Below are positions 1 through 64,000 of a stretch of DNA of 64,000 nt, one piece after another (the stretch's first letter is position 1; every line of letters starts with the position of its first letter). The stretch is from positions 62,001 to 126,000 of the forward strand of contig NW_027590554.1 in NCBI RefSeq assembly GCF_964213995.1, read 5' to 3'. The notes below the pieces were generated by a model. It made no database searches. It saw nothing but the letters and a program-made list of their open reading frames with translations, and was not told the DNA's origin. The position numbers were made by a program, and so were the translations under genes. Source of the stretch: Mustelus asterias (Eukaryota).

Positions 1-55
1 CAGCAGGGAGGTCAAATGCTTTGAGCGGCCATTTGCAGACGGCTGCAATGTTCAA

Positions 56-99
56 GGTTCTCTGGTCCAATGGTGAGCACTCTGAACAAGACGGATCCT
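56..99 (+). pseudogene. tRNA-Gln pseudogene, internally deleted
   Basis: GGTTCTCTGGTCCAATGGTGAGCACTCTGAAC resembles the tRNA-Gln 5' half; its 3' flank matches the flanks of the Gln copies at 14190 and 15192. Confidence 0.6.
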
Positions 100-454
100 T
101 GCTTTTCTTTGACATTGCTGAGGGTTGATTCGTTGATGGACATTTCGTTTAAATTTCTCACAGAGCAGCAATGCGGATGACAATTTTGGCAGCCAGTTCA
201 GCTGCTTTTACATTGCACATTGCTGAGTCTCTGGCGATAGATGCCTGCACCATCAGTGTTTTTTTCCCCCATCTTTTCGCCACTCTTTTACTCCTCTGTT
301 GCAACAAAGGGGCAGTTGGTGTCACACAACAACCCCATTGGACTGGAGTCCGGCAATTATTGATCAGGTGTGTGAGTTTCTGTGTGTGTGTGTGTGTGCG
401 TGTGTGCGTAGGTGCGTTTTGGGAGATCGGAGTGTCTTACGTCAGAGTGCTGTC

Positions 455-520
455 GGTTCCATGGTGTAACGGTTCACACTCTGGACACTCGCCATCCGAA
501 CTCTTGTTTAAATTGGGACT
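455..520 (+). pseudogene. tRNA-Gln pseudogene
   Basis: GGTTCCATGGTGTAACGGTTCACACTCTGGAC matches the tRNA-Gln 5' half; 3' half is decayed in the same way as the copy at 14811-14881. Confidence 0.7.
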
Positions 521-696
521 GGTGACTGAGTGAATGGCACCCGTAGGTGGACCCCCTGTCCGCTGTGGTTTTCCTGCCTCTCAGCGGTTTGTATTCTTGA
601 ACAACCGTCCTCTGGGTCTGATGCAATGACGACAGGGGCGCCATTCGTTGCATCGTCTGCAAAGTGATTGCGATGGAATTTGCTGAAATTTCCTCA

Positions 697-2414
697 ACGT
701 CTACAAAAGGTGACAGCGGGAAAATCAGTACGGAACCAGTAGAAATGGCAGAGGTGCTTAATGAGTTTTGCCTCGGTTTTCACAGAGGAGAAGGACATGG
801 CTGGATGTACTGTGGGCTTGCGGTGGACTGAAAAGATTGAGTATGTAGACTTTAACAAAGAGGTTGTGCTGTAATCTTTGAATGGCATCAAGATAGATGA
901 GTCGCCGGGTCCGGATGGGATGTACCCCAGGTTACTGTGGGACACGAGGGAAGAGATTGCAGAGCCTCCGGCGATGCTCTTTGCGTCGTCGATGGAGACG
1001 GGAGAGGTGCCGGAGGATTGGAGGATTGCGGAAATACCGACCGGTGAGTCTAACCTCAGTGGTTGGTAAGCTGATGGAGAAGATCCTGAGGGACAAGATT
1101 TATGAGCATTTAGAGAGGTTTAGTATGCTCAAGAATGCTCAGCATGGCTTTGTCAAAGGCAAATCGTGCCTTACGAGCCTGGTGGATTTCTTCGAAAATG
1201 TGACTAAAGACATTGACGAAGGGAAAGCGGCAGATGTGTTTTATATGGACTTTAGCAAGGCGTTCGATAAGGTCCCCCATGCAAGGCGTCTAGAAAAAGT
1301 GAGAGGGCATGGGATTCATGGGGCTGCTGCCCTGTGGATCCAGAACTGGCTTCCCCAAAGGAGGCAGAGAGTGTGTATAGATGGGTCTTTTTCCAAATGG
1401 AGGTCGGTCAACAGTGGTGTGCCCCAGGGGTCTGTTCTGGGACCCTTGCTGTTTGTCATTTTAATAAATGACCTGGATGAGGAAGTGGAGGGATGGGTTG
1501 GTAAGTTTGCCGACGACACGATGTTTGGTGGGGTTGTGGATAGTCTGGAGGGATGTCAGAAATTACAGCGTGACATAGATAGGATGCAAGACTGGACGGA
1601 AAAGTGGCAGATGGACTTCAACCCAGATAAATGCGTAGTGGTCCATTTTGGCAGGTCAAATGGGATGAAGGAGTACAATATAAAGGGAAAGACTCTTAGT
1701 ACTATCGAGGATCAGAAGGACCTTGGGGTCCGGGTCCATAGGACTCTAAAATCGGCCCCGCAGGTGGAGGAGGTGGTTAAGAAGGCGTATGGTGTGCTGG
1801 CCTTTATCAATCGAGGGATTGAGTTTAGGAGTCCGGGGATAATGTTGCAGCTATATAAGACCCTCGTCAGAGCCCACTTGGAGTACTGTGCTCAGTTCTG
1901 GTCGCCTCATTACAGGAAGGATGTGGAAAAGATTGAAAGGGTGCAGAGGCGATTTACAAGGATGTTGCCTGGATTGTGTGGCATGCCTTATGAGGATAGG
2001 CTGAAGGAGCTCGGTCTTTCCTCCTTGGAGAGACGTAGGATGAGGGGGGACTTAATAGAGGTGGATAAGATGTTGAGAGGCATGGATCGGGTGGACACTC
2101 AGAGGCTTTTTCCCAGGGTGGAAATGGCTGCTACGAGAAGACACAGGTTTAAGGTGCTGGAGTGTAGGTGCAGGGGAGATGTTAGGGGGATGTTTTTCAC
2201 ACAGAGGGTGTTGGGCTAGTGGAATCGGCTGCCGTCAGTACTCGTGGACGCAAACTCAATAGGGTCTTTAAAGAGACTCCTGGATGAGTACATGGGACTT
2301 AATAGGATGGAGGGTTATAGGTAGTCCTAAAAGGTAGGGATATGTTTGGCACAACTTGTGGGGCCGAAGGGCCTGTTTTGTGCTGTAGTTGTCTATATTT
2401 CTATGTTTCTATGT
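697..2414 (+). mobile_element. CR1-type LINE, 5'-truncated (RT domain and 3' tail)
   Basis: ORF 897-2219 has [21 protein letters not shown] and FADD; tail of TTCTATGT-type repeats. Confidence 0.95.
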
Positions 2415-2489
2415 TTAGTTTTCCACTTTGAGAATTTTAAATAAACGTCGCTTCAGCAAAATCATTCCCGACTTTAGTAAAGGAAGGCA

Positions 2490-2561
2490 AGGTTCTACCG
2501 ATATTTTAGTTAGGTTCATTGGATTCAGAGTCCAGAGTGCTCACCATTGCACCATAGACCC
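2490..2561 (-). pseudogene. tRNA-Gln(CTG) pseudogene
   Basis: Reverse complement GGGTCTATGGTGCAATGGTGAGCACTCTGGACTCTGAATCC...TCGGTAGAACCT; T-arm/B-box destroyed. Confidence 0.8.
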
Positions 2562-2619
2562 AGGTACAGGACCACTAGTTCCAAATGAGGGCACACAAAT
2601 AGTTTGACCTCTTTTATTC

Positions 2620-3985
2620 AATTACCAGCTTTATCCACCTGTCGTGCGACATTCAGGGACCGCTGTACATGCGCACTAATGCCCCTCTGAGATTCCCAGA
2701 GTCCTGCATTTATCATGTATTCCCTTCCCTTGTTTGTCCTGCCTGAGCACATCACCTCACACTGATCCGGATCGGATTCCATTTGCAACAGATCAGGCCA
2801 TCTGACCAGCTCGTCTATATCCTCCTGTGTACCAAGGCTATCCTTCGCCCTATCTATCACCTCGCCAATGTTTGTATCATCCGCGAACATACTGCTCAAG
2901 CTTTGACCATTCAAATCGAAATCACTCACTTAAACCAAAGAAGCAAGAACACTGACCCCTTCGGGCCCTCAGAAGACATAGTCGTCCAGTCTGAAAACCT
3001 GCCCTCAACCATCACCGACTGCTGTCTGCCATAAGAGTTCATAAGATATAGGAGCAGAATTAAGCCATTCGGCCCATCGAGTCCGCGCCGCCATTCGATC
3101 ATGGATGATATGCTCTTCATCAGCATTTTCCTGCCTTCTCCCCATAACCCTTCAACCCATTGCCAATTAAAAATCTGTCTAACTTCTCCTTAAATTTACG
3201 CACTGCCCCAGCTTCCACCGCACTTTGGAGCAGCGAATTCCACAGAGTCAAAACCCTTTTGGGAGATGTAGTTCCTCCTCAACTCTGTTTTAAATTTGCA
3301 ACCCCTTATCCTAAGGCCATGACCTCCCGTCCCAGAAGGTCCCACCAAACGAAGCATTCGCTCCACGTCTACTTTATCCATGCCTTTTATCATCTTGTAT
3401 ACCTCAATTTGTTCTCCCCTAATTCGTCTCAATTATAGAGTGTATAGGCCTAAATTGTTCAATTTCTCTTCATACGACAAACCCTTCATCTCTGGAAGCA
3501 ATCTTGTAAACTTCCTCTGAACTGCCTCCAATGCCACTACATTTTTCCTCAAATAAGCAGAACAGAACTACGCACAATACTTCAGGCGCGGCCTCACCAA
3601 TACCTTCTATAGTTGCAGCAATACTTCCTTGCCTTTATATTCTATTCCTTTAGCTATAACTGCCAACATTCCTTTCACTTTCTTTATCTGCTGTACCTGC
3701 ATGGTAGATTCCTGTGACTCAAGAACGAGGGCATCCAGATCCCTCTGCACCGGAGTACCCCAAAGTTTCTCCCCATTTAGATAGTAAGTCTTCCCATTTT
3801 TCCGAACAAAATGCATGACCTCAGAATTTGCCACGTTAAACTCCATCTGCCACATTTTCGCCCACTCTCCCAACCTATCTATATTCATTTGTAAGGTTCT
3901 TATTTCTTCTTTGCAACTTACTATCCTGCCTATTTGTGAGTCTTCTGCAAATTTGGCTGGAGTGCCTTCTATCCTTGTATACATG
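2620..3985 (-). mobile_element. Two adjacent decayed CR1 fragments (about 2620-3030 and 3031-3985)
   Basis: Minus-strand ORFs with FADD/FAED, WQMEFN and FKTELRRN motifs. Confidence 0.85.
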
Positions 3986-6822
3986 TCGTGTGTATTCAGG
4001 AGGAACTTCTCATTCAGTATGTGAATGTTCCGAATGGAGAGAGGGCGAAACTTGACCTCCTCTTGGGAAATAAGGAAGAGCGGGTGACAGAAGTAGAGCG
4101 AGGGATCACTTTGGGACGAGTGACCATAATTCCATTAGTTTTAAGATAATTATGGAGAACGAAAGGCTGGCCCAAAAGTTGGAATTCTAAATTGGGGCAA
4201 GGCCAATGTTGATGGTATCAGACAGGAACTTTCAAAAGTTAATTGGGGGAGTTTTTTGGCAGGTAAAGGGGCGTCTGGTAAGTGGGAAGCTTTCAAAGGT
4301 CTGTGAACCAGGTTGCAGGGCAAGCACATTCCTCTGAGAGTGAAGGGCAAGGCTGGTAGAAGGAGGGAACCCTGGATGACTGGGGATATTGAGGCCCTGG
4401 TCAAGAATAAAAAGGAAGAAAATGACATGCATATGCAGCTGGGATCAAGTGGGTCCTTGAAGAATATAGAGAGTGTAGGAGTAGAGATAAGAGGAGTCAG
4501 GAGAGCAAAAAGGGCACACGGCAGATAAGGCAAAGGAGAATCCAAAGAGTTTCTACAAGTATATAAAGGGTAAAAGAGTAACTAGGGGACAGAGTAGCGC
4601 CTCTTCAGAATCAACAAGGTCATTTATGTGCGGATCCACAAGAGATGGATCAGTTGCTAAATGAATATTTGTCAGTATTTAGTGTTGCAAAAGGCATGGA
4701 TGTTAGGGAAATTAGCGATATAAATAGTGATGTATTGAGGCGTGTAACGAGAAGGAGATGCTGGATGTCTCAAAGCGCATCAAGGTAGATACATCGCAAG
4801 GACCTGATGATGTGCATTGCAGGACGTTGTGGGAGGCCAAGGACGAAATTGACTGCCCCCGAGCAGAGATATTTGAATCATGGACAGCCAGAGGTGACTG
4901 AAGATTGGAGGATGGCAAATGTCGTGCATTTGTTTCAAATGGGCTGCAAGGAAAAGCCTGGGAATTACAGGCCGGTGAGCCTCATATCTGTAGTGGGTTA
5001 CTTGTTTGAAGGCATTCTGAGAGGCAGGGATCTGCAGGCATTTAGAGAGGCAAGGACTGATTAGGGAAACTCAGTGTGGCATTGTGAGTGGAAAATCATT
5101 TCTCACAAATTTGATGGGGTTTTTTGAAGGGGTAACCAAGAAGGTACATGAGGGAAGTGCAGTTGATATTGACTACATGGACTTTAGCAAGGCCTTTGAC
5201 AAGATATCACATGGTAGGTTGTTGCATAACGTTCATTCTCACGGTATTATGGGTGAGGTAGCCAAATTGATACAAAGTTGGCTTGACGACAGAACACAGA
5301 GGGTCGTTGTAGAGGATTGTTTTTCAAACTGAAGGCCTGTGACCAGCGGTGTGTCTCACCGTTGGATGCACTGTTATTTGTCATGTTTATTAATGATTTG
5401 GATGAGAATTTAGGAGGCATAGTTTGTAAGGTTGCAGATGACACCGAGATAGATGACATCGTGAACAGAAAAGAAGTTTCTCTTGGATTGCAACGGGATA
5501 TTGATCAATTGTGAAAGAACAAACGGTCTTGTGATAGGATGTAAGGCTGGGGTGACTGAATGTCAATGGGGATGTTTAATGCTTACACTGATGCAATCTC
5601 TCAGATCTGGATTCATATGTCAGTTATGAATTATGCACAAAATCCCTCGCCTTCCAATGACTTGAAGGCAGTTTTCAGTCATAAATCATTAACTTTCAGC
5701 TTAAAAAAGTGGGATGGAGAAAAACTCAGTTTGAGCGGTGACGCCTCGAGAGGATTGGAAGCATTGGAGTTCACCCAGGAAAGGGGCAAAGTTTGAAAAC
5801 AGCTGCGAATAACGTCGGGCTCGATCCCACGATGACTGCGATCAAGAGTCTCATACTCTGCCGACTGAGCTAGCCAGGCACGTTGACTAGCTAGTATTCC
5901 AAATCCCCAAATCTATGGAGGCAAATGTGTGTTTTGTTTCCCCATCAGGTGTGTCAGCTTGATCTGATTACAACGTTTACAATGAATCAAACAAGGGAGT
6001 TTAATTTCGATAAATGCGAGGTGATGCATTTTTTTTTAGATTGAAGCTGGGCAGGACTTATTCAGTTAGGGGTAGGGCGCTGGGGTGAGTTACAGAACAA
6101 AGAGATCTAGGGGGTATAGGTTCATAGCTCCTTGAAAGTGGAGTCACAGGTGGAGAGAGTGGTGACGAAAGTATTCAGGATGCTTGGTTTCATTGGTCAG
6201 AACATTGAAAACAGGAGTTGGGACGTCTTGTTGAAGTTGTACAAGACATTAGTAAGGCCACACTTGGAATGCTGTGTACAGTTCTGGTCACCCTATTATA
6301 GAAAGGATATTATTAAACGAGAAAGAGTGCAGAAGAGATTTACTAGGATGCTACCGGGACTTGATGGTTTGTGTTATAAGGAGAGGTTGGATAGACTGAG
6401 ACTTTTTCCCCTGGAGCGTAGAAGGCTGAGGGATGATTTTATAGAGGTCTATAAAATAATGAGGGGCACAAATCAGCAAGATAGTCAATATATTTTCCCA
6501 AAGGTAGGGGAATCTTAAACTAGAGGGCATAGGTTTAAGTTGAGAGAGGAAAGATACAAAAGTGTCCAGCGGGGCATTTTCTTTACACAGAGGGTGTTGA
6601 GTGTCTGGAACAAGCTGCCAGAAGTAGTAGTAGAGGCGAGTACAATTTTGACTTTTAAAAAGCATTTGGACAATTACATAGGTAAGATGTGTACAGAGGG
6701 ACATGGGCCAAATGCGGACAATTGGGACTAGCTTTGGGGTTTAAAAAGAAAGGGTGGCATGGACAAGTAGGGCCGAACAGCCTGTTTCAATGCTGTAAAC
6801 CTCTATGACTCTATGACTCTGT
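3986..6822 (+). mobile_element. CR1 LINE, decayed, split by a non-TE insert at 5512-5995
   Basis: ORF fragments [22 protein letters not shown] and FFTQRV; CTATGACT tail; the RT sequence resumes almost collinearly after the insert. Confidence 0.9.
5806..5879 (-). pseudogene. tRNA-Lys(CTT) pseudogene
   Basis: Reverse complement GCCTGGCTAGCTCAGTCGGCAGAGTATGAGACTCTTGATC...GTGGGATCGAGCCCGACGTT; acceptor stem broken. Confidence 0.85.
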
Positions 6823-7279
6823 GATTGCCCTAGAGATTCCCGAAGGTTACAATGCATTCCTCTCAATAATCATTGACATCATTGGGATCTTCTACGTCTT
6901 AGATTCATGTCCTTCCAAACATTAAAAACTCGTCTTACATCTTTCACCTTAGTATTTTTGTTCAAATACTCCAGCCAGCAGGTGAAGCCATACAGCATGT
7001 ACCCTGTCAAACTGTCTCCCAATTTCAGACATTTCATTGTGATCACCTCTCATTCTACACTACAGAGAGACCATATTCATCCAACTGGATCCCTCCGCCC
7101 AGGAGAACAGCCTCACAATAGAAATCAACCCAGAGGACCTTGGTTACACACAGACAGCGACAGAATAGAAGGAGCAAAGAGAAAACAGTGATCGATGCAC
7201 AGACAGAGACTGAAAGAAACCGATACAGTTATAGAGCGACAACGAAAGACAGAGCAGACATCAAGAACCCATGAGTAAT

Positions 7280-7588
7280 ACTATAATGCAGTGCAGAAGG
7301 ACGCCATTCGGCCAATCGAGTCAGCATCGACCAAAATCCCACAGAGACACTATCCACATAACCCCATGTATTTATACGAGCAAGACTCTAAGGTGCAATT
7401 TAGCGTGGCCAATGCACCTAAAAGGCAATTTTTTTGACGTGGAAGGGAACTGGATCAGCCAGAAATAACACACGCAAACATGGGGAGAACTTGCAAACTT
7501 CAAACAGACAGTTACCCTTGCTGGGAATCGAATGCGGGTCTCTAGTTTCTGAAGCAGCAATGCTAACCACTCTGCCACCGTAACACCC
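7280..7588 (-). mobile_element. HE1-type tRNA-derived SINE, diverged
   Basis: tRNA-like head, conserved central domain and CR1-like tail; similar to 32604-32944. Confidence 0.8.
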
Positions 7589-7599
7589 CAATACATACC

Positions 7600-7730
7600 A
7601 CTTACCTGATGAAGGCGCAGCGCTCTGAAAACTTGTTTTTTGGTTAATAAAAACTTTTTGGCTTTAGTCTGATGTTCTGAGACTTCTTACTATGCCCACA
7701 CCAGTTCATCGCCAGCATCTCCACATCATG
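7600..7730 (+). mobile_element. Penelope-like element terminus with hammerhead-like core
   Basis: CTGATGA-AGGCGCAGCGCTCT-GAAA; same family as 57992-58106. Confidence 0.6.
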
Positions 7731-8147
7731 ATGATACACACAACAGCTTTCTGAACCCACAAGCATGGGTTCCTCTGAATTGACGAATAGGTGTAAAGTG
7801 AATATCCACAAGCGTCTTTTGAGAGGGTCGTGATTTAGTTTTGAGCATGTTATGTTGATACAATCCCTTCAGCGTGTGTTCAGGTTCTCATACAAAACCC
7901 CATGTAACCCACTCCTGCCGTGCACACGGACAATAAACTAACAAATCCATGGCTTGGCCTGTTGGACACAGAACCTAAATGAATAATTCGGATATGAACC
8001 CGAGACCTCTTGCAACTTTGTGGATCTATAATACTCAAAGAGAGAATTATAACCCCAAGACCTACGAGCCACCGAGAGGAACACAGGTTAGACATTACAT
8101 TCTCATTGCCATCCAAAACTGATTAGACATCTGCAGTGCAAGGTGAA

Positions 8148-9710
8148 CAAAGACAAAGAACAAAGAACAATACAGCACAGGAACAGGCCCTTCGGCCCTC
8201 CAAGCCCGCGCCGCTCCCCGGTCCAGGATTGAATCCTGAATCCAGGATCCCCGCCCAATTTTCCAGCCTATCTACATCCTAATATCCTATCCACCGAGCT
8301 GTCCCTCACAGCTACGATGCTTTGTTCATCACAACCTATTAACTCACCCCCACCCCGCCCCATTCCAGACCATGTGATCTCCAGGGAGAGGCGAAAACCC
8401 AGAGTGAAAACCCCAGGGCCAATATGGGGAATAAAAATCTGGGAAATTCCTCTCCGACCCCCTGAGGCGATCGAAACGAGTCCAGGAGATCACACTGGCC
8501 CTGATCAGAAAATGCTTCCCAACCCTATTCATTTCCACTTCTGCTTTACGAACACCATCTGAATTCCCTGCCCCCGAGGCAGGTTCCCAACTATCCGCAG
8601 TCTCGCTCTGTACTGGCACCAGTAAGATGATCATAGAATGAAGCTTTGAAACGAGAAACAAAGAACAATTAGCCCGCGCCGCTCCCTGGTCCAAACTAGA
8701 CCACTCTTTTGTATCCCTCCATTCCCACTCCGTTCATATAGCTGTCTAGATAAGTCTTAAACGTTCCCAGTGTGTCCGCCTCCACCACCTTGCCCGGCAA
8801 CACATTCCAGGCCCCCACGACCCTCTGTGTAAAATATGTCCTTCTGATATCTGTGTTAAACCTCTCCCCCTTCACCTTGAACCTATGACCCCTCGTGAAC
8901 GTCATCACCGACCCGGGGACAAGCTTCCCACCGTTCACCCTATCTATGCCTTTCATAATTTTATACACCTCTATTAAGTCTCCCCTCATCCTCCGTCTTT
9001 CCAAGGAGAACAACCCCAGTTTCCCCAATCTCTCCTCATAACCAAGCCCCTCCATACCAGACAACATCCTGGTAAACCTCCTCTGTACTCTCTCCAAAGC
9101 CTCCACGTCCTTCTGGTAGTGTGGCGACCAGAACTGGACGCAGTATTCCAAATGCGGCCGAACCAACGTTCTATACATCTGCAACATCAGACCCCAACTT
9201 TTATACTCTATGCCCCGTCCTATAAAGGCAAGCATGCCATATGCCTTCCTCACCACCTTCTCCACCTGTGACGTCACCTTCAAAGATCTGTGGACTTGCA
9301 CACCCAGGTCCCTCTGCGTCTCTACACCCTTTATGGTTCTTCCATTTATCGTGTAGCTCCTCCCTACATTATTCCCACCAAAATGCATCACTTCGCATTT
9401 ATCAGGATTGAACTCCATCTGCCATTTCTTTGCCCAAATTTCCAGCCTATCTATATCCTTCTGTAGCCTCTGACAATGTTCCTCACTATCTGCAAGTCCT
9501 GCCAGTTTTGTGTCGTCCGCAAACTTACTGATCACCCCAGTTACTCCTTCTTCCAGATCATTTACATAAATCACAAACAGCAGAGGTCCCAATACAGAGC
9601 CCTGCGGAACACCACTAGTCACAGGCCTCCAGCCGGAAAAAGACCCTTCCACTGTCTTCTATGACCAAGCCAGTTCTCCACCCATCTAGCCACCTCCCCC
9701 TTTATCCCTT
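8148..9710 (-). mobile_element. CR1 LINE, young, 5'-truncated, long 3' UTR
   Basis: Open 318-aa RT C-terminal ORF 8696-9652; TTCTTTG-type repeat tail. Confidence 0.95.
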
Positions 9711-10736
9711 TATGAAAGGGCTGAAAAAACGCAGGAAGTCAGGCCGTGTGTGCACACAGGGAAACAAAGATCAATTATCATCTCCATGACGTTTAATTCA
9801 AACATGAAATGGTTAGAAATGTAGGAAGTTTTTAAAAAGTGATATCCGGGAGGGAGGAAACATAACAAAAGCTGATGAGATGGGCGTCAGGAGTGATTAA
9901 ATGGGAGATTGAGGCCAGTCCAAAGTACTTTACTGGACTCACATGTGCTGTGGATAAAGGGGAACCTGTGGATGTGCTGAACATAGATTGCACACCTGCC
10001 ACTTTGATGTGGTTGTGGGTTTTGAAACTTGAAAATTTCACTTAAGACGAGAGGAAATAAGATCTGAAAAATGCAAATTCAGTTCTTCGAGCTTGCTCTG
10101 GCATTCAACCAGTTCATGGCTGATCTCTCCCTGGTCTCAAATTCACGTACCCACCTGAACTCTTTCTTGAAGCCTGTTAATGATTCAGACTCCACCATGC
10201 TATGGGGCAGCAAGTTCCACAAATCCACGACCGTCAGCGATAAGTAGTTCCTCAACAACTCAGTAATACGTCTACCGCCTCTCAACCTGTACATTTGACA
10301 CTAGCTCTGACAAAATGTCATCTAGACTCGAAACTTTCGTTCTATCCTTTCCCCACAGATGTGACAGAACAGCTGAGATTTTCCAACTTTTTCTATTTGT
10401 TTTTCAGATTCCAGCATCCACAGTATTTTGCTTTTATGCACATGCGATCTCTTGTTCTCAGTAGCCCAATAAGAAGAAACATTTGGTCTACGTTTATTCT
10501 ATCAATCGCTTTTAGAATTTTATATACCTCGATCACTTCAGCATCTTGTGGGACGATTTCACTCACTATCGATTTCATGTCCCAGCGAACTCAATTGGTG
10601 TTCTCATTGGCTGAAGGAAGCACCGATGCTCCATCCAAACGGGACACTTTGACGGAGAATCTTGTCTCTAGTGAAAACGATCAGGGATGAAAATAATAAG
10701 CGAAGGAGTACAGTTCGGAAAACTGATTTCACCAGT

Positions 10737-10808
10737 TACTCTGGTAGTCCTGTGGTTTGTGTTCAGCACTCCCCCAGTGATATTTGGTTTCAATTCTCGC
10801 TCAGGAAG
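10737..10808 (+). pseudogene. Highly decayed tRNA-Glu-like locus
   Basis: Aligns loosely to TCCCTGGTGGTCTAGTGGTTAGGATTCGGCGC...; shares about 200 bp of 3' flank with the Glu-like locus at 15663. Confidence 0.45.
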
Positions 10809-11731
10809 AGAAGATTCATTGCTCTCAGCAAACAATTAAAATAAGATGATTTAAGCTTTGATCGAAAGCAGATCTACTGGAATCAGCCGATTGAGGATTG
10901 AAAGTTTACATCAGACCTGGAAATGTCACATGTGCAACAGTTCAAGAACAAACACAGAAAGAGAAGGACAGTGATGGTTTGTCAAGCGCGAAGAATAGGT
11001 AAAATCTGGATTATAATTGGTGAGATTTTACCGATTACACTGTTAGTGAATTATGAAACTTTTCCCTCACTCTGCAATGAAAAGCAATTGGAAAGGTTTA
11101 TGTCCGGCTTCGCACCGTCGGATGCGAAAACGTTAACTGCAGTGGAGTGATTGCTGTGTGCTGTCATTGGCTGAACACATCACTGTATTGAACCAGAAGG
11201 TTCCATTTTTCAGGAGAAACTTGTTTATGGTGAAAGTGGCCTTGCGTGAAAATAAAAATAACAAACGCAGCGTGGATAAAGCAAATTCTAAAACACGTTG
11301 CAAGCTGCTGCCCTGGGGGTTAGAGATTGACACTTTCACTAATGTTTTGACTGCAGGTCAGAAAATGAAGATTTATTGCTCTCATCTAAACCGTGAAAAC
11401 AGATGTCAGTTATTGCCTGGTAGAACATATAACGCACAAACTCACCATGTGTCCCGAAGTGAAGGCCCTGAACACTTCAACATGAAGTTTTATTTTCATT
11501 TCTGTTCGGAGCTTGAGAAGCAGACGAGGTTAAGTAACGTTTAAATCGTGCCAGCCCTTTATTGCAGCTCATTGTGTTTCTGACTGGAGATGATTTCTGT
11601 TTTTCGAACAGTTCAGGATGAGTTGAATCAGTGAAGTTGCAAGTTCCTGACAGGCTTTCCCAATTCCATTGCTTCCAATGTATTTCAGTAACAATATCAG
11701 TAAATTGCATGATTAACACATCTGTCATTGT

Positions 11732-11808
11732 GATAGCGTGGCCGAGCGGTTTAAAGCCGTGGATTAAGGCTCCAGTTTCTATGGAGATTTCGAATTCCAC
11801 CGCTGCCA
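11732..11808 (+). pseudogene. tRNA-Leu(AAG) pseudogene
   Basis: GATAGCGTGGCCGAGCGGTTTAAAGCCGTGGATTAAGGCTCCAGT...TTCGAATTCCACCGCTGCCA; small deletion in the variable/T arm. Confidence 0.85.
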
Positions 11809-12219
11809 GACTCGATTTAAGTTTTGGTCTTTCGGCTGAATTCTAACAGTTCAGATATGTTTGCTCCTTGCTGGATTTCACTTGTCTTCAACTTCCTACC
11901 TTTCTGACCAGTCCCAGTGTTCATGAAAAGTCATGGAGGCGAAAGATGAGCTTTGTTTCCCTGTGCACACTCTGTATTACTTCCTGAGATTTTTCCAACA
12001 TTATCATCTTTCAGTGCAGATGTGTGATCCGCTTGGGATGTCAACGAAAACATATTTAATTGACATGCATCTTTCACGGTTGCCTGTTGGTCCAAAGGTA
12101 TGTTTCCCACTTTGGGTGCTAAAATATGCAAGCTTGCGTGAGGTCCCTGTTCACATCCTGGATAAGACGTCATTTAGCTGTTGTTTCGCATTGGACAAGA
12201 CGAGAATTTTCTTCGTCGA

Positions 12220-12585
12220 CTTCCCGTGCACATGGCAGGATTGGTTTACATGGGGTATGATTTGAGAACCTGAACACACACTGCAAGGATTCTGTCAGCA
12301 CAACAGACTCACAAAGAATCAAGACATTTTCAAAAGGTGACTATGATTTCGGACATTCACTAAATCATTATTCACCAATTCAGAGGATTGCATTCTTCTG
12401 GATTCAGACAGCTGTTGTGTGTATATGGCGTTCTGCTTGTCTGCCCCACTCTCTGTCCCTCTTTGTCTCTTTTTGTTGTTGTTTACCTGTCTCAGACTCT
12501 TTCAATCTCTGTCTCTCTATCAGTGCATCGATCAATGTTCCCTCTTTTGCTCTGTGGTCCCTCTATTCCCTCGCTGTCTATGTTC
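12220..12585 (+). repeat. Unclassified interspersed repeat; other copies at about 7150-7925 (-) and 55510-55700 (+)
   Basis: Shared core ATGGGGT...TGAGAACCTGA-CACA-ACTG in all three. Confidence 0.7.
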
Positions 12586-13015
12586 AATCAAGGTTTACTG
12601 GATTGATTCACGTGATGATGAGGTTGTCTTGGGAGGAGAGATTCAGTGCGATGAGCCTGTTTTCTCGTTAGATTAGAATAATGAGAGATGATCGGATTAA
12701 AAAGTCTGAAAATGGCGAGACAGTCTGACTTCGGACACACTGAGACGCTGTTTCCCCACCTGGTTGGAGCATTTAGATCAAAATTATTAAGGTGAATGAT
12801 GTAAGAGGAGTTAGCAATGTTTGGAAGTAGGTGAAGCTAAGAAGTGGAAGATGTGAATGAAGATATTTATGATTGAGAGGAATGCATTGTAACCTCAGGG
12901 ATTCTGTAGATTGATTGATTGTATACTTCGTAATCAGAACAAGCTGAGACACCAGATGGAAACGCTTTATTGGTCTCCACACATTTTAGGATGTGGAGTG
13001 GCAGGTTTGTATGTG

Positions 13016-13073
13016 GTGAGCTAGCTGAGTCGGTAGGGCGTGACGCTTTCGATTTCAGCCCCACGTTGGGCGC
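13016..13073 (+). pseudogene. tRNA-Lys(CTT)-derived pseudogene, internally deleted
   Basis: GCTAGCTGAGTCGGTAGGGCGTGA...AGCCCCACGTTGGGCG; both flanks match those of 5806-5879. Confidence 0.8.
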
Positions 13074-14189
13074 TATTATTTTAAACTTGCCCCATTCCTG
13101 AGTAAACTCCTGCTCTCCATTCCCCCGGCAGTGCCACCGCTCAAACTGAGTCTTTCTCCAGCCCGCTTTGTTAATCTTACAGTTACTGCTTTCTGAGTTA
13201 AAGTTATCTTTGCTTCCCTGGACGTCGAAGTGTTTAGTGCTTAATTCAGCAAAAAGGTTTGTTCTCATTTTGCGCGAAATTTGAACACAGATCTGGGAGA
13301 TTGTGTCAGTGGAAACAACAATCCCCATTGCCATTGAATCACTCCAGCCTTACACCCTATCACAAGGATGTTTGACCGTTCCTCCTTTCGCACCCTATGT
13401 CCCTTTACTTTGTATTTGTTAGTAACCCATTAAATCTATAAACTCTCCCAGTTTGGATAAAAGGTCAGCGACCCGAAACATTCATTCTGTTTCTCTCTCA
13501 ATAGATGCTGTTTGACCTGCTGAGTGTTGCCGACATGATCCATTTTGAGGTGCGATTTGCAGCAACTCCAGTAACATTTTGTCGGTTCAATGTGGATCAG
13601 TCTTCTTCGACTGAACCTGACCTGTTTAAGTAGTTCAGGGTTTGACGTTTTAAATAATAAGATCCAAGCATGTTTCACCCTGTTTGACATGGAATGAAGC
13701 AAAATGAGGATTAATCATTTCAAACTATGTTACTAAGTCAATATATATTCTGCAGGGTGTGAATCTACGGGGGACATTCACTCACTCATCTGTCCCAATT
13801 TAAACAAGACGTGGGACGGCGCGAGTCCAGATATGCGTGATATGCGTGACCCCCAGGTACCGACAGCACTCTGACCTTGGACACTCGGCCTTCCTCCCAA
13901 AAGTCTCCAACCACTTCTCCCAAAATTCTCCAACCATTATCTTGCAATTGCGTCTCTGTCTACATATGTCGTGTTTGTGAATAAAAACACCCTAGTCCAA
14001 CGCCGGTAAATCCACATCATGAAATAGAAGATCACTGATGCTGCAGGCATCTGGCGCCAGAGACTCAGCAATGTGCATTGTAAAAGCAGTTGAACTGGCT
14101 GACAAATTGTCCTCTCGATCCGAACTTTGTGAAACACTTAAACGGAATGTCCTTCAGCAAACTATCTTCAGGATTGGCAAAGGAAAGTA

Positions 14190-14261
14190 AGGCTCAGCCG
14201 AGACGTGAATTCCCATTGCCAGATTCAAAGGCCAGAGTGCGCACCATTACACCACGGAACA
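14190..14261 (-). pseudogene. tRNA-Gln(TTG) pseudogene
   Basis: Reverse complement TGTTCCGTGGTGTAATGGTGCGCACTCTGGCCTTTGAATCTGGC...; B-box and stems mutated. Confidence 0.8.
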
Positions 14262-14493
14262 GAGAACGCACCAATGAGCTGCAAACATCATGTAAAATAT
14301 TTCTGCTGATACCTTCCGATAGCGCTTGTGAAGGAAATGATTGGCTGTAGATTGGGGGACTATGTCTTCTGAGCTTCGTCCCTATCAACAGTGGCGAATA
14401 ACGACACATTGTTGTCGCACTTGCTGTTGCTGCCACGTTGAATGGAAGAGGTCAAATACTTCGAGGAACCATTTGGGTGGTCGGTGTGTTCTG

Positions 14494-14565
14494 GGATCTG
14501 TGGTGTGACGTTGAGTACTCTGGGCTCTGAATCCAGCGATTCGAGTTCAAATAGCGGCAGAGACT
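14494..14565 (+). pseudogene. tRNA-Gln(CTG) probable pseudogene
   Basis: ...TACTCTGGGCTCTGAATCCAGCGATTCGAGTTCAAAT...; B-box retained, acceptor and D arms mutated. Confidence 0.8.
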
Positions 14566-14810
14566 TGCATTGTTTTGCTGAAGCCGCTGATGAGTTTGCT
14601 GCTGGCATTTTATTTAAAATTCTCAGTAAGTGCAAATCTAAACACTGAGGAAACTTCAACACATTCCAACACACTTGCGCCCCCTGCACCGAATGACTCT
14701 CTTGGCATCATTGCTTCAGCCCCAGAGGACGACTGGTCAAGAATAAAAAGCGTTGAGAGGCAGGGGAGCCATTGTGGGCAGGGGGTCCATCTACAGGTGT
14801 CATTCACTCA

Positions 14811-14881
14811 GTTATCTGTCACAAGTTTAGAAAGAGTTTGGATGCGAGAGTCCAGTATGCTATCACTTACACCATGCAACC
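14811..14881 (-). pseudogene. tRNA-Gln pseudogene
   Basis: Reverse complement GGTTGCATGGTGTAAGTGATAGCATACTGGACTCT; paralogue of 455-520. Confidence 0.65.
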
Positions 14882-15191
14882 GAAAGCACTCTGACCTCAG
14901 GCACTAGGCCTTTCTCTCAAATCAGATACACACACACGCTCAATAACTGCCAATAATTGTTTTTGTGTGAAACCAACTGCTCCTTTCTTTCAACAGAGGG
15001 GTTAAAGAGTCGCGAAGAAATGAAAAAAAAACGCTAAACTTGGCAGGCATCTGGCGCCAGAGGCTCAGCAATGTACGTTGTAATAGCTGTTGAACTGGCT
15101 GACAAATTGTCCTCTCGATTCGTACTTTGTGGGAAAATTAAACGAAATGTCCTTCAGCAAATCAATCATCGGCATTGGCAAAGGAAAAGCA

Positions 15192-15263
15192 AGGTTCTGC
15201 CGAGATTTGAATTCGGATAGCTGCATTCAAAGTCTAGAGTGCTCACCATTACACCAGCAGGCG
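15192..15263 (-). pseudogene. tRNA-Gln(TTG) probable pseudogene
   Basis: Reverse complement ...TGGTGTAATGGTGAGCACTCTAGACTTTGAATGCAGCTATCCGAATTCAAATCTCGGCAGAACCT. Confidence 0.8.
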
Positions 15264-15662
15264 ACAACGCCCTGAAAATGATAGTTCAATACCTGTACCA
15301 ATTGGAACATCAGGGAGAAATATCAGTCCCATTCCACAATCCCGTCAATTACCCTCAGGAATTCATATTCACATTGCCCTTGCTTTTTCCTCCTGTCAAA
15401 ATGTGTACTCTACCTGCAACTGCATTAAATTTCATTGCAGCTCACCACATTCAAAGAGCAATGTTAGCATTGAACTGATATAAACATGATTGTGGGAGAA
15501 ATGCTGAACAACATCAGCTTATCACAGCTCTGCCTTCGTCACACCAATATGAAAATATGAACAATTTCATATCTGAACAGACGGGCAGGACAGTGTGACT
15601 GTGGATAATTGTGGCGTTGCACATTCCTGTAATCAGTTTCTGGGAGAATCAGGCAGATGAGA

Positions 15663-15715
15663 TCGTAGTGGTCTCGTGGTTAGGGGTTCGGCGCTTTCCG
15701 GGTTACATACTGCCA
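15663..15715 (+). pseudogene. tRNA-Glu(TTC) fragment
   Basis: GTGGTCTCGTGGTTAGGGGTTCGGCGCTTTC followed by a deletion. Confidence 0.6.
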
Positions 15716-16403
15716 TCGATATATTAAGATTTAGTGATTTTTATAAACAAATCAGCAATACTCCCTGGTCCAAAGCAGCTCTGCTAAAATCAGTGGAGTG
15801 AGATTTGCAGTTTGCTTCCGAGTTGGAAATGTCACGTGGACAACAGGTCAAGAACAAACACAGATAGTGAAGGGCAGTGATAGGATGCAAAGTGCTGACG
15901 ATGGAGATGGTGCCACAAGGCAAATCTGGGTGGTAATTGTCAGATGTAACCGTTTGCATTGAGAGAAATATCACTCATTTCTGGATAAAAATCTCGGCTA
16001 AATGACAAGAAAACTTCCCACTGAATGAAACACTAAACTATTTGACTTCGACTGATTGCAAGCAGTTTTCATTCAGATAGCAGTAACTGAGAGATTAACA
16101 CAGCAGGATGGAGACTCAGTTTGAGCGGTGATACTGCCGGAGGAATGGAGAACAGGAGTTCACCCAGACAAGCAGCAAAGTGTAAAAATAATGGGAACCA
16201 ACCAATGTTGCCCTTGTCCGTTATTCCTTGTGTCAGTTAATTCACCCTGTCTTGCTCACTATCGCAGACCTTTCCTTTTATATTATTTACTGAGTGATTC
16301 CCGTCTTAAATGCCGTAAAAATATCAACAGCTCAATTCATGTTTCGTGAGAAACGAGAACAATTCTGAAATCTGATTCGTTTTTAAATAAAGCGATTCAG
16401 AAA

Positions 16404-16477
16404 CGTTTCTGCCCCGTCTCCAAGCGGCGAATTTTCCGCGTGTGAGACGAACATGATAACCACTGCACTACAGAAAC
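16404..16477 (-). pseudogene. tRNA-Val(CAC) pseudogene
   Basis: Reverse complement GTTTCTGTAGTGCAGTGGTTATCATGTTCGTCTCACACGCGGAAA...GGGCAGAAAC; B-box mutated. Confidence 0.85.
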
Positions 16478-16560
16478 ATAGCGATGCATGCAGTTGAAGC
16501 AGTTCCCGTTTATTGGTAGAGCAACTTCACTCGTCCGACAAGCCCGTCAGTTGCTCACTT

Positions 16561-16795
16561 TAACAAAAAGAGAAAATGCTGGAAACTTCATTGGGTCTGG
16601 CAGCATCTGTCCGGAGAGAAAAGAGCTGACGTTTCGAGTTCAGATGACGCTTTGTCAAAACTTTGACAAAGGGTCATCTGGACTCGAAACGTCAGCTCGT
16701 TTCTCTCCTTGCAGATGCTGCCAGATCTGCTGAGATTTTCCAGCATTATTTCTTTTGGTTTTTGATTCCAGCATCCGCAGTAATTTGCTTTTGTC
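16561..16795. mobile_element. Palindromic Penelope-like non-autonomous element with 13-bp target-site duplication
   Basis: Inverted arms of about 100 bp centred near 16660; CAGTTGCTCACTT at 16548-16560 and 16796-16808; related single-arm copies at about 10300, 13455, 54860, 58615 and 59835. Confidence 0.75.
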
Positions 16796-18072
16796 CAGTT
16801 GCTCACTTCACATTCTCTCTGCTGGTTCGTCTAATCAAAAATAATGATGATGCATTCTGCTGCATTGAATTTTATGAATCACATGTTTGACCGAAGCTAA
16901 TCATGTGTTTGTAGCAATTTAAGTGAAAATCGGACAGTGGTTCGATTTGATGCCACCCCTCTGCAAATATCGCTAATCCTAAATTTAGTGTCTCAGACTT
17001 CCCATCAACGACAACAGCAGAAGTCATTGCTATCAGAGCTTGCATTGGCAATGAACAGAATCAACGGAGTTAGATTAGGTCACATGTACCATTGAGTCTC
17101 CTCCGCCACCTAAAATCACCCCCCAACTCAACAACCGCCTCCTTTCAGGAATCAATTCAAAGAAACTTGGTTCCACCCAGTCTGGGAGAGAATAGAAGGA
17201 ACAAAATCAAATGAGGGGAATGGATAATTAGACCGAGAGAGGGAAGGATTTAGTCAGATCTATAAAGAGAAAGAAAGATAGAGCCAGAGTGGGGTAGATA
17301 CTGAACGGAACAGATACACTTCACTATTCCATTTGATTTCAAGAAAAAAAACATGAAAACATTGGAGAGAGCAAATGCGATGGCTCTGAAAAGTATTCTG
17401 GCAACGGTGCTGAAGAGTTACTCTTCAGAACTTGCCGCAATCTTAGCTAAGCTGTTCCTAAGCTACAACACTCGCAGCAACCGCTATTGCTACAATTTGC
17501 ACAGGTCAAATTCAACGCCGCCAATTACCACCAGTCTACTCTTGATCATCATTAATGTGACAAAAGGGGCAATAAACAATGGTATCAGGAGGCACTCCAA
17601 TGCAAACTGCAGGAACATCGCCCGATCTCCCGATTCGGCACTAACGGCGCTCCGGACTTAACACTGAGTTCAATCACATCAGCTCCCATCTTTACTGCAT
17701 TTCCATTTATCTTGTTTTATTTCATTTTATCTTATTTATTTATTTTTATTATTTTATATCTTCTTATATATATATATATTCTAATTTCCATGTTTTGCAT
17801 TTTTTATTTAAAAACTCACTTTCCATCTTGTTGCCTCCTCTCCCTCCACCCCACTCGTTTGTCCTGCCATTTACACATTCTGATGTCTTAATAGACAGCC
17901 ACCGTCTTAGCCATTGTCACCACCATTTAAATACACTTTTTCTTTCTTTACATGTGACAACTTTGTCACACACCCCACACCCATATCCCTCACCATTACA
18001 GTATAAATCTCGTCCAAATATCTTTGTCTGCAGCTCTGATGAACGATGATGCGGAGAAAAAAGTAAAAGCTC

Positions 18073-18142
18073 CGCCGCTGGGTGGTCTCGAATCACCAAC
18101 CTTTCAACTAATTCCCGAACGCGCTGACCAACTGCCTGAGAC
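18073..18142 (-). pseudogene. tRNA-Asn-derived pseudogene
   Basis: Reverse complement ...TTGGTCAGCGCGTTCGG...GAAAGGTTGGTGATTCGAGACCACCCAG. Confidence 0.75.
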
Positions 18143-18769
18143 TGCCACGGCACAAGAGATTCTGAACTAAGGTGTCAATGTCCACTATTCTGTTTCTGCA
18201 AATCCTGTTCCAGACCGACAGCATGACAATATCGCTTACAATTCTACACAAATCTATTTGCTTATTTTGGTCCCGTAGTATTGCTGTGGTGTAGCGGTTA
18301 ATCTCTTTCCCCTACGGACGTGCAAGTTAAATTAACCCATGTCTCTAATCACAGAGAGGAATTCAACGGGAGGGAAGGGAACTGACCACCAGAGGCCCCT
18401 GAATCCAATCCTTTCCAATCAATCATCGATAACACCATTCACAGTTGCACCTCCATCGAAATATTGTGATCCATTTCCTTCAGGGTTTGTTCATGGATGT
18501 AATATTTTCTCCTCATTTTGAAATGAGATTCGCCTCAATGTACAACACAAATGGAATTGCAAATCTGAGGACTAAAAAAATGGGAAACAAGTCACTGGGT
18601 AACACAAATCCCATGGTGCTCATTTCCAGATTCACAACACTCGGCTTTTTAATCAAATGGAGGAATTTATCACTGAAAAGTTTTGGAAAGTTGGTGTGAA
18701 TTTTGTTTGTGACTCAGTCGGATGTTGTTTAAATACTACACAAAGGTTCAGTGAGCGGGATATAATCCA

Positions 18770-19790
18770 CCTGCGCTCCTCCCTCTGCGACTGGATCCTG
18801 AACTTCCTGACCCGCAGAACATAATCAGTAAGGATAGGCAACAACACCTCCTCCACGATCATCCTCAACATCGGTGCCCCACAAAGTTGCGTTCTCAGCC
18901 CCCGACGATACTCCTTATACACCTATGACTGCGTCGCCAAATTCCCTTCCAAATCGATTTTCTGACGACACCACCGCAGTGGATCTGATCTCAAACAATT
19001 ATGAGACAGAGTACAGGAATGAGATAGAGAATCTGGTGACCCGGTGCCGTGACAATAATCTCTCTCTTAATGTCAACAAAACGAAGGAGATCGTCATCGA
19101 CTTCAAGGAGCGTAGGGAAGAACATGCCCCAGTCTACATCAACGGGGGAGAAGTAGAAAGGGTCGAGAGCTCCAAGTTTTTAGGTGTCCAGGTTACCAAT
19201 AACCTGCCCTGATCCCCTGATTCTGACACTATAGTTAAGACAGCCCACCTACTGTCTCAGAAGTCTAAGGACATTTGGCATGTCAACTACGACTCTCACC
19301 AACTTTTACAGATACACCATAGAGAGTATTCTATCTGGTTGTATCACAGCTTGGTATGGCTCCTGCTCTGCCAAGAAACTACAAAGGGTCGTGAATGTAG
19401 TCCAGTCCATCAAACAAACTAGCCTCCCATCCATTGACTCTGTCTACACTTCCCGCTGCCTCGGCAAAGCAGCCAGAATAATTAAGGACCCCACGCACCT
19501 CGGACATTCTCTCTTCCAACTTCTTCCGTCGGGAAAATGATGCAAAAGTCTGAGGTCACGTACGAACCGACTTAAAGAACAGCTCCTTCGCTGCTGCCAT
19601 CAGACTTTTAAATGGACCAACCTCGCACAAAGTTGATCTTTCTCGACACCCAGGCTGTGACTCTAATATTATATTCTGCACTCGCTCCTGTCCTTGTCCA
19701 TGTACGGTACGCTTTGTCTGTACAACCGCAAGCAACAATACTTTTCACTGCAAACTAATATATGTGACAATAATATATCAAATCAAATCT
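18770..19790 (+). mobile_element. Rex1/Babar-like LINE, 3' part
   Basis: SDDTTAV, NNLSLNVNKTKEIVIDF and IESILSGCITAWYG motifs; ATCAA repeat tail. Confidence 0.85.
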
Positions 19791-21082
19791 ACCCGAGGTG
19801 CTGCTTCCCTGGATGTGATACTTAACCATCATCTAGATCGCGCTCTCTGATGCAAAGTTAAAATATCCCATGGTCGCCATTTCAAGAATGAAAAATGATA
19901 ATCCTCCTCCACGTTTCTGGGCCAATATGTATAACTCACTTATCAGAATTGAAACACCTGTGCGTTTTATATCTTTACATCAAGCCTGTCTTGCTCCGCA
20001 TACAACTGGTCTTGGACAGGAGATTTCTTGGAATGGTATTTTTGATCATGAACCTCTCGAAATAATTGTCAGCTCACACAGGGTGAAACTAATAGCTATT
20101 CCGCCTCACTCTGGGCCACTGGGGGAGGAGACGCCACAAATGTCCCCAAAATAAACCATTTAAAAATTGATGTTACCGAGTGTGGGCTTCGATGCCGAGT
20201 CAAGCATTTATTGCACTTTGCCAGTTTCCTTTGCGATGGTGGTGGTAGTGTTGGAACGGTACTATTCCAGTCAAGCTGATATTCCGAAAATCTAACTGTG
20301 AGTTGAAACGGGAGTTTCACTGTCTTGTGACTAAAATAATACAATATCACCATCTGCTGGCGGCCTTCACTTACTGCAAGCGCTGGCCTTTGTGAGTCAA
20401 GGAGAGGTTCAGTCACTCGATGGCAGGACCTGGGACCCGGTTGCTGAAGTGTGAATATTGTACAATATTATGAGGGATGAAAGTTTGCAGCAGGAGGTCG
20501 GGTGGCGCATTTGCCCTTTTGTCACCATCCACTCTCTGCGAACTTTGTTCCCCATTGCCCATGGGAGATTTTGCCTGGAGATTGCATTTGGGGATTAATG
20601 TACACACTTGCAACTGTTATTGTGCCGCATGCAGAGGGAATTAATGTTGCCCTGATTCCCCCTAAATTAAGCATTTTGCCTAACCGCTGTAATTTCAAAC
20701 TTATCTCTGAAATACAGAAATATTTTGCTACTATTAACAGAGTACTTCCTATGGGGATTTTTAAAAATGAAATTCTGCAACAAGTTAGATTTTCTAAACT
20801 CCGCATTTTCATGGCACTTCGAAAAGAACGGCAGAACGAACAACTGACAGAGACAGAGACAAGAAAAGCGAGGCGGAAACCCTGACAATGTCAGAAAGAG
20901 AAAGAGAAGCAATCAGCCTTAATAATTCTCTCCGACTCCCATTTATTGGTGCGCCACTTCGACCAGCAGTTTCTGAGTAAGTGAAGCCACATTCTGATCT
21001 GGGTTACACTTTATATCAGATTAGAAGAATCAACACATCGAGAATAACTTGTGTTTTTCTGTCGAACTCCAAAGGAATTACC

Positions 21083-21528
21083 ATGTGTCCCCCTTGTTCC
21101 TTACTGGTAATAATGGTCTTCCTGTCTGGCGAGTCTCTGTTCAGCCAGTGTATTATCCAGGAGTTGTGTTTAATTTCTGACTTTTGGAACGCTCTGTATT
21201 TGTGTTATCGGAACCAATAGCGATGATTCATTGTCACAGGCTCCTTCTGAATCAACAATTCAGGAAGGACAGAGCACAATACCGGGCGGTCGGTAGTCAG
21301 CAACCTACCGTGAACCAACTCTGCTCTGGTACATCCAGTCTACCAGAAAAGTGATGATGCAGTGCGGGAGATTCGTCTCAAGATTTGCCAGACTTTCTGC
21401 TGTTTGCACAAATGAAACAAAACTGCTCTTTTAAATAAGGCGGGGCTTTTCACTCCGACAGCGCTGGGTATTTCTGTGCCATTGAGCCTACACTGCTGCA
21501 GAGTTAGAGCGGTTCCTGGACAAACCCC
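21083..21528 (+). pseudogene. TCR alpha/delta-type V pseudogene (V-A) with leader and RSS
   Basis: Leader MCPPCSLLVIMVFLS at 21083-21128 with GCGAGT donor; V exon DSLSQAPS...LLWYIQ...YFCAIEP with stops and deletions; CACTGCT, 22-bp spacer, ACAAACCCC at 21491-21528. Confidence 0.85.
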
Positions 21529-22183
21529 ACACTGGGGTTCCAGTAAGGTACCTTCAGAGGGTGCTCTCGCACCGATAAATAGAAAGAATAATTCACTCTC
21601 CACCGAGAGAATCACAGGTGCCTTCCTAAAATATCAGAGCAAAACACAACCTCAACAAGGGGTAAGGAATATTTGAGGAATTGTATTTGTTAATTTCAAC
21701 TCGCAGTTGTACCATTGCTGATCTTCTTAAATTTATTTGATCTCTTTAGTTTCGTAATTGTCATTTGATTCAGTTTCCGTGTCTGCCTAATATTCAGCAA
21801 CTCAATCCCCATCAGGTTTTGAAGCCTTTTTTCCGCGGCTTGTTCTCTGGGTTTAAATGATCCGATGAGAGTTTCGCTGCTTCAGAGAAACTATATCAAC
21901 AATGAAGAGATTTCAGAAGGAAGTGACTGTGATCTTTAAAATAAACATTGAGAATAGAATTCCCCCGGTGACCAGTGAACTACAGAATGCTTCCTTAATG
22001 CTGGAATGTTTTTGTTACTATGAGCACCCAGAATTTGCAGCTGCTAATTAACAGAGCAGGATTTCATTCCCGCAACCCCATCTGGAAGAGTGTATCCGTT
22101 CCCCTATCGAGGTGCTGAAAGCAACCCAGCTCGAGGGGTTTCCTTTCAATATCAGCCAACCCACCACTGACTGATCTTACAGA

Positions 22184-22524
22184 CTCATAGAAATCATAGA
22201 AACCCTACAGTGCAGAAAGAGGCCATTTGGCCCATCGAGTCTTCACCGACCACAATCCCACCCAGGCCCTACCCCCATATCCCGACATCTTTACCCGCTA
22301 GTACCTCTAACCTACGTACCTCAGGACACTGAGGGACAATTTTAGCAGAGCCAATCAACGCGCACATCTTTCGACTGTGGGAGGAAACCGGAGCATCCGG
22401 AGAAATCCCACGCAGACACGAGGAGAACGTGCAACTCTACTAGACAGTGACCCAAGACGGGACTCGAACCCAGGTTCCTGGAGCTGTGAAGTAGCAGAAC
22501 TAATCACTGTGCTGCCGTGCCGCT
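22184..22524 (-). mobile_element. HE1-type SINE, full length
   Basis: tRNA-like head GCGGCACGGCAGCACAGTG, B-box GGTTCGAGTCC, TTTCTATGA tail. Confidence 0.9.
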
Positions 22525-22690
22525 CTCGTAGAGACATAATGACTGAAGTGGCAGGATACTGGAAACTTGGATGAAGGCTGATCCCAGGTTCATGAAGATT
22601 CTTGCATGGCTGACAGTTACATTGTGGCTGCATCTGCCCGCGGTTCTGTGCAACCCGCCGCAGACAGGGTTTCAATCTATAGTTAAAGGC

Positions 22691-23195
22691 AGTTTTGGTC
22701 CAGCAGTCAGACTGCTTTCCATCACTGTGCATCTCAGCGAGAGCGCAGTAATACACGGCAGCGTCATTCAGCTGCAGACCCGAGATAGTCAAACCGGTGA
22801 ATTTACTCGATGTCTGAAGCTCTCCAGAGAAACGGCTTTTCGCAAAATCTGCTATATCTTCACCAAATATCGAGTTTTTCCTCAATAGAAACACAGGTTG
22901 CGTGCTTGTGTTTTGCCGGGACCAGGGTAAAACGTAGTTGCTCATTATAATATCATAGGTACAGTTTAAACTCAACGTTTTTTCTTCCGTCTTTACTTCT
23001 GAGGATAGCGACTGAGTGACAGAATCTCCATGACTCAGATCTGAAAAACCTGCTCAAGCAGAAACAAATCAGACCGACTGAATGCTTAAAATTTAATTTT
23101 AAACCACGTTTGTAAAATTAAAATAAATATGAAATGTGTTTGGTTCACAATTACCTATTACGACTATTCCACAAACAACCCAAATGCCTTGTCAT
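22691..23195 (-). pseudogene. TCR delta/alpha-type V segment (V-B): open V exon and good 23-RSS, frameshifted leader
   Basis: Exon 23040-22730 LSHGDSVTQ...LNCTY...WSRQ...DAAVYYCALAEM; RSS CACAGTG-23-ACCAAAACT; leader 23195-23155 is 41 nt (phase 2, whereas phase 1 is needed). Confidence 0.9.
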
Positions 23196-23739
23196 TGTCT
23201 TTTCTGTAAAAGGGGAGTGGGATATTTGAAGACACCCGTTTTAAACTTCACCCTGTATATTTTGCTATCATGTCTCAGGATGCTCTCACTGAGTTTCCCT
23301 GTGTCCGCGGTGGCGCTGTGGTGTAGGTAGCAGGTGAACTGCCTGCCAGTGAATGGATTCATCCCGAGCTGAGATCAGTCAGTGTTCAGATAGGACGAAA
23401 TGGTGTCTTAGATAGACACGTGAGACTAGATTTGTAACCGGAAGTTCGGGGTTGCTGGTGGGGTTTATTTATTCAGGCTTCAGTCCATCATCTCAGGTTC
23501 CAGGCAAATCGATGTCAATGATTGTGGGCGGATAAAGCCTGAGCCTCAACTTCTTTCATCAGCTCGACAGAAAGACGCCTCAGTTGGACCCGAAGCAGGT
23601 TTTTGGCTCCTTGTTATCTCTTGTGAATATAACATCCATATCATAGTTTAAACTGAACTCCCTCGAGAATTGCTTCAGCGGAAATTTCATATGGTCTGAA
23701 CAATACTCCGTATTTACAGATTTTCTTTGCTGTTTTTCA

Positions 23740-23930
23740 CTCTGATCACCCTCGTATCTAGTGATGGCCACAAGAGAAACCGATCAATGCGGGAGGATCA
23801 CAACCTCAATCGGCAGATATTACAATTCAGCCCCCTGACTGTGAGAGACGCCGGAGTTACAGATACTGTAACTTATCTCTGCTTCGGAAGCCACAGTGTG
23901 ACAAACATAGGGAGGTCCCATACTAAAAAA
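23740..23930 (+). pseudogene. Decayed V segment (V-C), 3' part with 23-RSS
   Basis: LTVRDAGVTDTVTYLCFGS directly followed by CACAGTG (23892-23898), 23 bp and ACTAAAAAA; 5' boundary uncertain. Confidence 0.75.
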
Positions 23931-24889
23931 CCGCAAGAACTGCGAGAGCCGCTCTGCTGTCTCGGCAGTATCGGCAAAGTGAGTGGTGGGATTATGAAAA
24001 AAAAATGTAACTAAAGGAAATGAGCACAACACAAAATAAAATACCGAATCTAATTAATCAAATCCCGTCAGAAATAAAGAGAGTTGAAAACAGAGATGGT
24101 GAAGAGGAAAGGGAGCACACACAAACCAGAATGGGGGTGAGCGGGAAACAAAAAGTGGAAAAGTTCTGTAATCATAGTTCAAATGGGCACAAGACGAGGA
24201 AATATTGAAGAAAAAATGGAAGAGATTGGAAAGTACCGTGTGTGATAGGCAGATTAAAGAACGGGTGCTACCATGAAAAAAGAGAAACGTCAATAAAGCA
24301 GAATGTCATTTTTCTTTAGCATTACTCGTATTTCATAGATATTTAAACGGCTCAATTTTCTGAAACACAAGTCTTAAAATACGGTCAGTTGAAACTGCCT
24401 TATCAATACATTTGCACTTCGCTCATTATCCTGAGATTGAAGGTTTTAGAGCTTCCGCCAGAGAGGCGCACTGGCTACAAACTCCTCGCTGCTCTAAATT
24501 GAAATTATAAAGAGTTAAGTGGGGATAACACTGCCAGTTGCAATCCCGTTCCGTTCCCTTTACTGCGGTCCCTCTGATCCACATTCACTGGCCTCTGTTC
24601 TTAGAGATGTTCTCTGGTTTGGATCTGCAGCGCAGTGGGAGGGGGAATGTGCATTTCTGCCCCAAAAGAGGAGTTTTCTTCTGCAGTTACAGGCACAGTG
24701 AGCATCATGTGAAATGATTTCGGATTGCCTCTCATTCCCCCTCCGTAAGTATTTCCTTCCCAGTAGAAAGAGCCCCACCACCACCAGCACACATACCCCC
24801 ACTACACTGCTGTAAAATAAATAAAGTAAGACATTGGATGGACTAAGTATTGAGTTTGATAAATGTGAGAAATCAAACGCACCCGATTA

Positions 24890-24905
24890 CACCAGTAGGT
24901 GGCGG
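24890..24905 (+). promoter_or_regulatory. CTCF-like motif
   Basis: CACCAGTAGGTGGCGG fits CCASYAGRKGGCR. Confidence 0.55.
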
Positions 24906-25490
24906 GCTTGTTCACACAGATGAAGGAGTGAAATGCAGTACAGTAACTGTCAGATATAAACCTGAGTTCATGGTCTAAATTACAAGAAAAACGTTGTGTC
25001 TGTTTACCTCATAGCAGAAAAAGAAATTAACCTCGACGAAATGAGAAAATAAAAACTACGAATTAAAATAATTAACCTGGGTTAAGGGGGAGAAAGAACT
25101 GAGGGATCAGATGTTGAAAATGAAGAACAAGCTGCCAATGGCATTAAGCAGATAAAGAATCCGGGGACGCAGATTTCAGAAAACAAGGACACACATGTAA
25201 GGCTGTTCACATCATTGTTGAGAACATAGTTCAAACACTTGGATCAGTTTCGTAACTCTTTGTTCGATTCGTGTTAACCTCAGAGGCAGTGTGTAAGAGA
25301 GACTAGGTGAAATGGTGTGGGGATGAGACAGCATAGTGTTCAGGAGGGACTTGACCAACTGGGCGTCCTTCCACCAGAGCAGAACTCCCGTTGAGAAGAG
25401 GCATTGCAGACCTGTACTATTATAGAGCTTCAACTTAAATTCCTTCCATGCATTCCAGTTTAATGAGAGAAACAAGGACAGTAATTCAAT

Positions 25491-28400
25491 TAGAACATAG
25501 AACATAGAACAGTACAGCACAGAACAGGCCCTTCGGCCCACGATGTTGTGCCGAGCTTTATCTGAAACCAGGATCAAGCTATCCCACTCCCTATCATCCT
25601 GCTGTGCTCCATGTGCCTATCCAATAACCGCTGAAATGTTCCTAAAGTGTCTGACTCCACTATCACTGCAGGTAGTCCATTCCACACCCCAACCACTCTC
25701 TGCGTAAAGAACTTACCTCTGATATCCTTCCTATATCTCCCACCATGAACCCTATAGTTATGCCCCCTTGTAGTAGCTCCATCCACCCGAGGAAATAGTC
25801 TTTGAACGTTCACTCTATCTATCCCCTTCATCATTTTATAAACCTCTATTAAGTCTCCCCTCAGCCTCCTCCGCTCCAGAGAGAACAGCCCTAGCTCCCT
25901 CAATCTTTCCTCATAAGACCTACCCTCCAATCCAGGCAGCATCCTGGTAAATCTCCTCTGCATTCTGTCCAGCGCTTCCACATCCTTCTTATAGTGAGGT
26001 GACCATAACTGCACACAATATTCCAAACGTGGTCTCACCAAGGTCCTGTACAGTTGCAGCATAACACCACGGCTGTTAAACTCCAACGCCCTGTTAATGA
26101 AAGCTAACACACTATAGGCCTTATTCACAGCTCAATCCACTTGAGTGGCAACCTTTTGAGATCTATGGATATGGACCCCAAGATCTCCCTGTTCCACCAC
26201 AGTCTTCAGATCCTTATCTTTGACCCTGTAATCCACAATTAAATTAGTCCGACCAAAATGAATCACCTCACATTTATCAGGGTTAAACTCCATTTGCCAT
26301 TTTTCAGCCCAGCTTTGCATCCTATCTATTTCTCTTTGCAGCCTACAACAGCCCTCCACCTCATCCACTACTTCACCAATCTTGGTGTCATCAGCAAATT
26401 TACTGATCCACCCTTCAGCCCCCTCCTCTAAGTCATTAATTAAAATCACAAAGAGCAGACGACCAAGCTCTGATCCCTGCGGCACTCCGCTAGCAACCTG
26501 CCTCCAGTCCGAAAAGTTTCCATCCACCACCACCCTCTGTCTTCGATCAGATAGCCAATTACCTATCCAATCGGCCAACTTTCCCTCTATCCCACACCTC
26601 CTTACTTTCATCATAAGCCGACCATGGGGGACCTTATCAAACGCCTTACTAAAATCCATGAATATGACATCAACTGCCCGACCTTCATCAACACACTTAG
26701 TTACCTCCTCAAAAAATTCAATCAAATTTGTGAGGCACGACTTGCCCTTCACGAATCCGTGCAGACTATCCCGGATTAATCCGCATCTTTCTAAATGGTC
26801 GTAAATCCTATCCCTAAGGACCTTTTCCGTCAATTTACCAACCACCAAAGGAAGACTAATCGGTCTATAATTACCAGGGTCATTTCTATTCCCTTTCTTA
26901 AACAGAGGAACAACATTCGCCACTCTCCAGTCCTCTGGCACCATCCCCGTGGACAGTGAGGACCCAAAGTTCAAAGCCAAAGGGTCTGCAATCTCATCCC
27001 TTGCCTCCCAAATAATCCTAGGATATATTTCATCAGGCCCAGGGGACTTATCGACCTTCAGTTTATTCAAAACTGCCAGTACGTCCTCCCTCCGAACAAC
27101 TATTTCCTCCAGCCTATTAGGCTGTAACACCTTCTCTTCCTCAAAAACATGGCCCCTCTCCTTGGTGAACACTGAAGAAAAGTATTCATTCACCACCTCG
27201 CCTATCTCTACTGACTCCATACACAAGTTCCCACTACTGTCCTTGACCAGCCCTAACCTCACCCTGGTCATTCTTTTAATCCTCAAGTAAGAGTAAAAAG
27301 CCTTGGGATTTTCATTGATCCGACCCGCCAAGGACTTCTTAAGTCCCCTCCTAGCTCTCCTAAGCCCCTTTTTCAGCTCGTTCCTTGCTACCTTGTAACC
27401 CTCAATCGAGCCATCTGAACCTTGTTTCCTCATCCCTACATAAGCTCCCCTCTTCCTTTTCACAAGAAATTCCACCTCTTTCGTGAACCATGGTTCCCTC
27501 ACTCGGCCATTTCCTCCCTGCCTGACAGGGACATACCTATCAAGGACACCCAGTATTTGTTCCTTGAAAAAGTTCCACTTTTCATTAGTGCCTTTCCCTG
27601 ACAGTTTCTGTTCCCACATTATGCCCCCTCATTCTTGCCTAATCGCATCATAATTACCTCTCCCCCAATTATAAACCTTGCCCTGCCGTACGGTCCTATC
27701 CCTCTCCATTGCAATAACAAAAGACACCGAATTGTGGTCACTATCTCCAAAGTGCTCTCCCACAACCAAATCTAACACTTGGCCCGGTTCATTTCCCAGT
27801 ACCAAATCCAATGTGGCCTCACCTCTTGTCAGCCGATACACATATTGTGTCAGGAAACCCTCCTGCACACACTGCACAAATATTGCCCCATCCGAACTAT
27901 TTGACCTACAAAGGTTCCAATCAATCTGTGGAAAGTTAAAGTCCCCCATGACAACTACCCTGTGACCCCCACACATATCCATAATCAGCTTAGCAATTTC
28001 TTCCTCCACATCTCTATTACTATTTGGGGGCCTATAGTAAACTCCTAACAACGTGACCGCTCCTTTCCTATTTCTAACTTCAGCCCATATTACCTCAATG
28101 TGCAGATCGCCCTCGAAGTGCCTTTCTGCAGCCTTTCGGCTATCCTTGATTCACAATGCCACTCCTCCACCTCTTTTACCAGCTTCCCTACACTTACTGA
28201 AACATCTATACCCCGGAACGTCCAACAACCATTCCAGTCCTTGTTCTACCCACGTCTCCGTAATGGCCACAACATCGTAGTCCCAGGTACCAATCCACGC
28301 CCCAAGTTCATCTACTTTGTTCCGGATGCTCCTTGCATTGAAGTAGACACACTTCAATCCAACCTCCTGTCTACCGGTTCCCATCCTTGACCTTGATACC

Positions 28401-28735
28401 TTCCCCAATACCTCAGCACCCTCAACACTGACTTCTGGACTACAACTCCTTTTCCCACTCCCCTGACAAATTAGTTTAAACCCCCCTGAAGATCCGTAGC
28501 AAATTTCCCTCCCAGGATATTGGTGCCCCTCTGGTTCAGTTGCACCCCGTCTTGTTTGTACAGGTCTCACCTTCCCCAGAATTTGTTCCAATTATCCACG
28601 TATCTGAAACCCTCCCTCCTACACCATCCCTGCAACCACATGTTTAACTGCACTCTCTCCCTGTTCCTCAACTCGCTATCACGTGGCACCGGTAACGTAC
28701 CAGAGATGTCCACATGTTTTGTCTTGGCTCTCAGC
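25491..28735 (-). mobile_element. CR1 LINE: end of ORF1 plus disrupted ORF2 (APE and RT)
   Basis: NARSIRNK, AITETW, GDFN, SDHN and FADD motifs across ORFs 28151-28591, 27629-28051, 26132-27619 and 25574-26128. Confidence 0.95.
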
Positions 28736-29329
28736 TAATAAATAAAGGTGCCTTCAATGGAAAAGGTTTAAATTGGTTAAAGAAAATGCTGAACCATAAG
28801 AAGCCATTTTTAGGGAGAGAACTTCCAGAAAACAGACTGATTAACAGAGATGTATTTGAAGATGTCAGAAAGTTATTGATTGAAAAACATTTTATCAGTA
28901 GACTGACGGATCAATTAATGAATAAAATTGTTGTTAATTATGTGCTGGGCAGATTAATCTGAGAATGAAGCATTACTCTTCCATTTTCTTGGCATGAAAT
29001 CTGAGATCTTTTGTGAAAGCCTGTTAGCGCATTAGCTGTGTCGGTGGAACTATTGGTCTCTTATTTTTGCAAAAATGATATTTGTCTTGTCCTAATTGTA
29101 TGTTTGTCTGAATTATGTTAATTGGTAATGTTTTTCATTCTAACATTTCAATGTTTTAATAAAAACCAGTTTAATTGAAAAATTTCATTGAACTGAATAA
29201 ACTTCTTTTTTGCCTTTTGTGAAATGAAATGTTGAATGAAAAGATCTTTAAATTAATCAGGCCACTTAAAATAATTTCCCACAACATGTTGTATTGGTGA
29301 AGCCCTTGCAAGATTTGACCAAGGGACGA

Positions 29330-31450
29330 AGAGCAAGCTGTGAGAGAGTCGAAGGGAGAGAGGCAGAAGCACAAGCTTTTTCAGATTAAAACAGTCTTTG
29401 GTGCGAACTCCAGCTTTGCGGGTGCCAGATCTCACCAAACCCTTCCACATTTTCTGTGAAGAGAATGACGCGATCTAAGCAGCTGCAGTGAGCCAACGAC
29501 ATGGGGAGAGCTTAAGACTGGTGGCGGATTCCTCCATCGAATTAGATTCAGTTGTCAGAGGTATGTATCGATGCAGAAGAGCATGTGCGTGTGCCTCGTG
29601 GGCAATAAGTGTTTCCGAGCCACTCACACTGATGGGGAAGAAAAATCTCCCTCGCGCCCGCAAAATCATTGAAAACTGGACGACGTTCAAATGGGGAAGC
29701 AAAGCTTTTGCCAGGAGACATGCATGTGGAGACCAGCAGAGATGTAAGGGAGAATTCCACGGAAAGATTGACAGTGCAGAACGGAGCATGAGTATGTTGA
29801 GGAAGTGACTCAGGAAGCAAGTAGAGGATGAGCAGAGGAACCACTTGTAGGAGAAGGGGCAATTAACCTATACAAAGATGGAGCAAGAAAGGATGTCAAC
29901 AGAGAACTCTGCACTGCATGGACGGTGCGAGAAGATAAGGGAGCGGTGATTGCAGTGTAATAAATCCCCCGGTAAAATTCAGCCAAGTAACAGGGTTGTT
30001 GGCTTTAGCTCAGGTTTTATAATGGAGCAAGGAAAATGACTCAATGTTTATTCCGACCGTGGATATGCATTTGGAATAGTTCATGATTGCATGGCAGCCT
30101 GGAGCAGACGGGACTTTGTGATTTGTAGTGTTGGATACAGACAACATGAGGATTTACTTACACCTTTACTGCGAACAACTAACAGCCCCCTAAAAGCAGC
30201 AGTAATTAAAGTCCAAGTCTACCGGAAAATTACGAATCAGGCACAGAAAGAATACAGCTTCGTTGGTAAAGCGCCGAAGGATTTAGTGGAACTGGATTGA
30301 GAATGGAAGCAGGCTACAGGATTGGCAGCTGTAGTAGTGTGGAACAACACTACTTCAGCTGATGTCAAAAAGGAGCAGGAACAAGCAGATGTGGAAGAAA
30401 AGGAAATATGGGAGAAAGACGGAGGACAGATAGATCATGATGGACAATGGGGAAGGGAAGGAAATATAATAGTCCCCCGAGGTAATACAGTAATCGTTGC
30501 TGAAAATGTACCATGGATTAGCACATACGGGCAGAGAGAAAATGTTTAATTTTTTAAGAGAATGTTAGTGGTGGAAGCAGTTGGAAACAGACGTGGCGAA
30601 GTTTTGTGAGAGGTGTCTGCAGTGAGGCCCAGTGGAGACAGGCCGTCTCTGCAGGCTTACAATGGGAAGCCGGCCACGAGACAAAGGATCATGGGGGAAT
30701 TTGCAAATAGATTTTACGGGGCTTTCGCCAGGGGAACAAGGTAGGACATATTGTTTGGTAATTGTAGATCCGTTTATGCGATGAGCTGAAGTTTAACTCT
30801 GATATTGGTAATGAAATAATACGGAGGTGGGGAATGCCTCTTCAATTAGATTCAGATCAGGTAACCCACTTCACAAGACGGGTTTTAAAGGACGTCTGTT
30901 GAGTGTCAGGAGTAAAGTAAATGTTTCAAACACCATAACATCCTCACGGCTTAGGGATGGTAGAACGTATGAACCGAACACTGATGGACAGTGTAACTAA
31001 GGCTATTTTAGAAAAAAAGGAAACAATTGGTTGCGGACTTTGACTGCAATGGAACAGGAAACTTTGACTCATGGAACAGGATTAACCCCTTTGGAATTGA
31101 TAACAGGCAGGGCAATGCGTTTCACAATGGAAGAAATCACAGGTGGAGCAGAACTTGAAATATGCCAAGGGGCAGTATTTCAATGTATGAGGGACTCAAT
31201 AGATCGTTTGCATCCTCTCAAAAAGCAGGTAATCAGTCAGCAACAGCACAGAGACTGGACTAAACTGGTGGGAGAAAATGCTCCTGTTATATCTGCACCA
31301 GGAGATAAGGCAATGGTGAAACTAATCACAGACAAAAGAGGACTAGGATTTCATTGGAAGGGTCCTTTTGAGGCCGTGGTCACAGGAAAAAACATGTGCC
31401 CTGATTAACGAGACATCTGGTTTGCGATGGCGATACTTGACCGAACTAAA
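29330..31450 (+). mobile_element. Endogenous retrovirus (class I-like) pol remnant: connection, RNase H, integrase
   Basis: LKQSLVRTPALRVPDLTKPFHIF, LDSVVRGMYRCRRA, YAFGIVHD, LQIDFTG, YCLVIVD, GMVERMNRTL, TGLTPLELITGR and WKGPF; many stops. Confidence 0.85.
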
Positions 31451-31734
31451 AGCAAATCCCAATGAGCAATCCTGAAAATTATATTTGTTAATGTTGATAA
31501 TGTTCGTAAAATTATCTGTATTTGCAGAAAAGTTGTTAGATTAGGCCAGATCATGACACAAATAGCGGGGGAGCTGTAGAAAAGGAAGTAGAAAACAAAA
31601 TTAACTAGTTGCTAACTTGAAAGGCCTTAAGTCAGAGTGGTTTGCATTTACAGAACTGCCACTGAAGTACTTTGGAGCTTCTACAGCTACAAGCAAGGTC
31701 GACTGGACACCTCCCAACACAGAAGCAAAGCAAG

Positions 31735-32042
31735 TGGCGGCACGGTGGCACAGTGATTAGTACTCCTGTCTCACAGCGCTAGGGATCCAGATTCGATTCC
31801 GGCCTTGCGTCACTGTCTGTGTGGAGCTTGCACTTTCTCCCCGTTTCTGTGTGTTTTCTCCGGGTCTCTGGTTTTCTCCCACAGTCCAGAGGTCTGTGAG
31901 CTAGGTTGATTGGTCATGCTAAATTTACCCTTTTGTCAGGGATTAGCAGGGTAAATGTGTGCAATTACGGCCATAGGACCATAAGGTGGTCGGTGCAGAC
32001 TCGATCGACTGAATGGCTCCTTTTTTTACTGTAGGAATTCCA
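31735..32042 (+). mobile_element. HE1-type SINE
   Basis: GGCGGCACGGTGGCACAGTG head and conserved core. Confidence 0.85.
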
Positions 32043-32603
32043 TTATTCAAAGTCAAGTGCAAGTGACAGAGTGTAACATCTTATTATGGGAGTTTTTAAA
32101 AAGGTTTTACTTACTTGACATTGAGCAATGGTTGGGATTTTACTTTTCAAAAGGAAAAGAGGGAGAAAATTGTAAAAACCATTATGAAAACATGTGTTTG
32201 TATCTTTTTGGTAATGAGTGTAGAGATTTTCGCTCAGGTCGGACCAGAGACTTAGGCCCTGCAGCGTTCCCCTCGGGAGGCACATGTGAATACTCACTTA
32301 TATTTGGCACACAGATATGTTAGGTTTACCGATCAGGTAAAGTATTGGGTATGTTCATCCCCATCCATGCAGGAGGGGGAACATCTTTACAACCAAAGCC
32401 CTTATCATTTGCGGAATTGACAATGGCAGATCAAACAGCCCAAGTAGCCAAATATTCAGCAGACTGCATTCCAGGATTTTCAAGTTGGGAGGTACAGGAG
32501 GAGTATCACATCAGTGAGGCCTGTGCAGGAAGGTTAAATATGTGAAGGGGTACGCACCTGTTTATGACCGAACAAACACAGCTCCTAATGTAGATTTAAA
32601 GCC

Positions 32604-32944
32604 AGCGGCACGGTAGCACAGTGGTTCGCACTGCTGCTTCACAGCTCCAGGGTCTCGGGTTCGATTCCCGGCTCGGGTTACTGTCTGTGTGGAGTTTGCA
32701 CATTCTCCTCGTGTCTGCGTGGGTTTCCTCCGGGTGCTCCGGTTTCCTCCCACAGTCCAAAGATGTGCAGGTTAGGTTGATTGGCCAGGTTAAAAATTGC
32801 CCCTTAGAGTCCTGAGATGCATAGGTTAGAGGGATTAGCGGGTAAAATATATGGGGGTAGGGCCTGGGTGGGATTCTGGTCGGTGCAGACTCGATGGGCC
32901 GAATGGCCTACTTCTGCACTGTAGGGTTTCTATGATTTCTATGA
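32604..32944 (+). mobile_element. HE1-type SINE, young
   Basis: GCGGCACGGTAGCACAGTGG, GGTTCGATTCCC, TTTCTATGA tail. Confidence 0.92.
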
Positions 32945-34593
32945 ACACAGAATCAAGAGGAATCCATTGCACAGAGAATTTGGAAGGTTCTGGGAAAACA
33001 TAGGTGGAAGCGACTGTTATTATATAGTAAACCCATGGAGTGTGCTGTGCCTGAGTCCCGCCAGTAATGGTGGCAACTTGATAGCATTTAATGGTGTTTG
33101 GCATGCAAATATTCAATACTGACTATGGAGAAGGCATGTGTGCCCTCAGAAATGACTTGCCGGAAAATGCGAAGAGCTCCCTATCAGTCAATGTTAATGC
33201 CTTGGTGCTAGCAGTTGTGAAGAGCATTCATTTGTGCACACATTTAAGTCCAGCTGATTAAGATTGTGTGCTCGTCGGGCAATCCTCCTTGGCAGTATGA
33301 AACATGCCATTCATCCTCTTCCTGTAAATATGTGAATACGTGATATGTGATGTTAAGGGATTTTTCTGAGACTTCCCTCTGGGTCTCCTGCATTTTAAAC
33401 TCCATCTCAGTGTACCAGAACAGTCGCCGGAGTATGGCGACTCGGGGATTTTGAAAGTAATTTCTTTGCAGTGCTAATGTACGCCTACTTGTGACTAATA
33501 GCTAAACTTTTAACTCAATGTTACGTGACTTGGACAGTGCATTGCAGGTACTCACTACACAAGTCGTCTGCTGCCCTTCGAATAAGTAGGAATATTGACT
33601 TTGGAAAGTGCTGTCCATCAAGGCACGTTAACTTCCTGCAATGTCTCTTGTAAATGGAGCATGATACTGCCACTGTGTGTCGACGTTGGGGAGACTGAAT
33701 GCTGAAGAATGTAGATGTGTTGCTTTGTCTTTGATTGTCTCAATTTTGTTTTGCATTGTTGGGGCTGTCTATAGGTAAAATATGTGTTCAGTTGACAGAG
33801 AATATTGACCAAACCTTCAATAGAATCTGCCGGGAATGATTCAGTGTACAAGGCCAACGTTTTTCCCTTCCTTTCCACCACAATGTAAGCCTTGCTAATG
33901 GAACGACTTCAGAAGCTGGACATTCGGTTTCCACAATTATCTTTGCATAGTGTACTGCATTGCTGTCTTTGTCAATGAGCCATCTCAGCATAAATCTGCG
34001 TCCATCCTACACTTCCACTGCCACTCTCTCCATCTAGAGTCGCAAGGCAGTAGTCAGCAGCCAGACTCTGACTTGCCTTCCACAGAACAATATATCTCCT
34101 ACCTCAACGTGACATCCTCTTAGTGACCACTGATCTCTGAATCACAGAATAAGGTGCATCCTGCCTAAATTTCCCTCTCGTTACCGGGATCCGAAACATG
34201 TGCTTCCTAACTGGTGCTTATTCTAATCATTATCTCCCCCTTGACATTCTTCAACACCACATTGCTCAGAGATTCAACCGGGGACCTGTGCGATGTGCAT
34301 GACTCTGTGATACAGTGAAATTGTCCCGTGTATATCTTGTCGTTTTTATAATGTTAACAAAGTTTTATTTAACCTAAAGTAGTAAAACATCAATTGAAAT
34401 ATATCCTTATGCAGCTATGATGAGCCTGGCCATGGCTGTCATAACATGTTTGTTTAGATAACCGTGACTAACGCTGTGAAGGTGAAATGTCATTGCCTCA
34501 TGGGAGTTATCATTCGATATAAGCATGGAATTATTATAATAAGTCACAGCCGATTTAGGGCTGCTGTTTTCAGCACATCATTTCTCAACGAGA

Positions 34594-37559
34594 ATGCATG
34601 CCCCAGGAAACAATCCAGTGCTTGCTATTTACTATCCGATTCTTGCTGCTGTTGGTGTCCTGGGTAAGTTATTACAACAACTGGTTGTCCAAAGAGATTG
34701 TGTCCTGTACCAAGTGTCAGAATCGTCCAAATCTTTGGTTTATGAAGTTTTCAGATTTCTTTCACTAGTGCCCTTATTTCAATAAAATTTGATTGAAGGT
34801 CATTAGGTGGGATTGTGAAGTCTTGCTGGTGAGCCGCTTGTTGAGGAGAGAACAGTAAGTTTCAGATAGAAACAGGTGAATTGGTATTTAAATATACAGC
34901 AAGTGGAGAGATTGGAGCAAAATCCTTTTTTGTATTCATTCGTGAGACATGGGTGTCGATAACTGGCCAGCCTTTGTTCCCATCCCTAGTTGCCTTTGAC
35001 ATGGCCAATGCATGCTGCCCAACCAGCGACGCTCATGTCCCACAAAATAAAATCTGTCAAAACAGTGTTTCCCTTCAATTTCTCCCCTTGCCAATTATTT
35101 TCAATACCACTTCACTTTTTCGGAAAGGTAGAGCCTGATCGGATGGGAACTGGATGAAAACCCCAGAGGGGTACTTATAACCTTGAATTACTGGCAATTC
35201 GCGATACTTCATGAAATAAAGATAAAAAAGTTTCTTGGTTTGAATCCCTGAATGCCATAAAGCATGAATTGAAATGGTGGACCTGAATAGGATTGAAAGA
35301 AAGTCAGTCTGTGCTGCTTAAATAAAGATCAAGGGGGTGAATGGCGTGGCGAAGTAAACCCATCTCAAAATGTGGCAAGAAAAGCGCTCTGAGGAATTCT
35401 GGGTGATTTGACTATCTAAAACAATGACAGGAGTCATGAAATTTCATTCGAAATGTACAGGGACTGATTTAATTACAATGAAATGCTATCCTTCATTACG
35501 AGCGCAATTTAATATATAAATAATATGGATGTAATGGTTCAATCATACAGCGCATTAATGAGACAACATTTGGAATAATGTGCACAGATTTGGTGTCTCC
35601 TTTTGATGAAGGATGTGAATGCATCAGAGGAGCTCTGCTCCTTTGATATCTGGAATGAGTGTATTATCTTATGGCAGTGTGAGATATTGTCCACTGGTGT
35701 TTAGAAGAGTGAGGGGTGAACCCATTGACGTATATGAAATCCTGAACTGCCTTGAAGAGGTGGATGCAGCAATCATATGTCATCTTCTGGGTGAGTCTGG
35801 AACTGGGGGCGGCAATGCTTCAAAATTAAGGGCAGCCACGTTAAGACAAGAGACGTGGAGATTATTTCTTCTTCTTCTAGACAGTTGCATGACTTTGGAA
35901 CTCGATGCAAGAGATGGCAGTGGATATGGCGACTTTGACCTTTTTGAGGCAGAGGCTGATATACTGTTAGAAAAGAAAATCAAAGGTTTTTGGAGGTAGA
36001 TTGGAAAGTGGAATTTGGAAACACAAACAAATCAGCCATGTTGTCGTTGAACGGTTGAACAGGCTCAAGGTGTCGAATGATATAATTTTTCTGGTGTTTC
36101 ACATTTCGTAAACTGCAAAAAATCTGTCTATGGATAGAATTCCAGACAGTTGGTGCACAGACAGGCGTCAATGCACCCGAGTCTATGGAGAGATTTGCAG
36201 ACAATCTGTTTGTCGGTACAATCTGATAATAAGTTTCTGATGCAACGATTTTTGAACAATAATTTGATATGACCAGATATATGAAAAGAAATAATTAACG
36301 GCTGTATCTAACCAGCACGTTTCCTGAAGCAGAATTTCTGAATCATTGAATTGCTGACACACATTGAGTCCTGCCACCGGTGTCTTTCATTAAACTGATT
36401 GAGGAGGTCCTGGTTTGGTTTCAGTGCCCCGATCCGCATGCAGTTCTGAAGATCACCCACACCACTTTACAACTATGGCTCCTGTTAAGCTTTTTCAACC
36501 ATGTCGACCTCCTTATAGACTAATTTGTCCATCAGAATCAGAATCTACAACTTTGCCATCGTGCTGTGCAACATCCGTGTTTTATGTTAACAAACTTTTG
36601 ACAGTAGCCATATGTAACTCCCCTGAATACTTCTTCTCTGCCTTACAGCTAACATTGTCACCATTGTGATCCTGTCCAGAGGAAGGTGTGGTCTATCCAG
36701 ATGCATCACTCGTTACCTGTTATCCATGGCGGTGACAGATCTCCTGGTCATTATCACCGCTGTGATATTGAACAGGATTGCCGGTATATATTTTAGATTT
36801 AGTCGACTTTCCACCACTCCAGCCTGTACTGTGACCTCTATCTTAATTTACACTGCCACGGACAGTTCTGTCTGGTTAACGGTTGCTTTTACCTTTGATA
36901 GATTTGTGGCCATTTGTTGCTCGAAACTGAAAACAAAATATTGCACTGAGAGAATGGCGGTGGGGGTGATAGGAACAGTTTGTGCCCTGAGCTGCTTAAA
37001 AAACATCCCCTCTTATCTGACTTATGAACCGATGCTCATAGTGGACAATGTTGCGTGGTTATGTAACATTAAAGATATATTTTATACCTCTCTTGGGTGG
37101 ACAATATATGACTGGTTTGACCGAATTTCTACCCCTTGTCTTCCGTTCCTCCTGTTGTTACTGCTGAATGCTCTGACCGTTAGACACATCCTAGGTGCCA
37201 ATAGAGCCAGAAAAAGACTCCGCAAACAGAGCAATAGAGAAAATCCGATTGACCCTGAGATGGAGAACCGGAGAAAATCCATTGTTTTACTCTTCAGTAT
37301 CTCGGGCAGTTTTTTGTTGCTATGGACAATGTATGTTGTAAATTTCTTGTATGTTCGAGTTACAAAAAATAATTATTTTTCGGGCTCCAATTTTAATGAC
37401 CCAAAGTTCATCTTACAAGAAACCGGGAATACTCTTCAGCTTTTAAGTTCTTGCACCAACACCGTTGTTTATGGCGTGACCCAGAGGAAGTTCAGACAGG
37501 AGCTAAAAAACGGGATAAAATATCCACTGAGTCTCATTGTGAAATTAATGAAAAAATGA
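34594..37559 (+). CDS. Two-exon class A GPCR, GPR139/GPR142-like, 326 aa; exons 34594-34663 and 36649-37559
   Basis: Exon 1 MHAPGNNPVLAIYYPILAAVGVL ends G/GTAAGT and joins in phase to TTACAG/CT-AAC; seven hydrophobic segments, TFDRFVAIC, DPEMENRRKSIVLLF, SCTNTVVY; no stops. Confidence 0.92.
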
Positions 37560-38719
37560 AAGCCATCAACCTCTGCTGATTTCGGACTCATTTCACAACG
37601 CAATATCTCCCCCTGTCCTTTGTGTTATGGGTAACGCCATGCCCAACTCCAGCAGCCGATGTGTGCGAACATGAAACAACGTTCTTATTTCCTGCAATTG
37701 AAATTTCATGTTCAGTTAAAGGGTGTCATTTATCTCCATGGAGCAGATATTTTATTCACCGTTGAATTGTCGTTGAAACTATGCCGCGTGTAATGTCGAT
37801 TCAACGTTTGCCCCAGAATAACCATCCATGAATTCTCAGGTCATATATATATGAAGGGGAGATTGCTGTCCTGTCCAGACCACCCTAAATAAAACTGCTT
37901 TAAATTTATGAGGAGTCGAAGCCCAGGAATGGTGTGATGAGCCACAGACTTTCGCTGATTCCGTAGAATAGATAAATACCTGTGTGGGAAGCGGCCTTCC
38001 ACTCTGTCGAAACTTTTTTCATATTCGGTACGATTCATTCCATTCCTGCCAAATACATAATGAATGACCATTATCAAAACTACATATACCGTCTTTGCTT
38101 TTACATTCCAAACACAAACGTATTCAGGTTTTGGCATTTTTTAATTTTTCAAAATAATCAGCAGGCTTTTGCTTTGAGAATCCCAGATTCTTGGAAACAT
38201 TTGCAAACCCAATTCCATTGTTAAATTAAACCTTATTGTGCTAGCTCTAATATCATTTTTTCTCCTCCTTGATCGTAGCTCTGCCGGACATTTTTAAAAT
38301 CTCATTATTAAATCATTTAATTTTCTTTTTCTGAATTTCAACGTTTCCTGACCTGTGATACTAACTGAAATGTAAGTTTCTCGAGACCAATACCCACAAT
38401 TCAGATCATATATCATTGTGTATTGTATTGTGTATTGCACAATAACCAAGGCCAGTACATCATCCGTGAGTTATTGGGCTCAGACCTGAACACAGTTGTC
38501 CCGGTGAGTTGTAAGCAGTGTTTTATCTCACTGAAGTGTTGCATTAATTGCGTTATTTTCAAGCCATCTTCAGATAACCCCTAACGTTCCAATAGTTCTT
38601 TACTTATTTTTACCACCAGTCCATCAATCTTATGCGATTGATTTACGTGAACACGTCAATTTCTCTGCCACTGAAATGATTCATTTTTTTATCATTTCGG
38701 TAATTCTCTGTTTCACTGA

Positions 38720-41340
38720 GAACATAAGAACATAAGAAATAGGAGCAGGAGTAGGCCATCTAGCCCCTCGAGCCAGCCCCGCCATTCAATAAGATCATGG
38801 CTGATCTGACGTGGATCAGTACCACTTACCCGCCTGATCCCCATAACCCTTAATTCCCTTACCGATCAGGAATCCATCCATCCGCGCTTTAAACATATTC
38901 AGCGAGGTAGCCTCCACCACCTCAGTGGGCAGAGAATTCCAGAGATTCACCACCCTCTGGGAGAAGAAGTTCCTCCTCAACTCTGTCTTAAACCGACCCC
39001 CCTTTATTTTGAGGCTGTGTCCTCTAGTTTTAACTTCCTTACTAAGTGGAAAGAATCTCTCCGCCTCCACCCTATCCAGCCCCCGCATTATCTTATAAGT
39101 CTCCATAAGATCCCCCCTCATCCTTCTAAACTCCAACGAGTACAAACCCAATCTCCTCAGCCTCTCCTCATAATCCAAACCCCTCATCTCCGGTATCAAC
39201 CTGGTGAAACTTCTCTGCTCTCCCTCCAATGCCAATATATCCTTCCTCATATAAGGGGACCAATACTGCACACAGTATTCCAGCTGCGGCCTCACCAATG
39301 CCCTGTACAGGTGCATCAAGACATCCCTGCTTTTATATTCTATCCCCCTCGCAATATAGGCCAACATCCCATTTGCCTTCTTGATCACCTGTTGTACCTG
39401 CAGACTGGGCTTTTGCGTCTCATGCACAAGGACCCCCAGGTCCCTTTTCACGGTAGCATGTTTTAATTTCTTTCCATTGAGATCGTAATCCCATTTGTTA
39501 TTATTTCCTCCAAAGTGTATAACCTCGCATTTATCAACGTTATACTCCATTTGCCATATCCTCGCCCACTCACTCAGCCTGTCCAAACCTCTCTGCAGAT
39601 CTTCTCCGTCCTCCACACGATTCACTTTTCCACTTATCTTTGTGTCGTCTGCAAACTTCGTTACCCTACACTCCGTCCCCTCCTCCAGATCATCTATATA
39701 AATGCTAAATAGTTGCGGCCCGAGTACCGATCCCTGCGGCACGCCACTAGTTACCTTCCTCCAACCGGAAAAACACTCATTTATTCCGACTCTTTGCTTC
39801 CTGTCGGATAGCCAGTCCCCAATCCACTTTAACACACTACCCCCAACTCCGTGTGCCCTAATCTTCTTCAGCAGTCTTTTATGGGGCACCTTATCAAACG
39901 CCTTTTGGAAATCTAAAAACACCGCATCCACCGGTTCTCCTCCATCAACCGCCCTAGTCACATCTTCATAAAAATCCAACATGTTCGTCAAGCACGACTT
40001 TCCCCTCATGAATCCATGCTGCGTCTGATTGATCGAACCATTTCTATCCAGAGGCCCTGCTATCTCCTCTTTAATAATGGATTCCAGCATTTTCCCTACT
40101 ACAGACGTTAAGCTCACCGGCCTATAGTTACCCGCCTTTTGTCTCCTTCCTTTTTTAAACAGCGGCGTAACATTAGCCGTTTTCCAATCAACCGGCACTA
40201 CCCCAGAATGCAACGAGTTTTGATAAATAATCACTAACGCATCCACTATTACCTCTGACATTTCTTTCAATACCCTGGGATGCATTCCATCCGGACCCGG
40301 GGACTTGTCCACCTTCAGTCCCATTAGTCTACCCAGCACTGCCTCTCTGGTAACATTAATCGTATTAAGTATTTCTCCTGCTGCCAACCCTCTATCGTTA
40401 ATATTTGGCAAACTATTTGTGTCCTCCACCGTGAAGACCGACACAAAAAACTTATTTAAAGACTCAGCCATATCCTCATTTCCCACTATTAACTCCCCCC
40501 TCTCGTCCTCCAAGGGTCCAACATTCACTCTAGCCACTCTATTCCTTTTTATATATTTATAAAAGCTTTTACTATCATTTTTTATATTAATTGCTAGCCT
40601 AGCTTCATAGTCTATCCTTCCTTTCTTTATCGCTTTCTTAGTCTCTCTTTGTTGTTTCTTAAATTTTTCCCAATCACTTGTTTCTCCACTATTTTTGGCC
40701 ACTCTGTACGCAGCTGTTTTTATTTTAATACTCTCCTTTATTTCCTTCGTTATCCACGGCTGGTTCTCCCTTTTCTTACAATCCTTGTTTTTTGCTGGAA
40801 TATATTTTTGCTGAGAACTGAAAAGGATCTCCATAAAAATCCTCCACTGTTCCTCAGGTATCCTACCTGCCAGCCTGCTCTCCCAGTCTACCGTAGCCAA
40901 TTCATCCCTCATCCTATCATATTTCCCTCTGTTCAAACAGAGGACACTGGTTTGGGACCAAACTTTCTCCTCTTCCATCTGAATCAGAAATTCGACCATA
41001 TTGTGGTCACTAGACCCAAGAGGGTCCTTCACAATAAGATCCTTAATTCTACCTACCTCGTTACACAATACCAGATCCAAAATAGCTCGTTCCCTCGTCG
41101 GTTCCGTAACATGCTGTTCAAGGAAACTATCCCGACAGCATTCTAAGAACTCTTCCTCCATTCCACCCTTACCGACTTGAGTCTGCCAGTCAATGTGTAT
41201 GTTGAAGTCCTCCATGATTATTGCCCTTCCGTTTTTACACGCATCCCTTATCTGCTTGTTTATAGCCCTCCCTACCTCAACATTATTATTTGGGGGCCTA
41301 TATACCACACCTACTAGTGTCTTTCTCCCTCTACTATTCA
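38720..41340 (-). mobile_element. Young CR1 LINE, 5'-truncated within the APE domain, ORF2 open
   Basis: ORF to 38816 is nearly identical to 45489-48010; TTCTTATG repeat tail. Confidence 0.97.
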
Positions 41341-41514
41341 ACCTAACCCGCACATCTTTGGACTGTGGGAGGAAACCGGAGCACCCGGAGGAAACCCACA
41401 CAGGCACGAGGAGAATGTGGAAACTCCACACAGACAGTGACCCGAGCCGGGATCAAACCAAGGTCCCTGGAGCTGTGAAGCAGCAGTGCTAACCACTGTG
41501 CTACCGTGCCACCC
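41341..41514 (-). mobile_element. 5' half of an HE1-type SINE fused to the CR1
   Basis: GGGTGGCACGGTAGCACAGTGG...GATGTGCGGGTTAGGTTGA runs directly into CR1 ATAGTAGAGGGAG. Confidence 0.9.
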
Positions 41515-41603
41515 AAATGTTCTATTAGTGATCTCCATTTAGAAAAAGGAAACAGAGGCACTGGGGAAGGGGCAAGAAAGATTCACAAGAATAATCCCAG
41601 AAC

Positions 41604-42305
41604 TGTAATCACTTGTGAACTCACTGGTGTTTCATCAAGTTTGCTGACTGAGTGAATCCCTTCCCAGTCAGAGCAGGTGACCAGCCTCTGCCTGGTGTGA
41701 ACTCACTGGTGGGACATTAGTTCCCGAGAGCTTTTGAAGCCACGCCCACATTTAAAGGGTCTCTCCTGGGTGTGATGATGTTGTGTCTGGGCAGGCTGGA
41801 TAACCGAGTAAATCCTTTCGCACACACCGAGCAGGTGAATGGTTTCTCCCCGGTGTGAACTCACTGGTGTTTCAGCAGTGTTGATGATATTCTAAACCTC
41901 CTTCAACAGTGAGAGCAGCTGAACGGCCTCTCCCGGTGTGAATGTGCTCGGGGATCATCAGTTCCCGAGAGCTTCTGAAGCCGGCCTCTCAGAAGAGCAT
42001 TTAAAGGGTCTCTCCTTGGAGTGAGTGGCTTTGTGTTTCTGCAGGCTGGATGACTGAGTGAATCCCTTCCCACACACAGAGCAGGGGAATGGTCTCTCCC
42101 CAGTGTGAACTCGCTGATGTTCCCACAGGCTGGATGACCTTTTAAACCTCTTTGTGCAGTGAGAGCAGCTGAACGGTCTGTCCTCAATGTGAATGCGCTG
42201 GTGGGACACCAGGTCCTGAGAGCTTTTGAATCCGCTCCCACAGTCAGATCATTTAAACAGTGTCTCATTCGTGTGAGTGACTTTGTGTCTGCGCAGGTGG
42301 GATGA
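41604..42305 (-). pseudogene. Tandem C2H2 zinc-finger pseudogene fragment
   Basis: [29 protein letters not shown] and related fingers with stops and frameshifts; cut by CR1 at about 42320. Confidence 0.9.
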
Positions 42306-42321
42306 AGTCCCCCATGTCCCC

Positions 42322-44180
42322 CATGGTCAGCTTATGATGAAAGTAAGGGGGTTGGGATAGAGGGAAAGTTGGCCGATTGGATAGGTATCTGGCTGTCTGA
42401 TCGAAGACAGAGGGTGGTGGTGAATGGAAAATTTTAGGACTGGAGGCAGGTTGCGAGCGGAGTGCCACAGGGATCAGTGCTTGGTCCTCTGCTATTTGTG
42501 ATTTTTATTAATGACCGAGAGGAGGGGGCTGAAGGGTGGATCAGTAAATTTGCTGAAGACACCAAGATTGGTGGAGTAGTGGATGAGGTGGAGGGCTGTT
42601 GTAGGCTGCAAAGAGACATAGATAGGATGCAAAGCTGGGCTGAAAAATGGCAGATGGAGTTTAACCCTGATAAATGTGAGATGATTCATTTTGGTAGGAC
42701 AAATTTAAATGTGGATTACAGGGTCAACGGTAGGGTTCTGAAGACTGTGGAGGAACAGAGAGATCTTGGGGTCCATATCCACAGATCTCTGAACGTTGCC
42801 ACTCAAATGGATAGAGCTGTGAAGAAGGCCTATAGTGTGTTAGCTTTTATTAACAGGGGGTTGGAGTTTAAGAGCCGTGGGGTTATGCTGCAACTGTACA
42901 GGTCCTTGGTGAGACCACATTTGGAATATTGTGTGCAGTTCTGGTCTCCTCACTATAAGAAGGATGTGGAAGCGCTGGAAAGAGTGCAGAGGAGATTTAC
43001 CAGGATGCTGCCTGGTTTGAAGGGTAAGTCTTCTGAGGAAAGGTCGAGGGAGCTTGGGCTGTTCTCTCTGGAGCGGAGGAGGTTGAGGGGAGACTTTATA
43101 GAGGTTTATAAAATGATGAAGGGGACAGATAGAGTGAAGGTTCAAAAACTATTTCCTCGGGTGGATGGAGGTATGACAAGGGGGCATAACTATAGGGTTC
43201 ATGGTGGGATATATAGGAAGGATATCAGAGGTAGGTTCTTTACGCAGAGAATGGTTGGGGTGTGGAATGGACTGCCTGCAGTGATAGTGGAGTCAGACAC
43301 TTTAGGAACATTTAAGCGGGCACATGGAGCACACCAGGATGATAGGGAGTGGGATAGCTTGATCTTTGTTTCAGATAAAGCTCGGCACAACATCGTGGGC
43401 CGAAGGGCCTGTTCTATGTTCTATGTCTGACTTACTCAGTTAATGGTAGGTGTTGGGGAGAGTTATAGCACAAAGAGATCTAAGGGTACATGTTCATAGC
43501 TCCTTGAAAGTGGAGTCACAGGTGGACAGAGTGGAGAATAAGGCATTCGGCATGCTTGGTTTCATTGGTCAGAACATTGAATACAGGAGTTGGGACATCT
43601 TGTTGAAGTTGTACAAGACATTGGTAAGGCCACACTTGGAATACTATGTACAGTTCTGGTCACCCTATTATAGAAAGGATATTATTAAACTAGAAAGAGT
43701 GCAGAAGAGATTTACTAGGATGCTACCAGACTTGATCGTTTGAGTTATAAGGAGAGGCTGGATAGACTGGGGCATTTTTCCTCTGGAGCTTTGGAGGCTG
43801 AGGTTGATGTTATAGAGGTCTATAAAATAATGAGGGGCATAGGTCAGCTAGATAGTCAATATCTTTTCCCAAAGGTAGGGGAGTCTAAAACTCGAGGGCA
43901 TCGGTTTAAGGTGAGAGGGGAGAGTTAGAAAAGTGTCCAGAGGGGCAATTGTTTTGCGCAGAGGGTGGTGAGTGTCTGGAACCAGCCGCCAGAGGTAGTA
44001 GTAGAGGGGGGTACAATTTTGTATTTTAAAAAGCATTTAGACAGTTACATGAGTAAAATGGGTATAGAGGAATATGGACGAAATGTGGACAATTGGGACG
44101 AGCTCAGGGGTTTTAAAAAAAGGGTGGCATGGACAAGTTGGGCCGAAGGGTCTGTTTCCATGCTGTAAACCTCTATGCCT
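42322..44180 (+). mobile_element. Two consecutive CR1 3' fragments (42322-43427 and 43428-44180)
   Basis: First is the same family as 25491-28735; second is the same family as 5996-6822. Confidence 0.92.
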
Positions 44181-44314
44181 GTTTGCCCTGGATCAAACTG
44201 ACACCCAGGAACTCCCAAATGCTGCAGCTTGAATGTGTACTAATAAACTATTTCTTTTATCCAATGATAATTTATCTTTGTTTTTAAGTATTTTATTAAC
44301 CTTACCACCTGTTG

Positions 44315-47300
44315 CTATAAGGGTAAGGCTAGGGTGGTTGAGAGCACCCCGGTGGATTTGCCCCTGCACAACAAGTACTCCTGCTTGAGTACTGCTGGGG
44401 GGGACAGCCCGCCTGGGGGAAGCAGCAGTGGCCGTGTCTCCGCAGTGGAGTCCAGCCCTGTAACTCAGAGGGCTAAGGAAAAGAGGAGGAAGGCGGTAGT
44501 AATCGGGGACTCGATGGTGAAGGGGACAGACAGGCGTTTCTGCGGAGGTAGGCGGGATTCTCGCATGGTGGTCTGCCTCCCTGGGGCCGGGATCCAGGAT
44601 GTCGCTAGTCGCGTCCCAGAAATCCTGAGGTGGGAGGGAGAGGAGCCTGAGGTAGCGGTACATATTGGTACCGCTGATGTGGGTAGGAAGGGAGAAGGGG
44701 TCATGAAAAGGGAGTACAGGGAATTAGGGAGACAGCTGAGAAAGAGGAAAGCAAAGGTAGTAATCTCAGGATTACTGCCTGTGCCACGGGAAGGTGAGGG
44801 CAGGAATGGAGTGAGGTGGAGGATGAATGTGTGGCTGAGGGACTGGTGCAGGGGGCAGGGATTCAGGTTCCTGGACCATTGGGACCTCTTTAGGGGCAGG
44901 GGTGATCTGTATACAAAAAACGGGTGGAACTTGAATCACACGGGGACCAATATCCTGGCCGGTAGGTTGGCTAAGGCTACTGGGGAGAATTTAAACTAGA
45001 TAGGTTGGGGGGAGGGGAGCTAGAAGAGTTGACTAGGATCAAGGAACTAATTGATGGGGGGGAGGATGCAGGGGTAAGGGGAATTACAAAATTAATGGTA
45101 GAGGAGAGGGTGCAAGTGAATGAAGGCGGTAATTTAGATAAGGGAGTAGAGGGAGACGGTGTTCGCGACTCATCAAAGCGGGTTCAGATAAAAGCTGGAA
45201 TAAGGACACTTTGCCTGAATGCACGAAGCATTCGGAACAAGGTGAATGAGTTGATGGTGCAAATCAGCACAAGTGGGTACGATCTAGTGGCCATTACAGA
45301 AACGTGGCTGAAAGGTGACCAGGACTGGGAGATGAATATCCAGGGGTATCAGGCGTTTAGGAAGAATAGACAGGAAGGAAAAGGTGGTGGGGTCGCGCTA
45401 TTAATAAGAGATAATATCAGGGTAGTACTGAGGGATGACATAGGCTCTGAGGAACAAAACGTGGAATCGTTATGGGTAGAGATGAGGAATAGTAGAGGGA
45501 GAAAGATACTAGTAGGTGTGGTATATAGGCCCCCAAATAATAATGTTGAGGTAGGGAGGGCTATAAACAAGCAGATAAGGGATGCGTGTAAAAACGGAAC
45601 GGCAATAATCATGGGGGACTTCAACATGCACATTGACTGGCAGACTCAAGTCGGTAATGGTGGAATGGAGGAAGAGTTCTTAGAATGCTGTCGGGATAGT
45701 TTCCTTGAACAGCATGTTACGGAACCGACGAGGGAACGAGCTATTTTGGATCTGGTATTGTGTAACGAGGTAGGTAGAATTAAGGATCTTATTGTGAAGG
45801 ACCCTCTTGGGTCTAGTGACCACAATATGGTCGAATTTCTGATTCAGATGGAAGAGGAGAAAGTTTGGTCTCAAACCAGTGTCCTCTGTTTGAACAGAGG
45901 GAAATATGATAGGATGAGGGATGAATTGGCTAAGGTAGACTGGGAGAGCAGGCTGGCAGGTAGGATAGCTGAGGAACAGTGGAGGATTTTTAAGGAGATC
46001 CTTTTCAGTTCTCAGCAAAAATATATTCCAGCAAAAAACAAGGATTGTAAGAAAAGGGAGAACCAGCCGTGGATAACGAAGGAAATAAAGGAGAGTATTA
46101 AAATAAAAACAGCTGCGTACAGAGTGGCCAAAAATAGTGGAGAAACAAGTGATTGGGAAAAATTTAAGAAACAACAAAGAGAGACTAAGAAAGCGATAAA
46201 GAAAGGAAGGATAGACTATGAAGCTAGGCTAGCAATTAATATACAAAATGATAGTAAAAGTTTTTATAAATATATAAAAAGGAATAGAGTGGCTAGAGTG
46301 AATGTTGGACCCTTGGAGGACGAGAGGGGGGAGTTAATAGTGGGAAATGAGGATATGGCTGAGTCTTTAAATAAGTTTTTTGTGTCGGTCTTCACGGTGG
46401 AGGACACAAATAGTTTGCCAAATATTAACGATAGAGGGTTGGCAGCAGGAGAAATACTTAATACGATTAATGTTACCAGAGAGGCAGTGCTGGGTAGACT
46501 AATGGGACTGAAGGTGGACAAGTCCCCGGGTCCGGATGGAATGCATCCCAGGGTATTGAAAGAAATGTCAGAGGTAATAGTGGATGCGTTAGTGATTATT
46601 TATCAAAACTCGTTGCATTCTGGGGTAGTGCCGGTTGATTGGAAAACGGCTAATGTTACGCCGCTGTTTAAAAAAGGAAGGAGACAAAAGGCGGGTAACT
46701 ATAGGCCGGTCAGCTTAACGTCTGTAGTAGGGAAAATGCTGGAATCCATTATTAAGGAGGAGATAGCAGGGCATCTGGATAGAAATGGTTCGATCAATCA
46801 GACGCAGCATGGATTCATGAGGGGAAAGTCGTGCTTGACGAACATGTTGGATTTTTATGAAGATGTGACTAGGGCGGTTGATGGAGGAGAACCGGTGGAT
46901 GCGGTGTTTTTGGATTTCCAAAAGGCGTTTGATAAGGTGCCCCATAAAAGGCTGCTGAAGAAGATTAGGGCACACGGAGTTGGGGGTAGTGTGTTAAAGT
47001 GGATTGGGGACTGGCTATCCGACAGGAAGCAAAGAGTCGGAATAAATGGGTGTTTTTCCGGTTGGAGGAAGGTAACTAGTGGCGTGCCGCAGGGATCGGT
47101 ACTCGGGCCGCAACTATTTAGCATTTATATAGATGATCTGGAGGAGGGGACGGAGTGTAGGGTAACGAAGTTTGCAGACGACACAAAGATAAGTGGAAAA
47201 GTGAATCGTGTGGAGGACGGAGAAGATCTGCAGAGAGATTTGGACAGGCTGAGTGAGTGGGCGAGGATATGGCAAATGGAGTATAACGTTGAGAAATGCG

Positions 47301-48110
47301 AGGTTATACACTTTGGAGGAAATAATAACAAATGGGATTACTATCTCAATGGAAACAAATTAAAACATGCTACCGTGCAAAGGGACCTGGGGGTCCTTGT
47401 GCATGAGACGCAAAAGCCCAGTCTGCAGGTACAACAGGTGATCAAGAAGGCAAATGGGATGTTGGCCTATATTGCGAGGGGGATAGAATATAAAAGCAGG
47501 GATGTCTTGATGCACCTGTACAGGGCATTGGTGAGGCCGCAGCTGGAATACTGTGTGCAGTATTGGTCCCCTTATATGAGGAAGGATATATTGGCATTGG
47601 AGGGAGTGCAGAGAAGGTTCACCAGGTTGATACCGGAGATGAGGGGTTTGGATTATGAGGAGAGGCTGAGGAGATTGGGTTTGTACTCGTTGGAGTTTAG
47701 AAGGATGAGGGGGGATCTTATGGAGACTTATAAGATAATGCGGGGGCTGGATAGGGTGGAGGCGGAGAGATTCTTTCCACTTAGTAAGGAAGTTAAAACT
47801 AGAGGACACAGCCTCAAAATAAAGGGGGGTCGGTTTAAGACAGAGTTGAGGAGGAACTTCTTCTCCCAGAGGGTGGTGAATCTCTGGAATTCTCTGCCCA
47901 CTGAGGTGGTGGAGGCTACCTCGCTGAATATGTTTAAAGCGCGGATGGATGGATTCCTGAGCGGTAAGGGAATTAAGGGTTATGGGGATCAGGCGGGTAA
48001 GTGGTACTGATCCACGTCAGATCAGCCATGATCTTATTGAATGGCGGGGCAGGCTCGAGGGGCTAGATGGCCTACTCCTGCTCCTATTTCTTATGTTCTT
48101 ATGTTCTTAT
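44315..48110 (+). mobile_element. Young CR1 LINE: C-terminal ORF1 (SGNH esterase-like) and uninterrupted ORF2 45005-48010
   Basis: ORF1 VVIGDS...VHIGTAD...VVISGLLP; ORF2 has APE (NARS, ITETW, GDFN, SDH) and RT (QGSVLGP, FADD) motifs with no stops. Confidence 0.97.
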
Positions 48111-48363
48111 ACTATTTTGATCCTTAGGAACAGAATAAATCTTAGTTACTTAGCAGATACTCACAAAAAATCTGGCTTCTTCTCCTGTCGAAGAGTAAGA
48201 TCACTTCCTAAATGCTGAGAAAGGTAGAAAGCAAAAGGGCACCTCTTTCCCTTCCTTCCCTAACTCCGTTAATTACCCAACTCCCAGAACTCTATTCTAA
48301 GCTGCACTCAAGTGATGTCGGTTCAGAGCTGTTTCTGAGCTGTAGATTCAAAACAATACTCAC

Positions 48364-49556
48364 TTGCAGACAGGGACATGAAGGCCTGTATGGGTCTCCA
48401 GGCCATCATGCACACCATCATGATAGGGAGGATGGAGATGGTGTTGCCAGCCATGTACATGATGAACAGATTCATGGGCAGCTGTTTCAATGGGCCCAAG
48501 GCGGTGTCCCAGCAGGACTGAAAACAGAAAGTGAGCAGGGTATCAGTGAAGGGGGCCGGTTAGGGGAGGCCATATGCTGATCTTATACCCAGGCCTGGAA
48601 GTAAGGATGACCATTAACCCTTTAACACACAGGCTGCTGTGGTTCACCAAGGTACTTCACCACCGTGGACAAACCAGGGGCGTTGTCAGCCACACACTAA
48701 AGACACATTCAAATCCAACTTACTTTCTCGACCAGGATCCTGTCTGTTTCTTGGATGCAGATGTCCGGTAGCTGTTTGTCCGAATATGCGACTGGGCACA
48801 TGGAGTCTCTCTGGCCACACTGTTGATCACGGCTCCTATGAGAAACAGAAAACACAAGTTGGTCACCCTTTCAAGACCTTCTTTAAAGAGGGAGTCTCTC
48901 TGTTGAGGACCCCAACGTGGTGGCAATAGTGCCAGCATGAACTAAAGCTTGGGCAAACCTCAGACACACACTGCCATTGTGTCCACTGAACTGCCACGGG
49001 AATGAAGGGCTGCAGAAGTGGATTTAGTGTGAATTGATAATCAGGGTGCCAATCCGCTTGCCCTCCATTTAGGGACAAAGTGACAAATCACCAGAAGTAC
49101 CAAATTGTATCTTGAAAACAAACACTGCGGGACATTGAGAGAGATCCAGTTCAGCACCCGGCCCTGGAACCGAGCAATCGTTCCTCCAACCACCACCGCA
49201 GTTGGCACCTGATCAGGTGGAGGGGCTGAAACCAAGATGGCATCTCAGGGTCATGACCTGGGGAAAAGATGCCAAGTGGGGTCTGAGTGGTTTCTGGGGG
49301 ATTTGAGGGGCTGCTTTGTGATCAGGAGCTCGGTGAGGGGTAAAAGAGGCGCGAAAAACCCGGGGTTGGGAAGTTTTGGGTTGGTGCCACGTCCCCGGGC
49401 CAGTGTGCGGTGGCGTCCCCTCGGGAGAGGCGGGCTGACCCGGCTTGTCGCTTACTCGAGACCCCGGCTCCCCGCGCGGCCTCCGCACCTGCTGGTGCCG
49501 CTCAGGGTCCGCTTGTGCCAGCACGCGCGGTTGTCAAGCCCCGCCCCTGCAGCCAT
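48364..49556 (-). pseudogene. EMC4: EMC4 (ER membrane complex subunit 4) exons 1-3: 49556-49456, 48835-48724, 48517-48364; 3' exons not found
   Basis: Spliced frame ...[55 protein letters not shown]; GT-AG introns in phases 2, 0, 1; pseudogene status is inferred. Confidence 0.88.
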
Positions 49557-49760
49557 GACAACGCCGCTGACCGTTAACCGTCCCCCCCTTTCAAATCTGA
49601 TTCCGATCAAGAGAAGAAGCAGCGTATTTCCGTCAACAAAACACTCCCGCTCCAATGCGGATGTGCAAGCCCAACCGCCTTAGCGTTCTGCGGGCACCGC
49701 CCAAAGCCCCGCCCCCACATCGTCGTCATCTTTTTTAGCGGCACATCTGTTCCGACACTT
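49330..49760 (-). promoter_or_regulatory. CpG-rich promoter/first exon of the EMC4 copy
   Basis: High GC and CpG density; GC-box CCCCGCCCC near 49707. Confidence 0.65.
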
Positions 49761-50334
49761 CACCTTCTGTCCAAATGGAGCACGTTTGCCCCGCACAAAG
49801 ATGGACATCACTTAATGTCAGAGATATTTGCAATATTGAGTCCAGATGACCCTTTATCAAAGCAAAAAGAAATAGCAAGTGGGAGATATTTATACTGCAG
49901 GGTGAGGGAATTAAAGATGAGCCATAGCCACAGAAACCAGGGGAAAAGACTGCTAATGGCTGTCCACATTCTCTCTGTGGACAACCATTATAGCACCAGG
50001 GACTCATGTTCGTTTCTCGGCTTGGGTGACTGCCTGTGCGGAGTCTGCACGTTCTCCAGGTGCTCCTGGAGAACATGCTCCTCTTTTTCTTCTCATGAAA
50101 ATCCAGTATTTCCGATCGCCCTGAATGAATTTTGAGGCCCAGGTCAGAGCGAATAAATAAAAGCAAAAAACTGTGGATGCTGGAATCTGAAACAAAAACT
50201 GAAAATGAGCCTCTGTGGTAAATGCATCATTGTCAATCTATTTTACTCGGTATTTGTTTCATTATTCAACATTTAACATCAATACATTTATTTATTATGC
50301 ATCTCCTCATTCTGAATTGAATATTCAGAGAGTT

Positions 50335-51415
50335 CATAAAAGAGAGCTAGGCAATGGTAGGGATCTAGATGAGTATACGGCTTGTAGGAAGGGACTTAAG
50401 AAAGAAATTAGGAGAGCAAGAAGCGGTCACGAGAAGGCCTTGGCAGGTAAGATTAAGGAGAACCCTGAGGCGTTCTATAAATATGTGAAGAGTAAAAGGA
50501 TGAGATGTGAAGGAATAGGACCTATAAAATGTGAAGGTGAGAAAGTCTGTACAGAACTGGAAGAAATAGCAGAGGTGCTTAATGAATATTTTACCTCGGT
50601 ATTCACAGTGGAAAAAGACCTGGGTGGTTGTACTACAGGATTGAGGTGGACTGAAAAGATTGAGTATGAGGACATTAAGAAAGAGGATGTGTTGGAAATT
50701 TTGAATAGCATCAAGATAGATAAGTTGCTGGGACCGGGTGGGATGTACCCCAGGTTACTGTGGGAGGCGAGGGAAGAGACTGCAGAGCCTCTGGCGATGA
50801 TCTTTGCATCATCGATGGAGACGGGAGAGGTTCTGGAGGATTGCGGATGTGGTTCCTATATTGAAGAAAGGGAATAGGGATAGCCCAGGAAATTACCGAC
50901 TGGTGAGTCTAACCTCAGTGGTTGGTAAGTTGATGGAGAAAATCCTGAGGGACAGGATTTATGAACATTTAGAGAAGTTTAGGATGCTCAAACATAGTCA
51001 GCACGGCTTTGTCAAAGGCAAATTGTGTCTTACGAGCCTGGTGGAGTTCTTTGAAAATGTGACTGAACACATTGACGAAGGAAAAGCGGTAGATGTGGTT
51101 TACATGGACTTCAGCAAGGCATTCGATAAGGTCCCCCATGCAAGACTTCTCGAGAAAGTGAGAGGGCATAGGATCCAAGGGGCTGTTGCCTTGTGGATCC
51201 AGAACTGGCTTGCCTGCAGAAGGCAGAGAGTAGTTGTAGATGGGTCTTTTTCTGAATGGAGGTCGGTCACCAGTGGATTGCCCCAGGGATCTGTTCTGGG
51301 ACCCTTGCTGTTTGTCATTTTCATAAATGACTGGATGAGGAAGTGGAGGGATGGGTTGGTAAGTTTGCCGACGACACAAAAGTTGATGGTGTTGTGGATA
51401 GTTTGGAGGGATGTC
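50335..51415 (+). mobile_element. CR1 internal fragment, same family as 697-2414
   Basis: ORFs 50215-50877 and 50804-51481 contain RT motifs; ends abruptly against V-E. Confidence 0.92.
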
Positions 51416-52337
51416 TGCCTGGGTATTGACAACACCAGAATAAATAATAAGCATCGTCGGTATAGGTGCAGATTAAAGTGACATCTTCTCACTCTGTCTG
51501 TGTGAGTGAGGATTCCCGCCGAGTAACAGAATCTCCATCGTTCAGACCGAGAACACAAGGTTAACAAACAAAAGTCATTGATTAAAAGTTCACTTGAAGC
51601 GAGGGTGAAAAATCAGTGCAACATAAAAGAAGGTATTAAATTCTAACACATTCACTCCAACTGATCTATGTCCCCTTTCACAATCCCTCGGAGAATCCTC
51701 CCTCCTGCCTCATCTCAAATACCTCTATCCCTTTCTACCTCAGCGGGTTCTCTAGTTTGCCCTCAAATGCATCGTTACTCCTCTCCTCAACAGTTCATTG
51801 TGTCAGTGTGAGTCACTTCCACAGAACTCTTTCAAAAAAAGTTTCTCTGTAATTCCCAGTTGATCTTTTTGTTACACTTAGATTTATGGGACACAGATAT
51901 GTAATTCTCCCCAGATGGAATCATCCTCTCCCCGTCCAGCACACTAAATCTCTTTGATTTGCTTTATTATTATTTAAATTGATTTGATCATCATTGTCCA
52001 GAAATCAGTCAGATTACCTGATCGTCTTCTCGTCCAGAGAGAGAGAGTAATCATAATTTTTATAATGCTTTCTGATAGCTCTCATCTTCCAACCCTGGGA
52101 CCATCTCTTTAAATCGCCTTTGCTGTGCGCTTTTAGAACCTGTTCTCCAAAAGACCAAAGCCACAAACAAAGATTCATTTGTGCTCTAAGGCAGGTCTAA
52201 TACTTGTTTAACACGAAAGTCCTGCTTTTCAAACTTCTTCCTCCATAAATTAAACTCCCTTTTACTCTTTTTCAAGTTTCAAACTTCTTACCGACAATGA
52301 ATGTCACCCAGAAAACAGCGAGAAGGGAGCTCCGCAT
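51409..52337 (-). pseudogene. TCR V pseudogene (V-E), 3' half and RSS lost
   Basis: Leader MRSSLLAVFWVTFIV-G/GTAAG at 52337-52292; exon from 51547 [45 protein letters not shown]. Confidence 0.85.
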
Positions 52338-52647
52338 CGCTGCTGCTGCTCCTGGATTCCAGGGACTTGTGTCTCCGAAAGTTGCAGAATATCGAACGAG
52401 ATAAAGCTGAGAGCAGTGGATGTCACATCCTACAGAATCAATGGGAGGAAGAGCTGAGATCACTGGATCGAGAATCAAGAGAATATTAGATAACACCATC
52501 TGCTTATTGGCTTATTGCTGACAGAGTTTTCAGGTGGTATCCAATCATCCCGTCGGCTCTACCCTAAATAGAAATGACTGTCTTCTTGAAGCCGGGTCAA
52601 ACCATTCGCGCAGGAGGAAACTGAATGGAGTTGTAAATACTCGCTAA

Positions 52648-52686
52648 GGTTTTTGTACGGGGTTTTAGCTTTAATCTAACGCTGTG
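52648..52686 (-). promoter_or_regulatory. 23-RSS of V-D
   Basis: CACAGCG, 23-bp spacer, consensus nonamer ACAAAAACC. Confidence 0.95.
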
Positions 52687-53234
52687 CCTCACTGCACAGT
52701 AATAGACCGCCCCGTCCTGCACTCTGAGGGTGCTTATATTGAGGTAACCGTTCTGTTTAGACGCGTCAGAAGCCGCCAGATATCGTCCTGAAACTTCATC
52801 TTCCTTCACTGTTAATGCTTTGGTAATAATCCATGTCGCTGGTTGTGTCGGTTTCTGCTGATACCATTGCATGCTGTACATATTCTTGTCTGTATATTCA
52901 CAACCCAACTGCACTGAATCCCCTTCTGATGCGGTTATTGGCAGCGATGACTGTGCTACTGGATCTGCGCACAGTCCGCCTGTGAAGGTAGAGGAATGAA
53001 ATATCAAGAGTTAATGTTTGTATCTGCGATTGTTTCTGCAGCACCCGCCCCTCCCCCCCCCCACCCCCCACCCCCACCTCCCCCACCCCCACCCCCACCT
53101 CCCCCACCCCCATTCACCCCTCACATCGATAATTGTGATGGTTAATTATATTACCATCTAATGTGTTTATCTGGCTTGATGTACGTTACCCAGTGCTTAC
53201 CGTGCAAGAGCGCCGCCAGGAAGATCAGAAACAT
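52687..53234 (-). CDS. TRAV: Intact TCR alpha-type V gene segment (V-D): leader 53234-53201, V exon 52979-52687
   Basis: MFLIFLAALLH-G-GLCADPVAQ...VQLGCEY...MQWYQQKP...LNISTLRVQDGAVYYCAVR; GT-AG intron in phase; conserved Cys/Trp/Cys; alpha versus delta is inferred from the CAVR end. Confidence 0.92.
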
Positions 53235-53270
53235 GTCTGAGTGAATCTATCTCACTGAATGGGAACGGAG

Positions 53271-53516
53271 TGAGTCAGAGGTTGAGAAGGAGAGAGGGAA
53301 CCCGGGCTCTGTTCAGCTCATTGCAGTGAGTGTGTTTGTGAGAGTGTCAGTGTGCGTGGGTCAGTGTGAGTTTATGTGTCTGTGTTTGTGGGTGTTGGGG
53401 GGGGGGGGGGGGCTGTGTCTATTGTGACCTCACAAGCCTACCATCCATGCAGGTGTCAGTGATAATATCACGTGAGTTTCTGGCACCCAGGCTAGAATGT
53501 GGCGCTCTCTGGTGGC
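53271..53516 (-). promoter_or_regulatory. V-D promoter region with AP-1, CRE-like, E-box and CTCF-like motifs
   Basis: TGAGTCA 53271-53277; TGACCTCA 53425-53432; CACGTG 53469-53474; GCCACCAGAGAGCGCCA (minus strand) 53500-53516. Confidence 0.5.
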
Positions 53517-53859
53517 GGGTTCTGCGCGCTGGAATTAGGCTGTTGACTGGGTTCCTCACTACAATACAGAACAAGACACACATGCTGCCGAAAAATCTAA
53601 ATTACGGCTCTTTAGACACGGTCTTTGTGACTGTTGATATTTATTTGGGAAAATGATGCTAAATCTGTGAAAATCATGGCTGGAGTTCGCTGTTCAAATC
53701 CTGGGACGACAAAATCGGGAGAACACCCATAGTTTGGACAAATTGGTTACAAATCAGAATAGTGTCAGGGATTAACAGACTAATTTGGTTTCTTTGGCTT
53801 CTAACAAGGGAGGTACGAAAAGTAACTTTATTGACCTGTTCAGAATGTTGCCCTTTTCA

Positions 53860-54116
53860 GAGGGTAAAATGTGGTATTATAACTCCATTTTAAAGTCACC
53901 TGTTCTTCTGTTTTAACTGCTGCGGACCGCGGCTGAGTGACAGAGTCTCCATGAGCCACATCTGGAAAAGTTTGCCTTTTCCAGAAGAGGTAGATTCATG
54001 AAAAATGATTCTACACCCGAGGTGCAGTCTCAGATTTGAAAAGGGGAATAAATAAAAACGCGGAAGAATTAATCGACGGAAATTGTCGAACACAAACATG
54101 AGTCTTGAAGATTCAT
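53860..54116 (-). pseudogene. TCR V pseudogene (V-G), 5' part only, V-B family
   Basis: TTTTCCAG/AT-VAHGDSVTQPRSAAVKTEEQVTLKWSY (first Cys replaced by Trp); 43-nt leader-like exon 54116-54074 with a dead donor. Confidence 0.75.
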
Positions 54117-54606
54117 AGGTGGGAGAAAGCTGCATTTTGTAGTTCCATATCTCTGCCACCAGAGGACAGGACGATACCATGTTGCGTTCAGGCTCGGGGC
54201 TATTTGCAGTCTCCAGTCGTGGCCAGTAACATTATTGAGAAAATGTAATTAAAAGAGCAAATGTCGGAACAGAAATATTTTAGCATTGATAGCAAACTTA
54301 TATTGTTTCACGAGATATATTATGAGTTTTCAAAGTTGATATTACTGTTGATATACTGCAAATATTCTCGTTCGTTCAGCTTGGCACTCGGCATTCTTTG
54401 TGTAGCCTGACGGGTAATATGTGTACTTTATACACAAAAGCGCCCAGTCGAGTTAGCAATATTGGGCGGATATTTTGCTGGAGCTTTAAGTCCACAAATG
54501 CTGATGTGGTGGATTATTTCAACAATGTCGGCTTTCATCAGAGATGGCTAAACTGCATTGGCGAAAGAGAAATGAGCTATATTTTGCTTACGCTTGCTTT
54601 TGGGTA

Positions 54607-54697
54607 GGTTGGTTGGTCGAAGAGCATGATTATTGCTTCGGGTATTTTAGTCGATGAGACATGCGGGAGGTTCCGGGTTCAAATCCTAGACGAGCCC
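54607..54697 (+). tRNA. tRNA-Pro(CGG)-like gene with a 19-nt intron-like insertion (54643-54661); probably decaying
   Basis: Aligns end to end to vertebrate tRNA-Pro; intact B-box GGTTCAAATCC; TTTT 14 bp downstream; mismatches in acceptor and anticodon stems. Confidence 0.8.
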
Positions 54698-55254
54698 TTT
54701 AATTGCCTCCTTTTGACCAAGTCAGGTATTGTGATTTGTTTCGGGTGCAAACGGCGGGATTGCTTTCCGCTGGCCAACTCCGAAAAAGGATCATAGAGGC
54801 ACAAAGTTTTACAGAACGGAAAGGGGCCCTTCGGCCCATCGTGTCCGGGTTGGCCATCTGACATCTGGACTGGAAACGTTAACTCTGTTTCTCGCTCCGC
54901 AGATACTGCCAGAACTACTGAAATAACCCAGCATTTTCTGTTTTTATTTCAGATTTACAGAATCTGCAGTATACTGCATTATATACAAGCACATATATAA
55001 AGCCTAACAGAAGGCAGCATACTATATAACTATCTATCTAGATAGATCACTATGGGAGGAAACCGGAGCACCCGGAGGAAACTACAGGGAGAAAGTGCAA
55101 ACTCCACACATACTGTGACCCGAGGTCAAGAATTGAACCTGGGACCCTGGCGCTGTGAGGCAGCAGTGCTAACCCAAAATGCATCTTCCCAGGAACAGCC
55201 AGGGTCTATAGGAAATGCATTTGCCAGCGTTGGACACCTAACCGTTTGATATCT

Positions 55255-55328
55255 ACACTCCAGATGGGACTCGAGTACACAACCCGTGGTTTATAAAGCC
55301 AGTATCTTACCCATTACGGCAATGGGGT
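55255..55328 (-). pseudogene. tRNA-Arg(CCT)-derived pseudogene
   Basis: Reverse complement ACCCCATTGCCGTAATGGGTAAGATACTGGC...TCGAGTCCCATCTGGAGTG; anticodon mutated. Confidence 0.7.
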
Positions 55329-55734
55329 TGCATTCGTGCTATTGCTGCAGCTTGTAAAAGCTGCAAATCTTCATCATCACAGATAGTGACTAAACCAGGA
55401 ATCGAAACAACGTACTTGGCATGCTGAGGCAGCAGATCTAACCATTGTGGCGTCCTCTCCCACAAAATTCTATGAAATTCTATAAATTGCAGATTTTGTT
55501 TATTTCTTTGCGGTGCAGATGAAGGGATTGGTTCTCATGGGGTTTAGTTTGAGAACCTGAGCACAAACTGCGGGGAATCTATCAGCACAACACATTCGAT
55601 AGACAATCAAGATACGTTCAACAGGGTTGGCTATGCAACTGGACATTCATTTTATCCCCATTCACCTCTTCAGCTGACCCCATGACTGCGGGTTCGGGGA
55701 ACTGGCTGGATGTTTCTTTTTGTTCATGTGGGTG

Positions 55735-56190
55735 TCGCTTGGTTAGATCAGCATGGACTGCCCATCAGTAATTACCCTTGAGAATGTGGTGGTGACCTGT
55801 CTTCTTGAAACGTTGCAGTGTATTTGTGTAGGTACACCCACAGTGCTGTTAGGGAGAGAATTCCAGGAATTTATCCCAATGACTGTGAAGGAACGGTGAT
55901 ATATTTCCAAATCAGAATGCTGAGTGACTTGAGGTGCGGGGGGGAGGGGGGGGGGGGTATGCAGTGGATCGGGGGAGTGGGGGCAAACCTGCCAGTGGTA
56001 GTGGTCTTGGGTTTTGAAGGTGCTGTCTAATGTGCGTTTGGTGAATTCCTGCATCCTCCAGACAAGTGGAAAGTATTCTATCACACTCCTGATTTGTGCC
56101 TTGTAGATCGTGGTCTGTTTTTTGGGAGTCAGGAGGTGAGTTATTCGCCGCAGGTTTCCCAGCCTCTGACCTGCTCTTGTAGCCACCTCG
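55735..56190 (-). mobile_element. Old CR1/L2-group LINE 3' fragment
   Basis: AGQRLGNLRRITHLLTP...IYKAQIRSVIEY and SWNSLPNS. Confidence 0.75.
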
Positions 56191-56586
56191 AACTGATAAA
56201 ATGTCTCCTGAGTCACAATAAGCGCATCTTCTTTCCTGTTCATTTTGTTGTGAATTTTCAGCACTTCTCTTTTTCCCTGAATGTATTTTTAGGCATAACT
56301 AAGAGCCAATGTCTTTGATTGTAAGATATTCTACTCGGGTAATGTTCGGCAGTGGATTCACAGAGGGAGTAGTTAGGGGTTGAGTCGTGTTACTGTCGCT
56401 GGAAATTAAACGCAGAGAAGCAGGCTGAATTCCAACACAGCAGATTGACTGAATTCAAGGGCCATTAGGGATGGCAGTAAATAAAATATTAATTAAGCAA
56501 CCTTTCCTCACTTAAACGTATTGGTTTCTGCCCGGCTTTGAACCGTCTGGCCAATATGTAGCAAATGTTGCAAATTCCACGTATGT

Positions 56587-56659
56587 GGGCCAGTGGCGCA
56601 ATGGATAACGCGTCTGACTACGGATCAGAAGATTCCAGGTTCGACTCCTGGCTGGCTCG
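56587..56659 (+). tRNA. TRR-ACG: tRNA-Arg(ACG), intact
   Basis: GGGCCAGTGGCGCAATGGATAACGCGTCTGACTACGGATCAGAAGATTCCAGGTTCGACTCCTGGCTGGCTCG is the canonical vertebrate sequence; TTTT terminator at 56667-56670. Confidence 0.98.
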
Positions 56660-57991
56660 CTGTAAATTTTAAAAATAGTTCGTAAACTCCATTTCAGTTT
56701 CGATGAAAAAATGTATTTTCAGTAACTTTGAACCAATTCAGACAAATGTTTACTCAATCCAGTCACCTTCTATGAAGAAATTTATCTTAGGTCATTAATT
56801 TTCAAAAGAAAGTTGGCCATTTTAAGTAAGATTCCACTGATAAACTTTCATTGAGTATGTTTAAATTATTTTCTTTAAATTACGAATTTTCGTGAAATTA
56901 TTTGGAAAAAGTATTTTAAGCTATCTTTTAAAAAGTTGGGAATTTCTAGATAAATAACGTGGAAATCTTACATTTTTGAAAATGGTGAAAATAGTTTCTA
57001 ATAAGTTGATGAAAATTTGTAAAACTCTGCGAAGGAATTTAATTTAAATATCTTTCGTAGAAAGAAGTTCACAAAATACTCAAGTTCCATCGAAATGTTT
57101 TTTCAAAAGTTGAGAAATTCTAGTTAAATTCCATTGAGGAATTTCTTTGAAGTAAGTTTAGTTTAGAAAAGTTAAAATTAGCGAGGTTTATGACCCTGCG
57201 ATTATTCTCCATTTGAGTGAAGAAGATTGAGGAGTGATTTAATCGAGGTGGACTAAATTAGGATAAGTTTTGAGGGGGAAGAGGCAAATTTAAAGATTTT
57301 TGGCAAGGCGGGCGCAGAGAAGATTTGGAAGGAACATTTTTCCGCAGCGAGCGCTAAGAGCCAGAAACTCATTGCCTACGAGTGTTAGATGCAGTTAATT
57401 TAGATAAATATAAATTCTGAGGCCGGAGATGGATTCCCTGAGAAAAGAGATGTTTCCAGGAACATTCTGAGGCAAGTATAAAGTTTATTTATTAGTCACA
57501 AGTAGGCTTACATTCACACTGAAATTAAGTTACTGTGAAAATCCCCGAGTCGCCAAACTCCAACGCCTGTTCAGAATCTCCTCGATGATATTGAATCTGG
57601 AAGATCAATCTATGGAACCATACCCCTTCCCCCTCCACCGCCCCCACCCGCTGCTGTGATGTTTGATAAGAACCCCGCTGATGTTAAATGCGAGGCATCC
57701 CAAAATCAAAAAAAGGTATTTTGGGACATTGGTTCTTAGTTGTGTATGTTTTCAATTTGATATAATATGAAAAGAGATATGCAAAATATTGAAACTATCG
57801 AATTGGAACTTCCGACATTGTTACAACAACATTAACTGTTTCCCCTCACGGCCATCACCTCCCACGCTGTGTAAGGGGCCAATATTGCAGTGAATTCTCG
57901 TCTCTCTAAAAAACAATTTGACTGATTCGCTGAAGCTGCTCTGACGTAATGAATTGGAGATCAAAGGGTCTGTGAGCTGATTGGATGAATT

Positions 57992-58106
57992 GGCCATGAT
58001 GTGGAGTTGCCTGCGTTGGACTGGGGTAGGCACAATGAGTAGTCTCACAACACCAGGTTAAAATTGGTAGCACGAGCTTTCGGAGCGCTGCGCCTTCATC
58101 AGGTGA
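57992..58106 (-). mobile_element. Penelope-like terminus containing a minimal hammerhead ribozyme motif (58071-58105)
   Basis: CAC-CUGAUGA-A-GGCGCAGCGCUCC-GAAA-GC-UC-GUG on the minus strand. Confidence 0.7.
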
Positions 58107-59018
58107 CGGATGAATTGGAGAACAGGAGGCCGTGGAGCTGATTAGACGTCACCAGTTGATTCTTTCAGGAATGAACCAATCGCTGGAGAGACCGGATATA
58201 TGTGAATATCTTCACAGAAACAATTACAGGTTCACCCATTCTGTTTAATTCCGCAATAAACTTGCTGCTAACATGTAGGGTCTCGTTTTGTATTAAGTTC
58301 TCACTGTTTCAGCTCTCTTACTTGGTCAGTCAACAATTTACACAATCTTCCTCTTGCAAGCAACTTCGACATTAATTTAATTTCGCTTTGTTGCAAATTA
58401 CAATGTGATCCGTTCCCTAATGCTATTATTTACAATCAAATGATAATGACATCTTAACGCTTGATGTTTCTAAATTTCTGCAGGTGTCATTGCTGCAGAC
58501 TCGATCTCACAGGAGCCGGTGATAGCGATGTTTTCTGTGTTAAACTGTGACATATGTGTTAAATAATGCATTGATATTAAATATTGAAACAAATACTGAG
58601 TACAATTGTACAATGAGCTTTGATAAAGTGCCATCTGGATCTGAAACGTCAGCTCCTTTCTCTCCTCACAGATGCTGCCAGACCACGTGAGATTTTCCAG
58701 CATTTTCTCTTTTGTTTTCTGATTCCAGCATCCTCAGTAATTTGCTTTTATTAATGAGCACAATCGGTTGAGAATTTTCAATGGACGATGAGAATGGATG
58801 CATTAATGAATGAGCAGAAATCATTGGTCCCGTAGATATTTGCCAAACGAACGCTTTTAAATTTTGAAGTTCAAGATAATGCGAGCAATCAGATTGAAAG
58901 TAACGGTTTTCTTCCTGAAACAAGTGACATGGGCTCTCAGTCAAGCCATTGAAACCTGCAGAAACACAGCGCAGTTAACATTGCAGATAGATAGATTTGC
59001 TGGAGTTTGCTGCCAGCT

Positions 59019-59075
59019 GTTTCTATAGTGGTTATCACGTTCGCCTCACACGCCAAAGGTCCCCGGGGGGAAACG
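59019..59075 (+). pseudogene. tRNA-Val(CAC) pseudogene with two deletions
   Basis: TAGTGGTTATCACGTTCGCCTCACACGCCAAAGGTCCCCGG; T-loop deleted. Confidence 0.85.
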
Positions 59076-60220
59076 TTCATTAAGTTTTCTCATGTCGGGT
59101 GAAGAAATCTGCATGATTTCAGTTCGTTGCTCAACATTATCCGAACTTTGATGTGACAGCCAAATTATTTTTGCTCTAACCTGAGCCTCAAATGCTTTCT
59201 GTAAAATAAGAAATGCTGATATTTCTTGACGCACTGACAGGAAAGAAACCTTTCGACTTTGACAACGTGTACATATTCGCATGTCGTTCAGTCTACAACC
59301 GAATTTAATGGGTCTATCAGTGCAGAATGACATAATCACCATCTGGAACATGACAAATAGTAGTGTGTGCTCAAAAAGACAGACACAAGTGATACTGTAA
59401 GTAAACCAGAGGAAATGGCGCACATTTCCCAGAAGAGTTTTTATATCGTTCTTCATAGCAAAAAATTGGAAAAGCCACTGAGACAGATGAGGAAATCGAG
59501 ACTCAGTGCGGATCTACTGGACTTTCCCATAGATGGCCGGAATTCATGCGTCTGAATGTTTCGCGCCCATGACAAAAAAAGGCTCAAGTGTAACTAAGAG
59601 ATAATTCTTCAATCCCTTCCATTTAAATGTAATTGACTTTGTTTAAAAGCTGACTATGGTCATTCTCAAAATTGCGATCTGTATTACCCGGTGACTCGAT
59701 TCATTTAGTGGTCAGTTATGTTTGCAATTGAGTGATATTCAATTTCAGAGATATTCAATTCATCATGAAGACGTGTGTTAAATAATGCGTTGATACTAAA
59801 TATTGAAACAAATACTGAGTACAATTGTACAATGAGCGTTGATGAAGTGTCATCTGGACACGAAACGTCAGCTCCTTTCTCTTCTTACAGATGCTTGTGA
59901 GGTTTTCCAGCATTTCCTCTTTTGGTTTCAGATTCCAGCATCCTCAGTAATTTGCTTTTATTACTGAGTACAATTGGTTGAGATTATTCGAAGAAAGATG
60001 AAAATTAATGAATGAGCCGAAATCTTTGCTCCCTTAGAAAAATGATGGACGAACGCTTTTAAACTTTGACGTTAAAGTTAAGTTGAGCAATCAGGTTGAA
60101 AGTAACGGTTGTCTGCCGATTTAAGTGACATTGGCACTCAGTCGAACCATTGGAATCTGCAGCAACACAGCGCAGTTGAACATTGCAGACAGGCCCATTT
60201 GTTTTAAGCTGTTGCCAGCT

Positions 60221-60282
60221 GTTTCTGTATTGTAGTGGTTATCACGTTCGCCTCACATGCGAAAGGGCCGCGGTTCGAAACA
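60221..60282 (+). pseudogene. tRNA-Val(CAC) pseudogene with a 3' deletion
   Basis: GTTTCTGTATTGTAGTGGTTATCACGTTCGCCTCACATGCGAAAGG...GGTTCGAAACA. Confidence 0.85.
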
Positions 60283-60839
60283 TTCCTTAAACTTTTTCAT
60301 GTCGAGTGGGCAAAATCCGTATGATTGCAGTTCGTTGCTCAAAATTATCCGAATCTCGATGTTAGAACCATATTATCTTTGCTCTGACCTCGGCAAATAT
60401 TAACCGTAAAATAATTAATGCTGATAGTTTTTTGACAGACTCATTGTACAACAGAATTTAATGGGATTATAGGTGCAGACTAACATCGTGAATCACCATC
60501 TGAAACTTTTCTAATAGAAGACTGACACAAGTGATATTGTAAGTGATCTATGGGAAATGGCGCATATTTGCCAGAAGATTCTTTTTTAAAAATCGTTCTT
60601 CACAACAAAGAAATAGGGGGGGGGAAACACTCAGGCATATGAGGGAATCGAGACTCATTGCGGATCTACTGAACTTTCCTATAAAAGTGCATCACCCACC
60701 CTCCACCTCAACAGTGGAACTAAATGAGCCAAAACCTGAAATGAGAACTTGAATGTATATCTGTGCGACCGATGAGCGGAAATGGCAACTTAGATGACAG
60801 AATGACAGGTTTTCTGACAGATGTCACTTTCCATCAGCC

Positions 60840-61030
60840 CTCCAATCTATATCACTAAAATCGATGACCTGATTATCACTTTGTTCTTTGAGGATTTTGA
60901 AGCGCGCCGATTAACTGCCACGTCTCCTATATTAAGACAGTGATGAAAATTCGAAGACTTCTTTGGGCGTAAAGCTCTTTGTGAAGTCCTGATGTCATGG
61001 ACGGCGGTATATAAATGGAAGTCTTTCTTT
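60840..61030 (+). mobile_element. Ancient SINE 3' remnant (SacSINE/AmnSINE-like tail)
   Basis: Ends ...TATATAAATGGAAGTCTTTCTTT; recognised from memory only. Confidence 0.5.
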
Positions 61031-61774
61031 ATTGCCTTTGAGAGACAGCGTGCGAATCAGAATCAGAAGATGGGATGCAAACGTTTACACTGAGTGCATT
61101 TTAACCGTTACACCAAACTCAATATCAGGAGTTTCTTTCTCAGTATCTTTTTGACTCTGTATATCTTCGTGTCACTCTATAGGTCTTCACCTCGACAACC
61201 CTGTATCTGAACTTATTGTGTCCCTCACCATGTCTCTGCACCGGGAAGGAAGATAGTGGAAGAAATATGCAGACAAATTATGCAACAATAGTAATGGAGA
61301 TATATATTGTCTCGTATTAATTCTATGCAAGAAGTCGTTAAAGGAGGTAACCGAATAGCTTCTACGATTGGTTTTAGATGCTTATATAATCCGAAATGTT
61401 GGAAAAAACACCAACAAGGGAAGGTTTGCTATTGTATCTTGTAGTCGGGAAGAAAGCAGATCAGATCCGAGAAATAACTGGAGGGGAACGTTCAGCAATA
61501 CAGATCATACTTCCTCATTAAGAGGTTCGAGATGAGTTAGTGTTTGACGGAAATCAGCTAACCGCTTGATTCAGTGACAGGTATCCTGAATGGTACGCAG
61601 TGAACCAGAATGTTTGAGTGATTCAGGTAGATGACTGAAAATTCAACAAAGAAACTCTCACGTATGTTTGAGCTAGATTGCTGGAAGTAAGCTTACCAGC
61701 GCTGCTCCAATTACGTTTGCATAAGGAATATGGAGTTTAGGGAATGCAGTTGATGAAAAGATCAATAATTGTCT

Positions 61775-62096
61775 TCGAATCCATACAGTGCAAAAGGAGG
61801 CCATCAGAACCTTCGAGTCTGCAGCGACTCTCCGACAGAGTATATTTTCCTGGTCTTCTCCCCTGCTCCATCACCGTAACACCACAGATTTTTCGTGGCT
61901 ATTTATTCTAACCCACAAACTTTTGACAAGTTAGCATGCTAAATGCATCTAACCTGCACATCATTGAACTGTCGGAGGAAAAGGGGCACCCCACACAGAC
62001 ACTGGGAACATCTGCAAACTCCACGTTGCCTGGAACTGAAACCGGATACCTGGGACTATGAGGCAGCAGTGCTAACCACCTTGACACCACTGTACC
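61775..62096 (-). mobile_element. HE1-type SINE, diverged
   Basis: tRNA-like head and core similar to the other copies. Confidence 0.75.
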
Positions 62097-63003
62097 ACTT
62101 AATGACAGCCAAGCACGCACGATGGGGTGAATGACCCATCGCACGATCTGCAAATGTTCTGAATTTACAGAATTTCTTTGGTGGTTTACACACTTCGCTG
62201 CGCGGATGTGAGCAGTGAGGATAAGGTGGTGCTGCTCCACTGGATGACTGTCAATGAAACGCCAAATGCAGCCATGATCTGCTCCGCTACTTTTGCCTTC
62301 ACCATCTTTGACGGGGTACAGACAGCAGCGGAATCAATCGCTTCAGCAATTGCTGATGGCGAGAAGTGGGGCTGATCAGCAAGGCAGGATCACTGCTTAA
62401 ATGTGGTGAACATTATCCATTTCCAACCAATCCAAGTGCAGAGAACACACGTGATCTTAAATGTATGTCGTTAACTTTAGCTACATATTTCTTATTTACA
62501 CCGCCATTCTCATGGTCTCTAGTAATGACGGTTTCATTAAATGAGACAAATAGAAAGGGCACATTGATTGTCAGGTAGCGATGTGAAAACTCCGCAATGA
62601 CGGTCGCGCCACCTGCTGGTTATTTCGGGTAACTTTGCTTGTCGAGTTTGTCAAACTCAGGCGTCACCCTTTGAATTATTCGAATTAATTTCCAGTCATT
62701 TTAAGGAGGTTTACAAAAAGGAGCGGTTGGTATAAATGAGAGACAGAGGCAATAAGACAGAGTTATGAGGAAAGTCACATGAGACACAAAACTAATCAGA
62801 AAACGTGATTTTTACAGCTCATTTATTGGCGGGGAATATCCATCAGTTCTGGCAGAGTAGCCAATCCTGTCCCTGGGAAACGCCCCTCAGTTTCTCTAAA
62901 ATTAAACCAGATTATAATCGGGGCTACCCTTCACACTAGTTTGGAATCATCGGCAGAATTAGATCATTCTGTTACTTTCTATCGAGGTCAATATACGGAA
63001 ACC

Positions 63004-63475
63004 ATCTGTTCCCCAAGCTCCTTACTGATAATAATGATCTTGCTGCCTGGCGAGTCCATTATTAAATGGTAACCATGTCATCCAGTGGTCATTTTTAAAC
63101 CCTGACTTTTGAGCCATTCTGTATTTGTGTGACAGGAATGAGTGGCGAAAATTCAGTGTTCCAGGCTCATTCCCAATTAGCAATTCGGGAAGGGCAGTGT
63201 GGTCTGGACTGCCGTTACTTGACAACCTACACTACCCCAACTCTACTCTGGTAGATGCAGTATTCCGCGGAAGCTCCGAGATATTGCTGAAGAGATATAT
63301 ATAGCTTAGAGGGTGAAGACAGGTTCCCAAACTTACCAGAGAGGTTCTCTGCAGATTTACCGAAGAGAAACAAAACAGTTCCTTTAAATATCGGCCGGGC
63401 TCTTCTGTCGGATACTGCCGTGTACTTCTGTGCAATGGAGCACACACAGCTGCAGAGATGGAGCGGGAAAAATCC
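63004..63475 (+). pseudogene. TCR V pseudogene (V-F), paralogue of V-A
   Basis: Leader with ATG changed to ATC and a GCGAGT donor; exon from 63136 MSGENSVFQA...LDCRY...LLW*MQ...DTAVYFCAMEH; RSS CACAGCT with spacer shortened to about 16 bp. Confidence 0.88.
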
Positions 63476-64000
63476 TCACAATGGGAGTTTCAGTTAGCAG
63501 ATGGCGCTGTCACACAGATAAATAGGAGCAATAATTAAACCTAATGAGAGTCATAGGGACCTCCCAAAAAACAAAATATAACCATCCATAAGAAGGAGCG
63601 AGGAACACTTGCGGAATTTAATTAGTTGATTTTAACTCACGTTCATAATAAAGCTCGCCTTTATAAATGTATTTGATCTGTTTAGTTCACTTGGTGTTTT
63701 GAAGCTGTTTCCATACCTGTCTGTAACACCGAACAACCCTTCTCCATCTTCCCTGTCAGATTTCTGGAACCTTTGACCCGAGGTCAGTTCTGCGCTTTTA
63801 TTTGATCAGAATTTGGGTCAGAGGCAGTTTATGAAAACTGAACAGATTTCACAACGTTTTAATTTTGATCATTCAAACAAGCCCCTTGTACAGATTTACA
63901 CCAATGGCCAGTGAATTTCACAATGTTTCCTTAACAGGATTGAAATATTAATCTGATTTGCAGAAATAAGGAGTAGCGAGAAACAGATGAATAAGGCGGA

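Follow-up and report, generated by a model that had tools for sequence, protein, structure and literature searches.

The window, a 64,000-nucleotide stretch of shark DNA (C522:62001-126000 in an assembly of 3.68 Gb and 5313 contigs), carries a tRNA-Pro(CGG) sequence with a 19-nt insert at 37/38 on its forward strand (54607-54697). The 5' exon (nt 1-37, 36 nt, 54607-54642) includes U32 at 54637, the anticodon CGG at 54639-54641 and G37 at 54642. The intron remnant (19 nt, 54643-54661) contains TTTT at 54645-54648 and has A at its third-last position (-3, 54659), and the 3' exon (nt 38-73, 36 nt, 54662-54697) retains an intact B box at 54677-54685. The 3' trailer (54698-54715) ends in TTTT (54711-54714), which is likely the Pol III terminator of this copy, and several dispersed retrocopies of its intron lineage stop at the matching place. 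Because only 12 of 72 positions set the joined exons apart from those of the intact intronless Pro-CGG gene L047, the sequence is clearly a tRNA-Pro and not a chance resemblance; an Arg-TCG label assigned by relaxed ARAGORN was rejected, as the exons match Pro. Since the insert begins with T and nt 38 is also T, it could be placed at 37/38 or 38/39; the families of L032 and L051, in which the intron begins with G and ends with A or C, fix the site at 37/38 unambiguously. The first-pass annotation had read this locus as a tRNA-Pro(CGG) interrupted by 19 nt at 37/38, and the sequence, the match to L047 and the site in L032 and L051 all agree with that reading.

The same annotation had proposed that the third-last base of the insert could pair with U32. 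The A at 54659 can form this pair, but the pair is probably a by-product, because the insert is one base longer than the 18-nt introns of its relatives and the extra base shifts the register. The anticodon-intron helix is absent from this copy, in which 32 (U-A) and 33 (U-G) pair, 36 forms a wobble, and 34 and 35 are mismatched. It had also been suggested that the T-run in the insert might stop Pol III. The run is present at 54645-54648 but is derived and not diagnostic: six of eight dispersed relatives of this intron have TTT and not TTTT, and L050 has near-perfect exons despite TTTT inside its intron, which leaves the run unsupported as a sufficient cause of inactivation.

That the window copy is a decayed member of its family, as first proposed, holds: besides its 12 exon changes it has lost G18, and its exons have diverged like the flanks. 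Eight of the 12 substitutions relative to L047 fall in the 5' exon, where the A box has lost G18, and the 3' exon has mismatches and wobbles in the anticodon and T stems. Among 21 stem pairs, 12 are Watson-Crick, 6 are GU and 3 are mismatched, compared with 19, 1 and 1 in L047. With these substitutions, the loss of G18 and the stem damage, the copy has no intact cloverleaf with the invariant nucleotides, and it was detected neither by ARAGORN at default settings nor by Rfam in gathering or E-value mode. It folds no better than its shuffles (z 0.21), compared with z of -1.7 to -2.5 in three intact relatives, although whole-molecule folding gave no cloverleaf even for intact members, and this is only a rough comparison of stability. 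None of the 13 matches to the 19-nt insert has intact exons; each shows 10 changes or more. Within the clade of this copy, exon and flank differences amount to 13/72 and 76/582 in one comparison and to 5/72 and 34/590 in another (P=0.14 and P=0.40 for an exon excess); exon change is not below flank change, and purifying selection on these exons is not seen within the clade. Insertions have broken several other clade members (L013/L014 and L016-L022); in one, a 2-kb insertion at the anticodon stem splits the gene, and seven others stop inside the T-run of the intron. The window copy is a damaged tRNA gene and likely a dead pseudogene.

The copy lies in a segmental duplication (53090-56215, +) that is 97.7-99.7% identical over 3.1 kb to nine other loci, some of which may be redundant haplotigs. 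Over 126 nt, eight copies do not differ at all, and because the 3.1-kb flanks are so similar the duplication is judged recent. The 126-nt identity, together with the B box and the formal U32-A pair, might be taken to mean that the copy is itself active and that its many identical copies have been kept through use. We regard this as very improbable, because the flanks are just as identical, as expected of recent duplication, G18 is gone and three stems are damaged, exon change is not below flank change, and a 2-kb insertion interrupts one copy while seven others end within the intron. The copy also belongs to a duplicated cassette (54414-58530, +) that comprises the Pro gene, a decayed Arg-CCT-like gene on the minus strand and an Arg-ACG gene, and that is collinear with C71:12.57 Mb at 74-81% identity. 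There, an intron-bearing Pro-AGG gene (L066/L188) takes the Pro slot, and the two Arg genes come after it as in the window. In the window, the Arg(CCT)-like gene lies at 55257-55328 (-), with approximate ends and a label assigned by eye and matched by an ARAGORN call in L188, and the Arg(ACG) gene at 56587-56659 (+) is intact and intronless (ARAGORN default; Rfam, 60.3 bits). The flanks of the window copy match seven intron-bearing Pro-AGG loci at 69-78%.

Elsewhere the window holds three other decayed tRNA genes detected by Rfam or relaxed ARAGORN, Gln (2490-2561, -), Leu-AAG (11731-11809, +) and Gln (14493-14566, +). Pfam identified an Ig V-set frame (22355-23053, -), a single-exon 7tm_1 GPCR frame (36627-37559, +) and an open LINE frame of 1011 aa encoding endonuclease/reverse transcriptase (44975-48010, +), and many other LINE fragments are present. 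A repeat with a 250-bp period (41749-42297) resembles a zinc-finger remnant.

For the family as a whole, exact core-exon patterns were searched over the genome, with no matches to the reversed-pattern controls. The search returned 143 insert-bearing Pro matches (18 with CGG and 125 with other anticodons) and 10 without an insert (1 and 9, respectively), counts that may include haplotigs and pseudogenes of the 5313-contig assembly. All of the 100 matches listed among the 125 non-CGG ones are AGG or TGG. The proposal that this lineage has an intron-containing Pro-CGG family is thus borne out by the 18 insert-bearing matches with intact core exons; the insert is not unique to the window copy, and the other Pro-CGG genes are not all intronless (18 insert-bearing and 1 intronless). 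The intron is not specific to CGG, as AGG and TGG Pro genes and Arg-TCG genes carry introns too. The idea that the 19 bases entered a single tRNA pseudogene by chance, for which nothing speaks beyond the decayed state of the window copy, is refuted by the 143 insert-bearing matches, by the homologous intron in intact paralogs with common flanks and by a helix conserved across the family, and we give it virtually no credence.

Forty-eight of the 143 loci were examined, comprising all 18 CGG and 30 of the 125 non-CGG matches. Their inserts are 13-18 nt long and represent 31 unique sequences. The exons are the same as those of the intronless gene except at nt 34 in 13 of the 48 genes, and differ at one position at most in 28. 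Identity over eight lineage representatives is 0.98 in the exons (0.967 outside the search pattern), 0.41 in the intron and 0.43-0.44 in the flanks, and the paralogs L058 and L061 differ at 0/72 exon, 7/18 intron and 49/520 flank positions (P=0.0008). Intact intron-bearing members therefore have exons that match a working tRNA and are conserved above their introns and flanks. On the large contig C19 (L087, 64.52 Mb), a divergent single-copy Pro-AGG pair, L050/L051, has the same exons and unrelated introns. The main intact Pro-CGG intron family (L032-L040 and L042-L046, the C85 type) accounts for 14 of the 18 CGG matches and has U-U at the anticodon-intron position; most of its members carry a D-loop T that is missing from the intact intronless CGG gene and would mark their spliced product.

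In spliced tRNA precursors, the pyrimidine at 32 forms a pair with the third-last base of the intron, and the pairing is extended by an anticodon-loop helix (PMC10275265; PMC8479045). The register was set beforehand from this literature. In the 31 unique introns, 89.5% of the cells between nt 32-35 and intron positions -3 to -6 are paired, compared with 46.8% after shuffling, a level reached in 0 of 20000 shuffles, although these counts overstate independence because the introns are related. The value is 90.6% in the eight representatives, and slid registers give 34-56% in the intron set. Position -5 tracks nt 34, being T with A34 in 7/8, G with C34 in 5/9, and A with U34 in 10/14 with 3 further wobbles. 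Several of the exceptions look like recent anticodon switches, for example L031, a CGG gene with the intron and flanks of the TGG family; in the lineage of the window intron, five of eight retrocopies depart from the covariation, with an AGG anticodon and G at -5. The family shares with canonical tRNA introns a single insert at 37/38 that is short and variable in sequence, with an anticodon-intron helix in the intact members.

The pair at position 32 is less favourable. With U32 present in all Pro genes, their anticodon-intron pair is weak: among the 31 unique introns, U32 faces A in 14, G in 11 and U in 6, and U-U is found in 14 of the 18 intact-core CGG matches. As examples, L051 has U-A within four Watson-Crick pairs, L058 has U-G and L032 has U-U. 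For its cut at the 3' splice site, human TSEN needs the position-32 pair (PMC8479045), and fly and human reporters spliced less well with U-A at this position, yielded hardly any product with G-U or U-G and none when it was unpaired (PMC6614914). Judged by these reporter results, many Pro copies may splice poorly because of their weak U32 pairs.

Retrocopies provide traces of RNA. The 18-nt form of the window intron occurs in eight dispersed copies, seven of which meet a SINE 20-37 nt past the gene, and none of the eight shares upstream flank over 400 nt. This pattern points to past transcription through the intron, and past transcription is all that the dispersed intron-bearing copies imply. 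A different trace is L078: it lacks the intron, its exons meet precisely at 37/38, and it keeps a few leader bases and a trailer of 44 nt before a 5'-truncated LINE. Its trailer comes from an intron-bearing TGG family (35 of 40 positions identical to L063, with L191 closer still), and L078 is the only one of the 30 intronless loci examined with an intron-family trailer, with L241 unassigned. The simplest reading of this single case is that a spliced precursor was copied into L078. As possible alternatives, the lack of the intron may go back to local gene conversion or to an ancestor without an intron, since the intronless TGG cluster on C3, around which other intronless retrocopies gather, is 5.5 Mb away. 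Within L088:4333-5400 (C3:136.70 Mb), L078 has a 354-bp inverted twin with 96% identity that starts at nt 38, the 3' splice site, and looks as if it had been copied from a cleaved 3' half.

Intronless Pro genes were found by a looser pattern search, which gave 32 matches, all on large contigs. Of the 30 loci inspected, 8 appear intact, whereas 22 have decayed or arose by retroposition, and three retrocopies are among the 10 perfect-core intronless matches. Each Pro anticodon has one or more intact intronless genes, and Arg-TCG has L212. The intron-bearing set is therefore dispensable on paper, and its splicing need not be essential.

Taking these results together, the Pro insert family is real and the window copy is a damaged, duplicated and likely non-functional member of it; as judged from the sequences, we consider it highly probable that the inserts of intact members are TSEN-spliced introns at 37/38. 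On the evidence of the retrocopies, Pol III would begin transcription of intact members a few bases upstream of nt 1, pass through the intron and stop at the first T-run. TSEN takes its measure from the mature domain of the tRNA and cleaves a bulge-helix-loop at both ends, and an intact precursor would be cut at its own bulge-helix-loop in this way. Ligation by RTCB is then predicted to yield a tRNA-Pro that is the same as that from the intronless genes. The intron-bearing genes appear to have been amplified with duplications of tRNA/zinc-finger-type clusters, with birth and death of copies, and would form a pool next to the eight intronless Pro genes that are intact and lie on large contigs.

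A rather improbable alternative is that the insert-bearing Pro genes are mostly inert amplified repeats with an inefficiently spliced insert, that the eight intronless genes supply tRNA-Pro, and that exon conservation merely reflects recent duplication or gene conversion. It would fit the U32 pair, which is weak or absent in 17 of the 31 unique introns when compared with the reporters (PMC6614914), the intact intronless genes of every anticodon and the common decay of tRNA genes in the clusters. It is harder to reconcile with exons that are 0.98 identical while introns and flanks are at background, also in the single-copy C19 pair L050/L051, with the conservation of intron bases at helix positions and the tracking of nt 34 by -5, with the precise junction in L078, or with the retention of C32-G in 12 of 13 unique introns of Arg-TCG. 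A sequencing-run search with L051 returned word shares of 0.24-0.28 in four other organisms and 0.04-0.06 in RNA rows, with no shark RNA run among them, values that are uninformative on the intron in other species or on expression.

The second isotype with introns is Arg-TCG. An Arg pattern left open at nt 34 gave 59 insert-bearing matches, all TCG, and a single intronless TCG/CCG/GCG match, the intact gene L212 on C24, so Arg-TCG has the same two-tier pattern as Pro, an intron-bearing set and an intact intronless gene. The introns (L192-L211 on C85, C102, C103, C130, C141, C155 and others) are 16-22 nt long. In the 13 unique introns, drawn from 20 loci, position 32 is always paired, as C32-G in 12 of them, and U33 is unpaired. 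Over nt 32-36, 76.9% of cells are paired, compared with 45.2% after shuffling (0/10000), although the introns are GAT-repetitive and sliding the register by 3 therefore still gives 69%. A survey of 600 kb of clusters on two contigs found clear inserts in Pro, Arg-TCG and two Arg-TCT-like genes, and no insert in its Leu, Met, Gly, Ser, Thr, Asp, Trp, Lys, Cys, Asn and Arg-ACG calls; many of the tRNA genes in these clusters are decayed.

The spliced tRNAs of vertebrates are usually given as four families, which in humans are Tyr-GUA, Ile-UAU, Leu-CAA and Arg-UCU (PMC10275265; PMC9023262; PMC12168002). The exons here are Pro, with Arg-TCG as a second family, and belong to none of the four mammalian intron families, so that Pro and Arg-TCG introns extend the set. 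As in the human and mouse families, a single short intron of variable sequence lies at 37/38 and forms a helix with the anticodon loop, and Arg-UCU and Leu-CAA of human and mouse also mix intron-bearing and intronless genes; unlike those families, the isotypes here are Pro-AGG/TGG/CGG and Arg-TCG. The proximal pair of shark Pro is U-A, U-G or U-U, whereas it is C-G in all 16 intronic tRNAs of the fly (PMC6614914). Isodecoder genes tend either all to have or all to lack introns, and mixed families are usually of separate origin (PMC4090602), whereas the shark Pro exons are the same with or without the intron.

The first-pass annotation had raised the question of whether such a family is already catalogued. 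We found no literature text that names Pro or Arg-TCG introns in a vertebrate, and the word 'intron' is absent from a study of bird tRNA genes (PMC8044555); however, a listing in GtRNAdb, which covers the elephant shark, is possible. The family is also partly anticipated by the Squalomix preprint, which reports clustered, high-copy, intron-containing tRNA genes in shark genomes on the basis of tRNAscan-SE. These are very probably the same loci as the Pro/Arg family described here, which likely accounts for the surplus of intron-containing tRNAs that has been reported in sharks. The accessible text of the preprint names no isotype and contains no analysis of helix, selection or splicing, although its Fig. 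3A and supplements may name isotypes.

Outside vertebrates, budding yeast has 10 intron-containing tRNA-Pro(UGG) genes (PMC4090602), and fission yeast Pro-CGG carries m5C34 made by Trm4a (PMC11408192). Yeast Pro is like shark Pro in having a canonical intron in a Pro isotype, but the yeast family is fungal and has the intron in every gene, and the likeness is one of isotype. Recent gains in Lachancea Ala-UGC and Kluyveromyces Gly-UCC (PMC4090602) resemble the shark case in that a lineage-restricted intron occurs in an isotype that is intronless in relatives and spreads with anticodon switches; the shark case differs in being vertebrate, in having more than 100 matches with three anticodons and a second isotype, and in that both gain and retention are possible.

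With regard to origin, it is possible, though unlikely, that the Pro and Arg-TCG introns are old, dating from jawed vertebrates or earlier, and were lost towards mammals and not gained in cartilaginous fishes. Cross-lineage intron identity at background (0.41) and the unalignable flanks of the main families indicate an old intron, budding yeast Pro-UGG genes have introns (PMC4090602), and intron losses in animals are documented (PMC12530127). On the other side, the only tRNAs called intron-rich in the text of a survey that covered 576 GtRNAdb genomes are Tyr-GUA, Ile-UAU, Leu-CAA, Arg-UCU and Met-CAU (PMC12168002), and the Squalomix preprint has intron-containing loci expanded in sharks. No flank is common to 15 intron-bearing and 7 intronless loci, and gain and loss are not polarised by this comparison. 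A slightly less probable and more speculative reading is that cartilaginous fishes gained the Pro and Arg-UCG introns de novo and expanded them into a second tRNA pool that is gated by splicing. In this scenario, and with the same reserve, the weak U32 pair might make TSEN rate-limiting for most Pro tRNA genes, or the intron might enable an intron-dependent modification of the anticodon; equally tentatively, the few intronless genes with the same exons might act as a splicing-independent baseline. If true, tRNA intron gain would have its first worked vertebrate example here, together with a natural test of the proximal-pair rule. While the window copy by itself is an ordinary pseudogene, the family bears on how tRNA introns arise or vanish and on their purpose; because intron-bearing and intronless genes have the same exons and U-A, U-G and U-U variants occur naturally, both questions are testable with natural substrates.

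The intronless Pro loci also reveal some minor features. The loci and their retrocopies (L213-L242) lie at C3:128-147 Mb, C4:147 Mb, C10:112-121 Mb and C17:65-73 Mb. At C4:147.25 Mb (L092:4093-4165, -), an intronless Pro-TGG isodecoder has a compensatory G30-C40 swap in the anticodon stem, and a retrocopy of this isodecoder is found on C20 (L240). Most retrocopies of intronless Pro genes, which are chimeras of a tRNA with a SINE or LINE, lie within ~15 Mb of the apparent source on the same contig, with exceptions on C7 and C20, which suggests that the retroposition of these copies is local.
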